Shown here one piece after another: positions 1 to 64,000 of a stretch of 64,000 nt of DNA (position 1 is the stretch's first letter; each line of letters starts with the position of its first letter). A model generated the notes under the pieces. It saw only the letters and a list, made by a program, of their open reading frames with translations. It was not told the DNA's origin and made no database searches. The stretch comes from Octopus bimaculoides (taxonomy: Eukaryota), in the NCBI RefSeq assembly GCF_001194135.2, contig NC_068981.1, forward strand, positions 119,880,663-119,944,662. Reading direction: 5' to 3'. Both the position numbers and the translations under genes were made by a program.

Positions 1-35
<35 letters not shown>

Positions 36-150
36 CGTGTGCGTGTGTGTGTGTGTATGTGTGTGTATGTGTGTGTGTGTGCGTGCATGCATGTATATAT
101 GTGTTTGAGTGTGTGTGTATGTTTATATATATATATATATATATTTATTT
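1..150. repeat. Compound (GT)n/(TA)n microsatellite
   Basis: Seen directly. Similar compound tracts at about 850-1000, 2257-2300, 2806-2860, 8988-9080, 14955-15135, 16360-16690, 32389-32445, 52318-52430 and 57660-57804. Confidence 0.97.
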
Positions 151-874
151 ATTTATATACCGATGAAGTACATATATTTGAACATAAATATGTTAATCCT
201 TGTATTAAACCGTCGGAGAACACTTTCTCCTTTCAGATGATGTGTTGACAATACACATGATTTATTGATGTAAGTGGACTTTAAGACACCGATGTTTTGA
301 TTTTATTATGGCACTTCAGTCACAGCTAACTCTGACTCAATGAAATCAAATAAGAATGGTTCTTCTTGTCTATAAAATTCAGTAAACAAATTATTTCCTG
401 ATGTGTGCTGATGGCTGCCAAGCTGTTAATATATTATTATGAGTACATAAAACATCGAGAGTCAAAACAATGATGTACATGTTCGACTTGGCACAATGAA
501 GTCGAAACACCGGTGTCTCAAAGTACCCCCACATTCATGAATCGAGTGTATTAATACATGTCGTCTAAAATAAGAAAGTGTTCTCCGAAGGCAAAATGCA
601 GACATCCTCTGCATTACTGTAACTTTAAGTTAAAGAATTTCGCGCTAACGAAGATTGTAAAGTATCGCCTCTAATTTCGGAATATAATCTGTAATTTCAC
701 TCTTATAGAAGCTTAGTTAAATTTTAAGAATTCAGAAACTCCGCGTTCTTATGAGCCAAAGGCCGCTCCTTGGCTTTTTAGCTATGATCAAAGTATCGTT
801 ACCAATTTGAGAAACTGTAATCCCATTACCTACTGTAATCCCATTACATATCTATATCTATATATATATATATA

Positions 875-948
<74 letters not shown>

Positions 949-1286
949 TGTGTGTGTGTGCGTGCGTATGCGTGCATATGTGTGTATGTGCGTGTGCGTG
1001 TGTTATTTTAATGTTGAATTAATTGTCTTGAGGATTGAGTTGAAACTAAACAGCAACAATAATACATTTGAGGAAAATATACCCACGGCTGCCGCCAGCA
1101 GCCACCAACAGCCTTTGTAGCTTCATCAATCAATTTTACGCTATGCAAATTCAAGAGCTTCTTTAAAATTTTAAACCAGCTTTTACTAACCAGAAAAAAA
1201 GATTTTCATTAAAAGTTTCATCTTCCGTTTATGTATTTGTTTTGCAAGATTCCTGATGTGAAATCGTGTATTGAAACACATTGTTA

Positions 1287-1609
1287 TATTTCGGGATGGT
1301 TATCTTTTTTTTATACCAAATAAACACACACATTATATATTCGTTCTTCACTTCAGATTTATCATTGTTCTTATTTCATTACCTTTGTCAAGAAATCTTT
1401 CCTCACACTTCCTGTGACCCCTTCAGTGACTCTCCATCCCATGTGTCTCTCTCTGTTCTGCTTAGTCTATTCTGTCTTTTTATGGTGTGTATCCTTATCA
1501 GAAAGATTTCCAGACAATGGACATAAAATAAGAATAATAATAAATCTGAAGTAAAAAAAATGAATATACAGTGCATGTGTTTATTTGATAAAAATAAAAT
1601 CCCGAAATA
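1287..1609. mobile_element. Foldback/MITE-like element
   Basis: Imperfect inverted arms 1287-1400 and 1502-1609 around a spacer of about 100 bp. Confidence 0.65.
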
Positions 1610-1794
1610 CAATATTTCATCTCCCTTTTTCTGAAAATCGTCTTACAAACTTTTGACGTGTTTAATTACCATCACGCTTATCAGCACAAATCCTTGAATT
1701 TGATTTTTGATTCATACAATAAGTAGCTGTTTTATTTTAAGCATCACAATTCTATAAAATATCGAAGTCCGACTAGTTAACGAAGTCACTAATT

Positions 1795-1960
1795 TTTTCG
1801 TATTGTCATGTATTGCTCACTCTGTAGATGTTGCCAGCTTTAATGTTTTCGTAATGTGGTTGATTTTTCTCTTGCATCAAGTCTTTTGAAAACATCAGTT
1901 TAATATCCAGTGGGACCTTTCTATGCTTCCTTTTCGAGTTACAACCTTCAGTTCCAGTCG
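1795..1960 (-). pseudogene. Tigger/pogo transposase N-terminal HTH remnant
   Basis: With one frameshift reads KRKHRKVPLDIKL/DVFKRLDAREKINHITKTLKLATST, resembling a CENP-B/psq-type HTH. Confidence 0.55.
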
Positions 1961-2254
1961 TTGGCTTCTTTCTAGGTATCTGAAATTATAGATAAATCCA
2001 ACAGCGGCAGCAATTTACAATTACCCACAACAAATATGTGGTAAAAATAAAACACCAAGCAAGAACTGCTTTTGTAAGAGCAAAAAAAAAAGTCTTATTC
2101 CTTTAGATGTAAGAATGGAAATGAAAAAATGATAAGGGAGAGTGAGATGGAAGAAGTGTATGAATACAGTTAAATGAGGGGATTATTGGCACTTTGCTCC
2201 TTGCACCTCTGACTTGAGCCATAAACATTCTATACTACTCACGTACACACACAT

Positions 2255-2292
<38 letters not shown>

Positions 2293-2802
2293 ACCACGCA
2301 CGCACGCGCGCGCACACATTGATGGGTCAGAAGAACAAATAGTAGTAAGCACCACCTTTACAGATTCTTCCCGGCAAATGAGTTTGATGTGGTTAATATT
2401 CAAGATCAAAGTTGATGCTTGCAGGAATATGTTTTATGCAATGCTAACACACGCATACATATACATTCATGCATGAATATGGTCGTGAAGTTTTGCAACT
2501 ATGTGGTTCCGCGTTCGTTCCTACTGCCTTGCAACTTAACCCCATCTAGTTGATAAACAGTCATTGAATGACGCTTAGTAGACTGTAACTCTACATACAT
2601 ACATACATACATACATACATACATTCCAGTCTTTGATTTAATGTATTCATATTTTGCAACCGATCTATCTGACCCAGAATTTCAACTAGTATGAATAGTT
2701 TTCTTTTTTTAAGATAGACTATTATTTATGTATATACATTTGATAACCGGTATTCACAGAGGAAATTACTGAGGGTACAGCTTGGATTTTAAGGCCCTTT
2801 AT

Positions 2803-2865
<63 letters not shown>

Positions 2866-3932
2866 ATTGCTAGAATTTGCATAGCAAAAATCATAAGTGT
2901 TACGCTGAACTTTCAAAAAGTCTTGCATATTTTTATTGTTCTACTTGCAGATGGTATTTATAAAACTGGAAACTTTTTTGTCTGAAAATACTACTTTGGT
3001 AATTGAAATTGCGAACTTATAATATGGGTAGATAAGCTCAAGGTTTTGAAGCATTTGTTATTAAATATTCTCCCTATAGCTTATATGATTGTATATGACC
3101 TTTGTTTTCTGATTCAACAACTGCATTAGGTCTGTAACTTAACGAAAGTTTTGTTGGAAAAACAGAGGCATTGTCTATATTTATCTCAAGGCAGTGTTTT
3201 CTACGGATGGCATTATATATATATTTTTAGCAACAGCTGTGTTATGCCACAATGGCAGTATTCTTAAGACATTTTTAGGCAGCTTCTAATCAATATGTAA
3301 TATCTTCCACAGAAATGTGGTATAAGCAGCCTTTTCGGTTGCATTTTGGTAGTTTAATAGCTTTTCTGTCTCTATTGTGCATCAAGTAGTTTGTAACTAT
3401 CTCCTACTCTAAGATATCAAAAGTAGAACCTTCGAAAATTAACAAGATGTATGTATGTATATATGTATGTCATTAGTCAGTCTTATTCAAGATTTCTTGC
3501 CAATGGAGAAAACACCAGTTTCTAACTTAGATCCAAGGAATTTCAACAGCATTAACATGGCATTTTTGCGAGTATGTGTATATATGTCAAGTATTTGGCC
3601 TTAGAACATGTGCAGATTTGTATGTTTTGGTTTATGTATGCATTCTCATGCATATAATCGCATGTCTAGACAAGTGCGTATATACTTAAATAATAAACTT
3701 CTGGAAAGCTTTATGTATCTATGTATGTGTGTATTATGTGCATCTCTTTATCTGTGTTGCCGTCGTTGTTGTTGCTGTTCAGATGCAGATCACCTCTGGC
3801 CCAGCAGACCAAATACAAAAGACGTTCCAGTCCTGCCCGTTCCGGCTTTTAAATATATCTAAACATATCAAAATTAGAAATATTGCACTTCTAAATTTCT
3901 CAGAGAGACTTATACAGTAGCAGCACGATAAA

Positions 3933-4334
3933 GTTTGTTGCCAACTTAATGTGGCAGTCACAGGAAAGGACAGAATGCTACTGCTATTTAGCCCCAGGAA
4001 ACATCGCCTCTAGTTGGCTGTGACACAAGCGTTCTGTGTCCTTTCTAATTTTGTAGATCAATGAATTTATTTCATTTGAAATTCTGTTTTCAAAGGCAAA
4101 TAAGCACCGACAGTTAGCAAGCCAAGCTACTCCAGACTGATGAAGAGCAATGGCTCTGAAACTAGTCTCTAGATGCTGACTTTGCTGCGTGGAGGTGCTT
4201 ATCTCCCCTGTTTGAAAATTTAAGGACACAGAACGCTTGTGTCACATAACCAACTGGAGACAGTGTTTCCTGGGGCTAAATAGCAGTAGCATTCTTCCCT
4301 TTCCTGGAACCGCCACATTAAGTTGGCAACAAAC
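3933..4334 (+). mobile_element. Inverted-repeat element enclosing a hammerhead ribozyme (probably a Penelope pLTR or retrozyme derivative)
   Basis: Arms 3933-4042 and 4223-4334 are near reverse complements, with the hammerhead motif between them. Confidence 0.7.
4131..4173 (+). ncRNA. Minimal type I hammerhead ribozyme, near intact
   Basis: TCCAGA-CTGATGA-AGAGC(AATG)GCTCT-GAAA-CTAG-TC^TCTAGA: full core, 5-bp helix II, palindromic ACTAGT helix III, GUC triplet, helix I 5 of 6 paired. Confidence 0.85.
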
Positions 4335-4932
4335 CATCAATTTAAACATATATCTTGACGCAGAATAGACAGCCCAGAATAACGTCGCCGGTAGCCTATG
4401 TTCCACAGGGAGAATAGTAAGTTGACGTACATTGTCCAATTTGTCCCAGAATGTAAATTTGAAGGTTATTTGGTAGATATTTCTTGCAGGTCGAGCATCT
4501 ATAAATGGGCTCCATCGTTTGCTTGTGCTTATTTGATTACATTTGTATATATGTTTTCTTCAAGTGGAATTTGTTTTATCACGTGAAGATGGAAGATGAC
4601 AAAATCACTTGGGAATAACACATATCACATTCTTCCTGGACATCGCTAGCAGCTGAGAATATCCGATTCATTACTAGCAAGAATAAGAGTGCTCTAGTAA
4701 TAAAAGATTTCGGGTAATTGAGTTTTACTATCGATATCTCTAAATACCCAACAGGACATCTACAGTTCCCTTAATTGGTCATTAGAGTCAATCCCTTCTA
4801 TGAAATCAGTGCTTCTCCTGGAAACTAATTGGATCTTAACGAAAATCATTTCTCTTTATAATATTGAAACATATGCCTGTATGTGTGTGTGTATAGACTT
4901 TTGTGTGTATGTATATATATATATATATATAT

Positions 4933-5740
4933 NNNNNNNNNNNNNNNNNNNNNNNNNNNNNNNNNNNNNNNNNNNNNNNNNNNNNNNNNNNNNNNNNNNN
5001 NNNNNNNNNNNNNNNNNNNNNNNNNNNNNNNNNNNNNNNNNNNNNNNNNNNNNNNNNNNNNNNNNNNNNNNNNNNNNNNNNNNNNNNNNNNNNNNNNNNN
5101 NNNNNNNNNNNNNNNNNNNNNNNNNNNNNNNNNNNNNNNNNNNNNNNNNNNNNNNNNNNNNNNNNNNNNNNNNNNNNNNNNNNNNNNNNNNNNNNNNNNN
5201 NNNNNNNNNNNNNNNNNNNNNNNNNNNNNNNNNNNNNNNNNNNNNNNNNNNNNNNNNNNNNNNNNNNNNNNNNNNNNNNNNNNNNNNNNNNNNNNNNNNN
5301 NNNNNNNNNNNNNNNNNNNNNNNNNNNNNNNNNNNNNNNNNNNNNNNNNNNNNNNNNNNNNNNNNNNNNNNNNNNNNNNNNNNNNNNNNNNNNNNNNNNN
5401 NNNNNNNNNNNNNNNNNNNNNNNNNNNNNNNNNNNNNNNNNNNNNNNNNNNNNNNNNNNNNNNNNNNNNNNNNNNNNNNNNNNNNNNNNNNNNNNNNNNN
5501 NNNNNNNNNNNNNNNNNNNNNNNNNNNNNNNNNNNNNNNNNNNNNNNNNNNNNNNNNNNNNNNNNNNNNNNNNNNNNNNNNNNNNNNNNNNNNNNNNNNN
5601 NNNNNNNNNNNNNNNNNNNNNNNNNNNNNNNNNNNNNNNNNNNNNNNNNNNNNNNNNNNNNNNNNNNNNNNNNNNNNNNNNNNNNNNNNNNNNNNNNNNN
5701 NNNNNNNNNNNNNNNNNNNNNNNNNNNNNNNNNNNNNNNN
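4933..5740. other. Assembly gap (N-run)
   Basis: Other gaps: 8793-8987, 14322-14574, 15157-15253, 19135-19366, 27001-27118, 53143-53242, 57752-57761. Most abut microsatellites. Confidence 1.
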
Positions 5741-5773
<33 letters not shown>

Positions 5774-5863
5774 TATATGGATATATGTGTGTATGCAGGT
5801 ACATATGTAGGTAAGTGAGTATGTTTATATATATATAATTACGTATGTTTAAGTGTATATACA

Positions 5864-6077
5864 CAGTACCCCTCGCCATATCGCGGTTTATTATTTAAAC
5901 TCATGTCGATTCCTCCATGGTGTTGTTTTACATTTATAATAAAATAAATATATCCAAATTATAAAAATAGTAAAAGTATATATATATATACTGTCCAGTA
6001 CTGTTTCTACTTCGCGGATTTTCACCTAACGAGGCGGGTTTTGGAACGTAGCACCCGCGATAGCCGAGGGGTTACTA
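5864..6077. mobile_element. Tigger-type MITE
   Basis: TIRs CAGTACCCCTCGCCATATCGCGG and CCGCGATAGCCGAGGGGTTACT, no ORF. Confidence 0.75.
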
Positions 6078-6091
6078 TACATGCATATATA

Positions 6092-6718
6092 CGTGGTCTG
6101 ATCAATAAGTACTCGGACTGTTACGAAGCTAAAGCACGGAGAGTGAAGCCGCTTGGCACAGATTGACCTCGAATTCTGTTGTGCATGTGCACTAAGTTTT
6201 AACGCTCTAGCTTACTTCCTTTTTTTACAGCAGAGTTTGGAAGGAAGGTGTGTAGTGTGTGATCGTCGCATTGAGAATGACAGAGAAAGTTGTACAGAGA
6301 ATCTGCATCAAGTTTTTCCAAAAGCTTGGTGATACCTGCTCAGAGGCATACGCAAAGTTTTCAAGAAGTTTTCATCGTTCTCGGCATAATCGACATTCTT
6401 TCGGCCATTTTTGGAACGTCTGAACCACTCGTACAATTGTGTGCGGCTCATACACTCCTCTCTATACACTTTCTGCAGCTACTTTGCGTAGGCTTCTGAG
6501 CAGGTATCGCCATGACAACTTTTTCTGTCATGGTCAATGCGACGATCACACGATACACACCTTCCTTCCATGCACTGCTGTAAACAGTAGAAGTGAGCTA
6601 GAATGTTAAAATTTAGTGCGCATGCACAGCAGAGTTCAGGGTCAATCTGTGCCAAGCGGCTTCACTCTGCGTGCGTTAGCCTCATTACCAACATTCCGCA
6701 TACTTATTAATCAGACCT

Positions 6719-6720
<2 letters not shown>
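6092..6720. mobile_element. Mariner-derived foldback element (two inverted left ends)
   Basis: TIR (C)GTGGTCTGATCAATAAGTA at both ends with TA flanks. Both arms encode the transposase N-terminus (MTEKVVQRICIKFFQKLGDTCSEAYAK), in opposite orientation. Confidence 0.85.
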
Positions 6721-6759
<39 letters not shown>

Positions 6760-6762
<3 letters not shown>

Positions 6763-8755
6763 ATAAATAAAATAAGTTGAATAGGATCAACCCTACCAAA
6801 GTTGATAGCAATAGTAATAAAAATAACAATAGAAAGAAGAAGAATTATAACTATAACTTTACGATCTACAATAATACTGAGGGCAGTTTTTACACCAAAA
6901 ACAAAAATATTAAAAATAATAAGCGGAATAAAGATAACATCTGGTTAATAATCCCCTTCGCGATGCAACTAAAAACCAGCATAGTTAAATCTATAATGAA
7001 ACTTATGAATAAGCACTTCAATATGAATACGAAATACTCAGAAATCTTTAGCAATAAAATTGGAGTAGGCTATAGCCTAACTAGCAGCCTAGCTACTATT
7101 ATAGCCTCTATCAACAATAAAAAGTTAGACGCCTTCTATGAAACTAGGAAGAATAACAATAAAAAGCGCAACAACCAATCGATTGATATAAGTGATCCCC
7201 CAAATAACTCGCCCTCTAAAAATTCGGACAACCACCTTATAAATGATAGTCTCCTCCCCACCCATATCATAGGCACAGATAATCTTACTAATCTATGTGG
7301 CTGCAGAGATGAAAATACTTGTGAATTCTTGAATAAATGTAAAACTAAAAATGTAATCTACCAATGTGATGGATTCTCCAATAAATACAAGTAAATTTAT
7401 ATAGGAGCAACTAAAAATGAAATGAAACTTAGATATAATTCCCATCGCTCAAGTTTCAGAAATAGAAGTAAGGATAACTCTACTGGATTAAGTAGGTACA
7501 TCTGGGAACTGAAAGACAATAACATTATAGATTAGAATGGCGTATCCTAGCAAAACATCTTCATATGACCTTAACAATAATTGTTGTAATTTATGCATAA
7601 ATGAGAAATTCTTCATTTTAATGGCCAAATCAGAATTACTTAATAAACGAGGCGAGAAAAATACAAGTTTTCATAAAGATAAATTCTTTTTCTCTAAATA
7701 CCGCTAATACTTACATTACAGGTTATTAGCTGACCTGTCTAACATCTGATTACCTCCTCTAACCCTCCTCCTTACCAAAGAAAATAATTTAACATCACAT
7801 CACAATGAAATTAAATTACCCCGATTAACTGAATTATCGATCTTAAATCTACGATATACACTCGGACATATAATTCTCTATAATATATTCACTTTAAAGG
7901 TAGATCGCTGACTAACATACCAATTGCTAGGACGGCCACTAACATAAACATGATTAAACGAGCGACTTAGCTTATCCTAGCCGATTGTATTGGTTTTTAA
8001 TTATATTAACGAGAACATAGCCCGCACCGCACATAACAACATGTTATTTTTTATTTATATATTTATTATTATACCTTTTACGTAACCCAAATTTATACAT
8101 TATATCGCACTAACTTTTTAAAAGCATCCTTAGTTTTTAACAAGAGCATTCTTTGTTATCATATGGACTTATCTAGCGGTCCGAAACAGCGTTATATATT
8201 ACAATTAACAACACCGGATATTATTACCGGGTATAACTCTTTCGACTAACACTGCCGATCAACTAGTCCTTTTACCCACTTATTGCTCCATTCATCTAAT
8301 TGAAGAAACGTACACACACGTGGAGCCAAAAAAGGGCACAAAAATGTAAGCCTAAAGACTTAACGAACTTTTCCTTTTTTCCTTTTTCTTTTCATTTCCC
8401 TTTTTCTCCTATCTATATTCCTCCGATAAACTCTAAATCATTCTGACGATGTTTGTTAAATAGAACGAGATAAATGCAAATTTACTTCGAAATGACAAAC
8501 TGAAACAGCTGTGAATATTCTTGAACTACAATTAAACTATGACCTTTTAATACTAATGATCAACTTCTAATTGTTAATTGTTGCTTCATTTCTTTTATCT
8601 GAATATATTAAACCACGATTTTACCATTTAAATTACCAACTACTGTTAACCTTATAGCAAGGCCTAAACATAGTGAGGTAATACACCAGTAGTGCCTACG
8701 GATACATTTATCCCTTAGACGGTTGCATAACCTCTAACTCATAATTTTTCTATAG
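6760..8755 (+). mobile_element. 5'-truncated Penelope-like retroelement (GIY-YIG endonuclease and 3' pLTR region)
   Basis: Linker NIWLIIPF...KHF...IFS...YSL, then CGCRDENTC...NVIYQC...*IYIGATKNEMKLRYNSHRSSF...LSRYIWELK...CNLCINEK. Degenerate hammerhead in the tail. Confidence 0.9.
8438..8518 (+). ncRNA. Degenerate hammerhead ribozyme in the Penelope tail
   Basis: CTGACGA (8443-8449), GTTTGT/ACAAAC helix II, then GAAA-CAGCTG-T-G. The triplet is GUG, a non-cleaving type. Confidence 0.55.
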
Positions 8756-8758
8756 CAG

Positions 8759-8792
<34 letters not shown>

Positions 8793-8987
8793 NNNNNNNN
8801 NNNNNNNNNNNNNNNNNNNNNNNNNNNNNNNNNNNNNNNNNNNNNNNNNNNNNNNNNNNNNNNNNNNNNNNNNNNNNNNNNNNNNNNNNNNNNNNNNNNN
8901 NNNNNNNNNNNNNNNNNNNNNNNNNNNNNNNNNNNNNNNNNNNNNNNNNNNNNNNNNNNNNNNNNNNNNNNNNNNNNNNNNNNNNNN

Positions 8988-9038
<51 letters not shown>

Positions 9039-10332
9039 TTCTCTCTTTCTCTCTTACTCTCTCTCTCCCTCCCTCTCTCTTTCACTCTGCTGCTCTCCCT
9101 CTCTTTCCCTTCCCTTCTATCTGCTACCCACACGTGACCCGTGACTGATTTTCTATTTCCTCTGCCTTTTCGACGCCGGACGCCCAGCGTACTGGACAAC
9201 CTTTTCTCCTTTCTTACTAATTCTGTTCTTTATATCCATTTGAGGATTTCTTCCTAGCGTTAATCCATTATACTCGTGTTTGGCCGAAAGGCGCTATTTA
9301 TTGTCTTCGTCTATGGTTTTAAATTACATTTGTTTACTTTCGTACGTCCACCCTGTATTGTTTTGTTCGTTCGAGCCCTAATTCTACGCAAATCTTGCAG
9401 GTTCCGCCGATATACGAAGTTCCCAGTTTTATCGTTAAAGGCACGAAATTGAGTATTAGTATTTTCGATCGATAACTGATGAAGATTTGGGGTCCTTCTG
9501 TATCTGTCCTACATGTGCGTTTGTGTGTGTATACGTATGAGCGTTTGTATGTGTATGTATATGTTTGTGTATGTATGTGTGTATATATGTGAGTGGGTGT
9601 GATATATATGCACATATATATGTGTATGCATGAGTGTATGTATGGGTTTTTGCATGTGTATATACGTTTGGGTGTGTGTGCGTACGTGCGTGTGTGTGTG
9701 TGCATGCGTGCACGCGCGCGTGCAAATCTATCGTCGAAAGCAGATGTAGGAACGAAATACCAATAGAGCAGGTTAGTACCTGCTTTCTCCTGAAGTTTCT
9801 GTTAGGATAACTGGCTCCAACAAGTGATAGGTAAAATAGTAATGAGATAGTAGCACCTATCATTCAAAGCTATTAGAAGTGGCAATTGTGGAAGAGAATG
9901 AGTTCCTCGTTAGTTTGTAGTGATTAGTTCCGGTCATACCTTCATGGAAAACAGATATTAATCGGTGTTCTATTAGGGCTAGGATCAATATCTTTCTCTT
10001 TTCGATCTATCACACTTGAGTTGGGGTGCTTACTGTGGAGAGGTAACTGAAAACCCCGAAACTCTTGGGAACGATGCTCCAAGACGCTGCTGCCGGAATG
10101 CAACATTGAAAGCATATTTCATTTTCGCTTTCACTGTGCCGTTGGAGTAACTTATCTCTTATTTGATTAAGATTAATACCCGGGAAATTAAACAGAAAAG
10201 AAATATGTCAAATAGTTTTTAATTATATTTTCAACCAACAAATAAATCATGAGACACACACAACCTAAATGAATAAAACTAATGAAAGTTAAATGATTTG
10301 TCCATGAACAAAGACCATGTTCATCAACTGAA

Positions 10333-10434
10333 ATCGATCGAGCCAATCTAGATCGATTGAGCCAAGCTAGATCGATCGAGCCAATCTAAACTGATTGTCC
10401 CAATCTAAAGATCCAATCCTGGCCGATGACGTGA
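10333..10434 (+). repeat. 19-bp tandem repeat (4 units) with CCAAT/ATCGAT motifs and an adjacent TGACGTGA
   Basis: atcgatcgagccaatctag / atcgattgagccaagctag / atcgatcgagccaatctaa / actgattgtcccaatctaa. Confidence 0.8.
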
Positions 10435-11959
10435 CAATATTTTGCCTTTTTATCTTATCTTGGTTTGATCAAATAAGTACCAGTCAAGTACTGAGATCGA
10501 TATAATCGATCCCACCCCATCACCACTACTCTAAATATGTGACCTTGTGCTAATATTAGAAATCAATAATAATTATTTCTAGCTTTGATACTAAGATAAA
10601 CATTTGTGTGATGGGTGTCGATCTTGTACATTATTGGTTTCTATAATATTGATAATAGACAAAATTGATGGCAGCCGAATTTGAGCTTCTTTTGGTAACA
10701 TCTGAAATAACATCGGCCTCATCTGCATTAGTCTTGGGTGATGGCCATATTTGAAAGAATTCCGCGCCTACAACGGAGCAGGTGTTAACTCAGACCGTAA
10801 ACTAATGGTTGGAAGGATTCTTAATAAAAAAAAAACCTTAAAAAAGATACAGACGGCCAAGACTGCGGCTCTATGAAACGAAGGCTCTCAAGCAAATGGA
10901 AACTTCAACCAGATTCATTGAGACAGTGAAGGTAAATTTCCAAGCCTCGAAGAGAATGTCTGAACGTAAGTCTGCTAATTTGTTTCTAACAAGTCATCAC
11001 GTCAGAGATCAAATACGTAGTTTGGCACAGAAACGATAACAAGCGGGAATGGTGGAGCTCCACAGCTTCGTGAAACCTGTAACAAATGAATGGTAGCCAT
11101 GATTGTGTTTTGTGTTATTAGAATGTTACGGTCAAGGTGTTGATGAAGTTTAGTACACTTGAAAAGTTCTGCATATTGCTAAATGTATAGCTCATGGAAA
11201 TAGATGACATAGTTTTCATAACTTTTATTTAGCGTTATGACACAAACAACTAATTCAAGTTGTTAGTACATAAAGGTTGGTAATAATTCTGTTGTACTTC
11301 GCATAGATATCTCTGGTCATTGTAGTTTACTACTAAGTGGCCGAATGAAAAATTTAAGAAGAAATTAAGAGAATTTAACTTTCTGAAAATTATCGAGAGA
11401 ATAAAAGAGTTATGTTACCTTCGTGACAACATCCGAATAAAGAGGAGACGTCTCTCTGAGGACGCTGAGGAAAGAAAGCAGGCAAGTTACCTCCGCTATA
11501 GGTGCCGAGTCAAAAAGCGGCAATTCTATTTAGTGTTTCGTATCTATAACAGTTCCAAACTATGTTACACTAATAAAGGATACTTTGTAGATTATCTATG
11601 TAGAACTGAACTCGACCCATGATGGTCAGGAAGCTGACAGCTGACTCTCATAAATCTTCGAGTGCAAATCTAAAGAGTAAAGGAGAGAAGTTTGCTGAAA
11701 GATTGAGACTGAGGTTTCAATTTCTGGTTGAGAATCCAGAATCTAATCGCTTCAAATCAATAAAATAGACATCTGTAAGTGGGTAATTCGTTCACAAACC
11801 TGCGCAGTAACATCACTATCAATGGCAACTTGGAAAGTAACATGTGAAAGCAGCTCAGCAAACTTTCAGCTCTCTTTCGGTGCCTGGAGCTTGTATGATC
11901 CACCAACTCATCCGTCAATCAAGGCACCAAACTCCGCTTGCTTACATCAAGTTATATCG

Positions 11960-12365
11960 ATGAAAACTAATGCCTGCAAAATGAGAAAAAAGACCAACAG
12001 AATGAATGAAAATGCAGGTGTCTTCCACAAACACTACCTTTGAGCAAAGCTAAGAATTTCTTGGCGCAACCACATCAAGAATGAAGAAGTCGTGGTAAAG
12101 GATGAGCTGAGTAATTTTGGGAGTATCATTGCTATAAAACAGCGAAAGACACTCGGCCATGCTCTACACATGATCACAAAGAAACTAGTGAGAGCCTGAC
12201 TTGAGTAAACAGAAGAGGTGAAGCAGACCTATCAAGACCTCGTAAAAGATAATGGAAGAAAACCTGGTAGTCATAGACCTAACCTGGAAGATGGCGACTG
12301 TACTGGATGGAGATCTTTCGTCGTCCAATGCTTTATGAGGAGCGAGAGCATAATAAGCTAAGCTA
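11960..12365 (+). mobile_element. Decayed RTE-type LINE 3' end
   Basis: Remnants resembling LRISWRNHIKNEEV...GH.L...W...WR.FV..LC, ending in a short (CTAAG)-like tail. Confidence 0.55.
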
Positions 12366-13124
12366 ATAATGATTTCTGATATTATTGTTAGCCATAAACC
12401 ACGAGGATGTCCTGAAAACCTTGGTGGAACAAGGTGTGGTGTATGTGTGGGATGTATGTTTATCAACCTCCGAACGATGAAAGGTAAAGACAGAATTTGA
12501 ACTCTCAAAAGGACATAAGAGAGTAAATAATTTGTTCGCCGCTCTACCTGCTTGTCTTGTCATCTATTATATTTCTGTTTGCATTAAGGGTGCTTTAAAA
12601 GAATAGACATTAATCTCAAGATTTGACTGGGACTATATGTTACCGAGCTAATTTCAAAGAAGACAAGTATGTTATATTGGCCATGGTTGGGCTTGAAATC
12701 AAGAATTAAACTCCTGTTACTAAATACCACAACACTGCCAGTCCAATACCCCTTCTTTTAGTTTAATTATTTCATTTCTACACTAACAACTTCCATTCGT
12801 TTATATCAACAAAATAGTTGTATGCAAACATATTTTGACAAGTCTTTAGGCATCTTTTGTTTCCTCTTCTCTAAACATTGAGCAATTAACTGTAAAAATA
12901 TTACCAGCCTTCGTGAAGTAAACCATACTTGAGGATTCGCTGCAACTGTTAATTTCGCGCTATCGAATAAAACAAAAGACTTTACATTTTCGAGAAGCAA
13001 AAATACTGTTTCGTCATAAAACTTAAAAACATTCAAATTATACTTCAGCGAAGAACAAATGCAAAAACCCCACTTATATAATAAAAAAATCATCAACACT
13101 TCATCAATTTGTTACTTATATGTA

Positions 13125-13290
13125 AAGCGGCGAGCTGGCAGAACCGTTACTGCGCCGAGCTAAATGCCTTTCATCCTTTCGGAGTCGATAAAATAAGTAC
13201 CAGTTGCGTACTGGGTCGATCTAATCGACTAGCCCCCTCCCCAAAAATTTCGGGCCTTGTGCCTAAAGTAGAACAGAAGTCTTCTTCCTA
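13125..13290 (+). mobile_element. tRNA-derived SINE, family C (internally deleted)
   Basis: GCGGCGAGCTGGCAGAACCGTTA head and CCTTTCGGAGTCGATAAAATAAGTACCAGTTG body. Related copies at about 46670-46905, 60285-60490 and 61865-62060 on the minus strand. Confidence 0.85.
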
Positions 13291-13784
13291 TCACTGCATA
13301 AAATAAGAGTTGAGACAATAATATTTTTTCATGTAGGAGGAAAAAAAAAACCTCTTGATTTTTACTGCTGTTATTTCTGCACCTCATGTCTATAATATAT
13401 TGAACAAAACATTTGAAGACAAATATTAGAAAATTTGCATGAACGTACTTAACGCATTTATAGTGACATCCTCGTGCAACAAATAACGTGTTATGGTTCA
13501 CCGTTTTTCTTCATTCGAATATAATGTGGTGTTAAAAAGAATTTTCAGCCCTGTTTTGCCTTACCTTGATCGGACAGTAGCAAAACCTTCACTTCGCTTT
13601 CTTTTCAAACAGAATATTGTGAAAGCAACGCCACAGAATAGAATCGACATTCTACACCACATGACTCTCTTCTTCTCTAGAATAAATTATTCCGAAGCGA
13701 ATTTGATCCAGAACCTTCCCGAGTTCGCCTTAACGGCCGGTATTTAAGCTTTTCATATCCTTTCATTTGCGTGGTTCTAACTAA

Positions 13785-13934
13785 ACCGCGAAGTTCTTGT
13801 CGTCGTTGGCAGTTCTCCTTACTAAGATATCAGGTGACGCTTGTGAGGGTGCTTGGCTTTTCCAACAACTTAGCCTCGCTATCGCCCATGGTAATGCTGC
13901 GAGCGTGCTAGCTTGCTTCAGTAGGTTCCATTGA
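13785..13934 (+). pseudogene. CRE/SLACS-clade non-LTR retrotransposon C-terminal remnant
   Basis: TAKFLSSLAVLLTKISGDACEGAWLFQQLSLAIAHGNAASVLAC resembles the recalled CRE-clade end motif (FQRLS.A..RGNAAS). Confidence 0.7.
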
Positions 13935-14952
13935 ACCTTGCGGTGTGCGACCAATTGAAGCATTTGGTGCTGCATTGATGGGTTTTTTTTCTCTTTCTGC
14001 TCTTTTTCTCTTCTTTTTTCTCTCCTCCGCATTATCTTTTTTTCCGCTATTTTTCTTTTCTTTGTCTTTCTTTGTAAAAACTAATATTATGGAAGAATCG
14101 TGACTATTGTTTAGGATTTGTATTTTAATGTGGTTTCCATGTTTAATCTCTTCTCTGTCAACACTTCAAATGAAGACGGAGGCTGGTATAATTCGATGAT
14201 GGCATCAATTTACAATCATTATTTTCGCCCATCATGCCCCCAGAAACAGCTATTGGACTCCTAAAACTCTTATTCAACTCCTTTAATTCCTGGTATCATT
14301 TCTATTCTGTGTAAGTCGAATNNNNNNNNNNNNNNNNNNNNNNNNNNNNNNNNNNNNNNNNNNNNNNNNNNNNNNNNNNNNNNNNNNNNNNNNNNNNNNN
14401 NNNNNNNNNNNNNNNNNNNNNNNNNNNNNNNNNNNNNNNNNNNNNNNNNNNNNNNNNNNNNNNNNNNNNNNNNNNNNNNNNNNNNNNNNNNNNNNNNNNN
14501 NNNNNNNNNNNNNNNNNNNNNNNNNNNNNNNNNNNNNNNNNNNNNNNNNNNNNNNNNNNNNNNNNNNNNNNNNNATATATATATAACTAGTGACAGCAAA
14601 CGAAAAGATATTTTGTGAGATATTTACGTTGAACTGATCTTAACACAAAGCAGCCTGAATGTTTCCACAAGATTTTTTTCCTTTGTTCTTGAAATTGCAC
14701 TTGGAGATTTAGAACATTCAGCTGTCGACTTCTTGACTATCTTGTGCTATGATCAGTTCAACCTAGATAACCCACAGAATATCTTTTCGTTTGCTGTTGC
14801 CTAGTTAGTTAAAGAATTGCTATAAATACGGAATGCTAAATGTAATTTTTCTATCACTAAATCTCACTTCCTTTTTGGCCTGGTACCTGTAGAGATAACT
14901 TGGTTGCTTTCTTTCTTCAGTACTAACACAGCTAAGATGTGTCGCCCTCTCT

Positions 14953-14986
<34 letters not shown>

Positions 14987-15273
14987 CACGCGCGCGCGCG
15001 CGCATATATATATATATACATATATATATACATATATATATATACATGTATACATATATATACATATATATACATATATATACATATATATACATGTATA
15101 CATATATATATACATGTATACATATATGTATGTATAAAAGTGGTCTGATCAATAAGNNNNNNNNNNNNNNNNNNNNNNNNNNNNNNNNNNNNNNNNNNNN
15201 NNNNNNNNNNNNNNNNNNNNNNNNNNNNNNNNNNNNNNNNNNNNNNNNNNNNNTAAGATGTGTCGCCCTCTCT

Positions 15274-15307
<34 letters not shown>

Positions 15308-15457
15308 CACGCGCGCGCGCGCGCATATATATATATATACATATATATATACATATATATATATACATGTATACATATATATACATATATATACATATAT
15401 ATACATATATATACATGTATACATATATATATACATGTATACATATATGTATGTATA

Positions 15458-16354
15458 AAAGTGGTCTGATCAATAAGTACCCGAACTGTTGCCATAGTAA
15501 CGAAGCTAAAGCACGCAGAGTGAAGTCGCTTGGTACAGATTGACCTTGAATTCTGTAGTGGATGCGCACTAAGTTTTAACGTTCTAGCCTACGTCGGTGC
15601 TTACACCAGTGTTTGGAAGGAAGGTGTGTAGCGTTTGGTCGTCGCATTGGGAATGACAGAGAAAGTTGTGCAGAGAACCTGCATCAAATTTTGCCAAAGG
15701 CTTGGTGATACCTGCTCAGGGGCATACGAAAAGTTTTCAAGAAGTTTTCATCGTTCTCAACACAATCAATCAAGATCTTGTGCAACTGAAACCCGAGTGT
15801 TGTCTTTTTGGTCAGCTGAAAGCAGTTTTGGCACAAACTTGGCAGACACACGTATTATACCCACATCTTTAGTGATAATGGACTGAACTGAACTGTAACT
15901 AATCTGCACATCCTCTGATAAATCACAGGTGATGATTGGACGGTTTCACCTCACAGCTGCACGCACATCTGCGAGATTTTTCTCATTTCTACTGGTTGCG
16001 GCTCTCACAGAACGTTCGTCAATATCGAAATTTTTCGGCAATCTTGGAAACGTTTGAACCATCCATACACTTGTGTGCGGCTCATACACTCCCCTCTATA
16101 CACTTTCTGCAGTTACTTTGCGTAGGCCTCTGAGCAGGTATCACCATGACAACTTTCTCTGTCATGAGCAATGTGACGATCACACGATACACACCTTCCT
16201 TCCAAGTACTGCTGTAAACAGTAGAAGTGAGCCAGAACGTTAAAACTTAATGCGCATGCACACCAGAGATCAAGGTCAATTTGTGCCAAGCGGCTTCACT
16301 CTGCGTGCTTTAGCTTTGTTACTATGGCAACAGACTTGATACTTATTTATCAGA

Positions 16355-16359
<5 letters not shown>
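15458..16359. mobile_element. Mariner-derived foldback element, second copy
   Basis: Same TIRs and same inversion junction as 6092-6720. The longer minus arm reaches RVSAKFVPKLLSADQK. Confidence 0.85.
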
Positions 16360-16398
<39 letters not shown>

Positions 16399-16434
16399 TG
16401 ATCAGACCATGAATATACACACACACACACACAT

Positions 16435-16541
<107 letters not shown>

Positions 16542-16699
16542 ATCCATATATATGTGTATACACACACATTCACATACACACATGCGTACACGCACGCACA
16601 CATACACACACATACACTCATGCAACATATCAACATATTTGTATGTATGTATGTATGTATGTATGTATGTATGTATGTATGTATGTATTTAATCGGCTA

Positions 16700-18175
16700 A
16701 CAATGTGGATATGCCCCTCTGTCATCCCGGAGAGGCAGTGTAGTTTTAGATCAAGTCGTGGCATAATGGACATGATTTTTTTCTGCTCGTCAACTTCAAG
16801 AGAAATGCATCGAACATCGCATAGCTCTTTACTAGGTATTTGTCGATTTTACAAAAGCCTTCGACACTGTTAAGAGGACCGTTCTCTGGACCATTCTTGG
16901 TAAACTTGGATGTCCACCTCAATTTGTCAACTTGTTTAAGCAACTTCATAGTGATATGAAAGCTCGTCTTAACTTCAATAGATCACTGTCGGAACCAATT
17001 TCCATCGATAACGGAGTTAAACAAGGTGATATTGCTACTCCAACACTCTTTTCCATATATTTTGCTGTAACTATCTAGAACGCTTTCCAAGACTGTGAAA
17101 TCGGTGTCTATATTCGCTTCAGAACCACAGGTAAGGTCTTTGATGTTAAATGCTTTAATGCAAAATCGAAGACATTCCAGGCCCTTATTCGTGAGCTCCT
17201 TTATGCTGATGATGTAGTTCTCGTTGCTCACACCGAGGAGGACATACAGGCTATATTGGATCTCTTCTCCAGAGCTTGTATTGGTTTTGGACTTACCATC
17301 GGTCTAAAGAAAACAAACATCATGTTCTCTCAGCCACCAAGCCAACTCTATGTGGAACCTAACATCTTTATCTAGGGTACAAGATTAGATGGGGATGACT
17401 CGTTCATCTATCTTGGCAGCACTCTCTCTAGAGATGGTTCTCTTGATTCTGAAATAAACCTGAGAATTGAAAAGGCCAGCAAAGCATTTGGAAGACTTGA
17501 AAATCGTGTGTGGTCTGATAGAGGTATCACCTTCAAAACCAAGCTTAGTATCTATGAATCTTGCATTTTAACGGTCCTCCTGTACTCTTCTGAGACCTGA
17601 ACGACATAGAAAGATTCCATCAGGCATGCCTAAGGAGGATACTGGACATCAAATGGAAGTCTTTAACACCAGACACCGTTGTTCTTCAGCAAGCTAACAC
17701 ATCCTGTATTGAAATGATCCTCATATGCAATCAGATGCGTTGGGTTGGGCACCTTGCTAGGATGCAGGATGACAAGTTGCCAAAGCAGTTGTTTTACGGG
17801 GAGTTGCAGCATGACAAACGTCCAAGACATGAAACTCAGAAACGTTTTAGGGATGCTGTCAAAAGCAACCTTAAGGCTCTTAATGTGAAAGTTGAAGACT
17901 GGGTGCAGATGACGCAAGATCGATCAGTTTGGAAACAAATGATTTACAATAGATGTAAAGCATTTGAAGCTCGAGGAATTGAAAATCTATCTTGAAACGA
18001 GTACTTCATAGACAGAATTTAATTACAATCCCAGATACTTTGCTGCTTAAAAATATTTATAAGATCTGCAGTAGAGTTTGTTTGTCAAGAGCAGGACTTG
18101 CTAGTCATATAATATCTCATGGCAGTATTTATTAATTGAAGAAATGGCCTTCTTCTGTAAAGAAGCGGCAATCAT
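16700..18175 (+). mobile_element. RTE-clade LINE, 5'-truncated RT and C-terminus with stops
   Basis: FVDFTKAFDTV, NGVKQGD, LLYADD, YLGS, MRWVGHLARMQDDKLPKQLFYGEL. Confidence 0.95.
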
Positions 18176-18632
18176 CATGTATGTATATACTAATGCAATA
18201 ATTGACCCATTGTTAAGATGGCTAATGTAAGGTTAATGCGGTTAAGATGGCTAATGTGGGGTTAATGCAGTTAAGATGGCCTTGTGTATACATATAATTA
18301 CACATGCAGACATATACACTCCCTACATTCATGAGTACACTAATAAACTCATACACATACATATGTATAGGTACTTATATATACATACGTACATACATAC
18401 ATATATTCACACACATAAATGTACATCTATTCTTATGCACATGTATACACACACACACATACCTATAAAAGTGCAAGCACACGTCTATATTTATATGTAA
18501 GTATTCATTCATAAGGTATAAGTGTATAAAATGGAGGAGAGGAAATATACTAATCTAGCGTGGTGCATTGTTGATACCACTTGATCTACACTCGCGGATC
18601 GAAACAGATTCACTAAACAGAGTATTGCATCA

Positions 18633-19720
18633 TAAATATAATGGATATAATATAATATAATATAATATAATATAATATAATGTAATATAATATAACGTAA
18701 TGTAATATAATATAATATAATGTAATGTAATATAATATAATATAATATAATGTAAAGTAATATAATATAATATAATATAATATAATATAATATAATGTAA
18801 TATAATATAATGTAATGTAATATAATATAATATAATATAATATAATGTAATGTAATATAATATAATATAATATAATATAATATAATGTAATGTAATATAA
18901 TATAATATAATGTAATGTAATACAATATAATATAATATAATATAATATAATATAATGTAATGTAATATAATATAATGTAATGTAATGTAATATAATATAA
19001 TATAATATAATGTAATGTAATATAATATAATATAATATAATAACATATAATATACTATAATATAATGTAATGTAATGTAATATAATGTAATATAATATAA
19101 TGTAATGTAATATAATATAATGTAATGTAATATANNNNNNNNNNNNNNNNNNNNNNNNNNNNNNNNNNNNNNNNNNNNNNNNNNNNNNNNNNNNNNNNNN
19201 NNNNNNNNNNNNNNNNNNNNNNNNNNNNNNNNNNNNNNNNNNNNNNNNNNNNNNNNNNNNNNNNNNNNNNNNNNNNNNNNNNNNNNNNNNNNNNNNNNNN
19301 NNNNNNNNNNNNNNNNNNNNNNNNNNNNNNNNNNNNNNNNNNNNNNNNNNNNNNNNNNNNNNNNNNATAATATAATATAATATAATGTAATGTAATATAA
19401 TATAATGTAATGTAATGTAATATAATATAATATAATATAATGTAATGTAATATAATATAATATAATATAATAACATATAATATACTATAATATAATGTAA
19501 TGTAATGTAATATAATGTAATATAATATAATGTAATGTAATATAATATAATGTAATGTAATATATTATAATATAATATAATATAATATAATATAATATAA
19601 TATAATATAATATAATGTAATGTAATGTAATATAATGTAATATAATATAATGTAATGTAATATAATATAATGTAATGTAATATAATATAATATAATGTAA
19701 TATAATATAATATAATATAA
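18633..19720. repeat. Compound (TATAA/TGTAA)n pentanucleotide satellite interrupted by an N-gap
   Basis: 5-bp periodicity visible directly; gap at 19135-19366. Confidence 0.97.
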
Positions 19721-19759
19721 AATCTATATTGAGCCTGTCGACTGCACCGTTGTGGGTAT

Positions 19760-20400
19760 TCAGTGCATGCTATTAATAAATGGAAGTAGTTTTCTTTTCT
19801 GAGTAGTTGCTTCAAAGTTCCCAGAACCTCTCGCTAGTACTACAAGCACTCTCTCCTATGTGTCATGGGAGTCAACCAAAGTCCCTTCTAGGCACCTCGT
19901 GTGACGTACCATATTTCTAATCTTATAGTTGATATATAAGTCTCTGGGACATTTTTTCAGCCTCTTTCACAGGTGTGCTTGTCAAAGAGACAGAAGTTAG
20001 AGAGAGATAATTTAATAGATTTACCTTTTTTCCTACAACTTTGATTTTAAGTTTAGATTCTTGGATATCGATCTTCTCTGCCTAGAATAACTGGAGGGTC
20101 TGTAATAATGGAGCTGTGTCTTGTTGATGTGCAGAAATAGCAACTGAACCTGAAGAAACACCCAGATCTCTAACCTACACTCACTATAATGTTATTCCAG
20201 AGATCCTTTGGAAGAACCCCATTTCAGCCTCTTATATTCATGATGATACTCTTTTATGCTGTGAAGAATGACATTGGCCATTCTAAATTTATTAGCTCAT
20301 TCACTGTTGAGTAAATTCCTCTATAACTATTATGCTATCAAACATATTATCATCAAAAAGTATTGCTCTTGGCTGTCTTATTGCTCCTGGCAATCTTATT
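19760..20400 (-). mobile_element. Highly decayed CR1/L2-like LINE fragment
   Basis: Minus strand shows GVPQGS-like and VRDLGV-like remnants. Confidence 0.4.
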
Positions 20401-20419
20401 CCAAACTTATAACAATATA

Positions 20420-23260
20420 GTCGACATGGCCCTTCAACTTACTTATTTCAGTTGTTAGACTACTGCCATACCGGGGCACCGCCTTAAATAATTTTTTAGT
20501 TGAATGAATCGATCCTAGTACTAATTATCTTTTTAAGCCTGGTATTTATTCTATTGCTCAGTTTTGCCAAACTGCTAAGTTACGGGGACGAAAACACACC
20601 AACACCGGTTACCAAGCGTTTGTTGTGGGAACGGGACAAACGTTAACACACACATAGATATATATCTATATACGATGAGCTTCTTTTAGTTTCCACCTAC
20701 CAAATACACTCACTAAGCTTTGGTCGGCCCAAGGTTATACTAGAATGTTGTGGCAAGTGTCATGACATCTCCTGTGAGAATGGACTAGCCGAACTCGTAT
20801 TAGTAGCAGCGTGTTTGATTGAGAGAGGAAAGATGAGGAATCGCAGGAAGTCGAAAGATGTTCGTTCGTGGAGTCGCAGGAAATTGTTGACAAGTTGTTA
20901 TAGTTCGTTGAGAGTTGTTTTGGATTGGTTACAGTTGTTGGCAGAGTATTTGGGAATACATCAAGTGGAGACAGTTGATATCTACCCCGTTTTCGTAGTA
21001 TCGTATATCACATAGCTATAAGTCTACGTTATAAAAGTGGCATACAGCGCCACGATTCAAAAATGGCGACGAGGGTACCTACGTTACAACAATTGGCGAC
21101 GAGTGATTCGAAGCTTACGTTGGTAGTCATTAACAATTTTTATTATACAAAATATTCGTTAATTATGAAACCTATTAGTTGACATATTACAGCGGCAAAT
21201 GCAATAGCAACAGCAGCAACAGAAGTTGCACCAACACAATCAGTTGCTGGAACTGATGCTGAAGTCGGGAAATACCGCAAGTTCGTTTTCACCAGACAGC
21301 GTAGCGAATGCTTTAACTGAATTTAGTTATAACCCAGAAAAGAGTATAACTTTTTCGGCGTACTTCAGAAGATACGAAGAAATCTTCAAGGAATAATGCA
21401 AGTGTTGGACAGACGATGAGAAAGTGAGACTACTGTTATGGAAATTAGGTCCTTCAGAACATGAAAAATACTGCAATTTTATCTTGACTAAATAAACAAG
21501 TGAAATATGTTTCGATGAACAATTGAATTGCTATCCAAAATGTTCAGCAACAAGAGTTCCCTGTTTAATACTCGCTGGAAGTGTTTGAGCTTAGTAAAAG
21601 AAGAGGGCGAAGATTTTGTCAGTTATGCCGGAATCGTAAATAAAGTGTACGAAAAATTCAAACTGAAGGAATTATCTCCGGACATGTTTAAATGCCTCAT
21701 CTTTGTACATGGTTTGACGGTAAACGAAGATGTAGAAATACGTGCACGGATTCCTACAAAACAAGAACAGGAAGACCAGTATTTAACCCTGCAGGTAGTA
21801 GCAGTGGAATGTCAAAGAATTATCAACTTGCGACAGGATGTCAAGAAAATTGAAGAAAAAAATTTCCCTCAAGTCCAGACATTTCGGCCGGGAATAAATT
21901 TTAAAAAAAGGATGTTATGACAAAATCCATGCTATGGGTGTGGAGTTCTGCATTTTAAGAAAGACTGTCCATTTAAATTTCGGAAATGTTTTAGTTGTCA
22001 AAAAATAGGACATAAAAGCTCGCACTGCACAGCGAAGCGAAAAAGGTCGGAGAAAAAAATTGTTCTAAAAGGGTTTGTTCAACGGGAAGTCGTGACAACA
22101 CCCCAAAAAGAAAGTATATGAATGTAAAAATAAACGATGAAAACATGGTATGCAATCAATCACATCTCTACTCCACCGTACCATCCGAGATCAAATGGGC
22201 AAGCAGAAAGGTTCGTAGACACATTTAAGCGAGCATTAAAAAAAATCAGGAAATTAATTAGGCAATGATGCAGCAATCACTCAGTTCTTAAGGGTTTGCA
22301 GGGTAACACCTAATCTAAACATCTGTTCAGGTCAGTCGCCCGCAGAGCTAATGTTTTCCCGGAAGATAAAATTATTTTTTTATAAATTGTCACCTACAAA
22401 AAAATACTTATAAGGGAAAACCCAAGAAACACAACAAAGTATTTTAATGTGGGAGATAAAGTTCATTTAAAAATATATAATAATGGAAGAAAGGTTGGGG
22501 GGGGACAATATAGGGACGAAAAGAAAAGGCAGTATGATGTAAATAAAAGGTCAAATGGGAGAGCACAAACGACATTTGAACCATTTGAAGAGTAGACATA
22601 CTGAAAAAAGAGAAATACCAATGGAAGTTTGTTATGACTTTTTCGATGTTCCAACGCCAAAAGAACTTAGGTGGATCAGCAATAGAAAACGTAAACAAAC
22701 AGAACAACTAGAAATAGTCCCTAAACGAAAGAAGAATTAAAACTCCTGAGGAAATTAAAATCTCAAAAAAAGGGAGAAATGATGATGAAAAATTAGAATA
22801 AAATTAAATAAACAATTTGCACTTCCAACAGAAGTCAAATCTCAAAAGAGGAGATGTGACAAGTGTCATGACACCCCCTGTGAGAATGGACTAGCCAAAC
22901 TAATATTAGTAGCAGCGTGTTTGACTGAGAGAGGAAAGATGAGGAATCGCAGGAAATTGAAAAGTGTTCGTGAGTTCGTGGAGTCACAGGGAATTGTTGA
23001 GAGTTGTTTTGGATTGGTTACAGTTGTTGTCAGAGTATTTGGGAATACATCAAATGGAGACAGCTGGTCTCTACCCCGTTTCTGTAGTATCGTATATCCT
23101 ACGTTATAAAAGTGGCATACAAGTGCCAAGATACAAAAGTGGCGACGAGGATATCTATGTTACAACATAGAAGACACTTGCCCAAGATACCACGCAGTGA
23201 GACTCAGCCTGAGACCACATGGTTGGGAAGCAAACTTCTTACCACACAGATCTGCCTGCA
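20420..23260 (-). mobile_element. tRNA-derived SINE, family A, split by the LTR element
   Basis: SINE reads ...GGCCCAAGGTTATACTAGAA| and resumes |TAGAAGACACTTGCCCAAG. Confidence 0.85.
20746..23167 (+). mobile_element. Internally deleted Ty3/gypsy (Mag-like) LTR retrotransposon
   Basis: 5' LTR 20746-21091, PBS TGGCGACGAG 21094-21103, decayed gag (LFNTRWKCLSLVK...FKCLIFVHGL) with two CCHC knuckles, integrase tail (PYHPRSNGQAERFVDTFK), PPT 22844-22854, 3' LTR 22855-23167, TSD TAGAA. PR/RT/RH absent. Confidence 0.93.
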
Positions 23261-24553
23261 TAATTTTTAAAATATCATCGAACCTTTTCTTTATTCCTTT
23301 ATTTCTACTAACAGCTACATCCAGGAGATAAAATGCTGTTTTCACCATTCTTAGGACTGACACAAAGGTGAAACATTCATAATCACTCTTAAGAAGTCTA
23401 CCACTAAGATTTTCATTTTGGCAGTACCAACATTGCAGTGTTATTCTTGATTACCAATGGCTTTTCTGTAAAGTGAGTGAAGTATGTATTGTTTGGGTGT
23501 TCTGTTAATGGTGATGTTTTCTCTCCATAACTCACTATCCAGTACTGGTGAACAATTATCTTGGGTGCCTAGAGCTTTACTCAGTCATTACATTTATAAG
23601 GAATGGAATTTGCTAAGGGTTTAATGTACTCATTGCATGTTCTTCATTGACATAGTTGTTAGTATCAAGAATTATGAATTTAAAAAACAAGTTAATGTCA
23701 TCTACATGCTAAGAGTACAATGCTAGATTAATGCTGAGCTATTTTCTGTCTAAACTTCCTATTCCATCATACCATAAATAGGTTGGCAACGTTCCCAAAA
23801 TTCCAATTCTGATTGTTCTGCCCTTCATTTGTGTGATGTCAACTTTAAACAATTTACTATAGCTTTAAGACCGATACAATTGCATGTACATGAAGTGACT
23901 CAGAAATATCTCTCACATCAGAACCTCTTTGTCTATAGATCTGTTTGGAGTTAAAGGCCAACTCCATAGAGTATACAGTTTAACTCCAGTAAAATTTGAC
24001 TTTAAGGTGGTAAAGCATTGCCAAAGATAGCTCAGAGAAGTATCACTGATAACCATTTGAGAAAACGTAAATACCCTGAAGTAAATTGGAAGTCTTATTT
24101 GATCACTCAGTCTACTAAAAGTAGCAGCCAAATCTCCTTAAAATTACACCACCACTATCTTCAATAAAAATACATTAGACAAATAAAACAGGATAAGTTT
24201 AAGCAAAGGAAGTCCAAATGCAGTTCCTTAACTTACTAAAGATAACAGCTAAATCTCCCTTAAATCACTTCCAACCCTCTTTAAAAAAAAAAAAAAAGGA
24301 AGGATACAATGAATAGTGTTGTCCTAGATAGACATCTGGAAAAAAACAGTTTGAGATGTTAACAGCTGGAAAGCTTTTGATCATAGGTCGACTCCATAAT
24401 GGCTAACATGTAGTTGCACAAACAACTTCATCATCAACCTGAAAAGTACATTATGGCCTTTATCCATTACTGATATTTTGTATTATTTGAAGTACCTTCT
24501 AAATCTTTATATCCTCAAATAATTTTGTTTTCATAACAGTGTAACATGATTTT

Positions 24554-24997
24554 TGCCCTTGGGTAGCAGCTGTTATTTCCTATCTACTTACCCCTTAGAA
24601 AGTATGAAAAATAGCTAATATTTCCTTCAAATTTTGCTTTTCTTACATTTATTCAAACCCCAAAGAATCCTTCTTAACACATGGCAATGATGCTCCCCCA
24701 CTACTCCTGTTCATGATCAGAGATGCACATATTGTCAGCCACTAAGTGACATGCTCAAGTGGTTACAGTCAAGGAATTGACATGCAAACCTGTGGTATCG
24801 AGTTGAATATTTGCTATAACAATATTTCTTCTTCAGCAACTCAGGGCTGAATCTGTCTGAAATGTAATGGAAAACAGGTTAGTTTCAAAAATTTGATGTC
24901 CAGGTGACAAAAGCAAAGTTTGAAGGGAATAGCAGTCATTTTCTTTGATTTCTAGACAGAAGCAACTAGGAAATAACACTTACTGACCAAAGACACA
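24554..24997. mobile_element. Unclassified MITE, family D
   Basis: Imperfect TIRs of about 35 bp (CCTTGGGTAGCAGCTGTTATTTCCTA); second copy at 46433-47100. Confidence 0.7.
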
Positions 24998-25374
24998 CGA
25001 AAGAAACAAAAATTTTGTTACACAGCGTAGTGTTTTTAATATACTTATCTTTGTTTAGTTATAAATGATATATTCATATTAAGTAGCATAAACCGCAATT
25101 ATTCATTTAAAAAAATCCTTCTGTCTTTGGCCGATAGATTATATTCTACAGTCAACCTGTTAACTCTTTGAAGGTAAAATCTATTGGCATTTCTACACTT
25201 AAAATAAAACCATTTTTATAAAATACAAAAGAAGATCAATGTGTTATTTAAAATCATTTAAAAGAAATATCTGCTTCTAATAGACAGTGTGTGCATATAT
25301 GCATACACACACATATATAAATACATACATATAGTATGTAGATGAAGTTACTATGCAAGCTGTGTCTTCAGGAA

Positions 25375-25408
<34 letters not shown>

Positions 25409-26968
25409 TTTTTCAATATATCCTGCAATAACATTGCATTATAATAATCTGTGTGCAAATATATGTATGTATGTATAAACATGAGGCCAGGTAGTATAAG
25501 AGATGAATGTATTTATCTAATCACTTGCTATCCTTAGGATTATGGCTGTTTCAAACCCTTCTTCATGTAGTATTATCAGTGTAATAAAATTGCTTACATT
25601 TGCATTAATATGCATTATACAATACAGTTGTGTATTTATAAATCAATGCAAATAAAGAAAGCTAGCTCATCAAATCACCAAAACATCATGATTACATCAA
25701 CGATTAAAATCTCTATGGGTTGAATCATTGGTGTTATCATGATGTTCTAGTGATCTGATGAGCTAGATTCCTTCATTTACGTTGATTTGTGAATATACAA
25801 TTGTATTTCATAATGCATAGCATGCATATTAAAGCAAACATAATTTTATTTCACACTGATATTATTACTATATGAAAAGAGCTGCAAAACAGCTGTAATT
25901 CTAAGGATGTCAGGTGGCTGAATAAATATATTCTTCTCTCATACCTCTTGACTTTTTTTTTGATTTATACACTTCTAATGAAGTAATTTCATTGATCAGA
26001 TGTTCTGGATTTCAGCTGCATGAATACTCTGCATTACACTTCTCTGTATTGGTACTATGTGGTCTGATAGTTGTGTCCATTAGGAGAGCTTTCTGTGATA
26101 GCCACACAATTCTCTGAATCCACATCTTATACTACAAATATAACTGCAGAAATGAGTTGCAACATCACTGGTGCCAAGCTGTATCAGCCTTTGCCTTTCT
26201 CTTGGGTAACATTGGTGGCAAGGAGAGGGGAGGCTGGTATGCACGGACGACTGCTGGTCTTCCAAAAACAACCCTGCCCAGACTTGTACCTCTGAAGGCA
26301 ACTTTCTAGGTGCCATCCCATGGTCATTCATGACCAAAGGGGGTCTTTATCTTTTTATATATGTATATATAGAGAGAGACACACAGACAGACATAGTATA
26401 CACACACACTACAGATCAGAGAAGTCAGCTAACAACACCATTTCTCCAAAAGATTCTTGAAGAGGGCCTAATGTTGAAATATTGAAATACCAGGTGAAAA
26501 TTCAAACCATCAACTTGTATTATTAGTTTTTTAAACTTGCTGTTTTGGCTTTAAAAAATGGTATATAATGTCAAGTCACTCTTGAGTGCTATTGGCATTA
26601 TTTAACCCAGTACAACCTGTCCCATGCTCAGGTCATCAACAACTAAACCAGCAACCCCATCAAGAATGCTTGGTGAGGAGAGTGATTACTGGCTATCTTG
26701 CAGGATGATAAACAAGATCCATCAAAGGGCAGAGGAATTCATGAGAGTCAACAGCTATTCAATCGAGGTCTGCTGTTCAGCCTTGTGCCTTAGTTGCACC
26801 AACTGTTGCTATCAGCAATGTCAAAAGGGATGAATGGTCCCACTCAAGCCATTACTACTTTAAACAAGTTACTTGTGTGGATTGTCCAAGGGATTTGCTT
26901 ACTCCACTTTTTATTAAGATCCTGAAAAAGGAAAAAAGGAAAATTCATTGGCCCCAGTGCCTCAAATA

Positions 26969-27000
<32 letters not shown>

Positions 27001-28037
27001 NNNNNNNNNNNNNNNNNNNNNNNNNNNNNNNNNNNNNNNNNNNNNNNNNNNNNNNNNNNNNNNNNNNNNNNNNNNNNNNNNNNNNNNNNNNNNNNNNNNN
27101 NNNNNNNNNNNNNNNNNNCCCATGCTAGCATGGAAAGCGGACGTTAAACGATGATGATGATACATATAATATCCTCATCATTAATTAGCATAATCATTTA
27201 AAGTCTGTTTTCCATGCTGGCATATATTTCAAATGGCTGTGTGGTTCATTATAGGTCCAGCCTCACCTTGCAACACTTTGGGCATCTACTAGTCCTGAGC
27301 TGATCAATGCCTTGTGAATTTGGTAGCTGGAGACTGTACAGAAGACCATGATATGTGTGCATGTGCCTATGTATGAGTGTGTGTCTGCCTGTGTTTATGT
27401 GAATGTTTACATTCTGCAGTTTGTATGAAAAGGTACTCAGCTGTAAATTGTTTGCTTGCTCTGAACTTTTGAAGATGAACAGAATAAAAAATTCCTTACT
27501 TGAAAATTAAAGGTTAATGACAGGAAGGGCATCCAGTTATAAAACATCTCAATAATATATATTCATCTAACCCATCCTAACATGAAAAACAGGTGTAAAA
27601 CAAATGAATGAATGACCAGTCCTGATGCCTTTATTAAAATTGTTGGCAGTGTATGTGAACTGGTAAAAACTCAGAAAAGAAAACTGATTCCACAATACTT
27701 GAAGATGAAGCATAGTTTTTTCTACTATAGCCACAAGGCCAGCAATTTTGAAGTTGACTCCATCAACCCCAGTGCTCAACTGTTACTTATTTTATCAACC
27801 TCGAAAGGATGAAAAGGAAAGTTGATCTTGATGGTATTTGCCAGATGAAATGCCACAAACCATTTTGTCTGGTGCAGTAACAATTCTTTCAAGCTCACTG
27901 CCTTTAATGAAGCATAAATAATAACATTGAGTTTACTGAGCCTAACAAGCAATGATAACATTTTAATGTAATTTACTTTATTTAGGTTGCTCTTGATTCA
28001 TTTGTTTTACATTCGGTCAGCAAAAATTCAGTTTAAA

Positions 28038-28440
28038 GGCACAGGCAGGCATGGCATTGTAGTAAGGAGTTTGCTTCCCAACCACATGGTTCCAAATTCA
28101 GTCCCATTGTGTGGTACCTTGGGCAAGTGTCTTCGACTATAGTCTAGGGTTGACCAAAGCTTTGTAAGTGGATTTGGTAACTGAAAGAAGCCTGTCATGT
28201 ATACATATGTGTGTATGTGTCTTTGTGTATGTTTGTCCTCCACCACAGCTTGGCAACCAGTGTTGGTGTGTTTATGTTCCTGTAAGTTAGTAGTTTGGCA
28301 AAAAGAAGTCAATAGAATAAATAGCAGGCTTTACAAGAAAATAATAAGTACTGAGGTCAATTCATTCAACTAAAATTCTTCAGGGTGGTGCCCCAGCATG
28401 GCCACAGTCTAATGACTGAAACAAGACAAAGAAAAAGGAA
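28038..28440 (+). mobile_element. tRNA-derived SINE, family A
   Basis: Head ...TTCCCAACCACATGGTTCCAAATTCAGTCCC...CACCTTGGGCAAG-like. Related copies at about 36130-36585(-), 47295-47700(+) and 49495-49900(+). Confidence 0.85.
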
Positions 28441-30281
28441 AGCTGAACTGAATTGGTAGACATGTCCTATACTGACAAGCTAATCAACAATACAGTTAAG
28501 AATATATAACAATACAAACAGATAGACTAAACTTGGCTTTAATATTAATAGATAACTGGCATAGTAATTTTTTTTTTTTTTTACATAACTGAACATCACT
28601 GTCTATGAAAAGATTATGAAATGCATCCACAAAGCAATAAAGAAAATAAGAATATTTGACAAATAAAAAATGCTCAGAAAATAAAGGAAGCAAAAAGAGA
28701 TATGTTGAGCAGAATAGCAATCATTTTTATATTGAAGCACATAAATATCAAATGGTTCAACAACTCATCAACTAGATGGATAGATAATTGGTTTCTTTTC
28801 ATTAAACATAATGACCTTATTTCATTTTATTGAAGGGAAATAGACACAAGACATAATGAAATTAAGGAATTTCCTCACAATAAAACGCTGAACATATTAG
28901 ACGGGTTTCAAAACTGGGGTAGATTTAGCCTACCCAAGGAATAAATTTATTGATTCTCAAATCTGAAGTTGAAATGGAAGTTTGAAATAGACCTATTTTG
29001 TGAAAATATACAAACTTTCTTTTTCCTTCAAGATTTTTGTATTAATGCCTTGTATTACATATTTCTTAATCACTGTTACTAATGGAATACTCTGATTCAG
29101 AAGACAATGTTTGGTTCTGGTATCAGTTGATCGTCAATTCATGAGTGAAATAACATCATTGTGTCCTATTTTCATTGTTATTTGAACTTAACCCATTACC
29201 TACCAGTGATCTCACATGAGATCACTTAAAAATTACAAATTTCGTAATTATCTGTCAATATTTACACATATCTAACCTTTTTGCTATATCTACTAGGTAT
29301 GTTTCTCTGATATTCAAATGAGGTTTGCTAATTTTTCACCCAATATCTCGCATGTTTCTATTTAAAATGTTATTTTGATCATTCCAGCGTGTTTCTAAGG
29401 CTGTTTTATGCTAGAAATCAAAGTTTCATAAAAAAAATTCCAGTTAATAGAATTATGGGAGGTAATGGGTTAATGTTGAAAACTATTTTAAATATCTTTT
29501 TTGTCATTCATTTCATGTACTGACTAAAACAGAGTAGAGGTAAATTTGTATTCACAAAATTGCCAAGGGGATAAATGGAATAAAAAAAGGTTGGAAACAC
29601 CTGGTATGTAAGTAAAAGGATTCATTAAGAGGTTGAAACTGTGCAGATTCAATTCGAGGGTTATTATCTGCTTTCAACCACTTACAAATGCAATGTCTTC
29701 TACTCTCTCTGGAGGTAGTACAAGATGTGTTGCTACCTCCACATACATCCACTCAATGCAACTATATTTCCTACCCGACAATAGACTCTTCTTTTAACAT
29801 TTATTACAATCCACCTCTGGTTTTATAATACGAAACCCATTTTAAAAATGTTCATATGTAACACTTAAAAAATTTTACCTTAATTTTATATATGGGTCTT
29901 TTGATAGGTCATTGATCCTAACACCAACTTAATAATGAAAAATGGTTATTTTATATAGTAAATATAATAGCTTTCCTAATTCTTTATCATTTTAAAAACT
30001 AATTGAAGCACATAGTATCAAATGCATCCATCTGACTAGTCTAAGACAGCTTGGAAATATCACAGATGTCCCACTTATTCTAATTAATTAGTCTCTTAAT
30101 ATAATTAGCAGTGTCTTCATCAATCTGTCCCTCAACTTGTCCTCTTTTGACATTGATGGCAGTCAGCTGCTATGGTACTTTCAATGCCTGAATTTCTGGA
30201 AATGGTGACAGATCACTCAGTTGATTTACAATACATTCACTATATCTATATTTCTAGGAAATGCTAACAGACATGTACATA

Positions 30282-30434
30282 CAGTCATGGCCAAAAGTTT
30301 TGAACAGCGGTCTGAAAATTAGAATTTTTATATTAAAATGGTCAAATATAAACGTATACATTTGAATTGAATTGTACTTGGGCATAACAATTTTAATTTT
30401 TTTTTTAAATGCTCCAAACTTTTGGCTACGACTG
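30282..30434. mobile_element. 153-bp Tc1-type MITE
   Basis: TA|CAGTCATGGCCAAAAGTTT...AAACTTTTGGCTACGACTG|TA. Confidence 0.85.
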
Positions 30435-32407
30435 TATATTCAATTGTCTGTATGAATTGTGTGTGTGTGTGTACATGCAAATAACTATAAAATTTAATAT
30501 TCCCCCCCCCCCCACTGTATTTTCTACAAATACCCACTAATTTATATGCAGGTATAAAAAATAGCAAACACCTGCCTATTAAATCACAAACTATTAAATC
30601 TTTGACAGATCTACAAACATTGGACTTCTAACCAAGCAAAATAAAAACTTAGAAACCCTAACAATTTCTGAGTTCCCTGGCCCACTTGGTTTTAAAATAG
30701 TTATAGAGATACATAGTAATCAAACAAGAAAAACTTTAAAATACAATTGTAAAGTGAGATCAGATGTCCATGTTTAAGTTATTTGTAATCAACAATTTCA
30801 GTCAAAACATATTAAACAGTCCTAGTTTAGGGGAGTGGCAAATGGAAGTTATAAGCTCATATCTTTTTCTTAAAGGCACCACTAAATGTAAGGGAAAAGG
30901 AAACGATTAACACTGGAGAAGCATAAAATTCAGTCTTAACTCTGTGGCAGGCCCTATAAGAGATGGGATTGGACATTCAACCTGTACATCAATTCAGGGC
31001 CTAGATAAGTAAGGATAGCTTGTGATAACCTGTCAGCACTCCAGCCTTAAAAAAAAACAGGAACTCACAGAGCCCTTAAATTCTGAGAGAAACATTACTC
31101 TCATACGTTTAAAGCAGTCTTGTTTTGTGTAGCTAGATTTCTCTCAGAGGTCCTGCCCTGTGGTGCTAAACAATGGAAGTTAAACAAAAAGCTAACTACA
31201 AGAAGCATTAACTAAATCTTATCCAAAAACAAAGAGGATAAAGAAAAAAAGTTCGTTTCTTGGCTGCATCATTGTCTTTTTGTCAAAAAAGTACTAGATA
31301 ACAATTTGATGCTGAAAATATCTACAACATTGATAAACTCAGATTCTAATACTTTACAATAAAATTATTTAGCTGTCTCAAGTGTAAAACAATTTTCAGT
31401 TGATGAGTTGCTCTACCAGTGAAACACAACATTAAAAGGAGTTTATGGAAAATAAAGGTAAAATAAAGGCGCCAAGTTATCAAATATATTACACACATAA
31501 CATCTTCAACAGCAGCTTCATTTTAAAATTACATATTTATAAAAGATACCCGTAATACTGATTTGATTTCATTCTTAGTTCTTTTTCTCTCAGTGTTTAG
31601 ACAGATCATGTAGTTCATTCGTTTTCTTTATTTTTTTTATTTTTTGTTGTTTTTTTTATTTGCTCAGGGAAGGGGAAAAAATTAATAATTCACTTCAACA
31701 CATTGTCTTTCAAATAAATAGTGTAATATTTTAAAATTTGAAAGCAATTAGCAAAAAAGCAGCAATATGAAGGTGGAATATGCTACATAAATGAAGAGGT
31801 TAAAAAACAAACAAATCATTAGAGTGAATGAAGACAGTCAAATATCCCAAATGTTAAAAGTACCCCGCTCCCACCTCAACCTAATGTAAACTGAGATTAT
31901 CTATGCAATTATTAGACAAAAACTCCCACAAGAGGAATTTAAAATCTAAAAACAACAAGCAAAAGATATGATCAGGTAACTGAAATATTTGGAAAATAAA
32001 GTCAATGAAGTTGGGAATAAATCTGGCCAGCTGGTGAAGGTAATAGACAAGATTCAATCTTTGTCAATGAAGTATATTCTACATTCTTGTTAGCAAGACT
32101 CAGAAGTGAACACACACGCACACACACACACACACACACACAGGGAATGTAGTTATGCAAATTATAAATACCAACAATAAAGTTGAGGGCAAGAACCCCA
32201 GGAAAATATCCTGTATAGTAAATATATATATGGTGGGGGCCTCACATATGTAATACATGAAGTTGAAAAACAATGGGTAACTGGGGTTATCCATGCAATT
32301 AGTAGACAAAAACTACTACTAAAGGTATTTAAAAACAATAAACATGGAAGATAATGTGAAGTCATGATTACAATGGGATTAGACAACAAAATTATTATTA
32401 TTATTAC

Positions 32408-32449
<42 letters not shown>

Positions 32450-32762
32450 AGTTATCATAGTAGCCAACACAAAAAAAAAAGCACTATACAATTAATTCCG
32501 GGATACAGTGATCATTTATAGCAAAAGCCGTGATAGTAAAATATTCAATTGGTCTTGTTCAGGTTCTGAAACACATAAAAGCCAACAAACTCAAATACAT
32601 ACCTTTATTAAAAAAAAAAATGCTGTATATGAATGAATGGAATGGTGTGAATAAGGTTTATTAAAATACTTCAGTCTATGTTATTTATGACCCTAATAAT
32701 GTAAGACAAACATTCTGATCAACAAAGAAACTATTATGATCATCTCTATTTATTATGATCAC

Positions 32763-32904
32763 TCTCTGAGTGGTTGGCGTTAGGAAGGGCATCCAGCTGT
32801 AGAAACTCTGCCAAATTAGATTGGAGCCTGGTGTTGCCATCCGGTTTCACCAGTCCTCAGTCAAATCGTCCAACCCATGCTAGCATGGAAAGCGGACGTT
32901 AAAC

Positions 32905-32948
<44 letters not shown>
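32763..32948 (+). mobile_element. Young RTE-tail/SINE copy, family B, with (GAT)n tail
   Basis: GTGGTTGGCGTTAGGAAGGGCATCCAGC...GGACGTTAAACG(ATG)n. Near-identical copies at 44755-45057(+), 58050-58280(+) and 62608-63190(-). Confidence 0.9.
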
Positions 32949-32951
<3 letters not shown>

Positions 32952-33756
32952 GATGTCCCTTTTTTTCTAAGCTGGCATGGGTTCGGTTGGACTAATGAAA
33001 TTAGATGAGACATACGAATCTTATTTAGGATTATAGCCATCATCATATGCCATATTCTACCAGAGGTGTGGTAACCACACTCTTTCTCTATGATAAACTG
33101 AAAGAAGGTACACTGGAAAGAAAATATACTGTAAGTGATCTCCCATGTCCTTCTCACAGCACAGCACAACCAGTTCTGAAAGGGATTGGAAGAGCAGTGT
33201 CAATCCTACTGCTGGTCCTTTATTAATCAACTCCAAAAGGATGAAAGATAAAACTGACCTTGGTGTGATTTGATTTAGGATATTCACCTGTATTTAGTTT
33301 GTGAATTAAATAAACAGTAATGTTTACATCGTTTTTGCTTTTACATTCATTAGTATAATATTGTGTATTTGTCTTGCAGGCTTTATACAAGTCACTTCAT
33401 ATACAATTTAACATTGATTAAATAGCCTTATCAAGACCAGCTTCAGTAAAGCCCTAAAACCTATAACAACCTAGCGTTATCTCCGGGCTCAGCTGAACTA
33501 TGGATTAGGAAACGTTACAACAGTTGTGATATGCTAACTCTTGATCCCCAAAAGCTAAAAGTATCTCATGGATCATTCATCAGATGTCATCAAGATATAA
33601 CAAAATGTAAAATTTTAAAGCTGATATTATCCTAAAGTTAAAAATAATTTATCTTCAGATTTGTTTTCTGCTAATTTTGAAAAAATTCATTGACTATATT
33701 ATGAAGTTAGAAGAACTTCAATCTGCTGGATCCAACTATGAGTTTAGTTACTTGGT

Positions 33757-33901
33757 CAGACATAGGCAACCTTTCTTGAGAAGCAGGCCACATGAGATAC
33801 AGCTCATTATCAGAGGGACTGCACACTAAAAGAAATTCAAGGTTATTTTTTGTTGGCATGCTATTCAGAAAGTCCTGAAGGTCACAGGTTGTCCATGACT
33901 G
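33757..33901. mobile_element. Decayed hAT-like MITE
   Basis: Ends CAGACATAGGCAACCT and AGGTTGTCCATGACTG; no TSD recognisable. Confidence 0.45.
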
Positions 33902-34898
33902 AACAAGAGCTTATTAACAACAAACTTCAGTTTAATATGTAGACAACGGAATGGGGAAATTTGAGAAATTAATGTATATTCTTTAACCTCTTTATATTTA
34001 CCAAAATAGAACAATTAAAAGTAACTTGCAAGAAAATAAAATACATTGGAAAATTAAATTTCTAAATGAAAGAAGAAAAAAATAACAGTAAGAAAGAAAG
34101 AAAAGCTATTTGAAAATGTAAACAATTTTATAGAAACAGACAAAATGCATGAAGTAAAAAGGTCTGCAGAATTTCCACCAAGTAATTTCATATCAGTTTC
34201 AGGAACAATCTGTAAACTGATGACACAGTTCAAAATGAGATACTTTCAATTTGGAATTGTAAAAGTTGAAAATAGTTATGGTTAAGTTCCAAATGAAATT
34301 ACATAGCAAGACATCCCAGTTTTATTAAAAGTCTTTTTCCCTTTTTCTTTGTTTTTTGTTGTTTTTTTTTTCTGATATTACCCCAAATTTGTTCTCACCA
34401 CTCTACCTCATTTTCCCTCCACCTAGGAGCATTCTTTTCTTTTGGAATTGGACTATTAATAATATTCAAAGAAAATGAAACAAAATTACAACAGAAAAGT
34501 AATTTAAAAACAAATTTCTATCATTCTTCAAATATTAACCAAAATTCTGTTTAAAAAAAATAAAAAAGATGAGGAAAACAAAAAGGAGTGCAACAAAAGG
34601 GAATAAAAAAAATAACATGATGAGAGAATAAATATTTTAAGAATTTCCATTGAATTTATAGAAAATTAAAAATCTCCACAACAGAGAAAATAATGAAATT
34701 CATTAAGTTGCCACACCCAGCCCTTCACAGTCATTTAAAATATGTCAGCCTAAAATATGATTTTTTTTAATGTTTTAGTGGGGGCAGTATTATTCAAATA
34801 AAAACTTTCCAAAGAAAACTATTAAAAATAAAAGAAAAGAAAAAAAATTAGAATTAGGAAAATAAAGCAGAACAAAAACCAAAAAAAAAACAAAAGAC

Positions 34899-34914
34899 TT
34901 TATTTGTATTTATT
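34899..34914 (-). promoter_or_regulatory. Tandem AATAAA polyadenylation signals about 150 nt after the CREB1 stop
   Basis: Two AATAAA (34914-34909 and 34904-34899) followed on the minus strand by a U/GU-rich tract. Confidence 0.45.
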
Positions 34915-35060
34915 ATTTTGAAGTGATTTGAAGATGCAATTGTTTGTAGTAAACTGTGGTTGAAATAAAAGTTAAAACTCAAATTGTTCGAAGAGTGAGA
35001 CCAGCGAACTGCTGTGTTGCCTCTTCATATTTAGGGAGAACATAATCGCCAAAATCCAAT

Positions 35061-35205
35061 TTATCCATCTTTTTGACAATACAATTCTTTTAATGCCTTC
35101 AATTCCTCTATTAATGTTTTGTTTTGATTTTCCAGAACAGATACTCGATTTTCCAGGCATTTCACATATTCTTTCTTCTTCCGTCGACATTCTGAAGCTG
35201 CCTCT
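35061..35205 (-). CDS. CREB1: CREB1/CREM-family bZIP factor, last coding exon (basic region C-half and leucine zipper)
   Basis: Acceptor ttttcag|A, phase 2. Reads (R)EAASECRRKKKEYVKCLENRVSVLENQNKTLIEELKALKELYCQKDG* with TAA at 35063-35061. Nearly identical to the CREB1 C-terminus as I recall it. Confidence 0.97.
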
Positions 35206-36730
35206 CTGAAAAACAGAAACAATTTTTAATACTTCAACAATCTAGTTTATTACATTGTTTTTAGACTAATGTTCTCCTAACAAGAAAGCAGAGAAAAAAC
35301 TGGATTATGAACTTGTAATCCAATATCTTATCCACCTGGCTTCTCCAAAATATGTAGCTAAGGTGCAAGTATGGCTGTTTGGGTACAGAGCTTGCATTGT
35401 AATCACATAGTTTCAAGTTATATCTCACTACGTGACTTCATGAACAGACATCTTCTTCTATAGTCTCAAGTTGATAAATGCCTTGTGTGTGTGTGGTGTG
35501 TGTGTGTTCATATTTGAGGCTAGGAGTCTGTGTGCCACTGCATGTATGTCTGTGCAAGTGCATACAAATGTTGAACTCCCTATCTTCACTTATTACCACC
35601 TGAGTGAAACTGTGGAGTAATGTTTACATTCTCTGTTGAAATTATGACTGGTCACTCTGCAATTTCATAGATAACAAAGTAAAAAAAAAAAAACCCTATC
35701 TTGGAAATAAGGATTGGCAACAGGGAGGGCATATGACCACGAAATGCTGCCTCAAAATAAGTCACCAGCAAAAATAGGTGTAAAACGATAAAAGGAATTA
35801 TACTGAACTAGGATGTTTTATAAGACTTTCTAATGTAACTTAATGCAACAGAATAAAGCATTTTAAGTATGTGAAGAGAAAAGGGTGTGAGTTATAAGCC
35901 ATTCAAATGTCCTGAGAAATAAGCATATTCAAATACTTTCTTTTCAGAAAAGTAAATAGCACTGAATCTAAGATACTTTGGATTAATATGTCCAAGACAG
36001 AAATCCTGTCCTTCTTCATATTTTGCACCATCCTCACTTAATTTCTATTTTTCAAGGGTTCTACATTTTTGTTTCAAAAATAACCATTTGATTCTAGAGA
36101 TAATGAGTCAGAAACAAATATAACAAAACTTTGATTGCTCATTCACAAACATCATGTCTTTGGTTCTTTTCCCATTTTGTTTATTCTTTTACTTGTTTCA
36201 GTCATTTGACTGTGGCCATGCTGGAGCACTGCCTTAAAAGTTTTTTAGTTGAAGAAATCACCCCCCCCCCCACGAACATATTCTTTGTAAGCCTAGTACT
36301 TATTCTAACAGTCTCTTTTGCTGAACTGCTAAATTATGGGCACGTAAACACACCAACATCAGTTGTCAAGTGATGGTGGCAGACAAACATAAAGACATAA
36401 ACACACACACACATATATATACATACACAATGAGCTTCTTTCAGTTTCCATCTACCAAATCCACTCACAAGGTTTTGGTTGGCCCAAGGCTATAGTAGAA
36501 GACACTTGCCCAAGGTGTCACACAGTGGGACTGAACCTGAAACCATGTGGCTGGGTAGCAAGCTTCTTACTGCACAGCCACTATGTTTAACATTTTATTT
36601 TATTTTTAAATGTAATTTCTGTTTTATTCACTAAATAACAGGCTAATAAAATTACAAATAGATTAAATTTTATTTCAAAACACCTTCAGCTATAACCAAT
36701 TTTGAAATAAACTTTATTTACAACTCTCAC

Positions 36731-36884
36731 CTGTTTTTTAATAGACGAAGTTCTCGCTTCCGAGCTGCTTCTTCTGATAATTGTTGAGGACTGGTAATTG
36801 GACTTCCAGTGGTTGCCATAACAACACCTTGAGGCAAAGATGTCGCAATCTGGTAAGCCTGCACATTTGTGCCACCAACTGTAA
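36731..36884 (-). CDS. CREB1: CREB1 penultimate coding exon (end of Q2 and start of basic region)
   Basis: ttttttag|TT...AACAG|gtgaga, 154 nt, phase 1 to 2. Reads (V)TVGGTNVQAYQIATSLPQGVVMATTGSPITSPQQLSEEAARKRELRLLKN(R) and joins the last exon in frame. Confidence 0.96.
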
Positions 36885-37222
36885 CTAAAAAAGCAAAACG
36901 AATGTTCAAAGAGGAAAAAACCAAAACCCAATTAACTTCCATATCTTTTATCTTTTACTTGTTTCAGTCATAAGACTGCGGCCATGCTGGGACACCACCT
37001 TGAAGAAGCCATGTGGTTGCCAAGCAAGTTCTTACCACACAACCATGCCTATTTGCATTTTTCTTAAAATGGTAATGAAAATAATTAAGTCCATGATGGG
37101 GTTCCTAAATTTTGTCATACTAAGTCTGTGATCTAGTTCTGTTAAATAAATGACCTAATTAGTACTGGGATTAAAATTCTTGACAGCATAATGGTTGAGG
37201 TTAAAGAGGAGTAGACGTTTAA

Positions 37223-37439
37223 CCCTTTAGTTTTAAAACTGGCCATATCTGGCTCAAATATTCTACTTGTTTTATGTTCAACCAGCCAGATATGACTTCT
37301 CACACCTACCCTACAATGTTATTCTAATAATAAAGTCATGTCATTGAAATATCAAAGCTATGAGACAATGCATGATTAATTCAAAACAATGTGAATAAAT
37401 AAGCTTTACAGTTGACAAAGTAATCTGAATACTAAAGGG
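37223..37439. mobile_element. piggyBac-type MITE
   Basis: TTAA|CCCTTTAG...CTAAAGGG|TTAA. Confidence 0.9.
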
Positions 37440-37459
37440 TTAAAGAATTTTTCTAACTC

Positions 37460-37900
37460 TGTAGAGGGAACATGTGGGAGGAGTAGACCCAGGAAGAGGT
37501 GGGATGAAGTGGAGAGAAAGCATCTACAAATGTTGGGAATTACAGAGGGGATGACAGGGGACCAAAACTCCTGGTGGTTTGCTGTGCTTGAAAAGATATG
37601 TCAAGCTGAGTAAAAGCATGGTTGCCCTTGCATACAGGCTCGTCTCCTGCAGCCTTCTCCAGCTGAGCATCCCTAATCATGCAGGCTCATTGGTGCTGGT
37701 GTCATGTAAAAAGTATCCATGCCAGTGCTACATAAAAGCACCCAGTACACTCTGTAAAATAGTTTACACTCTGTAAAAGAACATCCAGCCATAGAAACCA
37801 TGCCAAAACAGACATGGAGCCTGAACAGCCTTCAGCTGGTCAGCTCCTGTCAAACCATCCAACCCATGGAAAACTGACGTTAAATGAGGACGATGATGAT
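37460..37900 (+). mobile_element. RTE LINE 3' end with family-B tail
   Basis: EGTCGRSRPRKRWDEV...LGITEGMT, then tail and (GAT)n. Confidence 0.75.
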
Positions 37901-38699
37901 GGTAACAAAGGTTTTCTCAAGACAATGAGAATACCTCTACATGGATAATCATAGCCAGAATGCTTTTGATCATAGGTCTGCTCAACAGGGGCTTTCTATT
38001 GTTATTATGAAGAACTGTCTACACTGATTGACAGTTACCTAGCAATATAAACAAGAGAAATGGAAACAATATCCATACCTTCTCATATGTCATAACTGCA
38101 AGTGAAAAATCCTATCATTAGAAAAGTATGCTTATGACCGTAAGTAAATACTTATACATATCAAACATATGGAGCTTTGGAAAGTGAATGCTTATACTAA
38201 TAATTTCTCAGCAGTGTTATACTGAAACCAATATAGAAATAAAATCACTGTGTAAATTAAGACGCACTTTTCATTTGGCTGTCAAGGCAACAAGAGTTAA
38301 ATGAATTTTGACAAGAATCTTTATTAAGCTTGAAACCATATATTCATTTAGATATCTATACCCAGAACATGAACTTTATCCTCAAAGTGTCTTTCCGTGT
38401 ATATGTTTCAAATCATCATCATCATCATCATCATCATCAAGCATGTGTGTGTGTGTCTATCTATCTACACACACACACACATTGATCAGGCAATAATATT
38501 TTTAATACAGTGATAGAAACAAACATAAACATATCAGTTTTATCAACTTGAATCAATTTATTTCCTCTCTAAACACTTGTACAGCTTCTGATAAGCACTA
38601 CATTCAACAATGACTTACATTGGTTTCTTTAACCTTGAGAAGTTTAACAGAAGCCAATTTATTGCTCTTTAAAAGCAAATCTTCAACAGTATTTGGAAC

Positions 38700-39335
38700 A
38701 AATTGCTTGTTTATGAACCCCAATCATAACATCTCAAATTTCTTGGACCATAAGATTCCTGCAGCTTGACAACTTTACTATGGTGTAATAAATAGGGTTC
38801 TCTCACAGTTAAGCTAGTCTGGTGCAACACAGGCAAAGTCTGTTTCACTCTACCCTCCTTGTGCTTTATAATTTGTTCACTGTCTCTCCAAGCTACCCAT
38901 ATTACTTGACAGATAATTCTTCTCCAACCAATGTACAAATCTCAGAGAATCACACTGAAAACATCATACAATATGGACATGTACCAAAAGAGATGACAGA
39001 GGACTGAGATATGTGGCACATTGCTGTACTCAAGAAGGCCTGCCCACCACAATAAAATCAAGATCCTAAAACCAAGGTGTCACATAAAAAGCATTGGTGT
39101 GGGTGCTGGTGCCACATAAAAAGCAGTGGTGATGGTGCCATGTAAAAAGCACCCAGTACACTCTGTAAAGTGGTTTGCATTAGGAAGAGCATCCAGCCAT
39201 ACAAACCAAACCAAAACAGTCTATGTAACCTGGTGCCACCCTTGGCTTTACCAGTTCCTTTCAAGCTGTCCAAGCCATGCCAGCATGGAAAATGGACATT
39301 AAATGTTGTTGATGATGATAATGATGATGATGATG
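38700..39335 (+). mobile_element. Decayed RTE LINE 3' fragment with family-B tail
   Basis: Resembles the C-terminus of the RTE at 41611-42408; ends in (GAT)n. Confidence 0.6.
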
Positions 39336-40502
39336 AATACTGAGATCACTCTCCCAGACCAGAAACTATTTCAGCTTTGAGTAGCAATGGAGTATGACAC
39401 TACTCTAAATTATTACTTATATTACTGTAAAACTCCATGTAATATGCACACTTTTCTTCACCAAAATTAAGATTAAAATATGAGGGGCATCAAATACTTG
39501 GAATTAAGCTGCTAAGCTTTTCTCCACCAACTTCTAGTAAGAAAAGGCACAAAATAATGTAGTGATAAACCTTATTATTTTTTGCATATCAACACATTTT
39601 ATATAAAATGAAATATCAAAAATTAATGGAAAAGTTTGGATAATGATAATGAAATGAAAAGTGAGCCACTATATAACTAGAAGAGGCAAACTGGTACATG
39701 ATGAGTTTATTTTAACAACGTTTAAAGTAAAAAGTTAACTTCTCAAGTCATGCCAACTCATAAGGGCCAGTTTCTTGGTTTCCATGGTGTATAAATTCCC
39801 CACCTGGACAGGTCACTGGTCTGTTGCAGGGTTACACATTTTTGGCAGCTGAGTGGACAGGAGCAATGTGAAATGAAGTGTTTTGCTCAAGAACACGTGT
39901 TGCCCGGTCCAGGAATTGAAACCACAATCTTACGATCATTAATCCAATACCCTAATCACTAAGCCATGTGCCTCCATTTTAACACTGTTTGCTCCTATGA
40001 AATTTCAAACTCTGGTCCACCTCGGTCAAATCCTGTCACAGGCCCAATTCTCCCTTCTCTTAGTAACTTATTCCTTATTATCATTATCCAAACTTTTCTT
40101 CTAAGCATTCTGTTCCATAATTCTTTCCAAGAGCTGCATCCCACTGGAATTCTTGCCTCCAGTCACATTGTACATGCAAAGACTAAACTGCAGAAATTTA
40201 AAGTGAACCTTGGCCATATCAATCTCTCCAGTCTGTCCTTAATTACCAGTCCAAAAATGTTTGCAAAATCTATGAATATTCCTTTGCTTTACCCAAATTA
40301 ACTTTAAAAAATAATTGTGTCCATGTGCCAAAATTTGAAAAGTTATGAAGCAATATATTTATTCAAAAGAGAATTTTTGAGAAAAATTTTACTTTAGTTT
40401 CAAAAATACTGAAGGGCAAAATAACTCTATAAATCCCAAATAGATTTATGAATACTGAACACTCCATATGCAAATATTGATTGATGGGTGCAAAAGTAAA
40501 AC

Positions 40503-41293
40503 AAAATCATCATCATTATCTGTTTTCCATGCTGGCATGGGTTGGATGGTTTAACAGGTGCTGGCCAGCTAAGGAGCTGTCCAAACTCTGTCTGTTGTGG
40601 CATGGTTTCAACAGCTGGATGCCTTTCCTAATGCCAACCACTTTACAGAGTGTGCTGGGTGCTTTTTATGTGCCATCAACATCATCATTTAACATCCATC
40701 TTCCATGCATGCATGCATGGGTAGGATGGTTGACAGGAGCCAAGGCTACTGTGTCTGTATTGGCAGGGATATTATGGCTGGATGCCCTTCCTAACACCAG
40801 CCACTCCACAGAGTGGACTCAGTGCTTTTTTACATGGCACTAGCACAGGCGAAGTTAGTTTTGGCAAGATTTTTACAGCTGGATGCCCCTCCAGACACCA
40901 ACAACATTACAGTGTGGACTGGATGCTTTTAATGTGGCACCAGTACTGGCAAGGTAACCAAGTAGCTCACAACAGAAAAGGAATTATGAAAGGAGCAGGG
41001 CATGTGTCAGAGGATGAAAGTTAGAGTGTGACAAAGAGACAGAAGCAGGTGTCTTGCCACAACAGAGGGGACATTAGAGGAGGTGATCCAGTACCAAATG
41101 ATGAAAGGGTAGGGTGTAACAGAGAAATAGAGAGGCAGAAATAGGTGTCATGCTATAGGGGAGGTACATGGTTACAGAGAGAGAGAGAGAGAAAGAGAGG
41201 GACCAGAAACAAGTGTGCTGATGTATAAGTGATACTTGATTACCTAGTCAGAGGAAAAACAAGAGAAGGAGAGAGAGTGACCAAAAGGAAGGA

Positions 41294-41329
<36 letters not shown>

Positions 41330-42540
41330 GAAACAGCAAAAGTGTAAGAGAGTGCAGAAGAGAGATGGTGTAACAAGAATATGAGTGTAGAACCTGGTTA
41401 GAAAAGTAAGGTGTGGGTGATGGGGGGAGCAGTAATACAGTGTGTACGGCAGTGAAAGCAAGAAAGGGGACTGAAAAACAATCTTAATATATGAGGGGGA
41501 AATGTGAAGAAGAGAAAGATACAATTAGAAGAGTTGTAGCTTGATTTCTTAGGGAAGAGTAGGTGAAAAGTGTGTTCTTACATGTGGGTGGGATACAGCT
41601 CTTCTAGCACTCAGTTTTGTAGACGGGTCTTCACGAGGACCTCATATCGCCAAACATCTCCATCTACTGTCATTTCCTCCGTGAGCCCCAGCATCCTAAG
41701 ATCAGTCCTTATCAGTTCATCCCATGTCTTCCTGAGTCTCCCTCTTCCACAGGTACCATCCACTTTCAGCGACAGGCACTTCTGTATACAGCTGTCATCA
41801 CTCATATGCATCACATGCTCAAACCAACGCAATATCCTCTCCTGCATATCACATTTAATCCCTCTTATGCCTAACTTTTCTCTCAACACAGTTGTGCTTT
41901 GTCGGTCATGCACACTGATGTTGCAAATCCAACAGAGCATACTACTTTCATTTCTTTCCAGCCTATGCATATCCTCTGCAGTCAGAACCCATGCCTCACT
42001 ACCATGTAACATAGCTGTTCTCACACAAGCGTCATACAACCTACCTTTCACTCTGAGAGAGAGTCCTTTTACTGCCAACAGAAGTAATAGTTCTCTGAAC
42101 TTCCTCCACCCTATTCTTATTCTAGAAACAATACTTTCAGAGCATCCACCACCCTTACTAATTTGGTCACCTAAATAGCAGAAACTATCTACTACCTCAA
42201 GAGAGCCTCCTGGGCATTTGAGAGAGTTTAAGTTCCTCGTGCTCTTGGTACTTACTGTTCCTGCACATCCGCCACACAAAAACAACCTTATCTGATAATC
42301 TTCCCACAATTCCACTGCATCTCTCATGCGTCCATAGCTTACACTTGGTGCAGTGCATGAAATTACATTCCACTCCTTTCTTACATATTGAACAGAGCCA
42401 TTTGCCACCTGGAATGAGAGTCATGTCTCCTTTCCTGCTAACAACTTTAATCTTAGCCCTTCAATTCCAGGTTTTGTTTTCAAACCTAGAACCTCTTCAA
42501 ATTCTGCAATAAGAGCAGAATCATCCGCATATAGTAGTTC
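40503..42540 (-). mobile_element. 5'-truncated RTE LINE with Cys-rich insert and long 3' UTR
   Basis: ORF 41611-42408: SFCYLGDQIS...GWRKFRELL...RLYDACVRTAMLHGSE...LRWFEHV...GRGRLRKTW. Upstream frame contains LYADD. 3' tail ends in (GAT)n. Confidence 0.93.
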
Positions 42541-43313
42541 CCATGGGCACAATATTTCATTTGATAAATGTTAACTTATTTACATGTCTATATATTTACT
42601 AAAATTGCAAAAAATACAAAAATGAGGCAAATGAAATCCTAAAATTGATATTTCTCAGCATCAACTTTTAATCTTTGACATTGTGGACGCTCCTGTCGTA
42701 GATGACAGATGAAGGTTCTGTTGGACAACCTGCTCAGATGATTTGTTCACAGTGATTAAATGTTTGTGCTGCACGTTAGTTCACTCTCACCATCAATTTG
42801 ACATTTCCTGTACAGGTGCAATATATATATATACACACAAAACTCATAAATTTTCAAATAAAATATACTGCAATGTGTTTGGCATGTAAAAAGTTATTGG
42901 ATAAGTAGGATGTATGGGAAGTAATTGCATGCCTTACAACTACATTTGCTTTCCTTATTGGAAAACTAGAAATAGAATTCCTAAGAAATTCATTCTGGAC
43001 TTAATAATAGAGAACTACTACTATTATACTGTGGGAAAATGAATTAAGTTAATGTTTGTGACAAAGCCCCAACATTTAGAACTACATTATTCTATGTGTA
43101 AGCAATGGCTAAAAGAAAGAGTTGAACGAGGTAATGGCTCACTTTACATCAAAGTAAGTAAAAAGATCAACGAGAGATCAACATCCCTTAGAAATGTTTG
43201 CTTTCCTTATTGTACAAATAGAAACAGAAGTCCTAAGAAATTCATTCTGGACTTAATAATAGAGAACAGCTACTATTATATTGTGGGGAAATGGATTCAG
43301 TTAATTTACTTAC

Positions 43314-43493
43314 CAGGAATTAAAAATTGTCCATCAGGACCTTGGGCATACTGTACAATAGTGGCAGTACCAGATGTTGTACCAGCACCAGATGATGGAT
43401 TTGCATTGGTCATTGTTAATGTTTGAAGACCTTGACCAGCCACTGTTCCTTCTGGATGTGTAGTTATTTGGATGGCACCAGATGGGACTAATG
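43314..43493 (-). CDS. CREB1: CREB1 Q2 glutamine-rich activation-domain exon
   Basis: attttag|CA...CCTG|gtaagt, 180 nt, phase 1-1. Reads LVPSGAIQITTHPEGTVAGQGLQTLTMTNANPSSGAGTTSGTATIVQYAQGPDGQFLIP; the GAIQ, QGLQTLTMTN and QYAQ..DGQ motifs match CREB1. Confidence 0.95.
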
Positions 43494-45619
43494 CTAAAAT
43501 AAAATGGAAAAAGGAAACAAAAATGTAATATTATACTGCCATAGCAGAAGTAAATATATATTTTTAGAAGCATTGAAATGTGAGTTCAGTTTATAGCAAA
43601 ATGAAATAGACATAAAATAGTAAAAACAGTTAAACTTGAATGTGTGAAATTAAGCATAACAATTTTGGAAAAATAGTGTGTATATGTGTGTTATAGAAAG
43701 AGAATGATCTCACTTTCAAATTATAAAGAGAGAAACACTATGAACATTTCAATAAGGGAGAACTAAATATTCTTCCAAATTCATAACATAAGAGAAATAA
43801 AAAGAAGCAAACAATCTCTGCAAATCAAAATCTCCATACAAAAGAAGTTGTTTGCAAAACAAAGAATAAAACTCTAAAAAGACATTGTGTGTGTGTGTTT
43901 AAAAAACATACAGTAACACATCTTCCAGGAGACAATGTCAAAGAGTAATCAGAAGACACAAATTCTCAAAGTAACTCTTGGAGGTAAATTCATTAGTCAG
44001 ATCTTAAAAGCTCCTTAATTCATTATGTACTGGTTCAAGAGTGTAGGCAATTGAAATCACTCAGGTTTGGTGATCTCATTCATCTACTAACTAAAAATGG
44101 CTAATTGAAACTACCAAAAGTATCAGTGTGATAGTGGTACTTCCAAGATTATAACAATAAACTAATTAAGTCTTTGACATACTAAAAGCAACTTATTAAA
44201 AAATTACAATTTGAACAATCTATGCTAAAATGTTGCCATATATAAGGTTTTGTTGCTTCAAGAAGAAAAACTGAAAACACAAGAACTATGATGACCAAAT
44301 GAAGGCACTTCAATATTCACCAGCTAGAAATGGCAGCCAAATCTACCTTCAATTAAATGCACTTAAAAAAGAAGCGTACTATCTTGAATAACATGATGCT
44401 TTAAAATACATTAAACCTGAGGGAAAAAAGACAGGATGACTTTGGTTCACCATAGGTCTTCTCAATCAAATTGGGACTAAACTACAACATTTACTCCCAC
44501 AACTGGATAATTAAAATGATGAATGAAATCTAGCAACAAAAAGAAAAGAGCCACAACAGTTCATATAAGTATAAGAATTTATAGCAATATCAAATCCATA
44601 AGAAATAAAACAAATCTCAAGAAAAAAAGGATGATAATCAGATACATTAATAAAATTGAAATCTTGATGCAAACATACTTAATTATTTCCAAGCAGCTTA
44701 AATAGAAAAACTGAGGATTAAACAGATAATTACTAATAATGAACTTCTTGATAAAGACATTCGAGCGAGATCGTTGCCAGTGCCACTGGACTGGCTCCTG
44801 TGCAGGTGGCATGTAAAATACACCATTTTGAGCATGGCCGTTGCCAGTACCGCCTGACTGGCCTTCGTGCCGGTGGCACATAAAAGCACCCACTACACTC
44901 TCAGAGTAGTTGGCGTTAAGAAGGGCATCCAGCTGTAGAAACTCTGCCAAATCAGATTGGAGCTTGGTGTAGCCATCTGGTTCACCAGTCCTCAGTCAAA
45001 TCGTCCAACCCATGCTAGCATGGAAAGTGGACGTTAAACGATGATGATGATGATGATATGTGAGAATACAATTTAGGATTACATTTTTTTGTAGATTGTC
45101 TGTAATAACAAAACTTCCAAAGCATCTAAACCAACAGAAAAACTTAAGCCTTGAAGGGATTTTAAGGACTGATACTCATGGTATAAAGTAAAAGAGAGAC
45201 TGTTCTTTCCCCAGACTGAATACTAGTCTACCACAGGTGAAAATTGTCACATGATCTAGTATCAATTTTCAATAATCAAGTAAAACGAAATTAATTTTTT
45301 GTTGGGCAAGTGTTTGCTACTATAGTCTTAAGTCAACTACTTCCTTGTAAATGAAATTGGTAGATGGAAACTGTGAAAACGTGTGTGTGTGTGTGTTTGC
45401 CTGTATATGCCTTAATGTTTGACATCACTTGAAAGAAACAATGTCTGAGTTTTATCTCCTGAGGTATGAAAACTAGAAATTACTAAAATAAATAAATAAA
45501 TAAATAAAACAACTGGAGTCACATAACTGATTAAAATCTTTCAAGCAGTCGTCCAGCATGGCCACAGTCTAGTGATTGAAACAAGTAAAAAGTAATAAAG
45601 AATAGAACAAACTTCAGTA

Positions 45620-46155
45620 GAATTCTGGTTTAAGTACCCCATATAACCCCGCATAACTTTTTATTTTTTTTATTTTGAGGAATTTTCAGAAAATTTTTGC
45701 AAATTCATAAAATTATGCAAAAAGCAACAAAAAGATTATTTTGAGTGTGATTTAAAAGCAATTTAACTGTTACTTTTAGCTCATCCCATGACTGCCTGAT
45801 ACTTTACTTGTTTCTTTGTTACTCTGACATGTATTGATGATTTTTAATATTTTTCTCTCCTTAAACACATTTAATGAAATAATGATGCACCCAAGGTCCA
45901 TTGCTGGGGTTTAAGCAAAAAATTCGGACTGTCTGTATTTTAAACTCTGACTTGTAAAACGAATTCAAAAAAGAGTGGAACTTTTAGGATCTAGGAGTAG
46001 GAGATTTGAAAAATTTTCTGAAAATTTTTTTGTCTTAATCATATGAATTCCTCTGTGTAGAACGCAAATTCGCAAAAATTTTCTGAAAATTTCCAAAAAT
46101 AAAAAAAAGTTAAAAAAGTTATGAGGGACTATATGGGATGCTTAAACCAGAATTC
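45620..46155. mobile_element. MITE with TIRs of about 95 bp ending in GAATTC
   Basis: Left end GAATTCTGGTTTAAGTACCCCATATA; right end (reverse complement) GAATTCTGGTTTAAGCATCCCATATA. Confidence 0.8.
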
Positions 46156-46432
46156 CATCCAAACTTCTTTGCTTGGAAACAACAAGATACCAACAATAGA
46201 TTAGTTTTAAACTTAAGATCTATGAGCAATCTATTTACTCTAGAGTTTTCTCTTTTAACAATATGGACATTCAGATATTCAGCAAGTAGATATAATCTAC
46301 TGTGAAGTGCAGCTGGTAGCTATTTTCTATTACTTAGGTAAGGAGTAGAATGTATAACAAAATCTAGATCTAAAAGATACAGAAATTATACACTCTTAGC
46401 GACATACCAATTACACTGTATAACATGATTTT

Positions 46433-47100
46433 TGTCCTTGGGTAGCAACTGTTATTTCCTATTTGCTTACACTTTATAAAATATGAAAAATAGCTAATAT
46501 TTTCCATCAAAGTTTGTTTTTGTTACATTTATTCAAACCCCAAAGAATCCCTGTCAACATATGGCTAAGATGTTCCCTGACTACTTCTGCTCATCATCAG
46601 AGATGCACATATTGTCAGTCACTAAGAGACATGCTCAAGTGGTTGAAGTCAAGCAAAATGACAAGCAAATCTATGATATTCTTTTCTACTCTAGGCAGGC
46701 ACAAGGCCCAAAATTTTGTGGGGAGGGGTCCAATCGATTACATTGACCCCAGTATGCAACTAGTACTTAATTTATCGATTCCCAGAAGGATGAAAGGCAA
46801 AGTCAACCTCGGTGGAATTTGAACCCAGAACATAAAGACAAATGAAATACCGCTAAGCATTTTGCCTGGTGTGCTAACGTTTCTGCCAGCTCACTGCCTT
46901 GCAAATCTGTGATATTAAACAGAATATTTGCTATAACAATATTTCTGCTTCAGCAACTCAAGGCTGAATCTGTCTGAAATAGATTGGTTTCAAAACATTG
47001 ATGTCCAGGTGACAAAAGCAAAGTTTAAAGGGAATAGTAGTCATTTCCTTTGATTTCTAGATAGAAGCAAATAGGAAATAACACCTACCAACCAAGGATA
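46433..47100. mobile_element. MITE family D with a nested family-C SINE (about 46670-46905, minus)
   Basis: Colinear with 24554-24997 on both sides of the SINE; TIRs clearer in this copy. Confidence 0.8.
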
Positions 47101-48078
47101 AACACAAAAAAAATTATAATTTTGTTACTGTTATCACATACCATACATTGGAAGTTGAATGAGATTAAAACTTGCATAGAGATTTTTCAAACAAAAATGA
47201 CAGGAACAATATTAAAATATTTTAAAAGGTGATCATGAACTGCATTTAAATTGTAACCCCATGTTGCAATTTAAAATTATCAGTGGTGGCTAGGCACAAG
47301 TATGGTGAGGAGAAGTCAAGGCTGGGTTGTTAAGAAGTTTGTTTCCCAACCATATGGTTTTAGGTTCAGTCCCACTGCAAGGCACCTTGATCAAGTCTTT
47401 TCTAGCCACTGGCTGACCAAAGCCTTGTAAGGGGATTTAGTAGATGGAAGCTGAAAGAAACCTATTGTGAAAGAGTGTGTGTGTGTTTCTTTATATTTGA
47501 TCTTCCCCCAAAATCATAAGCTACAAGCAAGTGATGTTGTCACTTCTCCCTCTTGTCAACAAACCACCTGCTGGCTCTGTGCCTTTAAAGTCATATAAAA
47601 TAATAGATCCCTTACTTGTAAAATAGGTAAGGGTTGGCAACAGAAAGGGCATCCAGCTGTAAAACAATGCCTAAATAATATATTTGAGTAACCCAAGCTA
47701 GTATAGAAAAGCAATTCACACAACAAATGAAGTTCATTCTCCTTTTCAACAAAAACAGAAACCAATCTTAAAATAGTTCATTCTCAGCCTTGTAGATATT
47801 TATATGCATCACCATAATTTTTACATTCATTTTGCCATGCTGGCATAGATTTATTCTAGATATATTAATAACTACTGATGAAAGAAAAATTATAACTTTA
47901 AAGCAAAACTTGAGAAAAATGCATACAATTGTAATTTAAGCAACATGATTATGTTAATCAAATAAAATATATACTCTAAGTTTACATTGCCTTTTGAAAA
48001 TGAGACGAAATATTTTATTTCAAAAAAGACTAATAACCTCTTCAGATTGAAGGGATTATGTCAGTGCTGTAACTTTAA

Positions 48079-48711
48079 CCCTTTAGTTTTGAAACCAGCT
48101 ATATCAAACCCAAATATACTACTGGTTTTATGTTCAAACTGAAATGTCTGGCCAGTCACACCTACTCTACAAATGTCAATCTAAAAACTAAATAATCACA
48201 TCACTGAAATCTCCAAGCTGTGCCTGATTAATTCAAAACACTACACTGAAGAACGACCTGAGGAAGCTGAACCTTTCAGGCAAGACACAAGGATTGAGAT
48301 ACCTGGTGTCTGGCTGTACTCAAGAAGACCTGTACTCTGCAGCAGAAGTGTTAGGACCAATCCTTTAGATGGTGTGAAGCACTTGTGACAGTGCCATGCA
48401 AAAGTGCCCATGTGGTGCCACATAAAAGTGTTTGTGCAGCGACATGTAAAAGTGCCCGTGCAGTGCCACATAATAAATACCAGCACACTCTGCAAAGTGG
48501 TTGGCATTAGGAAGGGCATCCAGACGTAGAAACCATGCCAAATCAGACTGTAGTCTGGTGCAGCATCACCCCCAACCCTAACCCCAGCTTGCCAGCTCTG
48601 GTTACACCATCCAACCCATGGGACATTAAATGAGGACGATGATGATGATGATGATGATGAATGTGAATAAACAAGCATTACATTTGACAGATCAATTTGA
48701 ATGTTAATGGG
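48079..48711. mobile_element. piggyBac-type MITE interrupted by an RTE 3' fragment (48241-48660)
   Basis: TTAA|CCCTTTAG...AAAACA|insert|ATGTGAATAA...GGG|TTAA, colinear with 37223-37439. Confidence 0.85.
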
Positions 48712-49696
48712 TTAAACTGTGATTATTTAACAACGTACTTTGTCAAGGTTAAAACATAGATTCGAGTGGTTTGAGCAAATTTATGTATATTACAGGCACT
48801 TTACTCCCTCTTAACAAAATGTTTACATCACTCCACCAGTAACCCTTTTACAGCCAACTAATCAAAAAATATAACCCATTGCAGGTGATGAAAATTTCAA
48901 TGAAGTATTCATACATGGATAAAAATGGAAAAGAAAAACTTGTCTAAATTAACAGTGGGTACAAATTTCTAAATGCATACAAATTAATTTACATGTTAGT
49001 CTGTTACAAAGTCCTAATGTAAATCTAAATATAACTATTTGTTATCTCACTAACCCTCTTTACCAAACAGTTTCTGACACTACATATAAAACATGAAGTT
49101 GACAAGTTATTTCTTCAGTGCTAACATGCAATAGTATTACATAAAATTCCATGCTTTTTTTTTTTAATAACACAGAGATGATATAGATAAAAACATGGTG
49201 AATATTATACAAATCAACAACAATTAGACATTACAGGAAATATAATAACTGACAGCTCTCATTGAGGTTGGAGTTTTGAACAAAATAATTCAAAAGATTA
49301 CTTAAAGAATCTGCCTTAAAGAGGCAACATTCAAAGTAATTTAAAACACTAATTTATCAGAGCCACATACATAAAAATGTGCAAGATAAAAAGTGCAACA
49401 CAAAAAAGTTACAGTGTTGTTAAAGTGAAAGTGATCAGTTAAAAATATAGCTGTGTGAGATTAACTGCAATAAATTTTTTAATGAAACATGAGGTAGGTG
49501 AAAGCGTGGCTGTGTGGTTAAGAAGTTTGCTTTCCAACCACATGGCTTTGGGTTCAGTCCCACTGTGTAGCACCTGGGGCAAATGTTCTCTATTATGGTC
49601 CCAGGCTGACCAAAGCCTTGTGAGTGGATTTAGAAGAAAACTGAAAGAAGGCCATTACATATGTGCATGTGTGTATGTTGTGCATGTAAGTGAGCA

Positions 49697-49732
<36 letters not shown>

Positions 49733-51008
49733 TTCTTGTCTTGGCAGCACATGATGGTTCTATGCATGCATCACCATCATTACAATGGTGCCATTCATTT
49801 TCAATCTTCTGTGAAAACATTACTTTACTTAGAAACAGGAGAGGGTTGGTGACAAGGTTATCTGGCCATAGGAAATCTACATTAATGAATACTGGTTGAT
49901 CTATGCAAGCATAGTAAAGTGAAAATTAAAATTATAATTAAAAAAATTATGATGAGGAGAGTTCACTAAAACCTCAGTATATCTTAAATATCTATCGTTT
50001 TAAATAACCAGTCATAATTAACACTGACAATGTTATATCAGAACATATTTTTTAACTTAAAAAAAAAAAATTTAATAAAATATATGAAAGAATATGAAAC
50101 TGAATATGCCTCTATGTATGGCTATATGCTGAATAAATCTATTACACTTTAGAGAAATAAAGAACAGCAAATGAAACTCAAAGATGATACTGAAGATGCC
50201 TCAACATTTGGATAAAAGGAAATATTGTAGAATAAAGGAGAGATGGTGAAAACCATCAAGCAAGAATCCACAGCAATTCTCTAAATAATCACAGATGAAA
50301 CTTTCATTAAATTCTTGTCTGCCATTCCTTAAGAAGAAAAACACTTCCAAGTCATGAATTACTATATATATGCTTAGATATAACAGCTATGTTCATATAT
50401 TTTAAAAAGTATTACTACTATTAAACATAGGTCAACTAAGTCATTGTTACTGATACAAAGTATGAAGAATCAAGTATTCAATAAAATAATTATTAAAAGT
50501 AGAGTAGCTAAGCCATATTATTGTCACAATGTTTGAAGAATAAAATACATAACAAAGCAACAGCAACAACAGATCATCAGTCTTTGATGACATTATGAAA
50601 ACAACATAAAACATGGGAAAAGAATGAAATTGTGAAAGAGTAACAGAATCACTCATACAAACTGACCTCAAAAAACTATGTTATCTAAAACTGCTTCAGA
50701 TTGAATGACAAGAATTTCTAGAACTGGATTCTTATAAAATCAGAAACTATCCACTTTGTCATAATATAGATGATAACTAAACAATCTACAGTTAGCTGAA
50801 TAGGTCCTAAATTAAAAGGTGCTTTGATACTAATTCATGCAGTATCTAAGTGGAATCCCAAAGACCAAATCCTGAGAATTGATATAGCTATGTTGCCACA
50901 ATCTTCCAAAGGTGTGAAAGTTCACTTTTTGGGAACACATCTAATTGGAGAGGTGAATATACTTACGCTATATGCAAACATATCAAACCACTTTAAGAAT
51001 ATACTTAC

Positions 51009-51032
51009 GCAAACCTTCCATCTGGCTGTATA
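51009..51032 (-). CDS. CREB1: Candidate 24-nt in-frame CREB1 microexon
   Basis: Long polypyrimidine tract then tag|TATACAGCCAGATGGAAGGTTTGC|gtaagt. Length is a multiple of 3 and it is open in phase 1 (x-YSQMEGL-P), matching the downstream exon. No homology support. Confidence 0.6.
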
Positions 51033-52366
51033 CTAAAATTTAAGAAGAGAAGAAAAAAAAGAAAAACAAAATAAACATTCATAAATTTTAAACTGCTTTT
51101 TTTTTTTTTTAGGTAAGTTAGTTTTAAAAAGATGTCAATAAAATCTATTTTGAATTAGTTTTGTATGTTAATCAACAATAGCAACAAAAAAAATTATCTA
51201 GGAGATTTTATTATCAAGTCTTCCTTGTGAATCAGTAATAGTTATTCAACATAAAGACAAAATAAAACAACTAGAATCATTTTTTTTCCCTCGGACATTA
51301 GTGACAAAATCTCTAATAATCACTGATGGTTTCTTGCTCAGATTTCAAGCAATATAGTAGTTGCTGCAAATTGTCACTGAAGAATTAGAATTTGATCTCT
51401 CAGGAATATATCAAAGCTCTAATTATCCTCTCTGACTGGAGAAACAGAGAGAGAAAAAAGCAAGATATGGAAACAGAAGACATGTTGACCCACTGAACAG
51501 AAAATCATTACAATACACCAATCAGAAGAATTTCTAACCAAGTAATTGATAAAATAAAATTAACAAAATAAAATGAATTAAATAAAATTTCTAGACAAGT
51601 GCATGGAACCTAAATATACCCTCAGAAAACTAATCATTAGAAACCTTTAATTGCAATTTATAAAGCAGACACAGAATTAGCAAACTAATTATGGAACATA
51701 TAAGATATACAGAGAAACTAAGAATACCTGAAAAACACTTATTTAAAATGAAATATCCAACATTTTTTTTATAAAAACAAAATATTTGAAGAACAACTTG
51801 TAAAGTAGAACAAAATTATATTATTCCTGTTAACTTAAACATTGTTGAAAACAACAGAAGACCAAGACCAATAAGACTAATTACAACTGAGAAAAAATAA
51901 TGAATACTTCAGTAAATGAACATTATGACAGAATCACAATATCTAATAAAAACAAAACCTGAAGTGAGAAAACAGGTTCAAAACTGACAATATGGTTTCG
52001 TAGAAGTGAAAAAGTATTCCAAAGAAATAATATTGATTTATTGAATGCGTTCATAAAATGTAACAAGTGACCAGTAAAACAACTTTAACAGAATGGATAT
52101 TATATATATATATACATATATGATACAAAACAGGTATGTATGTTAGCGTGAAAAACATGAAATATTTTGAGCCACAGACAAATAAAGCAACAAGGAACTA
52201 TATCACACATGCAGACAGCATTAATATTTTACTAGAAGCAAAACATCAACAATGTCAGAATTAAAATGAAGATAATTTCCAATAGTACCCCACTTACAAG
52301 CAAAGATATAGAAGCAACACACACACACACACACACTCACATCTCTCTCTCTCTCTCTCTCTTTAT

Positions 52367-52420
<54 letters not shown>

Positions 52421-53242
52421 TATATATAAATATTTAAATAAACTGATAACAAAAGCAAATGACATTATTTTGAAAGAAGAAACTGGTTTCCATGGAAATT
52501 GTTAGATAATTCTCATAACAAGCAATGATTTCATCTAAACTAATTTTTATCAAAGTAAACCAGCCATTAAGTTCTTGGTCTCTTATAAAAGTTTACAACA
52601 CGCAAACACTTATATACATACACAGAGAGAAAACAAAAGTGGAATGATTAAGATCTTATATCAACCATGCAACCTACTCAAGTCACACATAAATTGTAAA
52701 TTTCATTTTGAGAACATTATTAAATAAAACTCCTGTCTGTTGTGTCACTAAGTTTTTACTGAGAACATATTTTTCGAGGTTAGATGATTTGGCATCTATT
52801 TCTAGCATATAGGAGTCCACTTTTGCTGGTCATTCCTCTTATTTTTGTATGTAATATAATTTTAATCTTCGGAGTTTTTTAATATGCTAGACCACTGGTT
52901 TTAATTGATTAATATCAATTTCTACCCTTAATAATAAATAATAAATTTTAAATAATGATGTTCTCAAACCGGTAAATTAGCTGCAAAAATTTATTAACTG
53001 CAGAGTTATTTCCGGACTTAGCACGCCAGATTGAAGACATTTGAAAAGATACACTCAATGTAATTTGTAGAACTTTACACGTGCTCCCTTTTGGGTGGAC
53101 GTCTTGTGTCTAGTTCTGGAAATTGTATTTTATAAATCGACANNNNNNNNNNNNNNNNNNNNNNNNNNNNNNNNNNNNNNNNNNNNNNNNNNNNNNNNNN
53201 NNNNNNNNNNNNNNNNNNNNNNNNNNNNNNNNNNNNNNNNNN

Positions 53243-54165
53243 AGTGGTGCTTTTTCCTGGAACGAACCCAAACTGTATCTCATCTAAACTGACTCTCTCC
53301 CTAATGTGTTGGGCTATGACCCTCTCTGTGACCTTCATTACCTGGTCCAACAACTTGATACCTCTATAATTATTCGTATCTAATGTATCACCTTTACCTT
53401 TGTCGCAGTTGACTATGGTGCTGCTACACCAGTCATTGGGTATGACTCCTTCGTGTATCCCCTGATTAACTATACGGGTCATTAGGCTATAGCTGACACT
53501 GCCAGATATTTTGAGCATCTCTGCAGTGATTCCTGATGGGCTGGGGGCTTTCCTTGTCTTCATACTCTTGATCGCTTTATCTACTAAGGTACTGTCAATT
53601 AGGATAGCTGGTCCCTCTGTTGGGTCGACATATGGCAGGCTCTCTTTCTCCCATTCATTCTCTTTATTAAGCAGTCTTTCATAGTGGCGTCTCCAGACCT
53701 CTCTCTTTGCAGCCTCGTTTAGCGCGAGTGAGCCATCATCCAAGCGGACACATTTCTCACCTACATCACGATTCTTTCTCAAACACTGTCTTGCAACACG
53801 AAATACTTCAAGTCTTTGGTCCTCACGGCACAGAACATTGGCAAGTTTTTTCTTATCTGCTTCCCCTCTGGCTAAGTAAACCTGTCTCCTAGCTTCCCTT
53901 CTGGCAGTCTGATACAATTCCATGCTACCTCTGTTCTTCCCGTCCTTCCAAGCCTGTTTCTTTTGTCTAATAGCCCTGTCAATCACATTGTTCCACCACC
54001 ACATGACTTTGGGTCGAGAGGGGACTTTACACCAGCCACAGATCTGGTCGGTGGCTCTCAGCAGGTTGTCCCGTAGAAACCTCCAGCTGTCTTCCACGTT
54101 GTGTGATGCTATATCCCCTTCTACTTCGTCAAATGCTTCGAGTAATATGTCTCTAAATCTGAGAT
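53243..54165 (-). mobile_element. RTE LINE fragment (EN-RT linker and RT N-terminus), cut by an N-gap
   Basis: WWWNNVID...KAPSPSGITAEMLK...NYRGIKLLDQVMKVTER...QFGFVPGKSTT. Confidence 0.93.
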
Positions 54166-54449
54166 GGGAGTAATATGAAAAGGCTGAAAGTTGAAAAATC
54201 TTAGCTGTACATATCCTGGAATTCATATTCTGTCAGCAGAAGAGATTCGAAGTCGATTTGGAAAAAGTGGGATATTGAACTGGTGTATATAGAGTTAGGG
54301 TTAGGTAGTAATCGAAGAGAGAGAGAGGGGGAGAGAGAGAGAGAGTGAGACAGAGAGAGGGACAGGCAGTAAGTACATCACACGGGAATAATTCTTTGGG
54401 TTTTCGGTAACATAATTGAATGAGACAGCAAATGCTTAAATCATATATG

Positions 54450-54487
<38 letters not shown>

Positions 54488-54499
54488 TGTATTTATATA

Positions 54500-56790
54500 T
54501 CTATATTAAAATACAACAAACGAAAGACAGAAGATGGAATATAAGACAATTTATTATTAATCACAACAATTGTTTCGATACATCTAGTATCGACTCCTCT
54601 TGTGGGATACTTAACCACTGGTTGAGGAGTAACTGGTGATGCAGACGCATCTCGTCAGGTAATAAATAAATAAAAACAACTCGTTAAAATGACTGTTTCA
54701 CAATGTAAGTTTCTGTTTTGTAGAGAGAAAATCAGCCTGACGGAGGAAAAATCTTCATATGTATAGAAGATCAAAAATAAAATTGCAGAAGACAAAAAGA
54801 GAAATGAACACGTAATCCAGTGAGAAAAGTATTGAAAATAACCGTTAACAGACTTGGATGTATAAACACCTTTGGACAAGCTGCATGGCACGAGTACACG
54901 TGCTTATACAAGCATCAGCAAAAATGTGAGCATATGCACACACAAGGTTTGGTGCATTAATGATTACAAAGTGATTTAGTTATTTATTAGGTGTTTAGAA
55001 GAACGAGGAGGTTAAAAGAAAACGTAAGTCATCCATACCTCTAAGTGAATTAAATTACATTAAGTTAATGGTTACTCAAAATTCATTCTCACCGCATTGA
55101 GCGAAAGTACATTTATATGTGTGTAGGTATCTCAAGAGTCGTTCAGAAATTCTATTAAGTATCTCCTCGTTAGTCCACAGAATAGACAGGGATTCCTCAG
55201 AGACAGCATCTCCTGGAAATTACACAGTATGGTTTTGCATGTCTAACTATGGACCAATTAATGGTGTATTTCATTTTACCCTCCTTCAGTCGCCATATAA
55301 AATCTACCGAAGATGTCGAATGTCTCTTATTGATTGACTTAAAGCTGGCAACATGGTTATGACATCGATTCTTAAATGAATCAGCCGTTTGCCCAATGTA
55401 AATACAGGGCCCTCCCCTTGTGTGCACAGTACATTTATATACAAGATTTGTACTCATACAGAGATTCATCAAAGGACATTTTGATCTATCTCTGCATGAG
55501 CATTTATCATATTTATTTATATATAAGGCACTCCCGACTTCATTTACTGGCGTTATCATGCTAGCTGTACCATGAGTATTTCTACTACTACAAATTGGTC
55601 GAAGTTGATGATTGGTTGGTATTTAGATGCAAATGTTTGCTAGATCCAGTAGGTGGGTTATTGATCTTTTGCCACATTTTGCTATTGTTTATGCAATGCA
55701 TAAGCTGCTCTAAATTAGAGTTAGCGTAGGATAAATTCATGGTGTGTTGATTAAAAATAGCATAATACCAATTAGATTTAGGAAAACATTTGTCCAAAGC
55801 AGCAAAAAATTTACCAGCAATCCTGGTTGAAACATGCAAACCGAAAATTGGGTTGAACCAGAGGACATCCTGATTCCTATATCTGTTGTTAGGTTTATTT
55901 GATTGAGTGTGTTGTACAGGATTGGAACAAGCAGTTGAATTACTATGTTGCATGTGTCTATGAGTTTTCTTTGGTAGTTCATTGACATGACCAATTCTTT
56001 CTGGCTTGTATTCTTTATCGGACTGATTTCTCAAATGGTAACGTTGTGTTGCTTATGCCAGCATCTTGTTTATAATGAATTTTACCAAGGTAACCAGCCT
56101 TAGCTGGAGCATCATTATAATAAGATGCATGAGATCCAAAACTTTTACTGTTAGCAGATGATCTAGAGATTCTGGTAGAAATACTCTTAACTAGTCCTGT
56201 ATAATCGAGGGTGGACGGTTGGATGCTACATTAATGTACTTAATATGATCATTCAGCTTATGAAATGGTTCAAATAATCCAGTATCAAAACAGAAGGTAG
56301 CATCAAGAAAATTCACTCTACGATAATCTTTACCTATAGTAATGCTTAGTACTAAATTTTTGAAAGGTCTAAAGAAATTTTTCCTACGCCTTTCTAACTG
56401 TACTTTACTACTTCTGGCTAGAAAAAATAAAGCATCATCCTTATATAGACCCTGTTACTTCCGGAAAGAAAGACTGGATTAATGAAAGGATATATATTCC
56501 AACTAGGTCACAGGACTGAGCAGAATTGTGTGAGCCCATTGCTATATCAAATACATTTTCCCTATCTAATCTACTCCATAAATATAACATCAAAATCTAC
56601 TGGAGTGGCTCGCACAGCAAGAATAATATCTATTTCGCATCGGGACAAATCAGAATTTTTCATGCTAAAAATCAGGGCTTGATTGAGAATGATCGGGTTG
56701 ATAGTAGCATAGTAGCTCTCTATATCAAGTTACAAGAATTTACTAGTCTTACTAATTTCTAGAAGCTTGAACTATCCAACCACCTCTTGG
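54500..56790 (-). mobile_element. Penelope-like retroelement (RT, GIY-YIG and pLTR), decayed
   Basis: GLYKDDAL RT core near 56440, WFNP linker (ORF 55588-56034), GIY-YIG region LVYKC...YIGQTADSFKNRCHNH (ORF 55197-55559), hammerhead in the 3' region. Confidence 0.93.
54551..54669 (-). ncRNA. Type I hammerhead ribozyme with intact core and enlarged helix II
   Basis: TTATTTATTAC-CTGACGA-GATGC...GTATC-GAAA-CAATTG-TT^GTGATTAATAA. GUU triplet, helix I 10 of 11 paired. Confidence 0.8.
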
Positions 56791-56985
56791 GCATCAGACC
56801 AGAGGGCTAATCTAATTTCAGACTTACGGATGGGTATTACCCTGTCGTATGTATTTATGTATACATATATATATATATATATACATACACACACACACAC
56901 ACATCTATATATTTATGTATCTATATTAAAATATTAGGAAAATATGAGATTTATAAGCCCTAAAATTAACTTCATAATTGCCCAT

Positions 56986-57235
56986 GGGCATATGGCATAG
57001 TCGTTAAGAACACGGGCTACTAACCCCAAGATTCCGAGTTCAATTCCAAGCAGTGACCTGAATAATAATAATAATAATAATAATAACAACAACATTGAAA
57101 AATACCTTAGGAATGAGAACCTAGGTTTGAAATTTCCCCAAGACACCTGATGAAGGCTAGAGGGTATATCAGCCGAAATGTTGTGTAAACAGCAAACAAG
57201 ATGCGGACAAATATCCATATAATGTAAATAATTCC
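56986..57235 (+). mobile_element. tRNA-Ser-like SINE carrying a 3' hammerhead motif
   Basis: A box TGGCATAGTCGTTAA, loop CT-ACT-AA, B box GAGTTCAATTCC, (AAT)n, then GACAC-CTGATGA-AGGCT...AGCC-GAAA-TGTT^GTGT (57142-57187). Confidence 0.8.
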
Positions 57236-57319
57236 TCACTCTTAAATATAGAATTGTATTATCTATATTAAAATATATATATTAATATATATTATATATA
57301 TTATACTAATATATATACA

Positions 57320-57547
57320 TATTAAAATTTCTGGCCTGTACTCTTTATCTGAGTGATTTCTCAAATGGTAACGTTGTGGTGATATACAATGTGCATCACA
57401 GTTGTACGAATTACTAGTGTTGCATATGCCAGCATCTTGTTTATAAGGAATTTTATCAAGGTACCCAGCCTTAGCTAGAGCATCATTATAATAAGATGCA
57501 TAAAATTCGAAAATTTTACTGTTAGCAGAAAATCTAGAGATTCTGGT
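57320..57547 (-). mobile_element. Short paralogous Penelope fragment
   Basis: Matches 56003-56180 apart from an extra segment of about 45 bp. Confidence 0.75.
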
Positions 57548-57705
57548 TTTGGCATGATTTTTACAGCTGGATGCTCTACCAAACGCCAGTCACTGCACAA
57601 TGTGGAGTGGATGCTTTTTAAGTGACTTGGCAGGTCACCAATACATATATGTATATATACACACACACATATATATATATATACATATGTATTTATGTAT
57701 GCATA

Positions 57706-57747
<42 letters not shown>

Positions 57748-57761
57748 GATANNNNNNNNNN

Positions 57762-57804
<43 letters not shown>

Positions 57805-57899
57805 GGAAAATTCACAAAAAAAACATCATGTTTTGACATCATGAAGGTCATCGGACCATACAAAATCTGCCTCAATAAACTCCATCTGACCCACGTAAG

Positions 57900-58040
57900 A
57901 CAGGTGGTGTAGACAACAAACAGATGTATTAGTATAACACTCGGGAAGTGAAAAAGTCTTTAACGTTTCGAGCCTATGCTCTTCCACAGGAAGGAACACA
58001 GAAAGAAACAAGAAGAGAAAATAAAGAATGTGTAGTGGCT
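57900..58040 (-). mobile_element. Short repeat with a hammerhead-like motif
   Basis: CTGTGGA-AGAGC(ATAG)GCTC-GAAA-CGTT-AAAGAC at 57989-57956. Confidence 0.55.
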
Positions 58041-59467
58041 AGTGATCTCTCTCTCTCGTGGCCGTTGCCAGTACCCCCTGACTGGCCTTCGTGCCGGTGG
58101 CACGTAAAAGCACCCACTACACTCTCTGAGTGGTTGACGTTAGGAAGGGCATCCATCTGTAGAAACTCTGCCAAATCAGATTGGAGCCTGGTGTAGCCAT
58201 CTGGTTTCACCAGTCCTCAGTCAAATCGTCCAACCCATGCTAGCATGGAAAGCAGACGTTAAACGATGACGATGATGATGATATATATATATATATAACT
58301 TTTACATTCAGCAGTTTCACATATGTACATTTAAAGGGTATTGAAATACATAAGTTAGCCGAGAGTATCTTTGCAGTTAATTATAAGGAAATTCTTTCAG
58401 GGGCTATTTGAAAATATGAAAACGAGCAAGGAAAGTAATTCTAGGAATATGTCTTTGGTATTACAGATGATAGCAACGGATGTCTTCCTATTGCGTCAGA
58501 TCTTATCAACCAAACATATTCGATACATCTACAATAGATTGTAATATAGTAAAGTGAAAAATTGAATTATCTTTGCAGTAAAAGCTTAGAAATAAAAAGG
58601 GGGAGATAACTCTATTAAAACATCGAAATCCAATTTCTTGTGGAAATGAAAACAATGCATTTACAAGTTGATCATGTTTTTTTATGACTTGTTAAATTTC
58701 ATCAACACAGTTAGAAAGACTTAAAAGTGATTAGTATATACAGAAATACAGAGAAAATAGCAACTCTTATTATGAATAAACACTATCTAGATTTCAAAAT
58801 TTTATATTAATCAATATATCTGTAATTATCTCCCTTGCATTTTGGTTTTAAATTTTAAACACCCTGCCACTTATCTTAGTTTCTGCCTCTTAATTGCAAG
58901 GATAATTCTCAGTAGAGTGAAGTCTATTAACTCGTTCTGCTATGTATGAGACAGTATAGTATGTTTTTATCATCTTCTACTATCATCCAAGGTCAAGCAA
59001 AGCCGTGTGAGTGGATTTGATTGATGGAAACGGAAAGAAGCCCATCGTGTGTGTATGTGTCTCCTTGTTTTGACATCATGGTCATCAGACCATACAAAAT
59101 CTGCCTCAATAAACTCCATCTGACCCACGTAAGCATGGAAAAGTGAAAGCTAAGTTGATTATATATATATATATATATATATATAATTGTCATCATCGTT
59201 TAATGTCCTCCTTCCATGGTGCCATGGTTTGACAGGAGCTGGCCAAGCACAAGACTGTACCATAGATTGGACTGACCACTTATTACGTGGCATGAGCACA
59301 GGCACGATCAGTTTTGGCATGATTTTTACAGCTGGATGCCCTATCAAACGCCAGCCACTGCACAGTGTGGAGTGGATGCTTTTTAAGTGACTCAGCAGGT
59401 CACCAATACATATACATATATGTATATACACACACACATATATATATACATATGTATTTATGCCTGC

Positions 59468-59516
<49 letters not shown>

Positions 59517-60779
59517 TATACATATACTCGTATTCATCTTGGTGATTCAAATACATCAGATACATGCCACTGACCACTTTGAGTTATTTCTGTAAGCACC
59601 TTTTTTGTTTCCTTTGTGCAAATTAACAAAGCTATATACTCTTTTTTTTAAAACGTCTATGTGTATTGTCTGCTGAAGAGAAGATGTGTATTGTCTGCTG
59701 AAGATAAGATAGGACAATTGTTGTGTTGTTAACACTGATTGAAGCAGAAACATGTCCATGGTTATCCTTTTGACTTCCGGCAGTCACAGTTATTTCCTTA
59801 ATGGTACGTCTATTATAAAGAATCTGTGATTCTTGGGAGTACCTCCCACTTCTTATTTTAAGTCCACCAAGTGATTATGCTACCCTCTCTTGAAGTTGAA
59901 TATCAATAAAGCAAGAATTTATCTCATGTTATCTAATACACCTTTATTATCTACACTGTTCAGATACATGCCACTAATCAACCTAAGTTACTTCTCTTAG
60001 CACATTTTCATGCACACACGCAGAATAGTATAGAATGTCCAGACTACACAATTCTCTTTCTCTCTCTCTCTCTCTCTGTTTCTCATAAGGTGAGTGGGGT
60101 GGGGGTAGTACTGAATATACTTATTTCCTTCATCTCTTTCTCATTGTATATAAAGTACATATACACTCACTCACATTCATACTCTGACACACATACATAC
60201 ACTCAAAAGAAACTACGGAATTATGAAAAATAGAAATCAGGATATCAAAAGCAGAAAACAAATTTATCAATCTTAAATACTGGTTTCAAATTCTGATGCA
60301 GAGTCAGCAAGTTCTGGGGAGGGGGTAAGTTGATTATATCAACCCCAGGGTTCAACTGGTACTTATTTTATTGACCCTGAAAGAATGAAAGGCAAAGTAG
60401 ACCTTGGCAGAATTTGAACTCAGAGCATAAAGACAGATGAAATATTGTTAAGCATTTTGCTTGACATGCTACTGATTCTGCCAGCTTGCTAAATACTAGA
60501 AACATTCAAATAAGATTAAAGTTTCAAACAATCAAATGCTATAAATTTTAAAATTTGAAACAATTTTTACATTTGATACAATTGCAATTGTATTGTAATA
60601 TTCAGGGCTGAAAAGTCAGGGAGTCAGAATCAGAAGTAATTATTAGGTTACAGGAATCAGGGTTGGATTTTCCTTCACAATATTATTTTTCATTTAATTT
60701 AGTGTAAACTTTCATGTTACATTCACTTCAATGTTATATGACAACAAAGTTTTAATCTCAAAAGTAAGGGTTATATATC

Positions 60780-61260
60780 TATGTATTTACTTGATAGTCA
60801 GACTGACGCAATCATTTGTGATTTCCATCTTTCTATATGCCTGTAAGGCTTGGACATTAACAGCAGAAGTGAGAAAAAAGGTAAGCACAATGGAAATGAG
60901 ATGCTACAAATGGTATCTAGGTTATCTCATAAAAGAACACATGACAAATAATGAAGTGAGATGAGAATAACCTGGGCTATTGGACTACACAAGGGCCTGC
61001 TGGCAATTGTAGTCAAGGAAACAGAAATGTTATGACCATGTCACAAGAAACCTGGCCCAGCACAGACAATCCTGCAAGGTGCAGTGGAAGGTGACTGAAT
61101 GTAGGGAAGGCCAAGAAAAACACAGGCTTGTAACATCAAAAAGTGGACAGGCCTGAATTTTGCCACCTCAGAGCAGAAGAAGCCTAAAAGATGTGGCAAA
61201 ATCTGGTTGTGATATCACCAATGAATGCCTCAACAACCACAAGTCAAGGGATAAAGACAG
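60780..61260 (+). mobile_element. Decayed RTE LINE 3' part
   Basis: SIFLYACKAWTLTAEVRKKVSTMEMRCY...TNNEVR. Confidence 0.75.
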
Positions 61261-61477
61261 GGTAGTATCTACTTGAGTTTTCTTTTAAAATGTCATTTGT
61301 TAAATAGCTTCAGGTTTTCAATCTTTTAGTTTTCATTTTGATGAGCTCTAGAATTTTGAATTTATAAACAAAGAAGTTCCTGTTTATCTTGCGTAACATT
61401 TTTATAGTTTATTATTTTTATATCAACAAGCAAAGTAGCTAGTTAGAAAATCTCTGTAAGAGATGAAAGCAGTAACT

Positions 61478-61730
61478 ATTGGTTCATCCCATAAGTAATG
61501 CGTTTTTCTCATTTGCATGAGCTAAAAGTCAAAGGGAGATGGGTTAAACTAACTGCATCAACTTGCTATAAAAGCAGATAGGAATTTTATCTCAACCTTA
61601 TTCTTAGTGCAAGTTTTGAAGAGTGCAGTTCGATTGTAACAGTTATTTTTTCAAAGCTATAATAGAAATAACAAAGGAGCATATTCGGCATATTTTGCTT
61701 TATGGGTTTAATAGAAGCAACAACAAAGGT
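61478..61730 (+). mobile_element. Mariner left-end fragment
   Basis: TIR-like TTGGTTCATCCCATAAGTAATGC, then EITKEHIRHILLYGFN resembling a mariner transposase start. Confidence 0.6.
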
Positions 61731-62607
61731 AGAATAATCTATTTGGATATGGCCAGTTTAAATGCTAAAAGGTTAAAAAAAAAAAAACAGCCTCAGTTTT
61801 GAAATTTTTCAAGTTTTGTCTTATATTTTATTATGTGTAACTTCTTTAATAAATAATTTTTTCTACTATAGGCACATGACCAGAAATTTGTGGGGAAGGA
61901 GTTAGTTGATTATATTGACCCCCAGGGCTTACTTGACTGACCTGAAAAATGATAGGCAAAGTCAACTTCAGGAGGATTTGAACCCAGATTGTAAAGCCAG
62001 AATTTCATACTACTAAGCATTTTGCTCAGCATGCTAACGATTCTGCCAGTTCACCACTTTAACTTCTTTAACAAATAATGTAAGTCACAACAGCATAGAT
62101 TTAGCCTTCAAATCCAAAGTTTAACAAGTTCGGGTGCTAAAAAGTAGTCTCATAATTTACATTGGCAATATATGTTGTATACTTTCAATCAATATAAAAA
62201 CTATATGATTAGTCTAATTACAAATAGAGGAGTTGGAGTCAGGTGTCAGTGATACCATAAATTGAAGAATCAGAACCGAAGATTTTTTGTACCAACTCTA
62301 CAGCTCAAGCAATATTTGGTTATAAAATACCATAATAAAAGGAATAATGAATACATATGCACAAATACCAGTTTATTATTTCTGGGATTGTTTGCCATAT
62401 GATTTATAAATGTACAAATTCTCAACTAGAAAATAACTTTCATCCATTACACACAATCAAGAAGTATCTCAAGATGAGCATAAATAAAGAATTGGTGCTA
62501 GGTATATTTCCTCTCTCTGCAGGTCTTTTACAAAAGCGTTTAGTCACTTTCTCTTTGCATTACATCATTTGGTTGGTAGCATTTATTTTTGCGGAATATT
62601 TGTTCAT

Positions 62608-63190
62608 TCAATCATCATCATCATCATCATCATCGTTTAACGTCCGCTTTCCATGCTAGCATGGGTTGGACGATTTGACTGAGGACTGGCAAGCCAGAAG
62701 GCCGCACCAGGCTCCAATCTGATCTGGCAGAGTTTCTACAGCTGGATGCCCTTCCTAAACTCCAACCACTCCAAGAGTGTAGTGGGTGCTTTTATGTGCC
62801 ACCAGTACGAGAGCCAGTCGCACGGTACTGGCAACAGCCACGCTCAAAAAGGTGTTTTTTACATGCCACCTGCACGGGAGCCAGTCCAGTGGCACTGGCA
62901 ACGACCTCGTTCGAATGATTTTCTAACATGCCACCAGCACAAGTGCTAGAAGGCAACGCTGGTAACGATTACTCTCTAATGGTGCTATTTACGGGCCACT
63001 AGCACAGAAGCCAGACAGCTGCTCTGGCAATGAACATGCTCAACAGTGCTGTTAGTGCTCCACTGGTGTGGTGACCAGTCATCGAGTATGGTTCAATTAC
63101 GATTTCACTTGCCCCAACAGGTCTTCACAAGCAGAGTTTAGTGTCCAATGAAGGAGAGGTTGGCATGGGTACCAGTCGTCGGATTCGGTT
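62608..63190 (-). mobile_element. Young RTE-tail/SINE copy, family B
   Basis: Reverse complement of the family-B tail, with (ATC)n on the plus strand. Confidence 0.9.
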
Positions 63191-64000
63191 TGATTTCCAT
63201 TTCAGATTTCAAATTCCAAATTCACTTGCTTTACAAAATAAATGTGCTGGAAAATGTACACTTAGAGAATAGACCAGAATCTAAATCATGATTATTGTCA
63301 GAATCCCATGAACATCATAAAGATGACAGATCCATTTCTTTATATCAAGAGAACTGCTTAGGTCTTACTTTGTTATTTTTGATATATTGTGAAATATAAT
63401 TTTTGGTGTCTATAGCAAAGGTCAATGGTATTTATAGCCATTTATAAAAGTAACCTTTAGACATTAATACTGCAAAAAAATTGTTTTCTATCATTTAATC
63501 TACTAAAACACTCTCACATCATTTAAAGTAATTTAAGACATCCAGTCACCTTAATTTCTTAATTTCTTTAAAAAAGTGAGTAGAATACAGTTGTCCAAGA
63601 TACACTGTCTGAAAATGAAAGACAGGAAAACTAGAACATTCTTCACTATAAGTTTGATCTGGGCTTTAACAAAGCCAACTGTATGAATCAATATTCTATT
63701 TTATGGTTTTATAAAGACGAGTAAACCCTATTACAATGTGATTAGAGCACAGCAATTATTTCATTATTTCACTATCACTTATGTTTTAATTTCAGTTAAT
63801 ACACACACACAGTGTACAAAGATGGACATAAATCATTTCTGAGATCACTTATGACTAAGCTTGAAGAAAGAAGCATTTATTATTGTACAAACAACATTTC
63901 ATATACTTTTTGCTGGTAACAATTAGGTAAAAAGAAACAACACACCATAAAACCAAAGAGAGAAAGTGAAGAACAATTGGGATATAATGTGGTAAATACA

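What the first reader, a model, noticed from the sequence alone, without database searches (positions are those of the whole stretch)
50955..51075. Candidate CREB microexon with an exactly duplicated donor; the second donor adds a stop
Seen: a strong acceptor, a 24-nt exon and donor GC|GTAAGTATATTC. The same 14-mer (gaatatacttacgc on plus, 50997-51010 and 50955-50968) recurs 42 nt further on. Donor 1 inserts YSQMEGL in frame before the Q2 exon. Donor 2 gives a 66-nt exon reading ...L-RKYILKVV-TGA. Inference: a three-way switch (skip, include, poison) giving full activator, insert variant, or a KID-containing truncated protein/NMD target, analogous to the truncated CREB1c of Aplysia as I recall it.
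Basis: partly seen in the sequence, partly recalled or inferred. Interest (0 to 1): 0.8.

Follow-up and report, generated by a model that had tools for sequence, protein, structure and literature searches.

The report
Octopus CREB microexon with twin donors
This is a real and already annotated 24-base optional exon of the octopus CREB memory gene; a second, identical splice-donor signal 42 bases downstream is strongly conserved and could make a stop-containing version, but no transcript using it has been seen.

Summary
The window is Octopus bimaculoides, and the CREB/CREM-like gene lies on the minus strand. A 24-nt exon (51032..51009) follows a long pyrimidine tract and ends at GC|GTAAGTATATTC. 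The same 14-mer recurs exactly 42 nt downstream.

The 24-nt exon is not new. NCBI models and an O. vulgaris CREB entry in UniProt contain ...PAT-VYSQMEGLP-LVPSG..., and skip isoforms are also annotated. Include and skip are therefore already known.

The second donor is unannotated. It lies in the only strongly conserved intronic block between Octopus and Argonauta (about 264 nt). The second donor is identical at 14 of 14 bases, and both in-frame stops (TGA, TAG) are kept. Flanks of the other CREB exons lose conservation within 30-60 nt.

A predicted 11-bp hairpin occludes donor 2 but not donor 1. It has only weak statistical support and no compensatory changes.

No product of donor 2 is in the protein collection, and no RNA-seq could be queried, so the "poison" arm remains untested.

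The Aplysia CREB1c analogy holds only for the outcome. Published primers indicate that Aplysia CREB1 beta arises by exon skipping.

Verdict: a known microexon with a conserved, probably functional second U1-type site. Interest is moderate.

The parts
51033..51075 (-). Pyrimidine-rich tract and acceptor (…TTTCTTTTTTTTCTTCTCTTCTTAAATTTTAG) of the microexon
   Evidence: The acceptor-proximal part (about 36 nt) is identical in Argonauta; further upstream there are two substitutions and a 9-nt insertion.
51009..51032 (-). 24-nt cassette microexon with phase-1 introns on both sides. It replaces Ala by V-YSQMEGL-P, a net gain of 8 aa, between the KID-linker exon and the Q2 exon.
   Evidence: Present in annotated proteins P0122, P0123, P0124 and P0012 and absent from P0121 and P0125. 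22 of 24 nt identical in Argonauta.
50997..51010 (-). Donor 1 14-mer GC|GTAAGTATATTC (GT at 51008-51007). This is the annotated, productive 5' splice site.
   Evidence: In Argonauta it is GTGAGT, still a consensus donor.
50969..50996 (-). 28-nt spacer between the two 14-mers. It contains the first in-frame stop TGA (50983-50985) and the segment GATATGTTTGC (50974-50984), which is complementary to +1..+11 of either donor copy.
   Evidence: The +13..+42 stretch is 27 of 30 identical in Argonauta.
50955..50968 (-). Donor 2 14-mer GC|GTAAGTATATTC (GT at 50966-50965), an exact copy of donor 1. Its use would give a 66-nt exon (51032..50967). The second in-frame stop TAG lies at 50968-50970.
   Evidence: 14 of 14 identical in Argonauta. 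Predicted to be occluded by an 11-bp hairpin.
50888..51151 (-). Conserved intronic island around the microexon (about 119 nt upstream and 121 nt downstream)
   Evidence: It is the only strong colinear block between 25.5 kb of O. bimaculoides intron and 7.2 kb of Argonauta intron. A 260-nt span has no difference among three Octopus species. It is far more conserved than the flanks of the other CREB exons.
43314..43493 (-). Q2 exon (180 nt). It holds the acceptor that would receive donor 1, donor 2 or the upstream exon.
36731..36884 (-). Penultimate coding exon (…EEAARKRELRLLKN-R), 154 nt
35061..35205 (-). Last coding exon (rest of the basic region and the leucine zipper, with stop TAA at 35063-35061)

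Best explanation
Shown: the feature is the conserved, frame-preserving 24-nt alternative microexon of the single octopus CREB/CREM-type gene, and it is already annotated. It sits between the KID-linker exon and the Q2 exon. It is embedded in a roughly 260-nt island under purifying selection.

Inferred: the island contains a second, identical U1-type 5' splice site 42 nt downstream. I take this to be a working part of the exon's splicing unit.
- It extends the 24-nt exon to a 66-nt unit that U1 can define. A 24-nt exon between 18-kb and 7.5-kb introns is too short for ordinary exon definition.
- It then competes with donor 1. Splicing at donor 1 gives the +8-aa activator isoform.
- Splicing at donor 2 gives an mRNA with two in-frame stops. 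That mRNA would be degraded by NMD, or at most translated into a KID-only protein of about 145 aa without bZIP.
- A local hairpin between the spacer and donor 2 is predicted to keep donor 2 mostly masked. This would explain why donor 1 is the annotated site.
For: - Sequence and repeat.
- Include and skip isoforms are annotated in O. bimaculoides and O. sinensis (NCBI isoform models) and in O. vulgaris; the include form also falls in the UniRef cluster of O. vulgaris CREB C0KKU6.
- The window is 100% identical to the O. bimaculoides assembly.
- Both donors carry GUAAGUAU, complementary to the U1 5' end over +1..+8. This rests on the sequence plus established knowledge of U1.
- Conservation: only one strong colinear conserved block exists in the two flanking introns.
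- Identity to Argonauta by segment: microexon 22/24, donor 1 11/12, spacer 27/30, donor 2 12/12, falling to 0.78, 0.68 and 0.40 further downstream.
- The 31-60 nt bin downstream of donor 1, which holds donor 2, is 0.93 identical. The same bin for the other four donors in the gene is 0.37-0.55.
- Three Octopus species show no difference over 260 nt around the exon, against roughly one difference per 25-35 nt outside it.
- The TGA and TAG stops are kept in Argonauta.
- Hairpin: pair probability 0.86-0.99; dG -5.0/-8.0 kcal/mol at 37 C and -10.3/-12.8 at 18 C. The shuffled-spacer test gave p about 0.011. Donor 2 is the most occluded of the 33 GTAAGT sites in the window. The Argonauta change in the stem turns a G-U pair into A-U.
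- The donor-2 product keeps pKID and loses bZIP.
Against: - No transcript or protein that uses donor 2 was found. The 7-member 90% cluster holds none. Five exact look-ups of hypothetical products failed. A search with the tail peptide returned only one unrelated genomic ORF and did not even retrieve the known isoforms, so that negative carries little weight.
- NMD candidates are commonly not issued as protein models, so absence is uninformative in either direction.
- Conservation of donor 2 (14/14) is not significantly above the roughly 90% rate of the island core. It shows constraint on the region, not use as a splice site.
- The hairpin is short, AU/GU-rich and was found post hoc. Only two distinct sequences exist, and there are no compensatory double changes. 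The 201-nt region as a whole folds no better than shuffles (z = +1.08).
- An in-frame stop within 14 AT-rich codons is expected by chance about two times in three (my estimate).
Confidence: 0.5

Rival explanations
1. Donor 2 is an intronic splicing enhancer or decoy only. U1 or another factor binds it and promotes (or represses) recognition of the 24-nt exon, but it is essentially never the site of cleavage, so no poison isoform exists in vivo.
For: Only donor 1 appears in annotated products, and no donor-2 product exists in the collection. Donor 2 is predicted to be buried in a hairpin. Conserved intronic flanks of about 100-150 nt are typical of regulated microexons (my knowledge of the microexon literature). 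The conservation continues about 65 nt past donor 2, as expected of a general regulatory flank.
Against: A perfect GUAAGUAU site 42 nt downstream of an identical one, and closer to the next acceptor, would be hard for the spliceosome to ignore completely. This follows from the established behaviour of tandem consensus 5' splice sites. The predicted hairpin is weak at 37 C (-5 kcal/mol). The two in-frame stops are retained, though that is weak evidence.
Confidence: 0.3
2. One reading: a regulated three-way switch whose third output is a functional truncated KID-containing protein (a CREB1c-like modulator), possibly with a downstream-initiated bZIP repressor.
For: The donor-2 ORF keeps pKID and loses bZIP. 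Truncated or repressor CREB products made by alternative splicing are documented in Aplysia (PMC5772390), Lymnaea (PMC3105992) and mammalian testis (references in PMC9331954). The site is conserved.
Against: There is no evidence that the transcript exists, and none for a protein. The first stop lies about 350 nt upstream of the last exon junction, which favours decay over translation. The Aplysia precedent uses a different mechanism, exon skipping with a frameshift. An annotated truncated isoform already exists by another route (P0012, read-through of the donor at 36730).
Confidence: 0.12
3. The duplicate is a relic of an old tandem duplication of about 42 nt inside a conserved regulatory island. 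The island is constrained for other reasons (binding sites for splicing regulators), and the second donor-like sequence has no role of its own.
For: The two 42-nt units show faint residual similarity beyond the 14-mer (TTGATATGTTTGC versus TTAGATGTGTTCC, by eye). The 14/14 conservation is compatible with the roughly 90% background of the island core.
Against: The rest of the two units has diverged to near-random similarity, while the 14-mers stay identical within Octopus and 13/14 between the two copies in Argonauta. That argues for selection on both copies for the same sequence.
Confidence: 0.08

Closest known systems
Annotated octopus CREB/CREM isoforms with and without the 24-nt exon (NCBI XP_029638655 and others = 296 aa; XP_029638680 and others = 288 aa; UniProt C0KKU6, O. 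vulgaris CREB)
   Same: Same exon, same acceptor and donor 1. The insert V-YSQMEGL-P is identical in O. bimaculoides, O. sinensis and O. vulgaris.
   Different: None of the annotated products uses donor 2. The duplicated donor and the conserved island are not part of any annotation I could see.
Mammalian CREB1 stop-containing alternative exons (exon W/Y of Waeber and Habener; gamma, psi and omega of Ruppert et al. 1992), expressed in testis
   Same: A CREB-family gene in which an optional exon carrying in-frame stops truncates the protein before the bZIP. These are cited in PMC9331954 and PMC3240583. That they lead to inhibitory bZIP-only products by re-initiation is from my own memory (Walker et al. 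1996).
   Different: They are separate cassette exons, not an extension of a coding microexon through a duplicated donor. There is no sequence relationship. Their exact intron positions could not be checked, because Ruppert 1992 is not held. They are demonstrated by cDNA; the octopus case is not.
Aplysia CREB1 beta mRNA giving CREB1c (cytoplasmic, KID-containing) and CREB1b (repressor), Bartsch et al. 1998
   Same: A molluscan CREB1 gene. Alternative splicing interrupts the frame after the phosphorylation box, giving a truncated KID-containing product (PMC5772390).
   Different: The beta-specific primer GAAGGCCTTCGTACAG|ATGTCC joins RRPSYR to the start of the (Y)VQT exon (with P0016). This means the KILNEL… exon is skipped and the frame shifts. 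No exon is added and no tandem donor is involved. This is my inference from primer and protein sequences; the genomic locus could not be fetched.
Neuronal microexons with conserved intronic control regions, such as the 18-nt c-src N1 exon
   Same: A very short, frame-preserving cassette exon, a CU-rich upstream tract, and a highly conserved downstream intronic region within about 120 nt. The comparison itself is from my knowledge of that literature.
   Different: The N1 downstream control sequence consists of protein-binding motifs, not a duplicated 5' splice site. No UGCAUG and no UGC next to the acceptor is present here. Tissue specificity of the octopus exon is unknown.
Unproductive splicing coupled to NMD through alternative 5' splice sites or poison exons (AS-NMD)
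   Same: An alternative donor adds sequence with a premature stop far upstream of the last junction. The surrounding intron is unusually conserved.
   Different: Use of the site and NMD sensitivity are not shown. The rules of NMD in cephalopods are not established.

Membership tests
CREB/CREM/ATF1 bZIP transcription factor gene | pKID domain with the RRPSY phospho-acceptor motif | tested here: met
   PF02173 pKID, E = 2.3e-15, residues 67-97 of P0122. RRPSYRKILNEL is present. The exons that encode it lie outside the window.
CREB/CREM/ATF1 bZIP transcription factor gene | C-terminal bZIP with the CREB-type basic region | tested here: met
   PF00170 bZIP_1, E = 8.7e-18. Exons at 36731-36884 and 35061-35205 are 91% identical to human CREB1 over the bZIP.
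Alternative cassette microexon | Very short exon (27 nt or less) with AG/GT borders that preserves the reading frame | tested here: met
   24 nt, ttttag|…|GTAAGT, phase-1 introns on both sides
Alternative cassette microexon | Both inclusion and skipping products documented | tested here: met
   P0122, P0123 and P0124 (include) versus P0121 and P0125 (skip), in NCBI and ENA annotations of three Octopus species
Alternative cassette microexon | Conservation of the exon and its flanking introns across species | tested here: met
   A 264-nt island between Octopus and Argonauta that exceeds the flanks of all other exons of the gene
Alternative 5' splice site / poison exon (AS-NMD) | A second competent 5' splice site whose use introduces a premature stop more than 50-55 nt upstream of the last exon junction | tested here: met
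   An identical GC|GTAAGTATATTC. TGA lies at exon nt 48-50, and 16+180+154 = about 350 nt separate it from the last junction. This is competence by sequence only.
Alternative 5' splice site / poison exon (AS-NMD) | Transcripts spliced at the alternative site exist | not testable with these tools
   No RNA-seq or transcript database for cephalopods was available. Indirect look-ups were negative.
Alternative 5' splice site / poison exon (AS-NMD) | The isoform is stabilised when NMD is blocked | not testable with these tools
   Needs an experiment
Aplysia CREB1-beta type truncation | Same splicing event (homologous exon and mechanism) | tested here: not met
   The beta primer spans RRPSYR|(Y)VQT, meaning an exon is skipped with a frameshift. 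The octopus event would add 42 nt after a microexon one intron further downstream.
Structure-gated splice-site choice (competing RNA hairpins) | A stable, evolutionarily supported stem that occludes one splice site | tested here: inconclusive
   An 11-bp stem predicted with probability 0.86-0.99 in both species. p is about 0.01-0.03 against shuffles and against other GTAAGT sites. Only one-sided compatible changes occur, in two distinct sequences. The region-wide z-score is not significant.

The most novel reading that the evidence does not exclude
Two identical 5' splice sites share one complementary 'selector' segment placed between them. The segment normally masks the downstream site in a marginally stable hairpin. 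Melting or remodelling of this hairpin (by temperature in an ectotherm, by helicases or RNA-binding proteins, or by transcription speed) would shift CREB pre-mRNA from the +8-aa activator isoform to a stop-containing isoform. This would be a conserved octopod device, present in both Octopus and Argonauta, that tunes the dose of the CREB activator.
Probability: 0.12. Interest if true: 0.7.

Novelty: new member of a known kind. Interest (0 to 1): 0.35.

Why it matters
CREB is the central transcription switch for long-term memory, and its splice isoforms set the activator/repressor balance in Aplysia, Lymnaea, Drosophila and mammals. Octopuses are the invertebrates with the most elaborate learning, yet their CREB isoform repertoire is known only from automatic annotation.

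If the conserved second donor is used, octopods would have their own route to unproductive or truncated CREB transcripts. That route would be built on a microexon and would be mechanistically different from the Aplysia one. If it is only an auxiliary U1 site, it is a clean natural example of how a 24-nt exon between 18-kb and 7.5-kb introns gets recognised. Either way the test is a simple RT-PCR or a junction count.

Tried and rejected
- Search for donor-2 products. The 90% cluster of the octopus protein holds 7 members, none with the RKYILKVV tail. Exact look-up of five hypothetical products, including the Argonauta versions, found nothing.
- Homology search with the exon-C + microexon + tail peptide returned only P0127, an ORF on a 1.1-kb Logan contig (SRR11869384) that reads from intron through exon C into the next intron, from a closely related octopus. 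This search did not even retrieve the known isoforms, so it is a weak negative.
- Two DNA scans of metagenome contigs, one for the microexon core and one for the tandem 14-mers, found nothing.
- I tried to fish genomic contigs of other cephalopods with the 70-aa antisense ORF that spans the island. There were no candidates.
- No decapodiform or Nautilus genomic locus was reachable. P0002 and P0003 are transcript-derived and lack the insert.
- The Babylonia, Pomacea and Aplysia loci could not be fetched.
- Known RNA family in the island: none in Rfam.
- Global RNA structure of 201 nt: not better than shuffles, so rejected as an explanation of the island.
- Homology between the octopus microexon and the 36-nt insert of a gastropod transcript at the same junction: no nucleotide similarity, so rejected.
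- A U1-like ACTTACC motif about 90 nt upstream of the exon could pair with the donors, but it is not conserved in Argonauta, so it was dropped.
- Ruppert 1992 and Sadamoto 2010 are not held.
Full report
**1. What is in the sequence**

On the minus strand the window reads ...ttcttctcttcttaaattttag|TATACAGCCAGATGGAAGGTTTGC|GTAAGTATATTCTTAAAGTGGTTTGATATGTTTGCATATAGC|GTAAGTATATTCACC....
- The 24-nt exon is 51032..51009.
- The 14-mer GCGTAAGTATATTC occurs exactly twice in the 64 kb, 42 nt apart (plus coordinates 50997-51010 and 50955-50968). None of 100 dinucleotide-preserving shuffles gave two matches.
- Joined to the upstream exon (which ends ...CCT GCA ACA G) and to the Q2 exon (which starts CA TTA GTC at 43493), donor 1 gives PAT-V-YSQMEGL-P-LVPSG.
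- Donor 2 gives a 66-nt exon reading V-YSQMEGL-RKYILKVV-stop, with a second in-frame TAG at its end.

**2. Gene and organism**

- A tblastn with human CREB1 (written from memory), and then with the octopus proteins, places three coding exons of a CREB/CREM-type gene on the minus strand. They are the Q2 exon 43493-43314, an exon at 36884-36731, and the last bZIP exon at 35205-35061.
- The window is 100% identical to the O. bimaculoides chromosome assembly GCA_001194135.2 (locus L002).
- In that locus the KID exons lie 18 kb or more upstream of the microexon, at about window coordinate 69045, which is outside the window.
- Pfam confirms pKID plus bZIP for the full protein.

**3. The microexon is already known**

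The best database hits include NCBI models from O. bimaculoides, O. sinensis and O. vulgaris.
- P0122 (296 aa) is isoform X1 in O. sinensis and O. vulgaris models. It belongs to the UniRef cluster named after UniProt C0KKU6, 'cAMP responsive element binding protein' of O. vulgaris. It contains ...IQYQPATVYSQMEGLPLVPSG....
- P0121 (288 aa) has ...IQYQPATALVPSG....

The skip and include arms of the proposed switch are therefore annotated in three species. No annotated product uses donor 2.

**4. Conservation**

Loci of O. sinensis, O. vulgaris and Argonauta hians (a different family of incirrate octopods) were fetched.
- Between O. bimaculoides and Argonauta, the two introns flanking the microexon (25.5 kb versus 7.2 kb) share one strong colinear block. 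It is 264 nt long and centred on the microexon (window 50888-51151). The other hits are weak and not colinear.
- Identity within the block:

| Segment | Identity |
|---|---|
| Last 60 nt of the upstream intron | 0.80 (lowered by one 9-nt insertion in Argonauta) |
| Microexon | 22/24 (one synonymous change, one Gly to Ser) |
| Donor 1 | 11/12 (GTAAGT to GTGAGT) |
| Spacer | 27/30 |
| Donor 2 | 12/12 (14/14 for the whole repeat) |
| Further downstream | 0.78, then 0.68, then 0.40 |

- Both in-frame stops are retained.
- For comparison, the flanks of the other exons of the same gene fall to 0.33-0.68 identity in the 31-60 nt bin. The flank downstream of the microexon stays at 0.87, 0.93, 0.80 and 0.67 over 120 nt.
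- Among the three Octopus species there is no difference over 260 nt (-73 to +186 relative to the exon start). Outside that span, differences occur about every 25-35 nt.

The region holding the second donor is thus under clear purifying selection. This shows constraint, not use as a splice site. Given about 90% identity in the island core, 14/14 is not exceptional on its own.

**5. Are the two donors equivalent?**

- By sequence, yes. Both are GUAAGUAU at +1..+8, fully complementary to the 5' end of U1 snRNA (established knowledge). Both have a poor exonic side (UGC and AGC).
- From what is known of tandem consensus donors, the downstream one should compete well. Yet the annotated isoforms use donor 1.
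- Folding offers a possible reason. The spacer segment GAUAUGUUUGC (50974-50984) pairs with +1..+11 of donor 2 in an 11-bp hairpin with a 7-nt loop.

| Hairpin property | O. bimaculoides | Argonauta |
|---|---|---|
| Pair probability at 37 C | 0.86 | 0.97 |
| Pair probability at 18 C | 0.99 | 0.99 |
| dG at 37 C (kcal/mol) | -5.0 | -8.0 |
| dG at 18 C (kcal/mol) | -10.3 | -12.8 |

- The unpaired probability is 0.08 for donor 2 and 0.38 for donor 1.
- Shuffling the spacer gives a donor 2 at least as occluded in 1.1% of 1000 trials.
- Donor 2 ranks first of the 33 GTAAGT sites in the window for occlusion.
- The same segment can also pair with donor 1, with a 13-nt loop and a dG of -4.2 kcal/mol.
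- The Argonauta substitutions in these segments keep pairing (G-U to A-U, and A-U to G-U). They are one-sided, and only two distinct sequences exist, so there is no covariation statistic.
- The 201-nt region as a whole is not unusually structured (z = +1.08), and Rfam finds nothing.

I treat the hairpin as a suggestive lead found post hoc.

**6. Evidence for or against use of donor 2**

Nothing direct could be obtained.
- The 90% cluster has seven members, none with the tail.
- Five hypothetical products were looked up exactly and are absent.
- A peptide search and two metagenome DNA scans found nothing relevant.
- NMD candidates are usually not released as protein models, and the collection evidently holds no transcript-derived octopus CREB proteins. 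These negatives therefore weigh little.
- If donor 2 is used, the first stop lies 16+180+154 = about 350 nt upstream of the last exon junction. The ORF would encode 145 aa with pKID and no bZIP.

**7. Comparison with what is known**

- Aplysia: CREB1 alpha and beta mRNAs, and the CREB1a, b and c proteins, are described in PMC5772390, citing Bartsch 1998. Its beta-specific forward primer GAAGGCCTTCGTACAG|ATGTCC joins RRPSYR to the ATGTCC that starts the (Y)VQT exon. The alpha-specific primer spans GHDS|YVQT (with the Aplysia protein). So the Aplysia truncation comes from skipping the KILNEL… exon with a frameshift. It is a different event, in a different intron, from the one proposed here. The analogy concerns the outcome only.
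- Lymnaea makes activator and repressor proteins from seven splice variants (PMC3105992).
- Mammalian testis CREB transcripts carry optional exons with in-frame stops (references in PMC9331954 and PMC3240583). These are the nearest precedent for a poison exon in a CREB gene, but they are independent cassette exons.
- The KID-linker|Q2 junction is a hot spot of variation in molluscs. A gastropod transcript has an unrelated 36-nt insert there, and oyster isoforms use alternative acceptors.

**8. Verdict**

- The microexon is real and already annotated.
- The second donor is a genuine, conserved and unannotated element. Its most likely role is as a working U1-type site of the microexon's splicing unit, aiding definition of a 24-nt exon and occasionally or conditionally yielding a stop-containing 66-nt exon.
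- Novelty is modest: a new member of known kinds (alternative 5' splice site, poison-exon logic, microexon control region).
- The decisive test, a junction count or RT-PCR, is easy.

Noticed in passing
window 36727-36732 (minus strand): The donor of the penultimate coding exon reads ...AAC AG|GTGAGA, so read-through gives AGG TGA, an immediate stop. NCBI isoform X3 of O. bimaculoides (P0012, 249 aa, ends ...LLKNR) is exactly this product. It is a truncated CREB that lacks half the basic region and the zipper, so an annotated truncated KID-containing isoform already exists by another route.
   Followed up: partly
L006 (Logan SRR26439019 transcript), about nt 445-480; proteins P0009 versus P0004: A gastropod CREB transcript carries a 36-nt in-frame insert (V-ARRADGIEYVT) at the same KID-linker|Q2 junction. 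It has no nucleotide similarity to the octopus microexon. Oyster isoforms (P0027, P0034) use alternative acceptors at this junction. The junction looks like a recurrent site of isoform variation in molluscs.
   Followed up: partly
L002 3001-3110 (outside the window); protein P0124: An alternative first exon about 27 kb upstream of the main start replaces Q1 and the RRPSY half of the KID with an unrelated 36-aa N-terminus joined to KILNEL…. The resulting isoform lacks the PKA phospho-acceptor. It is annotated in O. bimaculoides and O. sinensis.
   Followed up: no
window 53075-54226 (-), 41611-42408 (-), about 17400-17600 (+): ORFs that look by eye like fragments of retroelement (LINE-type) reverse transcriptase lie inside the CREB introns and downstream of the gene. 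They were not run against any family library.
   Followed up: no
window about 4930-5760, 8800-9000, 15150-15320, 19135-19365 and a short run near 53100: Runs of N (assembly gaps) are flanked by AT-rich or simple repeats, including (ATATA)n and (ATAAT)n arrays at 18645-19720. They explain the low-GC bins in the composition profile.
   Followed up: no
L002 31698-31780 versus L004 3877-3959 (exon B, KID part 1; outside the window): The first 30 nt of both introns flanking exon B are 90% identical between Octopus and Argonauta. This is more than for the other constitutive exons, which may reflect regulated use of this exon.
   Followed up: no
L005 (Logan SRR11869384 contig, 1135 nt): A contig from another octopus-like species holds exon C with one amino-acid difference (P to S). 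Its gene call reads through the exon-C donor into the intron, as does the old UniProt entry A0A0L8I062 of O. bimaculoides.
   Followed up: no

What the first reader, a model, noticed from the sequence alone, without database searches (positions are those of the whole stretch)
54551..54669. Intact-core hammerhead ribozyme on the sense strand of a CREB1 intron
Seen: full catalytic core (CUGACGA...GAAA), GUU triplet with predicted cleavage between 54565 and 54564, a 10/11-bp helix I and a palindromic CAAUUG helix-III loop, on the same strand as the CREB exons. Established: Penelope-like elements carry minimal type I hammerheads that cleave best as dimers, and mammalian CPEB3, a memory gene, has an intronic self-cleaving (HDV-like) ribozyme. 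Inference: because the KID exons are not in this window, the motif is transcribed in CREB pre-mRNA about 3.5 kb upstream of the candidate microexon and could cut it co-transcriptionally, affecting output or isoform choice.
Basis: partly seen in the sequence, partly recalled or inferred. Interest (0 to 1): 0.85.

Follow-up and report, generated by a model that had tools for sequence, protein, structure and literature searches.

The report
Retrotransposon hammerhead ribozyme in octopus CREB intron
The hammerhead ribozyme motif is real, but it is the standard 3'-end ribozyme of a dead Penelope-like retrotransposon that landed in an intron of the octopus CREB-family gene; nothing indicates that it regulates that gene.

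Summary
On the minus strand, 54669-54551 carries a complete type I hammerhead: CUGACGA, G10.1-C11.1, GAAA, A15.1-U16.1 and GUU, with the cut between 54565 and 54564. Helix I is 10/11 bp, helix II is 10 bp with a 55-nt insert, and helix III lies in the 8-nt palindrome ACAAUUGU. No motif of this quality arose in 400-500 shuffles.

It is not a free-standing host element. It sits about 430 nt downstream, on the same strand, of a frameshifted, 5'-truncated RT plus GIY-YIG ORF (56846-55100). That ORF is bracketed by (TA)n and belongs to the Hydra clade of Penelope-like elements. Relatives from bryozoan and marine-metagenome contigs carry a type I hammerhead in the same place, some with equally long helix II inserts. 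A second decayed copy in the window (6939-7704, +) has its own hammerhead relic at 8443-8513.

The host gene matches Octopus bimaculoides CREB/CREM. The KID exons lie outside the window, so the motif is intronic and in sense orientation.

Regulation of CREB is unsupported. There is no partner copy for dimerisation. The hammerhead fold is 8.3 kcal/mol above the predicted optimum. The triplet is GUU where all nine relatives have GUA. The element's protein is dead. This is an ordinary new copy of a known kind.

The parts
54551..54669 (-). Type I hammerhead ribozyme motif as a whole (helix I 5' strand through helix I 3' strand)
   Evidence: the only full descriptor match in the window; 0/400 and 0/500 shuffles.
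54659..54669 (-). Helix I, 5' strand (positions 2.11-2.1), AU-rich
   Evidence: pairs 10/11 with 54564-54554.
54652..54658 (-). Catalytic core box 1, C3-A9 = CUGACGA
54577..54651 (-). Helix II. 10 bp stem (54651-54642 with 54586-54577, three G.U pairs, G10.1-C11.1 at the base) enclosing a 55-nt insert (54641-54587). The insert has an internal ACUCCUC/GAGGAGU hairpin and two competing local hairpins.
   Evidence: Relatives L005/L006 and L009 also have long helix II inserts.
54573..54576 (-). Catalytic core box 2, G12 A13 A14 A15.1 = GAAA
54565..54573 (-). Helix III and cleavage triplet: A15.1-U16.1, C15.2-G16.2, loop AAUU. ACAAUUGU (54573-54566) is a perfect palindrome. GUU with U17 at 54565; predicted cut 54565|54564.
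   Evidence: self-duplex dG -6.4 kcal/mol.
54554..54564 (-). Helix I, 3' strand (positions 1.1-1.11)
55100..56846 (-). Decayed, 5'-truncated ORF of a Hydra-clade Penelope-like element. It aligns to about aa 230-700 of ~705-aa relatives and has at least 4 frameshifts plus in-frame stops. It includes RT motifs (FDIAMGS, YKDD), the HTH/linker region, the CxCX5C linker (KCSCRDRSKC) and the GIY-YIG remnant (ORF 55559-55197).
   Evidence: family fold matches TERT; clade features from PMC8557442.
54670..55099 (-). 3' untranslated region of the element, between the ORF remnant and the hammerhead (~430 nt; 60-190 nt in relatives)
54443..54506 (.). (AT)n microsatellite at the 3' boundary of the element
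   Evidence: Hydra-clade PLEs insert into (TA)n (PMC8557442).
56848..56887 (.). (TA)n microsatellite at the 5' boundary of the truncated element
57328..57547 (-). Extra ~220-bp fragment of the same element family (about 91% identical to 55998-56176)
6939..7704 (+). Second, unrelated-at-DNA-level Hydra-clade PLE remnant (aa ~485-703), bracketed by (AT)n at 6724-6759 and 8764-8792
8431..8520 (+). Hammerhead relic of the second PLE copy: CUGACGA 8443-8449; U.U at 10.1/11.1 plus 8 bp of helix II; GAAAC 8502-8506; palindrome ACAGCUGU 8505-8512. Position 17 is G (8513), which is incompatible with cleavage, and helix I is only 3 bp.
51010..51033 (-). Host gene microexon (VYSQMEGL), the next exon downstream of the hammerhead in the transcript
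   Evidence: 100% match to aa 130-137 of O. bimaculoides isoform X3 (P0136).
43312..43497 (-). Host gene Q2-region exon
36730..36891 (-). Host gene exon encoding the start of the basic region
35070..35207 (-). Host gene bZIP exon

Best explanation
The motif is the hammerhead ribozyme that Hydra-clade Penelope-like retrotransposons (PLEs) carry just downstream of their single RT-GIY-YIG ORF.

A 5'-truncated copy of such an element inserted into a (TA)n tract inside the KID-to-microexon intron of the octopus CREB/CREM gene, in the sense orientation. It has since decayed: frameshifts and stops in the ORF, G.U pairs in helix II, and GUU instead of the family's GUA.

In an active element the ribozyme sits in the repeat shared by tandem copies. 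It is thought to process multimeric element transcripts, acting as a dimer through its palindromic helix III and possibly helped by the element's protein (inferred from PMC4209133 and PMC11167929).

In this solitary dead copy it is passively transcribed as part of the intron. It probably cleaves very slowly or not at all, and is a neutral relic rather than a CREB regulator.

Shown: the motif, its PLE context, the family-wide association, and its intronic sense position. Inferred: low activity and lack of host function.
For: - Motif and chance level.
- Same-strand RT + GIY-YIG remnant directly upstream.
- The family is a telomerase-like RT. AF2 model pLDDT 83.7; top Foldseek hit is TERT 3du5, E 3.5e-9, followed by other RTs.
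- Hydra-clade diagnostics from PMC8557442 are met. RWK and DKT are invariant in the family alignment. CxCX5C is present in the family and in the window ORF. Units are under 3 kb. Both window copies have (TA)n on both flanks.
- Hammerheads on the same strand 60-190 nt after the stop codon were seen in 8 of the 10 related loci fetched: L001, L002 (Watersipora), L003, L004, L005/L006, L010, L011. L009 has its core box about 85 nt after the stop but its cut site about 320 nt away, because of its long helix II insert. L011 has one on both sides of the ORF.
- L005/L006 (70 nt between the core boxes) and L009 (~220 nt) show the same long helix II architecture, and palindromes ACAAUAUUGU / ACAGCGCUGU comparable to ACAAUUGU here.
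- The second PLE remnant in the window has its own hammerhead relic.
- Signs of decay or low activity: dead ORF; ddG 8.3 versus 0.4-2.9 kcal/mol; no partner copy; GUU versus GUA in all relatives.
Against: - Rfam gives no hammerhead hit, even at E<=10.
- A covariance model I built from seven short-helix-II relatives scores the site at only 9.5 bits (E 8.6). The same model also nearly misses the bona fide long-insert relatives (18.7 bits; L009 missed), so this says little.
- The ORF-to-hammerhead distance (430 nt) is longer than in relatives.
- The conserved TTGAGCACTCT motif of relatives is absent.
- No copy of the same octopus subfamily was available, so the ancestral sequence of this hammerhead, and hence which bases are decay, is unknown.
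- The core is fully intact despite a badly decayed ORF. This could reflect chance (only ~15 constrained bases) or retention.
- Nearest-neighbour energies ignore hammerhead tertiary contacts.
Confidence: 0.85

Rival explanations
1. Exapted host ribozyme. The PLE-derived hammerhead is retained by selection and cleaves CREB pre-mRNA co-transcriptionally, tuning mRNA output or inclusion of the downstream microexon.
For: The core is intact, the orientation is sense and the position is intronic, 3.5 kb upstream of an annotated microexon. The core survives in an element whose ORF is thoroughly broken. Retrozymes are under-represented in Xenopus introns, which suggests hammerhead-bearing inserts in genes are not always neutral (bioRxiv 10.64898/2026.07.22.740005).
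Against: - The motif's presence is fully explained by the transposon.
- There is no cis partner for dimerisation. Monomer helix III is only 2 bp, and the palindrome duplex is the weakest of the perfect palindromes in the family (-6.4 kcal/mol).
- The hammerhead fold is strongly disfavoured against competing hairpins.
- The triplet is GUU rather than the family's GUA.
- Metazoan PLE mini-hammerheads cleave poorly in vitro (PMC4209133), and one needed the element's protein (PMC11167929), which is dead here.
- From my own knowledge (not checked here): slow intronic ribozyme cleavage is tolerated by splicing through exon tethering (Dye, Gromak and Proudfoot 2006).
- No conservation data.
Confidence: 0.05
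2. Chance match: an AT-rich low-complexity region happens to contain the two core boxes and pairable flanks.
For: Helix I is low-complexity AU. Relaxed descriptor hits arise in 7.5% of shuffled windows, which implies thousands per gigabase genome. Rfam and my CM give no significant score.
Against: No shuffle reached comparable quality (0/400; 0/500 with the palindrome descriptor). The only two descriptor hits in 128 kb of searched strand both lie downstream of PLE ORF remnants, on the ORF's strand. The architecture matches relatives in other phyla.
Confidence: 0.03
3. The hammerhead belongs to a separate non-autonomous element (a non-LTR retrozyme or SINE-like PLE derivative) that inserted next to the PLE remnant, rather than to the PLE copy itself.
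For: The 430-nt gap between ORF end and hammerhead is longer than in relatives. Retrozymes derive from PLE terminal repeats (bioRxiv 10.64898/2026.07.22.740005). (TA)n tracts are hot spots where several elements could pile up.
Against: It is a single monomer, not a tandem array. Strand and order are as in intact relatives. No internal (TA)n or other boundary lies between ORF and hammerhead. The region has no other copy in the window. Copy B shows the same layout, with an even longer spacer.
Confidence: 0.07

Closest known systems
Hammerheads of Hydra-clade Penelope-like elements (Craig et al. 2021, PMC8557442)
   Same: A short single-ORF element with a telomerase-like RT, CxCX5C linker and C-terminal GIY-YIG without CCHH. 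It inserts into (TA)n and carries a type I hammerhead in the repeat that follows the ORF. The clade is reported from Mollusca among other aquatic invertebrates.
   Different: This copy is 5'-truncated and dead. Its hammerhead has a 55-nt insert in helix II, GUU instead of GUA, and a longer ORF-to-ribozyme spacer. The standard models I could run (Rfam; my own CM from short-helix-II relatives) miss it.
Minimal PLE hammerheads (Cervera and de la Pena 2014, PMC4209133)
   Same: Type I topology, location in PLE terminal repeats, longer-than-usual helix II, G10.1-C11.1, palindromic 15.2-16.2 plus loop 3 implying action as a dimer. They are mostly found as single widespread motifs from truncated PLEs.
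   Different: No unpaired nucleotide between A9 and 10.1. Helix I is long (10/11 bp) rather than 4-5 bp. Helix II is far longer.
Amphibian/axolotl satellite and retrozyme hammerheads (PMC7229834)
   Same: Helix III of 1-2 bp capped by a palindromic tetraloop; weak as monomer and efficient as dimer. A U.U at the base of helix II, as in relatives L004/L005 and window copy B.
   Different: Those sit in 330-350 bp tandem arrays that provide the dimer partner and have loop 1-loop 2 tertiary contacts. Here there is a single copy, with no recognisable loop-loop contacts.
Conserved host intronic ribozymes (mammalian CPEB3 HDV-like ribozyme; amniote intronic hammerheads HH9/HH10)
   Same: A self-cleaving-ribozyme motif on the sense strand of an intron of a neuronal regulatory gene.
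   Different: Those are defined by deep conservation in orthologous introns and by demonstrated cleavage as monomers. Neither is shown here, and this motif is visibly part of a transposon. CPEB3 is also a different ribozyme class.

Membership tests
Hammerhead ribozyme, type I | Conserved core C3 U4 G5 A6 N7 G8 A9 ... G12 A13 A14 | tested here: met
   CUGACGA 54658-54652; GAA 54576-54574.
Hammerhead ribozyme, type I | A15.1-U16.1 pair and cleavage-site nucleotide H17 (not G) | tested here: met
   A 54573 pairs with U 54566; U17 at 54565. All nine relatives have A17, so U17 may be a derived, slower variant.
Hammerhead ribozyme, type I | Three helices flush with the core, helix I open (type I), R10.1-Y11.1 pair | tested here: met
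   Helix I 10/11 bp, helix II 10 bp starting with G-C, helix III 2 bp plus tetraloop.
Hammerhead ribozyme, type I | Score at or above gathering threshold with an Rfam hammerhead covariance model | tested here: not met
   No hammerhead family reported at gathering or at E<=10 on 54300-54900. The 55-nt helix II insert is the probable cause.
Hammerhead ribozyme, type I | Significant score with a covariance model built from related PLE hammerheads (window excluded) | tested here: inconclusive
   R1 gives 9.5 bits, E 8.6. The positive controls with long helix II also fail or nearly fail (L005/L006 18.7 bits; L009 missed).
Hammerhead ribozyme, type I | The hammerhead-compatible fold is thermodynamically accessible | tested here: not met
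   The constrained hammerhead fold is 8.3 kcal/mol above the MFE. Relatives are at 0.4-2.9, with one at 7.2. The energy model ignores tertiary contacts.
Hammerhead ribozyme, type I | Site-specific Mg2+-dependent self-cleavage | not testable with these tools
   Needs in vitro transcription or RNA end mapping.
PLE-associated hammerhead (Cervera and de la Pena 2014) | Lies in the terminal repeat / 3' region of a Penelope-like element, on the element's strand | tested here: met
   About 430 nt downstream of the RT-GIY-YIG remnant 56846-55100 on the minus strand. The same layout is seen in 8 of 10 related loci and in window copy B.
PLE-associated hammerhead (Cervera and de la Pena 2014) | Palindromic 15.2-16.2 and loop 3 (dimer-forming helix III) | tested here: met
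   ACAAUUGU is a perfect palindrome; self-duplex -6.4 kcal/mol.
PLE-associated hammerhead (Cervera and de la Pena 2014) | Unpaired nucleotide between A9 and 10.1 | tested here: not met
   G10.1 follows A9 directly and pairs with C11.1. Relatives L004, L005 and copy B instead have U.U at that position.
PLE-associated hammerhead (Cervera and de la Pena 2014) | A second copy nearby (tandem repeat) to form the active dimer | tested here: not met
   No second compatible hammerhead in the 64-kb window. The only other one (8443, + strand) is on the opposite strand, has a different palindrome and has G17.
Hydra clade of Penelope-like elements (Craig et al. 2021) | Telomerase-like reverse transcriptase | tested here: met
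   RT motifs A/B/C in the family alignment and in the window remnant. AF2 model of relative P0002 hits TERT first, then other RTs. Sequence-only searches (Pfam RVT_1, PDB hmmsearch) found nothing.
Hydra clade of Penelope-like elements (Craig et al. 2021) | C-terminal GIY-YIG endonuclease without CCHH, preceded by a CxCX5C linker | tested here: met
   The window ORF 55559-55197 has KCSCRDRSKC followed by VYKC...CIYIGQT...R..H. Pfam GIY-YIG is only weak (E 0.028; 4/30 relatives, best E 8e-4). The family has invariant C564/C566/C572. Absence of CCHH was not examined residue by residue.
Hydra clade of Penelope-like elements (Craig et al. 2021) | N-terminal RWK motif, and DKG changed to DKT | tested here: inconclusive
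   Both are invariant in the relatives (R37 W38; D115 K116 T117). The window copy lacks its first ~230 codons, so the motifs cannot be checked in it.
Hydra clade of Penelope-like elements (Craig et al. 2021) | Short element (<3 kb) inserted into (TA)n | tested here: met
   Relatives have units of 2.3-3.0 kb, three of them on contigs whose ends overlap or repeat. Window copies A and B are each bracketed by (AT)n.
Conserved host intronic ribozyme (CPEB3-like / HH9-HH10-like) | Conservation of the ribozyme in orthologous introns of related species | not tested
   No cephalopod genome was reachable. Exact-protein look-ups failed, and the metagenome pattern scan gave only chance hits.
Conserved host intronic ribozyme (CPEB3-like / HH9-HH10-like) | Efficient cleavage as a single (monomeric) motif | not testable with these tools
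   Only indirect indications, all unfavourable.

The most novel reading that the evidence does not exclude
A hammerhead inherited from a dead Hydra-clade PLE keeps residual self-cleavage inside CREB/CREM pre-mRNA. Cleavage would occur either as an intermolecular dimer or by pairing in trans with transcripts of live family members. This would measurably lower full-length transcript yield or shift inclusion of the microexon 3.5 kb downstream, giving an invertebrate parallel to the CPEB3 intronic ribozyme in a memory gene.
Probability: 0.04. Interest if true: 0.7.

Novelty: new member of a known kind. Interest (0 to 1): 0.2.

Why it matters
As it stands this is an annotation result. It correctly labels a ribozyme motif in a neuronal transcription-factor intron as transposon cargo, and it warns against reading function into the thousands of PLE hammerheads scattered through invertebrate genomes.

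Two points have modest specialist value:
- Hydra-clade PLE hammerheads can carry 50-220-nt inserts in helix II. These make them invisible to Rfam and to my covariance model from short-helix-II relatives, so their numbers are probably under-counted.
- The octopus genome holds decayed Hydra-clade copies with the (TA)n target preference described for the clade.

If this copy did cleave CREB pre-mRNA, it would be a tractable example of a transposon ribozyme acting on a host gene.

Tried and rejected
- Rfam at gathering score and at E<=10 found no hammerhead.
- The covariance model R1, built from seven relatives, is not informative for long-insert variants.
- The first homology search, with the stitched decayed ORF, returned one protein. 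Searching again with that protein opened up the family.
- Sequence-only classification of the family failed: Pfam found no RVT_1, and PDB hmmsearch found nothing. Structure prediction plus Foldseek was needed.
- DNA comparison of the two PLE copies in the window found only shared microsatellites.
- A search for the relatives' conserved TTGAGCACTCT motif near the window copies found none.
- Exact-protein look-ups meant to reach the source assembly or the O. bimaculoides locus found nothing on record.
- The metagenome pattern scan for close hammerhead relatives gave three hits without helices, judged to be chance.
- The Stylophora locus L007 and the short contig L008 gave no hammerhead. L007 is a fused or intron-containing gene model, and L008 ends 29 nt after the stop codon.
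- I considered and rejected reading the CUGACGA...GAAA hit at 8443-8492 as the hammerhead of copy B. The true second box is the GAAAC at 8502.
Full report
**The motif.** On the minus strand, 54669-54551 reads as follows:
- Helix I 5' strand: UUAUUUAUUAC.
- Core: CUGACGA (C3 = 54658 to A9 = 54652).
- Helix II 5' strand: GAUGCGUCUG, starting at G10.1 = 54651.
- A 55-nt insert.
- Helix II 3' strand: UAGAUGUAUC, ending at C11.1 = 54577.
- GAAA (54576-54573), then C-AAUU-G, U16.1 and U17 (54565).
- Helix I 3' strand: GUGAUUAAUAA (54564-54554).

All invariant hammerhead positions are present. Helix I pairs 10/11, and helix II is 10 bp with three G.U pairs. Helix III is A-U plus C-G closing AAUU, and ACAAUUGU is a perfect palindrome.

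**Chance.** A type I descriptor run over both strands finds only this site.
- In 400 dinucleotide-preserving shuffles, a relaxed match occurred in 7.5% of windows, and one of comparable quality in none.
- A second descriptor tolerates a 10.1/11.1 mismatch and any base at 17, but demands at least 6 bp of helix II and a perfect palindrome starting at A15.1. It finds two sites in the window and none in 500 shuffles.
- Rfam 15 reports no hammerhead at gathering score or at E<=10 locally.
- A covariance model built from seven related hammerheads gives the site only 9.5 bits. The same model gives 18.7 bits to the bona fide long-helix-II relatives L005/L006 and misses L009. These negatives therefore reflect the helix II insert, not absence of a hammerhead.

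**Context.** Directly upstream on the same strand, 56846-55100 encodes a frameshifted, stop-ridden reading frame. It contains:
- RT motifs (FDIAMGS; GLYKDD).
- A linker region (FLDATF...SNRPPSI; WFNP...).
- A KCSCRDRSKC (CxCX5C) motif.
- A GIY-YIG remnant (VYKC...CIYIGQT...R..H; Pfam GIY-YIG E 0.028).

A stitched translation found one homologue, and that homologue found 1,729 proteins of about 700 aa. tblastn of 120 of them maps the window copy to about aa 230-700, so it is 5'-truncated. It also reveals a second remnant on the plus strand at 6939-7704.

Sequence-only searches do not classify the family. An AlphaFold2 model of a member (pLDDT 83.7) hits Tribolium TERT first (E 3.5e-9), then other reverse transcriptases.

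The family alignment has an invariant R-W followed by a majority K (RWK), and A-D-K invariant followed by a nearly invariant T (DKT). It also has CxCX5C, CxxC...E and CxH motifs. Units are under 3 kb, and both window copies are bracketed by (AT)n. These are the published diagnostics of the Hydra clade of Penelope-like elements. That clade is reported to carry canonical hammerheads universally and to insert into (TA)n (PMC8557442).

**Relatives carry the same ribozyme in the same place.** Of ten related loci fetched, eight have a type I hammerhead on the ORF strand after the stop codon. In seven it lies 60-190 nt downstream; in L009 the core box is about 85 nt downstream but the cut site about 320 nt, because of its long helix II insert.
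- L001: one decayed copy after the ORF, plus others further downstream.
- L002: the Watersipora subatra chromosome, with a 10-bp AU-rich helix I.
- L003, L004, L005/L006, L009 and L010.
- L011: one on both sides of the ORF.

Three of the ~2.5-kb contigs (L004, L005, L009) have overlapping or repeated ends, as expected for head-to-tail tandems, and L011 holds a partial tandem. All relatives have GUA at the cleavage site and a palindromic or near-palindromic helix III.

L005/L006 have 70 nt between the core boxes, with a perfect 10-bp helix II and ACAAUAUUGU. L009 has about 220 nt. The unusual long helix II of the window motif is therefore a family trait.

The second window copy has its own relic at 8443-8513: CUGACGA, U.U plus 8 bp of helix II, GAAAC and ACAGCUGU. 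However, it has G at position 17 and a degraded helix I.

**Host gene.** Three minus-strand exons match human CREB1. They match Octopus bimaculoides 'cAMP-responsive element modulator isoform X3' at 98-100%. An exact 8-codon microexon lies at 51033-51010. The first 129 residues of that protein, including the KID motif RRPSYRKILNEL, have no counterpart in any frame of the window. The KID exons therefore lie upstream of the window edge, and the hammerhead is inside the KID-to-microexon intron, in sense orientation.

**Likely activity.**
- No compatible second hammerhead exists in the window to supply a dimer partner.
- The palindrome duplex is weak, at -6.4 kcal/mol.
- Two perfect local hairpins (GAUGC/GCAUC and UCGAUAC/GUAUCGA) compete with helix II and sequester G12 and A13. 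This puts the hammerhead-compatible fold 8.3 kcal/mol above the MFE, against 0.4-2.9 for five of six relatives.
- U17 replaces the family's A17.
- Metazoan PLE mini-hammerheads cleave poorly in vitro, even as dimers (PMC4209133).
- The Anolis Poseidon hammerhead cleaved only in the presence of the element's protein, and was dispensable for insertion in vitro (PMC11167929). The protein is dead here.
- Hammerheads with a 2-bp helix III plus tetraloop can show weak monomer activity (22% in 1 h for an axolotl variant; PMC7229834). Residual cleavage therefore cannot be excluded.

**Verdict.** The best explanation is a transposon-borne hammerhead in a dead Hydra-clade PLE copy, not a CREB regulatory device. 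It is a new copy of a known kind. The regulatory reading remains a low-probability possibility that comparative genomics and a simple cleavage assay would settle.

Noticed in passing
window 6939-7704 (+), 8431-8520 (+), flanks 6724-6759 and 8764-8792: A second decayed Hydra-clade PLE remnant, with its own hammerhead relic: CUGACGA, U.U plus 8-bp helix II, palindrome ACAGCUGU, but G17. It is bracketed by (AT)n and shares no DNA similarity with copy A beyond microsatellites.
   Followed up: yes
window 4127-4177 (+), inverted repeats 3933-4043 / 4222-4334: A hammerhead-like core (CUGAUGA-AGAGC-AAUG-GCUCU-GAAAC-UA-GUC) lies in the centre of a ~400-bp unit bounded by 113-bp inverted repeats (89% identical). 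Helix I is poor (3+2 bp). It is the best hit of my CM but not significant (16.3 bits, E 0.15). Core plus a helix II of at least 5 bp arises about 0.18 times per shuffled window. It may be a degenerate mini-hammerhead or chance.
   Followed up: partly
The window is from O. bimaculoides or a very close relative.
   Followed up: partly
window 53075-54226 (-): A 383-aa ORF of a LINE-type reverse transcriptase (…NYRGIKLL…FGFVPGKST…), interrupted by a 100-N assembly gap (53143-53242). It sits just downstream of the PLE and its (TA)n/(CT)n tract, on the same strand as the host gene.
   Followed up: no
window 54316-54361 and 8988-9104: On the element's strand, both PLE copies are followed by (TA)n and then a (CT)n tract, and the two (CT)n tracts are ~90% alike. 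This could be a compound-microsatellite target preference or coincidence in a microsatellite-rich genome.
   Followed up: no
window 57328-57547 (-): A ~220-bp piece of the copy-A PLE (the linker region) is duplicated 1.3 kb upstream at about 91% identity, separated by AT-rich repeats. It is either a local duplication or a fragment of another family member.
   Followed up: partly
L002 3968-3978, 6282-6292; L005 70-80, 180-190; L008 76-86, 135-145; L010 97-107, 167-177, 2535-2545; L011 449-459, 511-521, 2838-2848; also L001, L006, L009: The 11-mer TTGAGCACTCT occurs once or twice between the hammerhead and the start codon in Hydra-clade relatives from different hosts. It is absent near the window copies. 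It may be a promoter/TSS element or a protein-binding site of the element. I did not check whether it is described in the papers read here.
   Followed up: partly
L004, L005, L009 (whole contigs, 2.5-2.6 kb); L011 (3.0 kb, partial tandem): The assembled contigs of three Hydra-clade relatives have overlapping or repeated ends. This implies head-to-tail tandems (or circular templates) with one hammerhead per ~2.4-2.6 kb unit. L011 holds a partial tandem, with a hammerhead on both sides of the ORF.
   Followed up: partly
L005 2404-2495, L006 32-122, L009 2394 to contig end and start: These hammerheads have 70-nt and ~220-nt stretches between the core boxes (long helix II domains). Some also have U.U at 10.1/11.1. 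Standard descriptors and my CM largely miss them, so PLE hammerhead counts in invertebrate genomes may be underestimates.
   Followed up: partly
L001 12907-12964 (-) and 12972-13029 (+): Two identical hammerheads face each other head-to-head within a perfect inverted repeat, downstream of the PLE ORF. This is the inverted 5'-truncated-copy arrangement described for PLEs.
   Followed up: no
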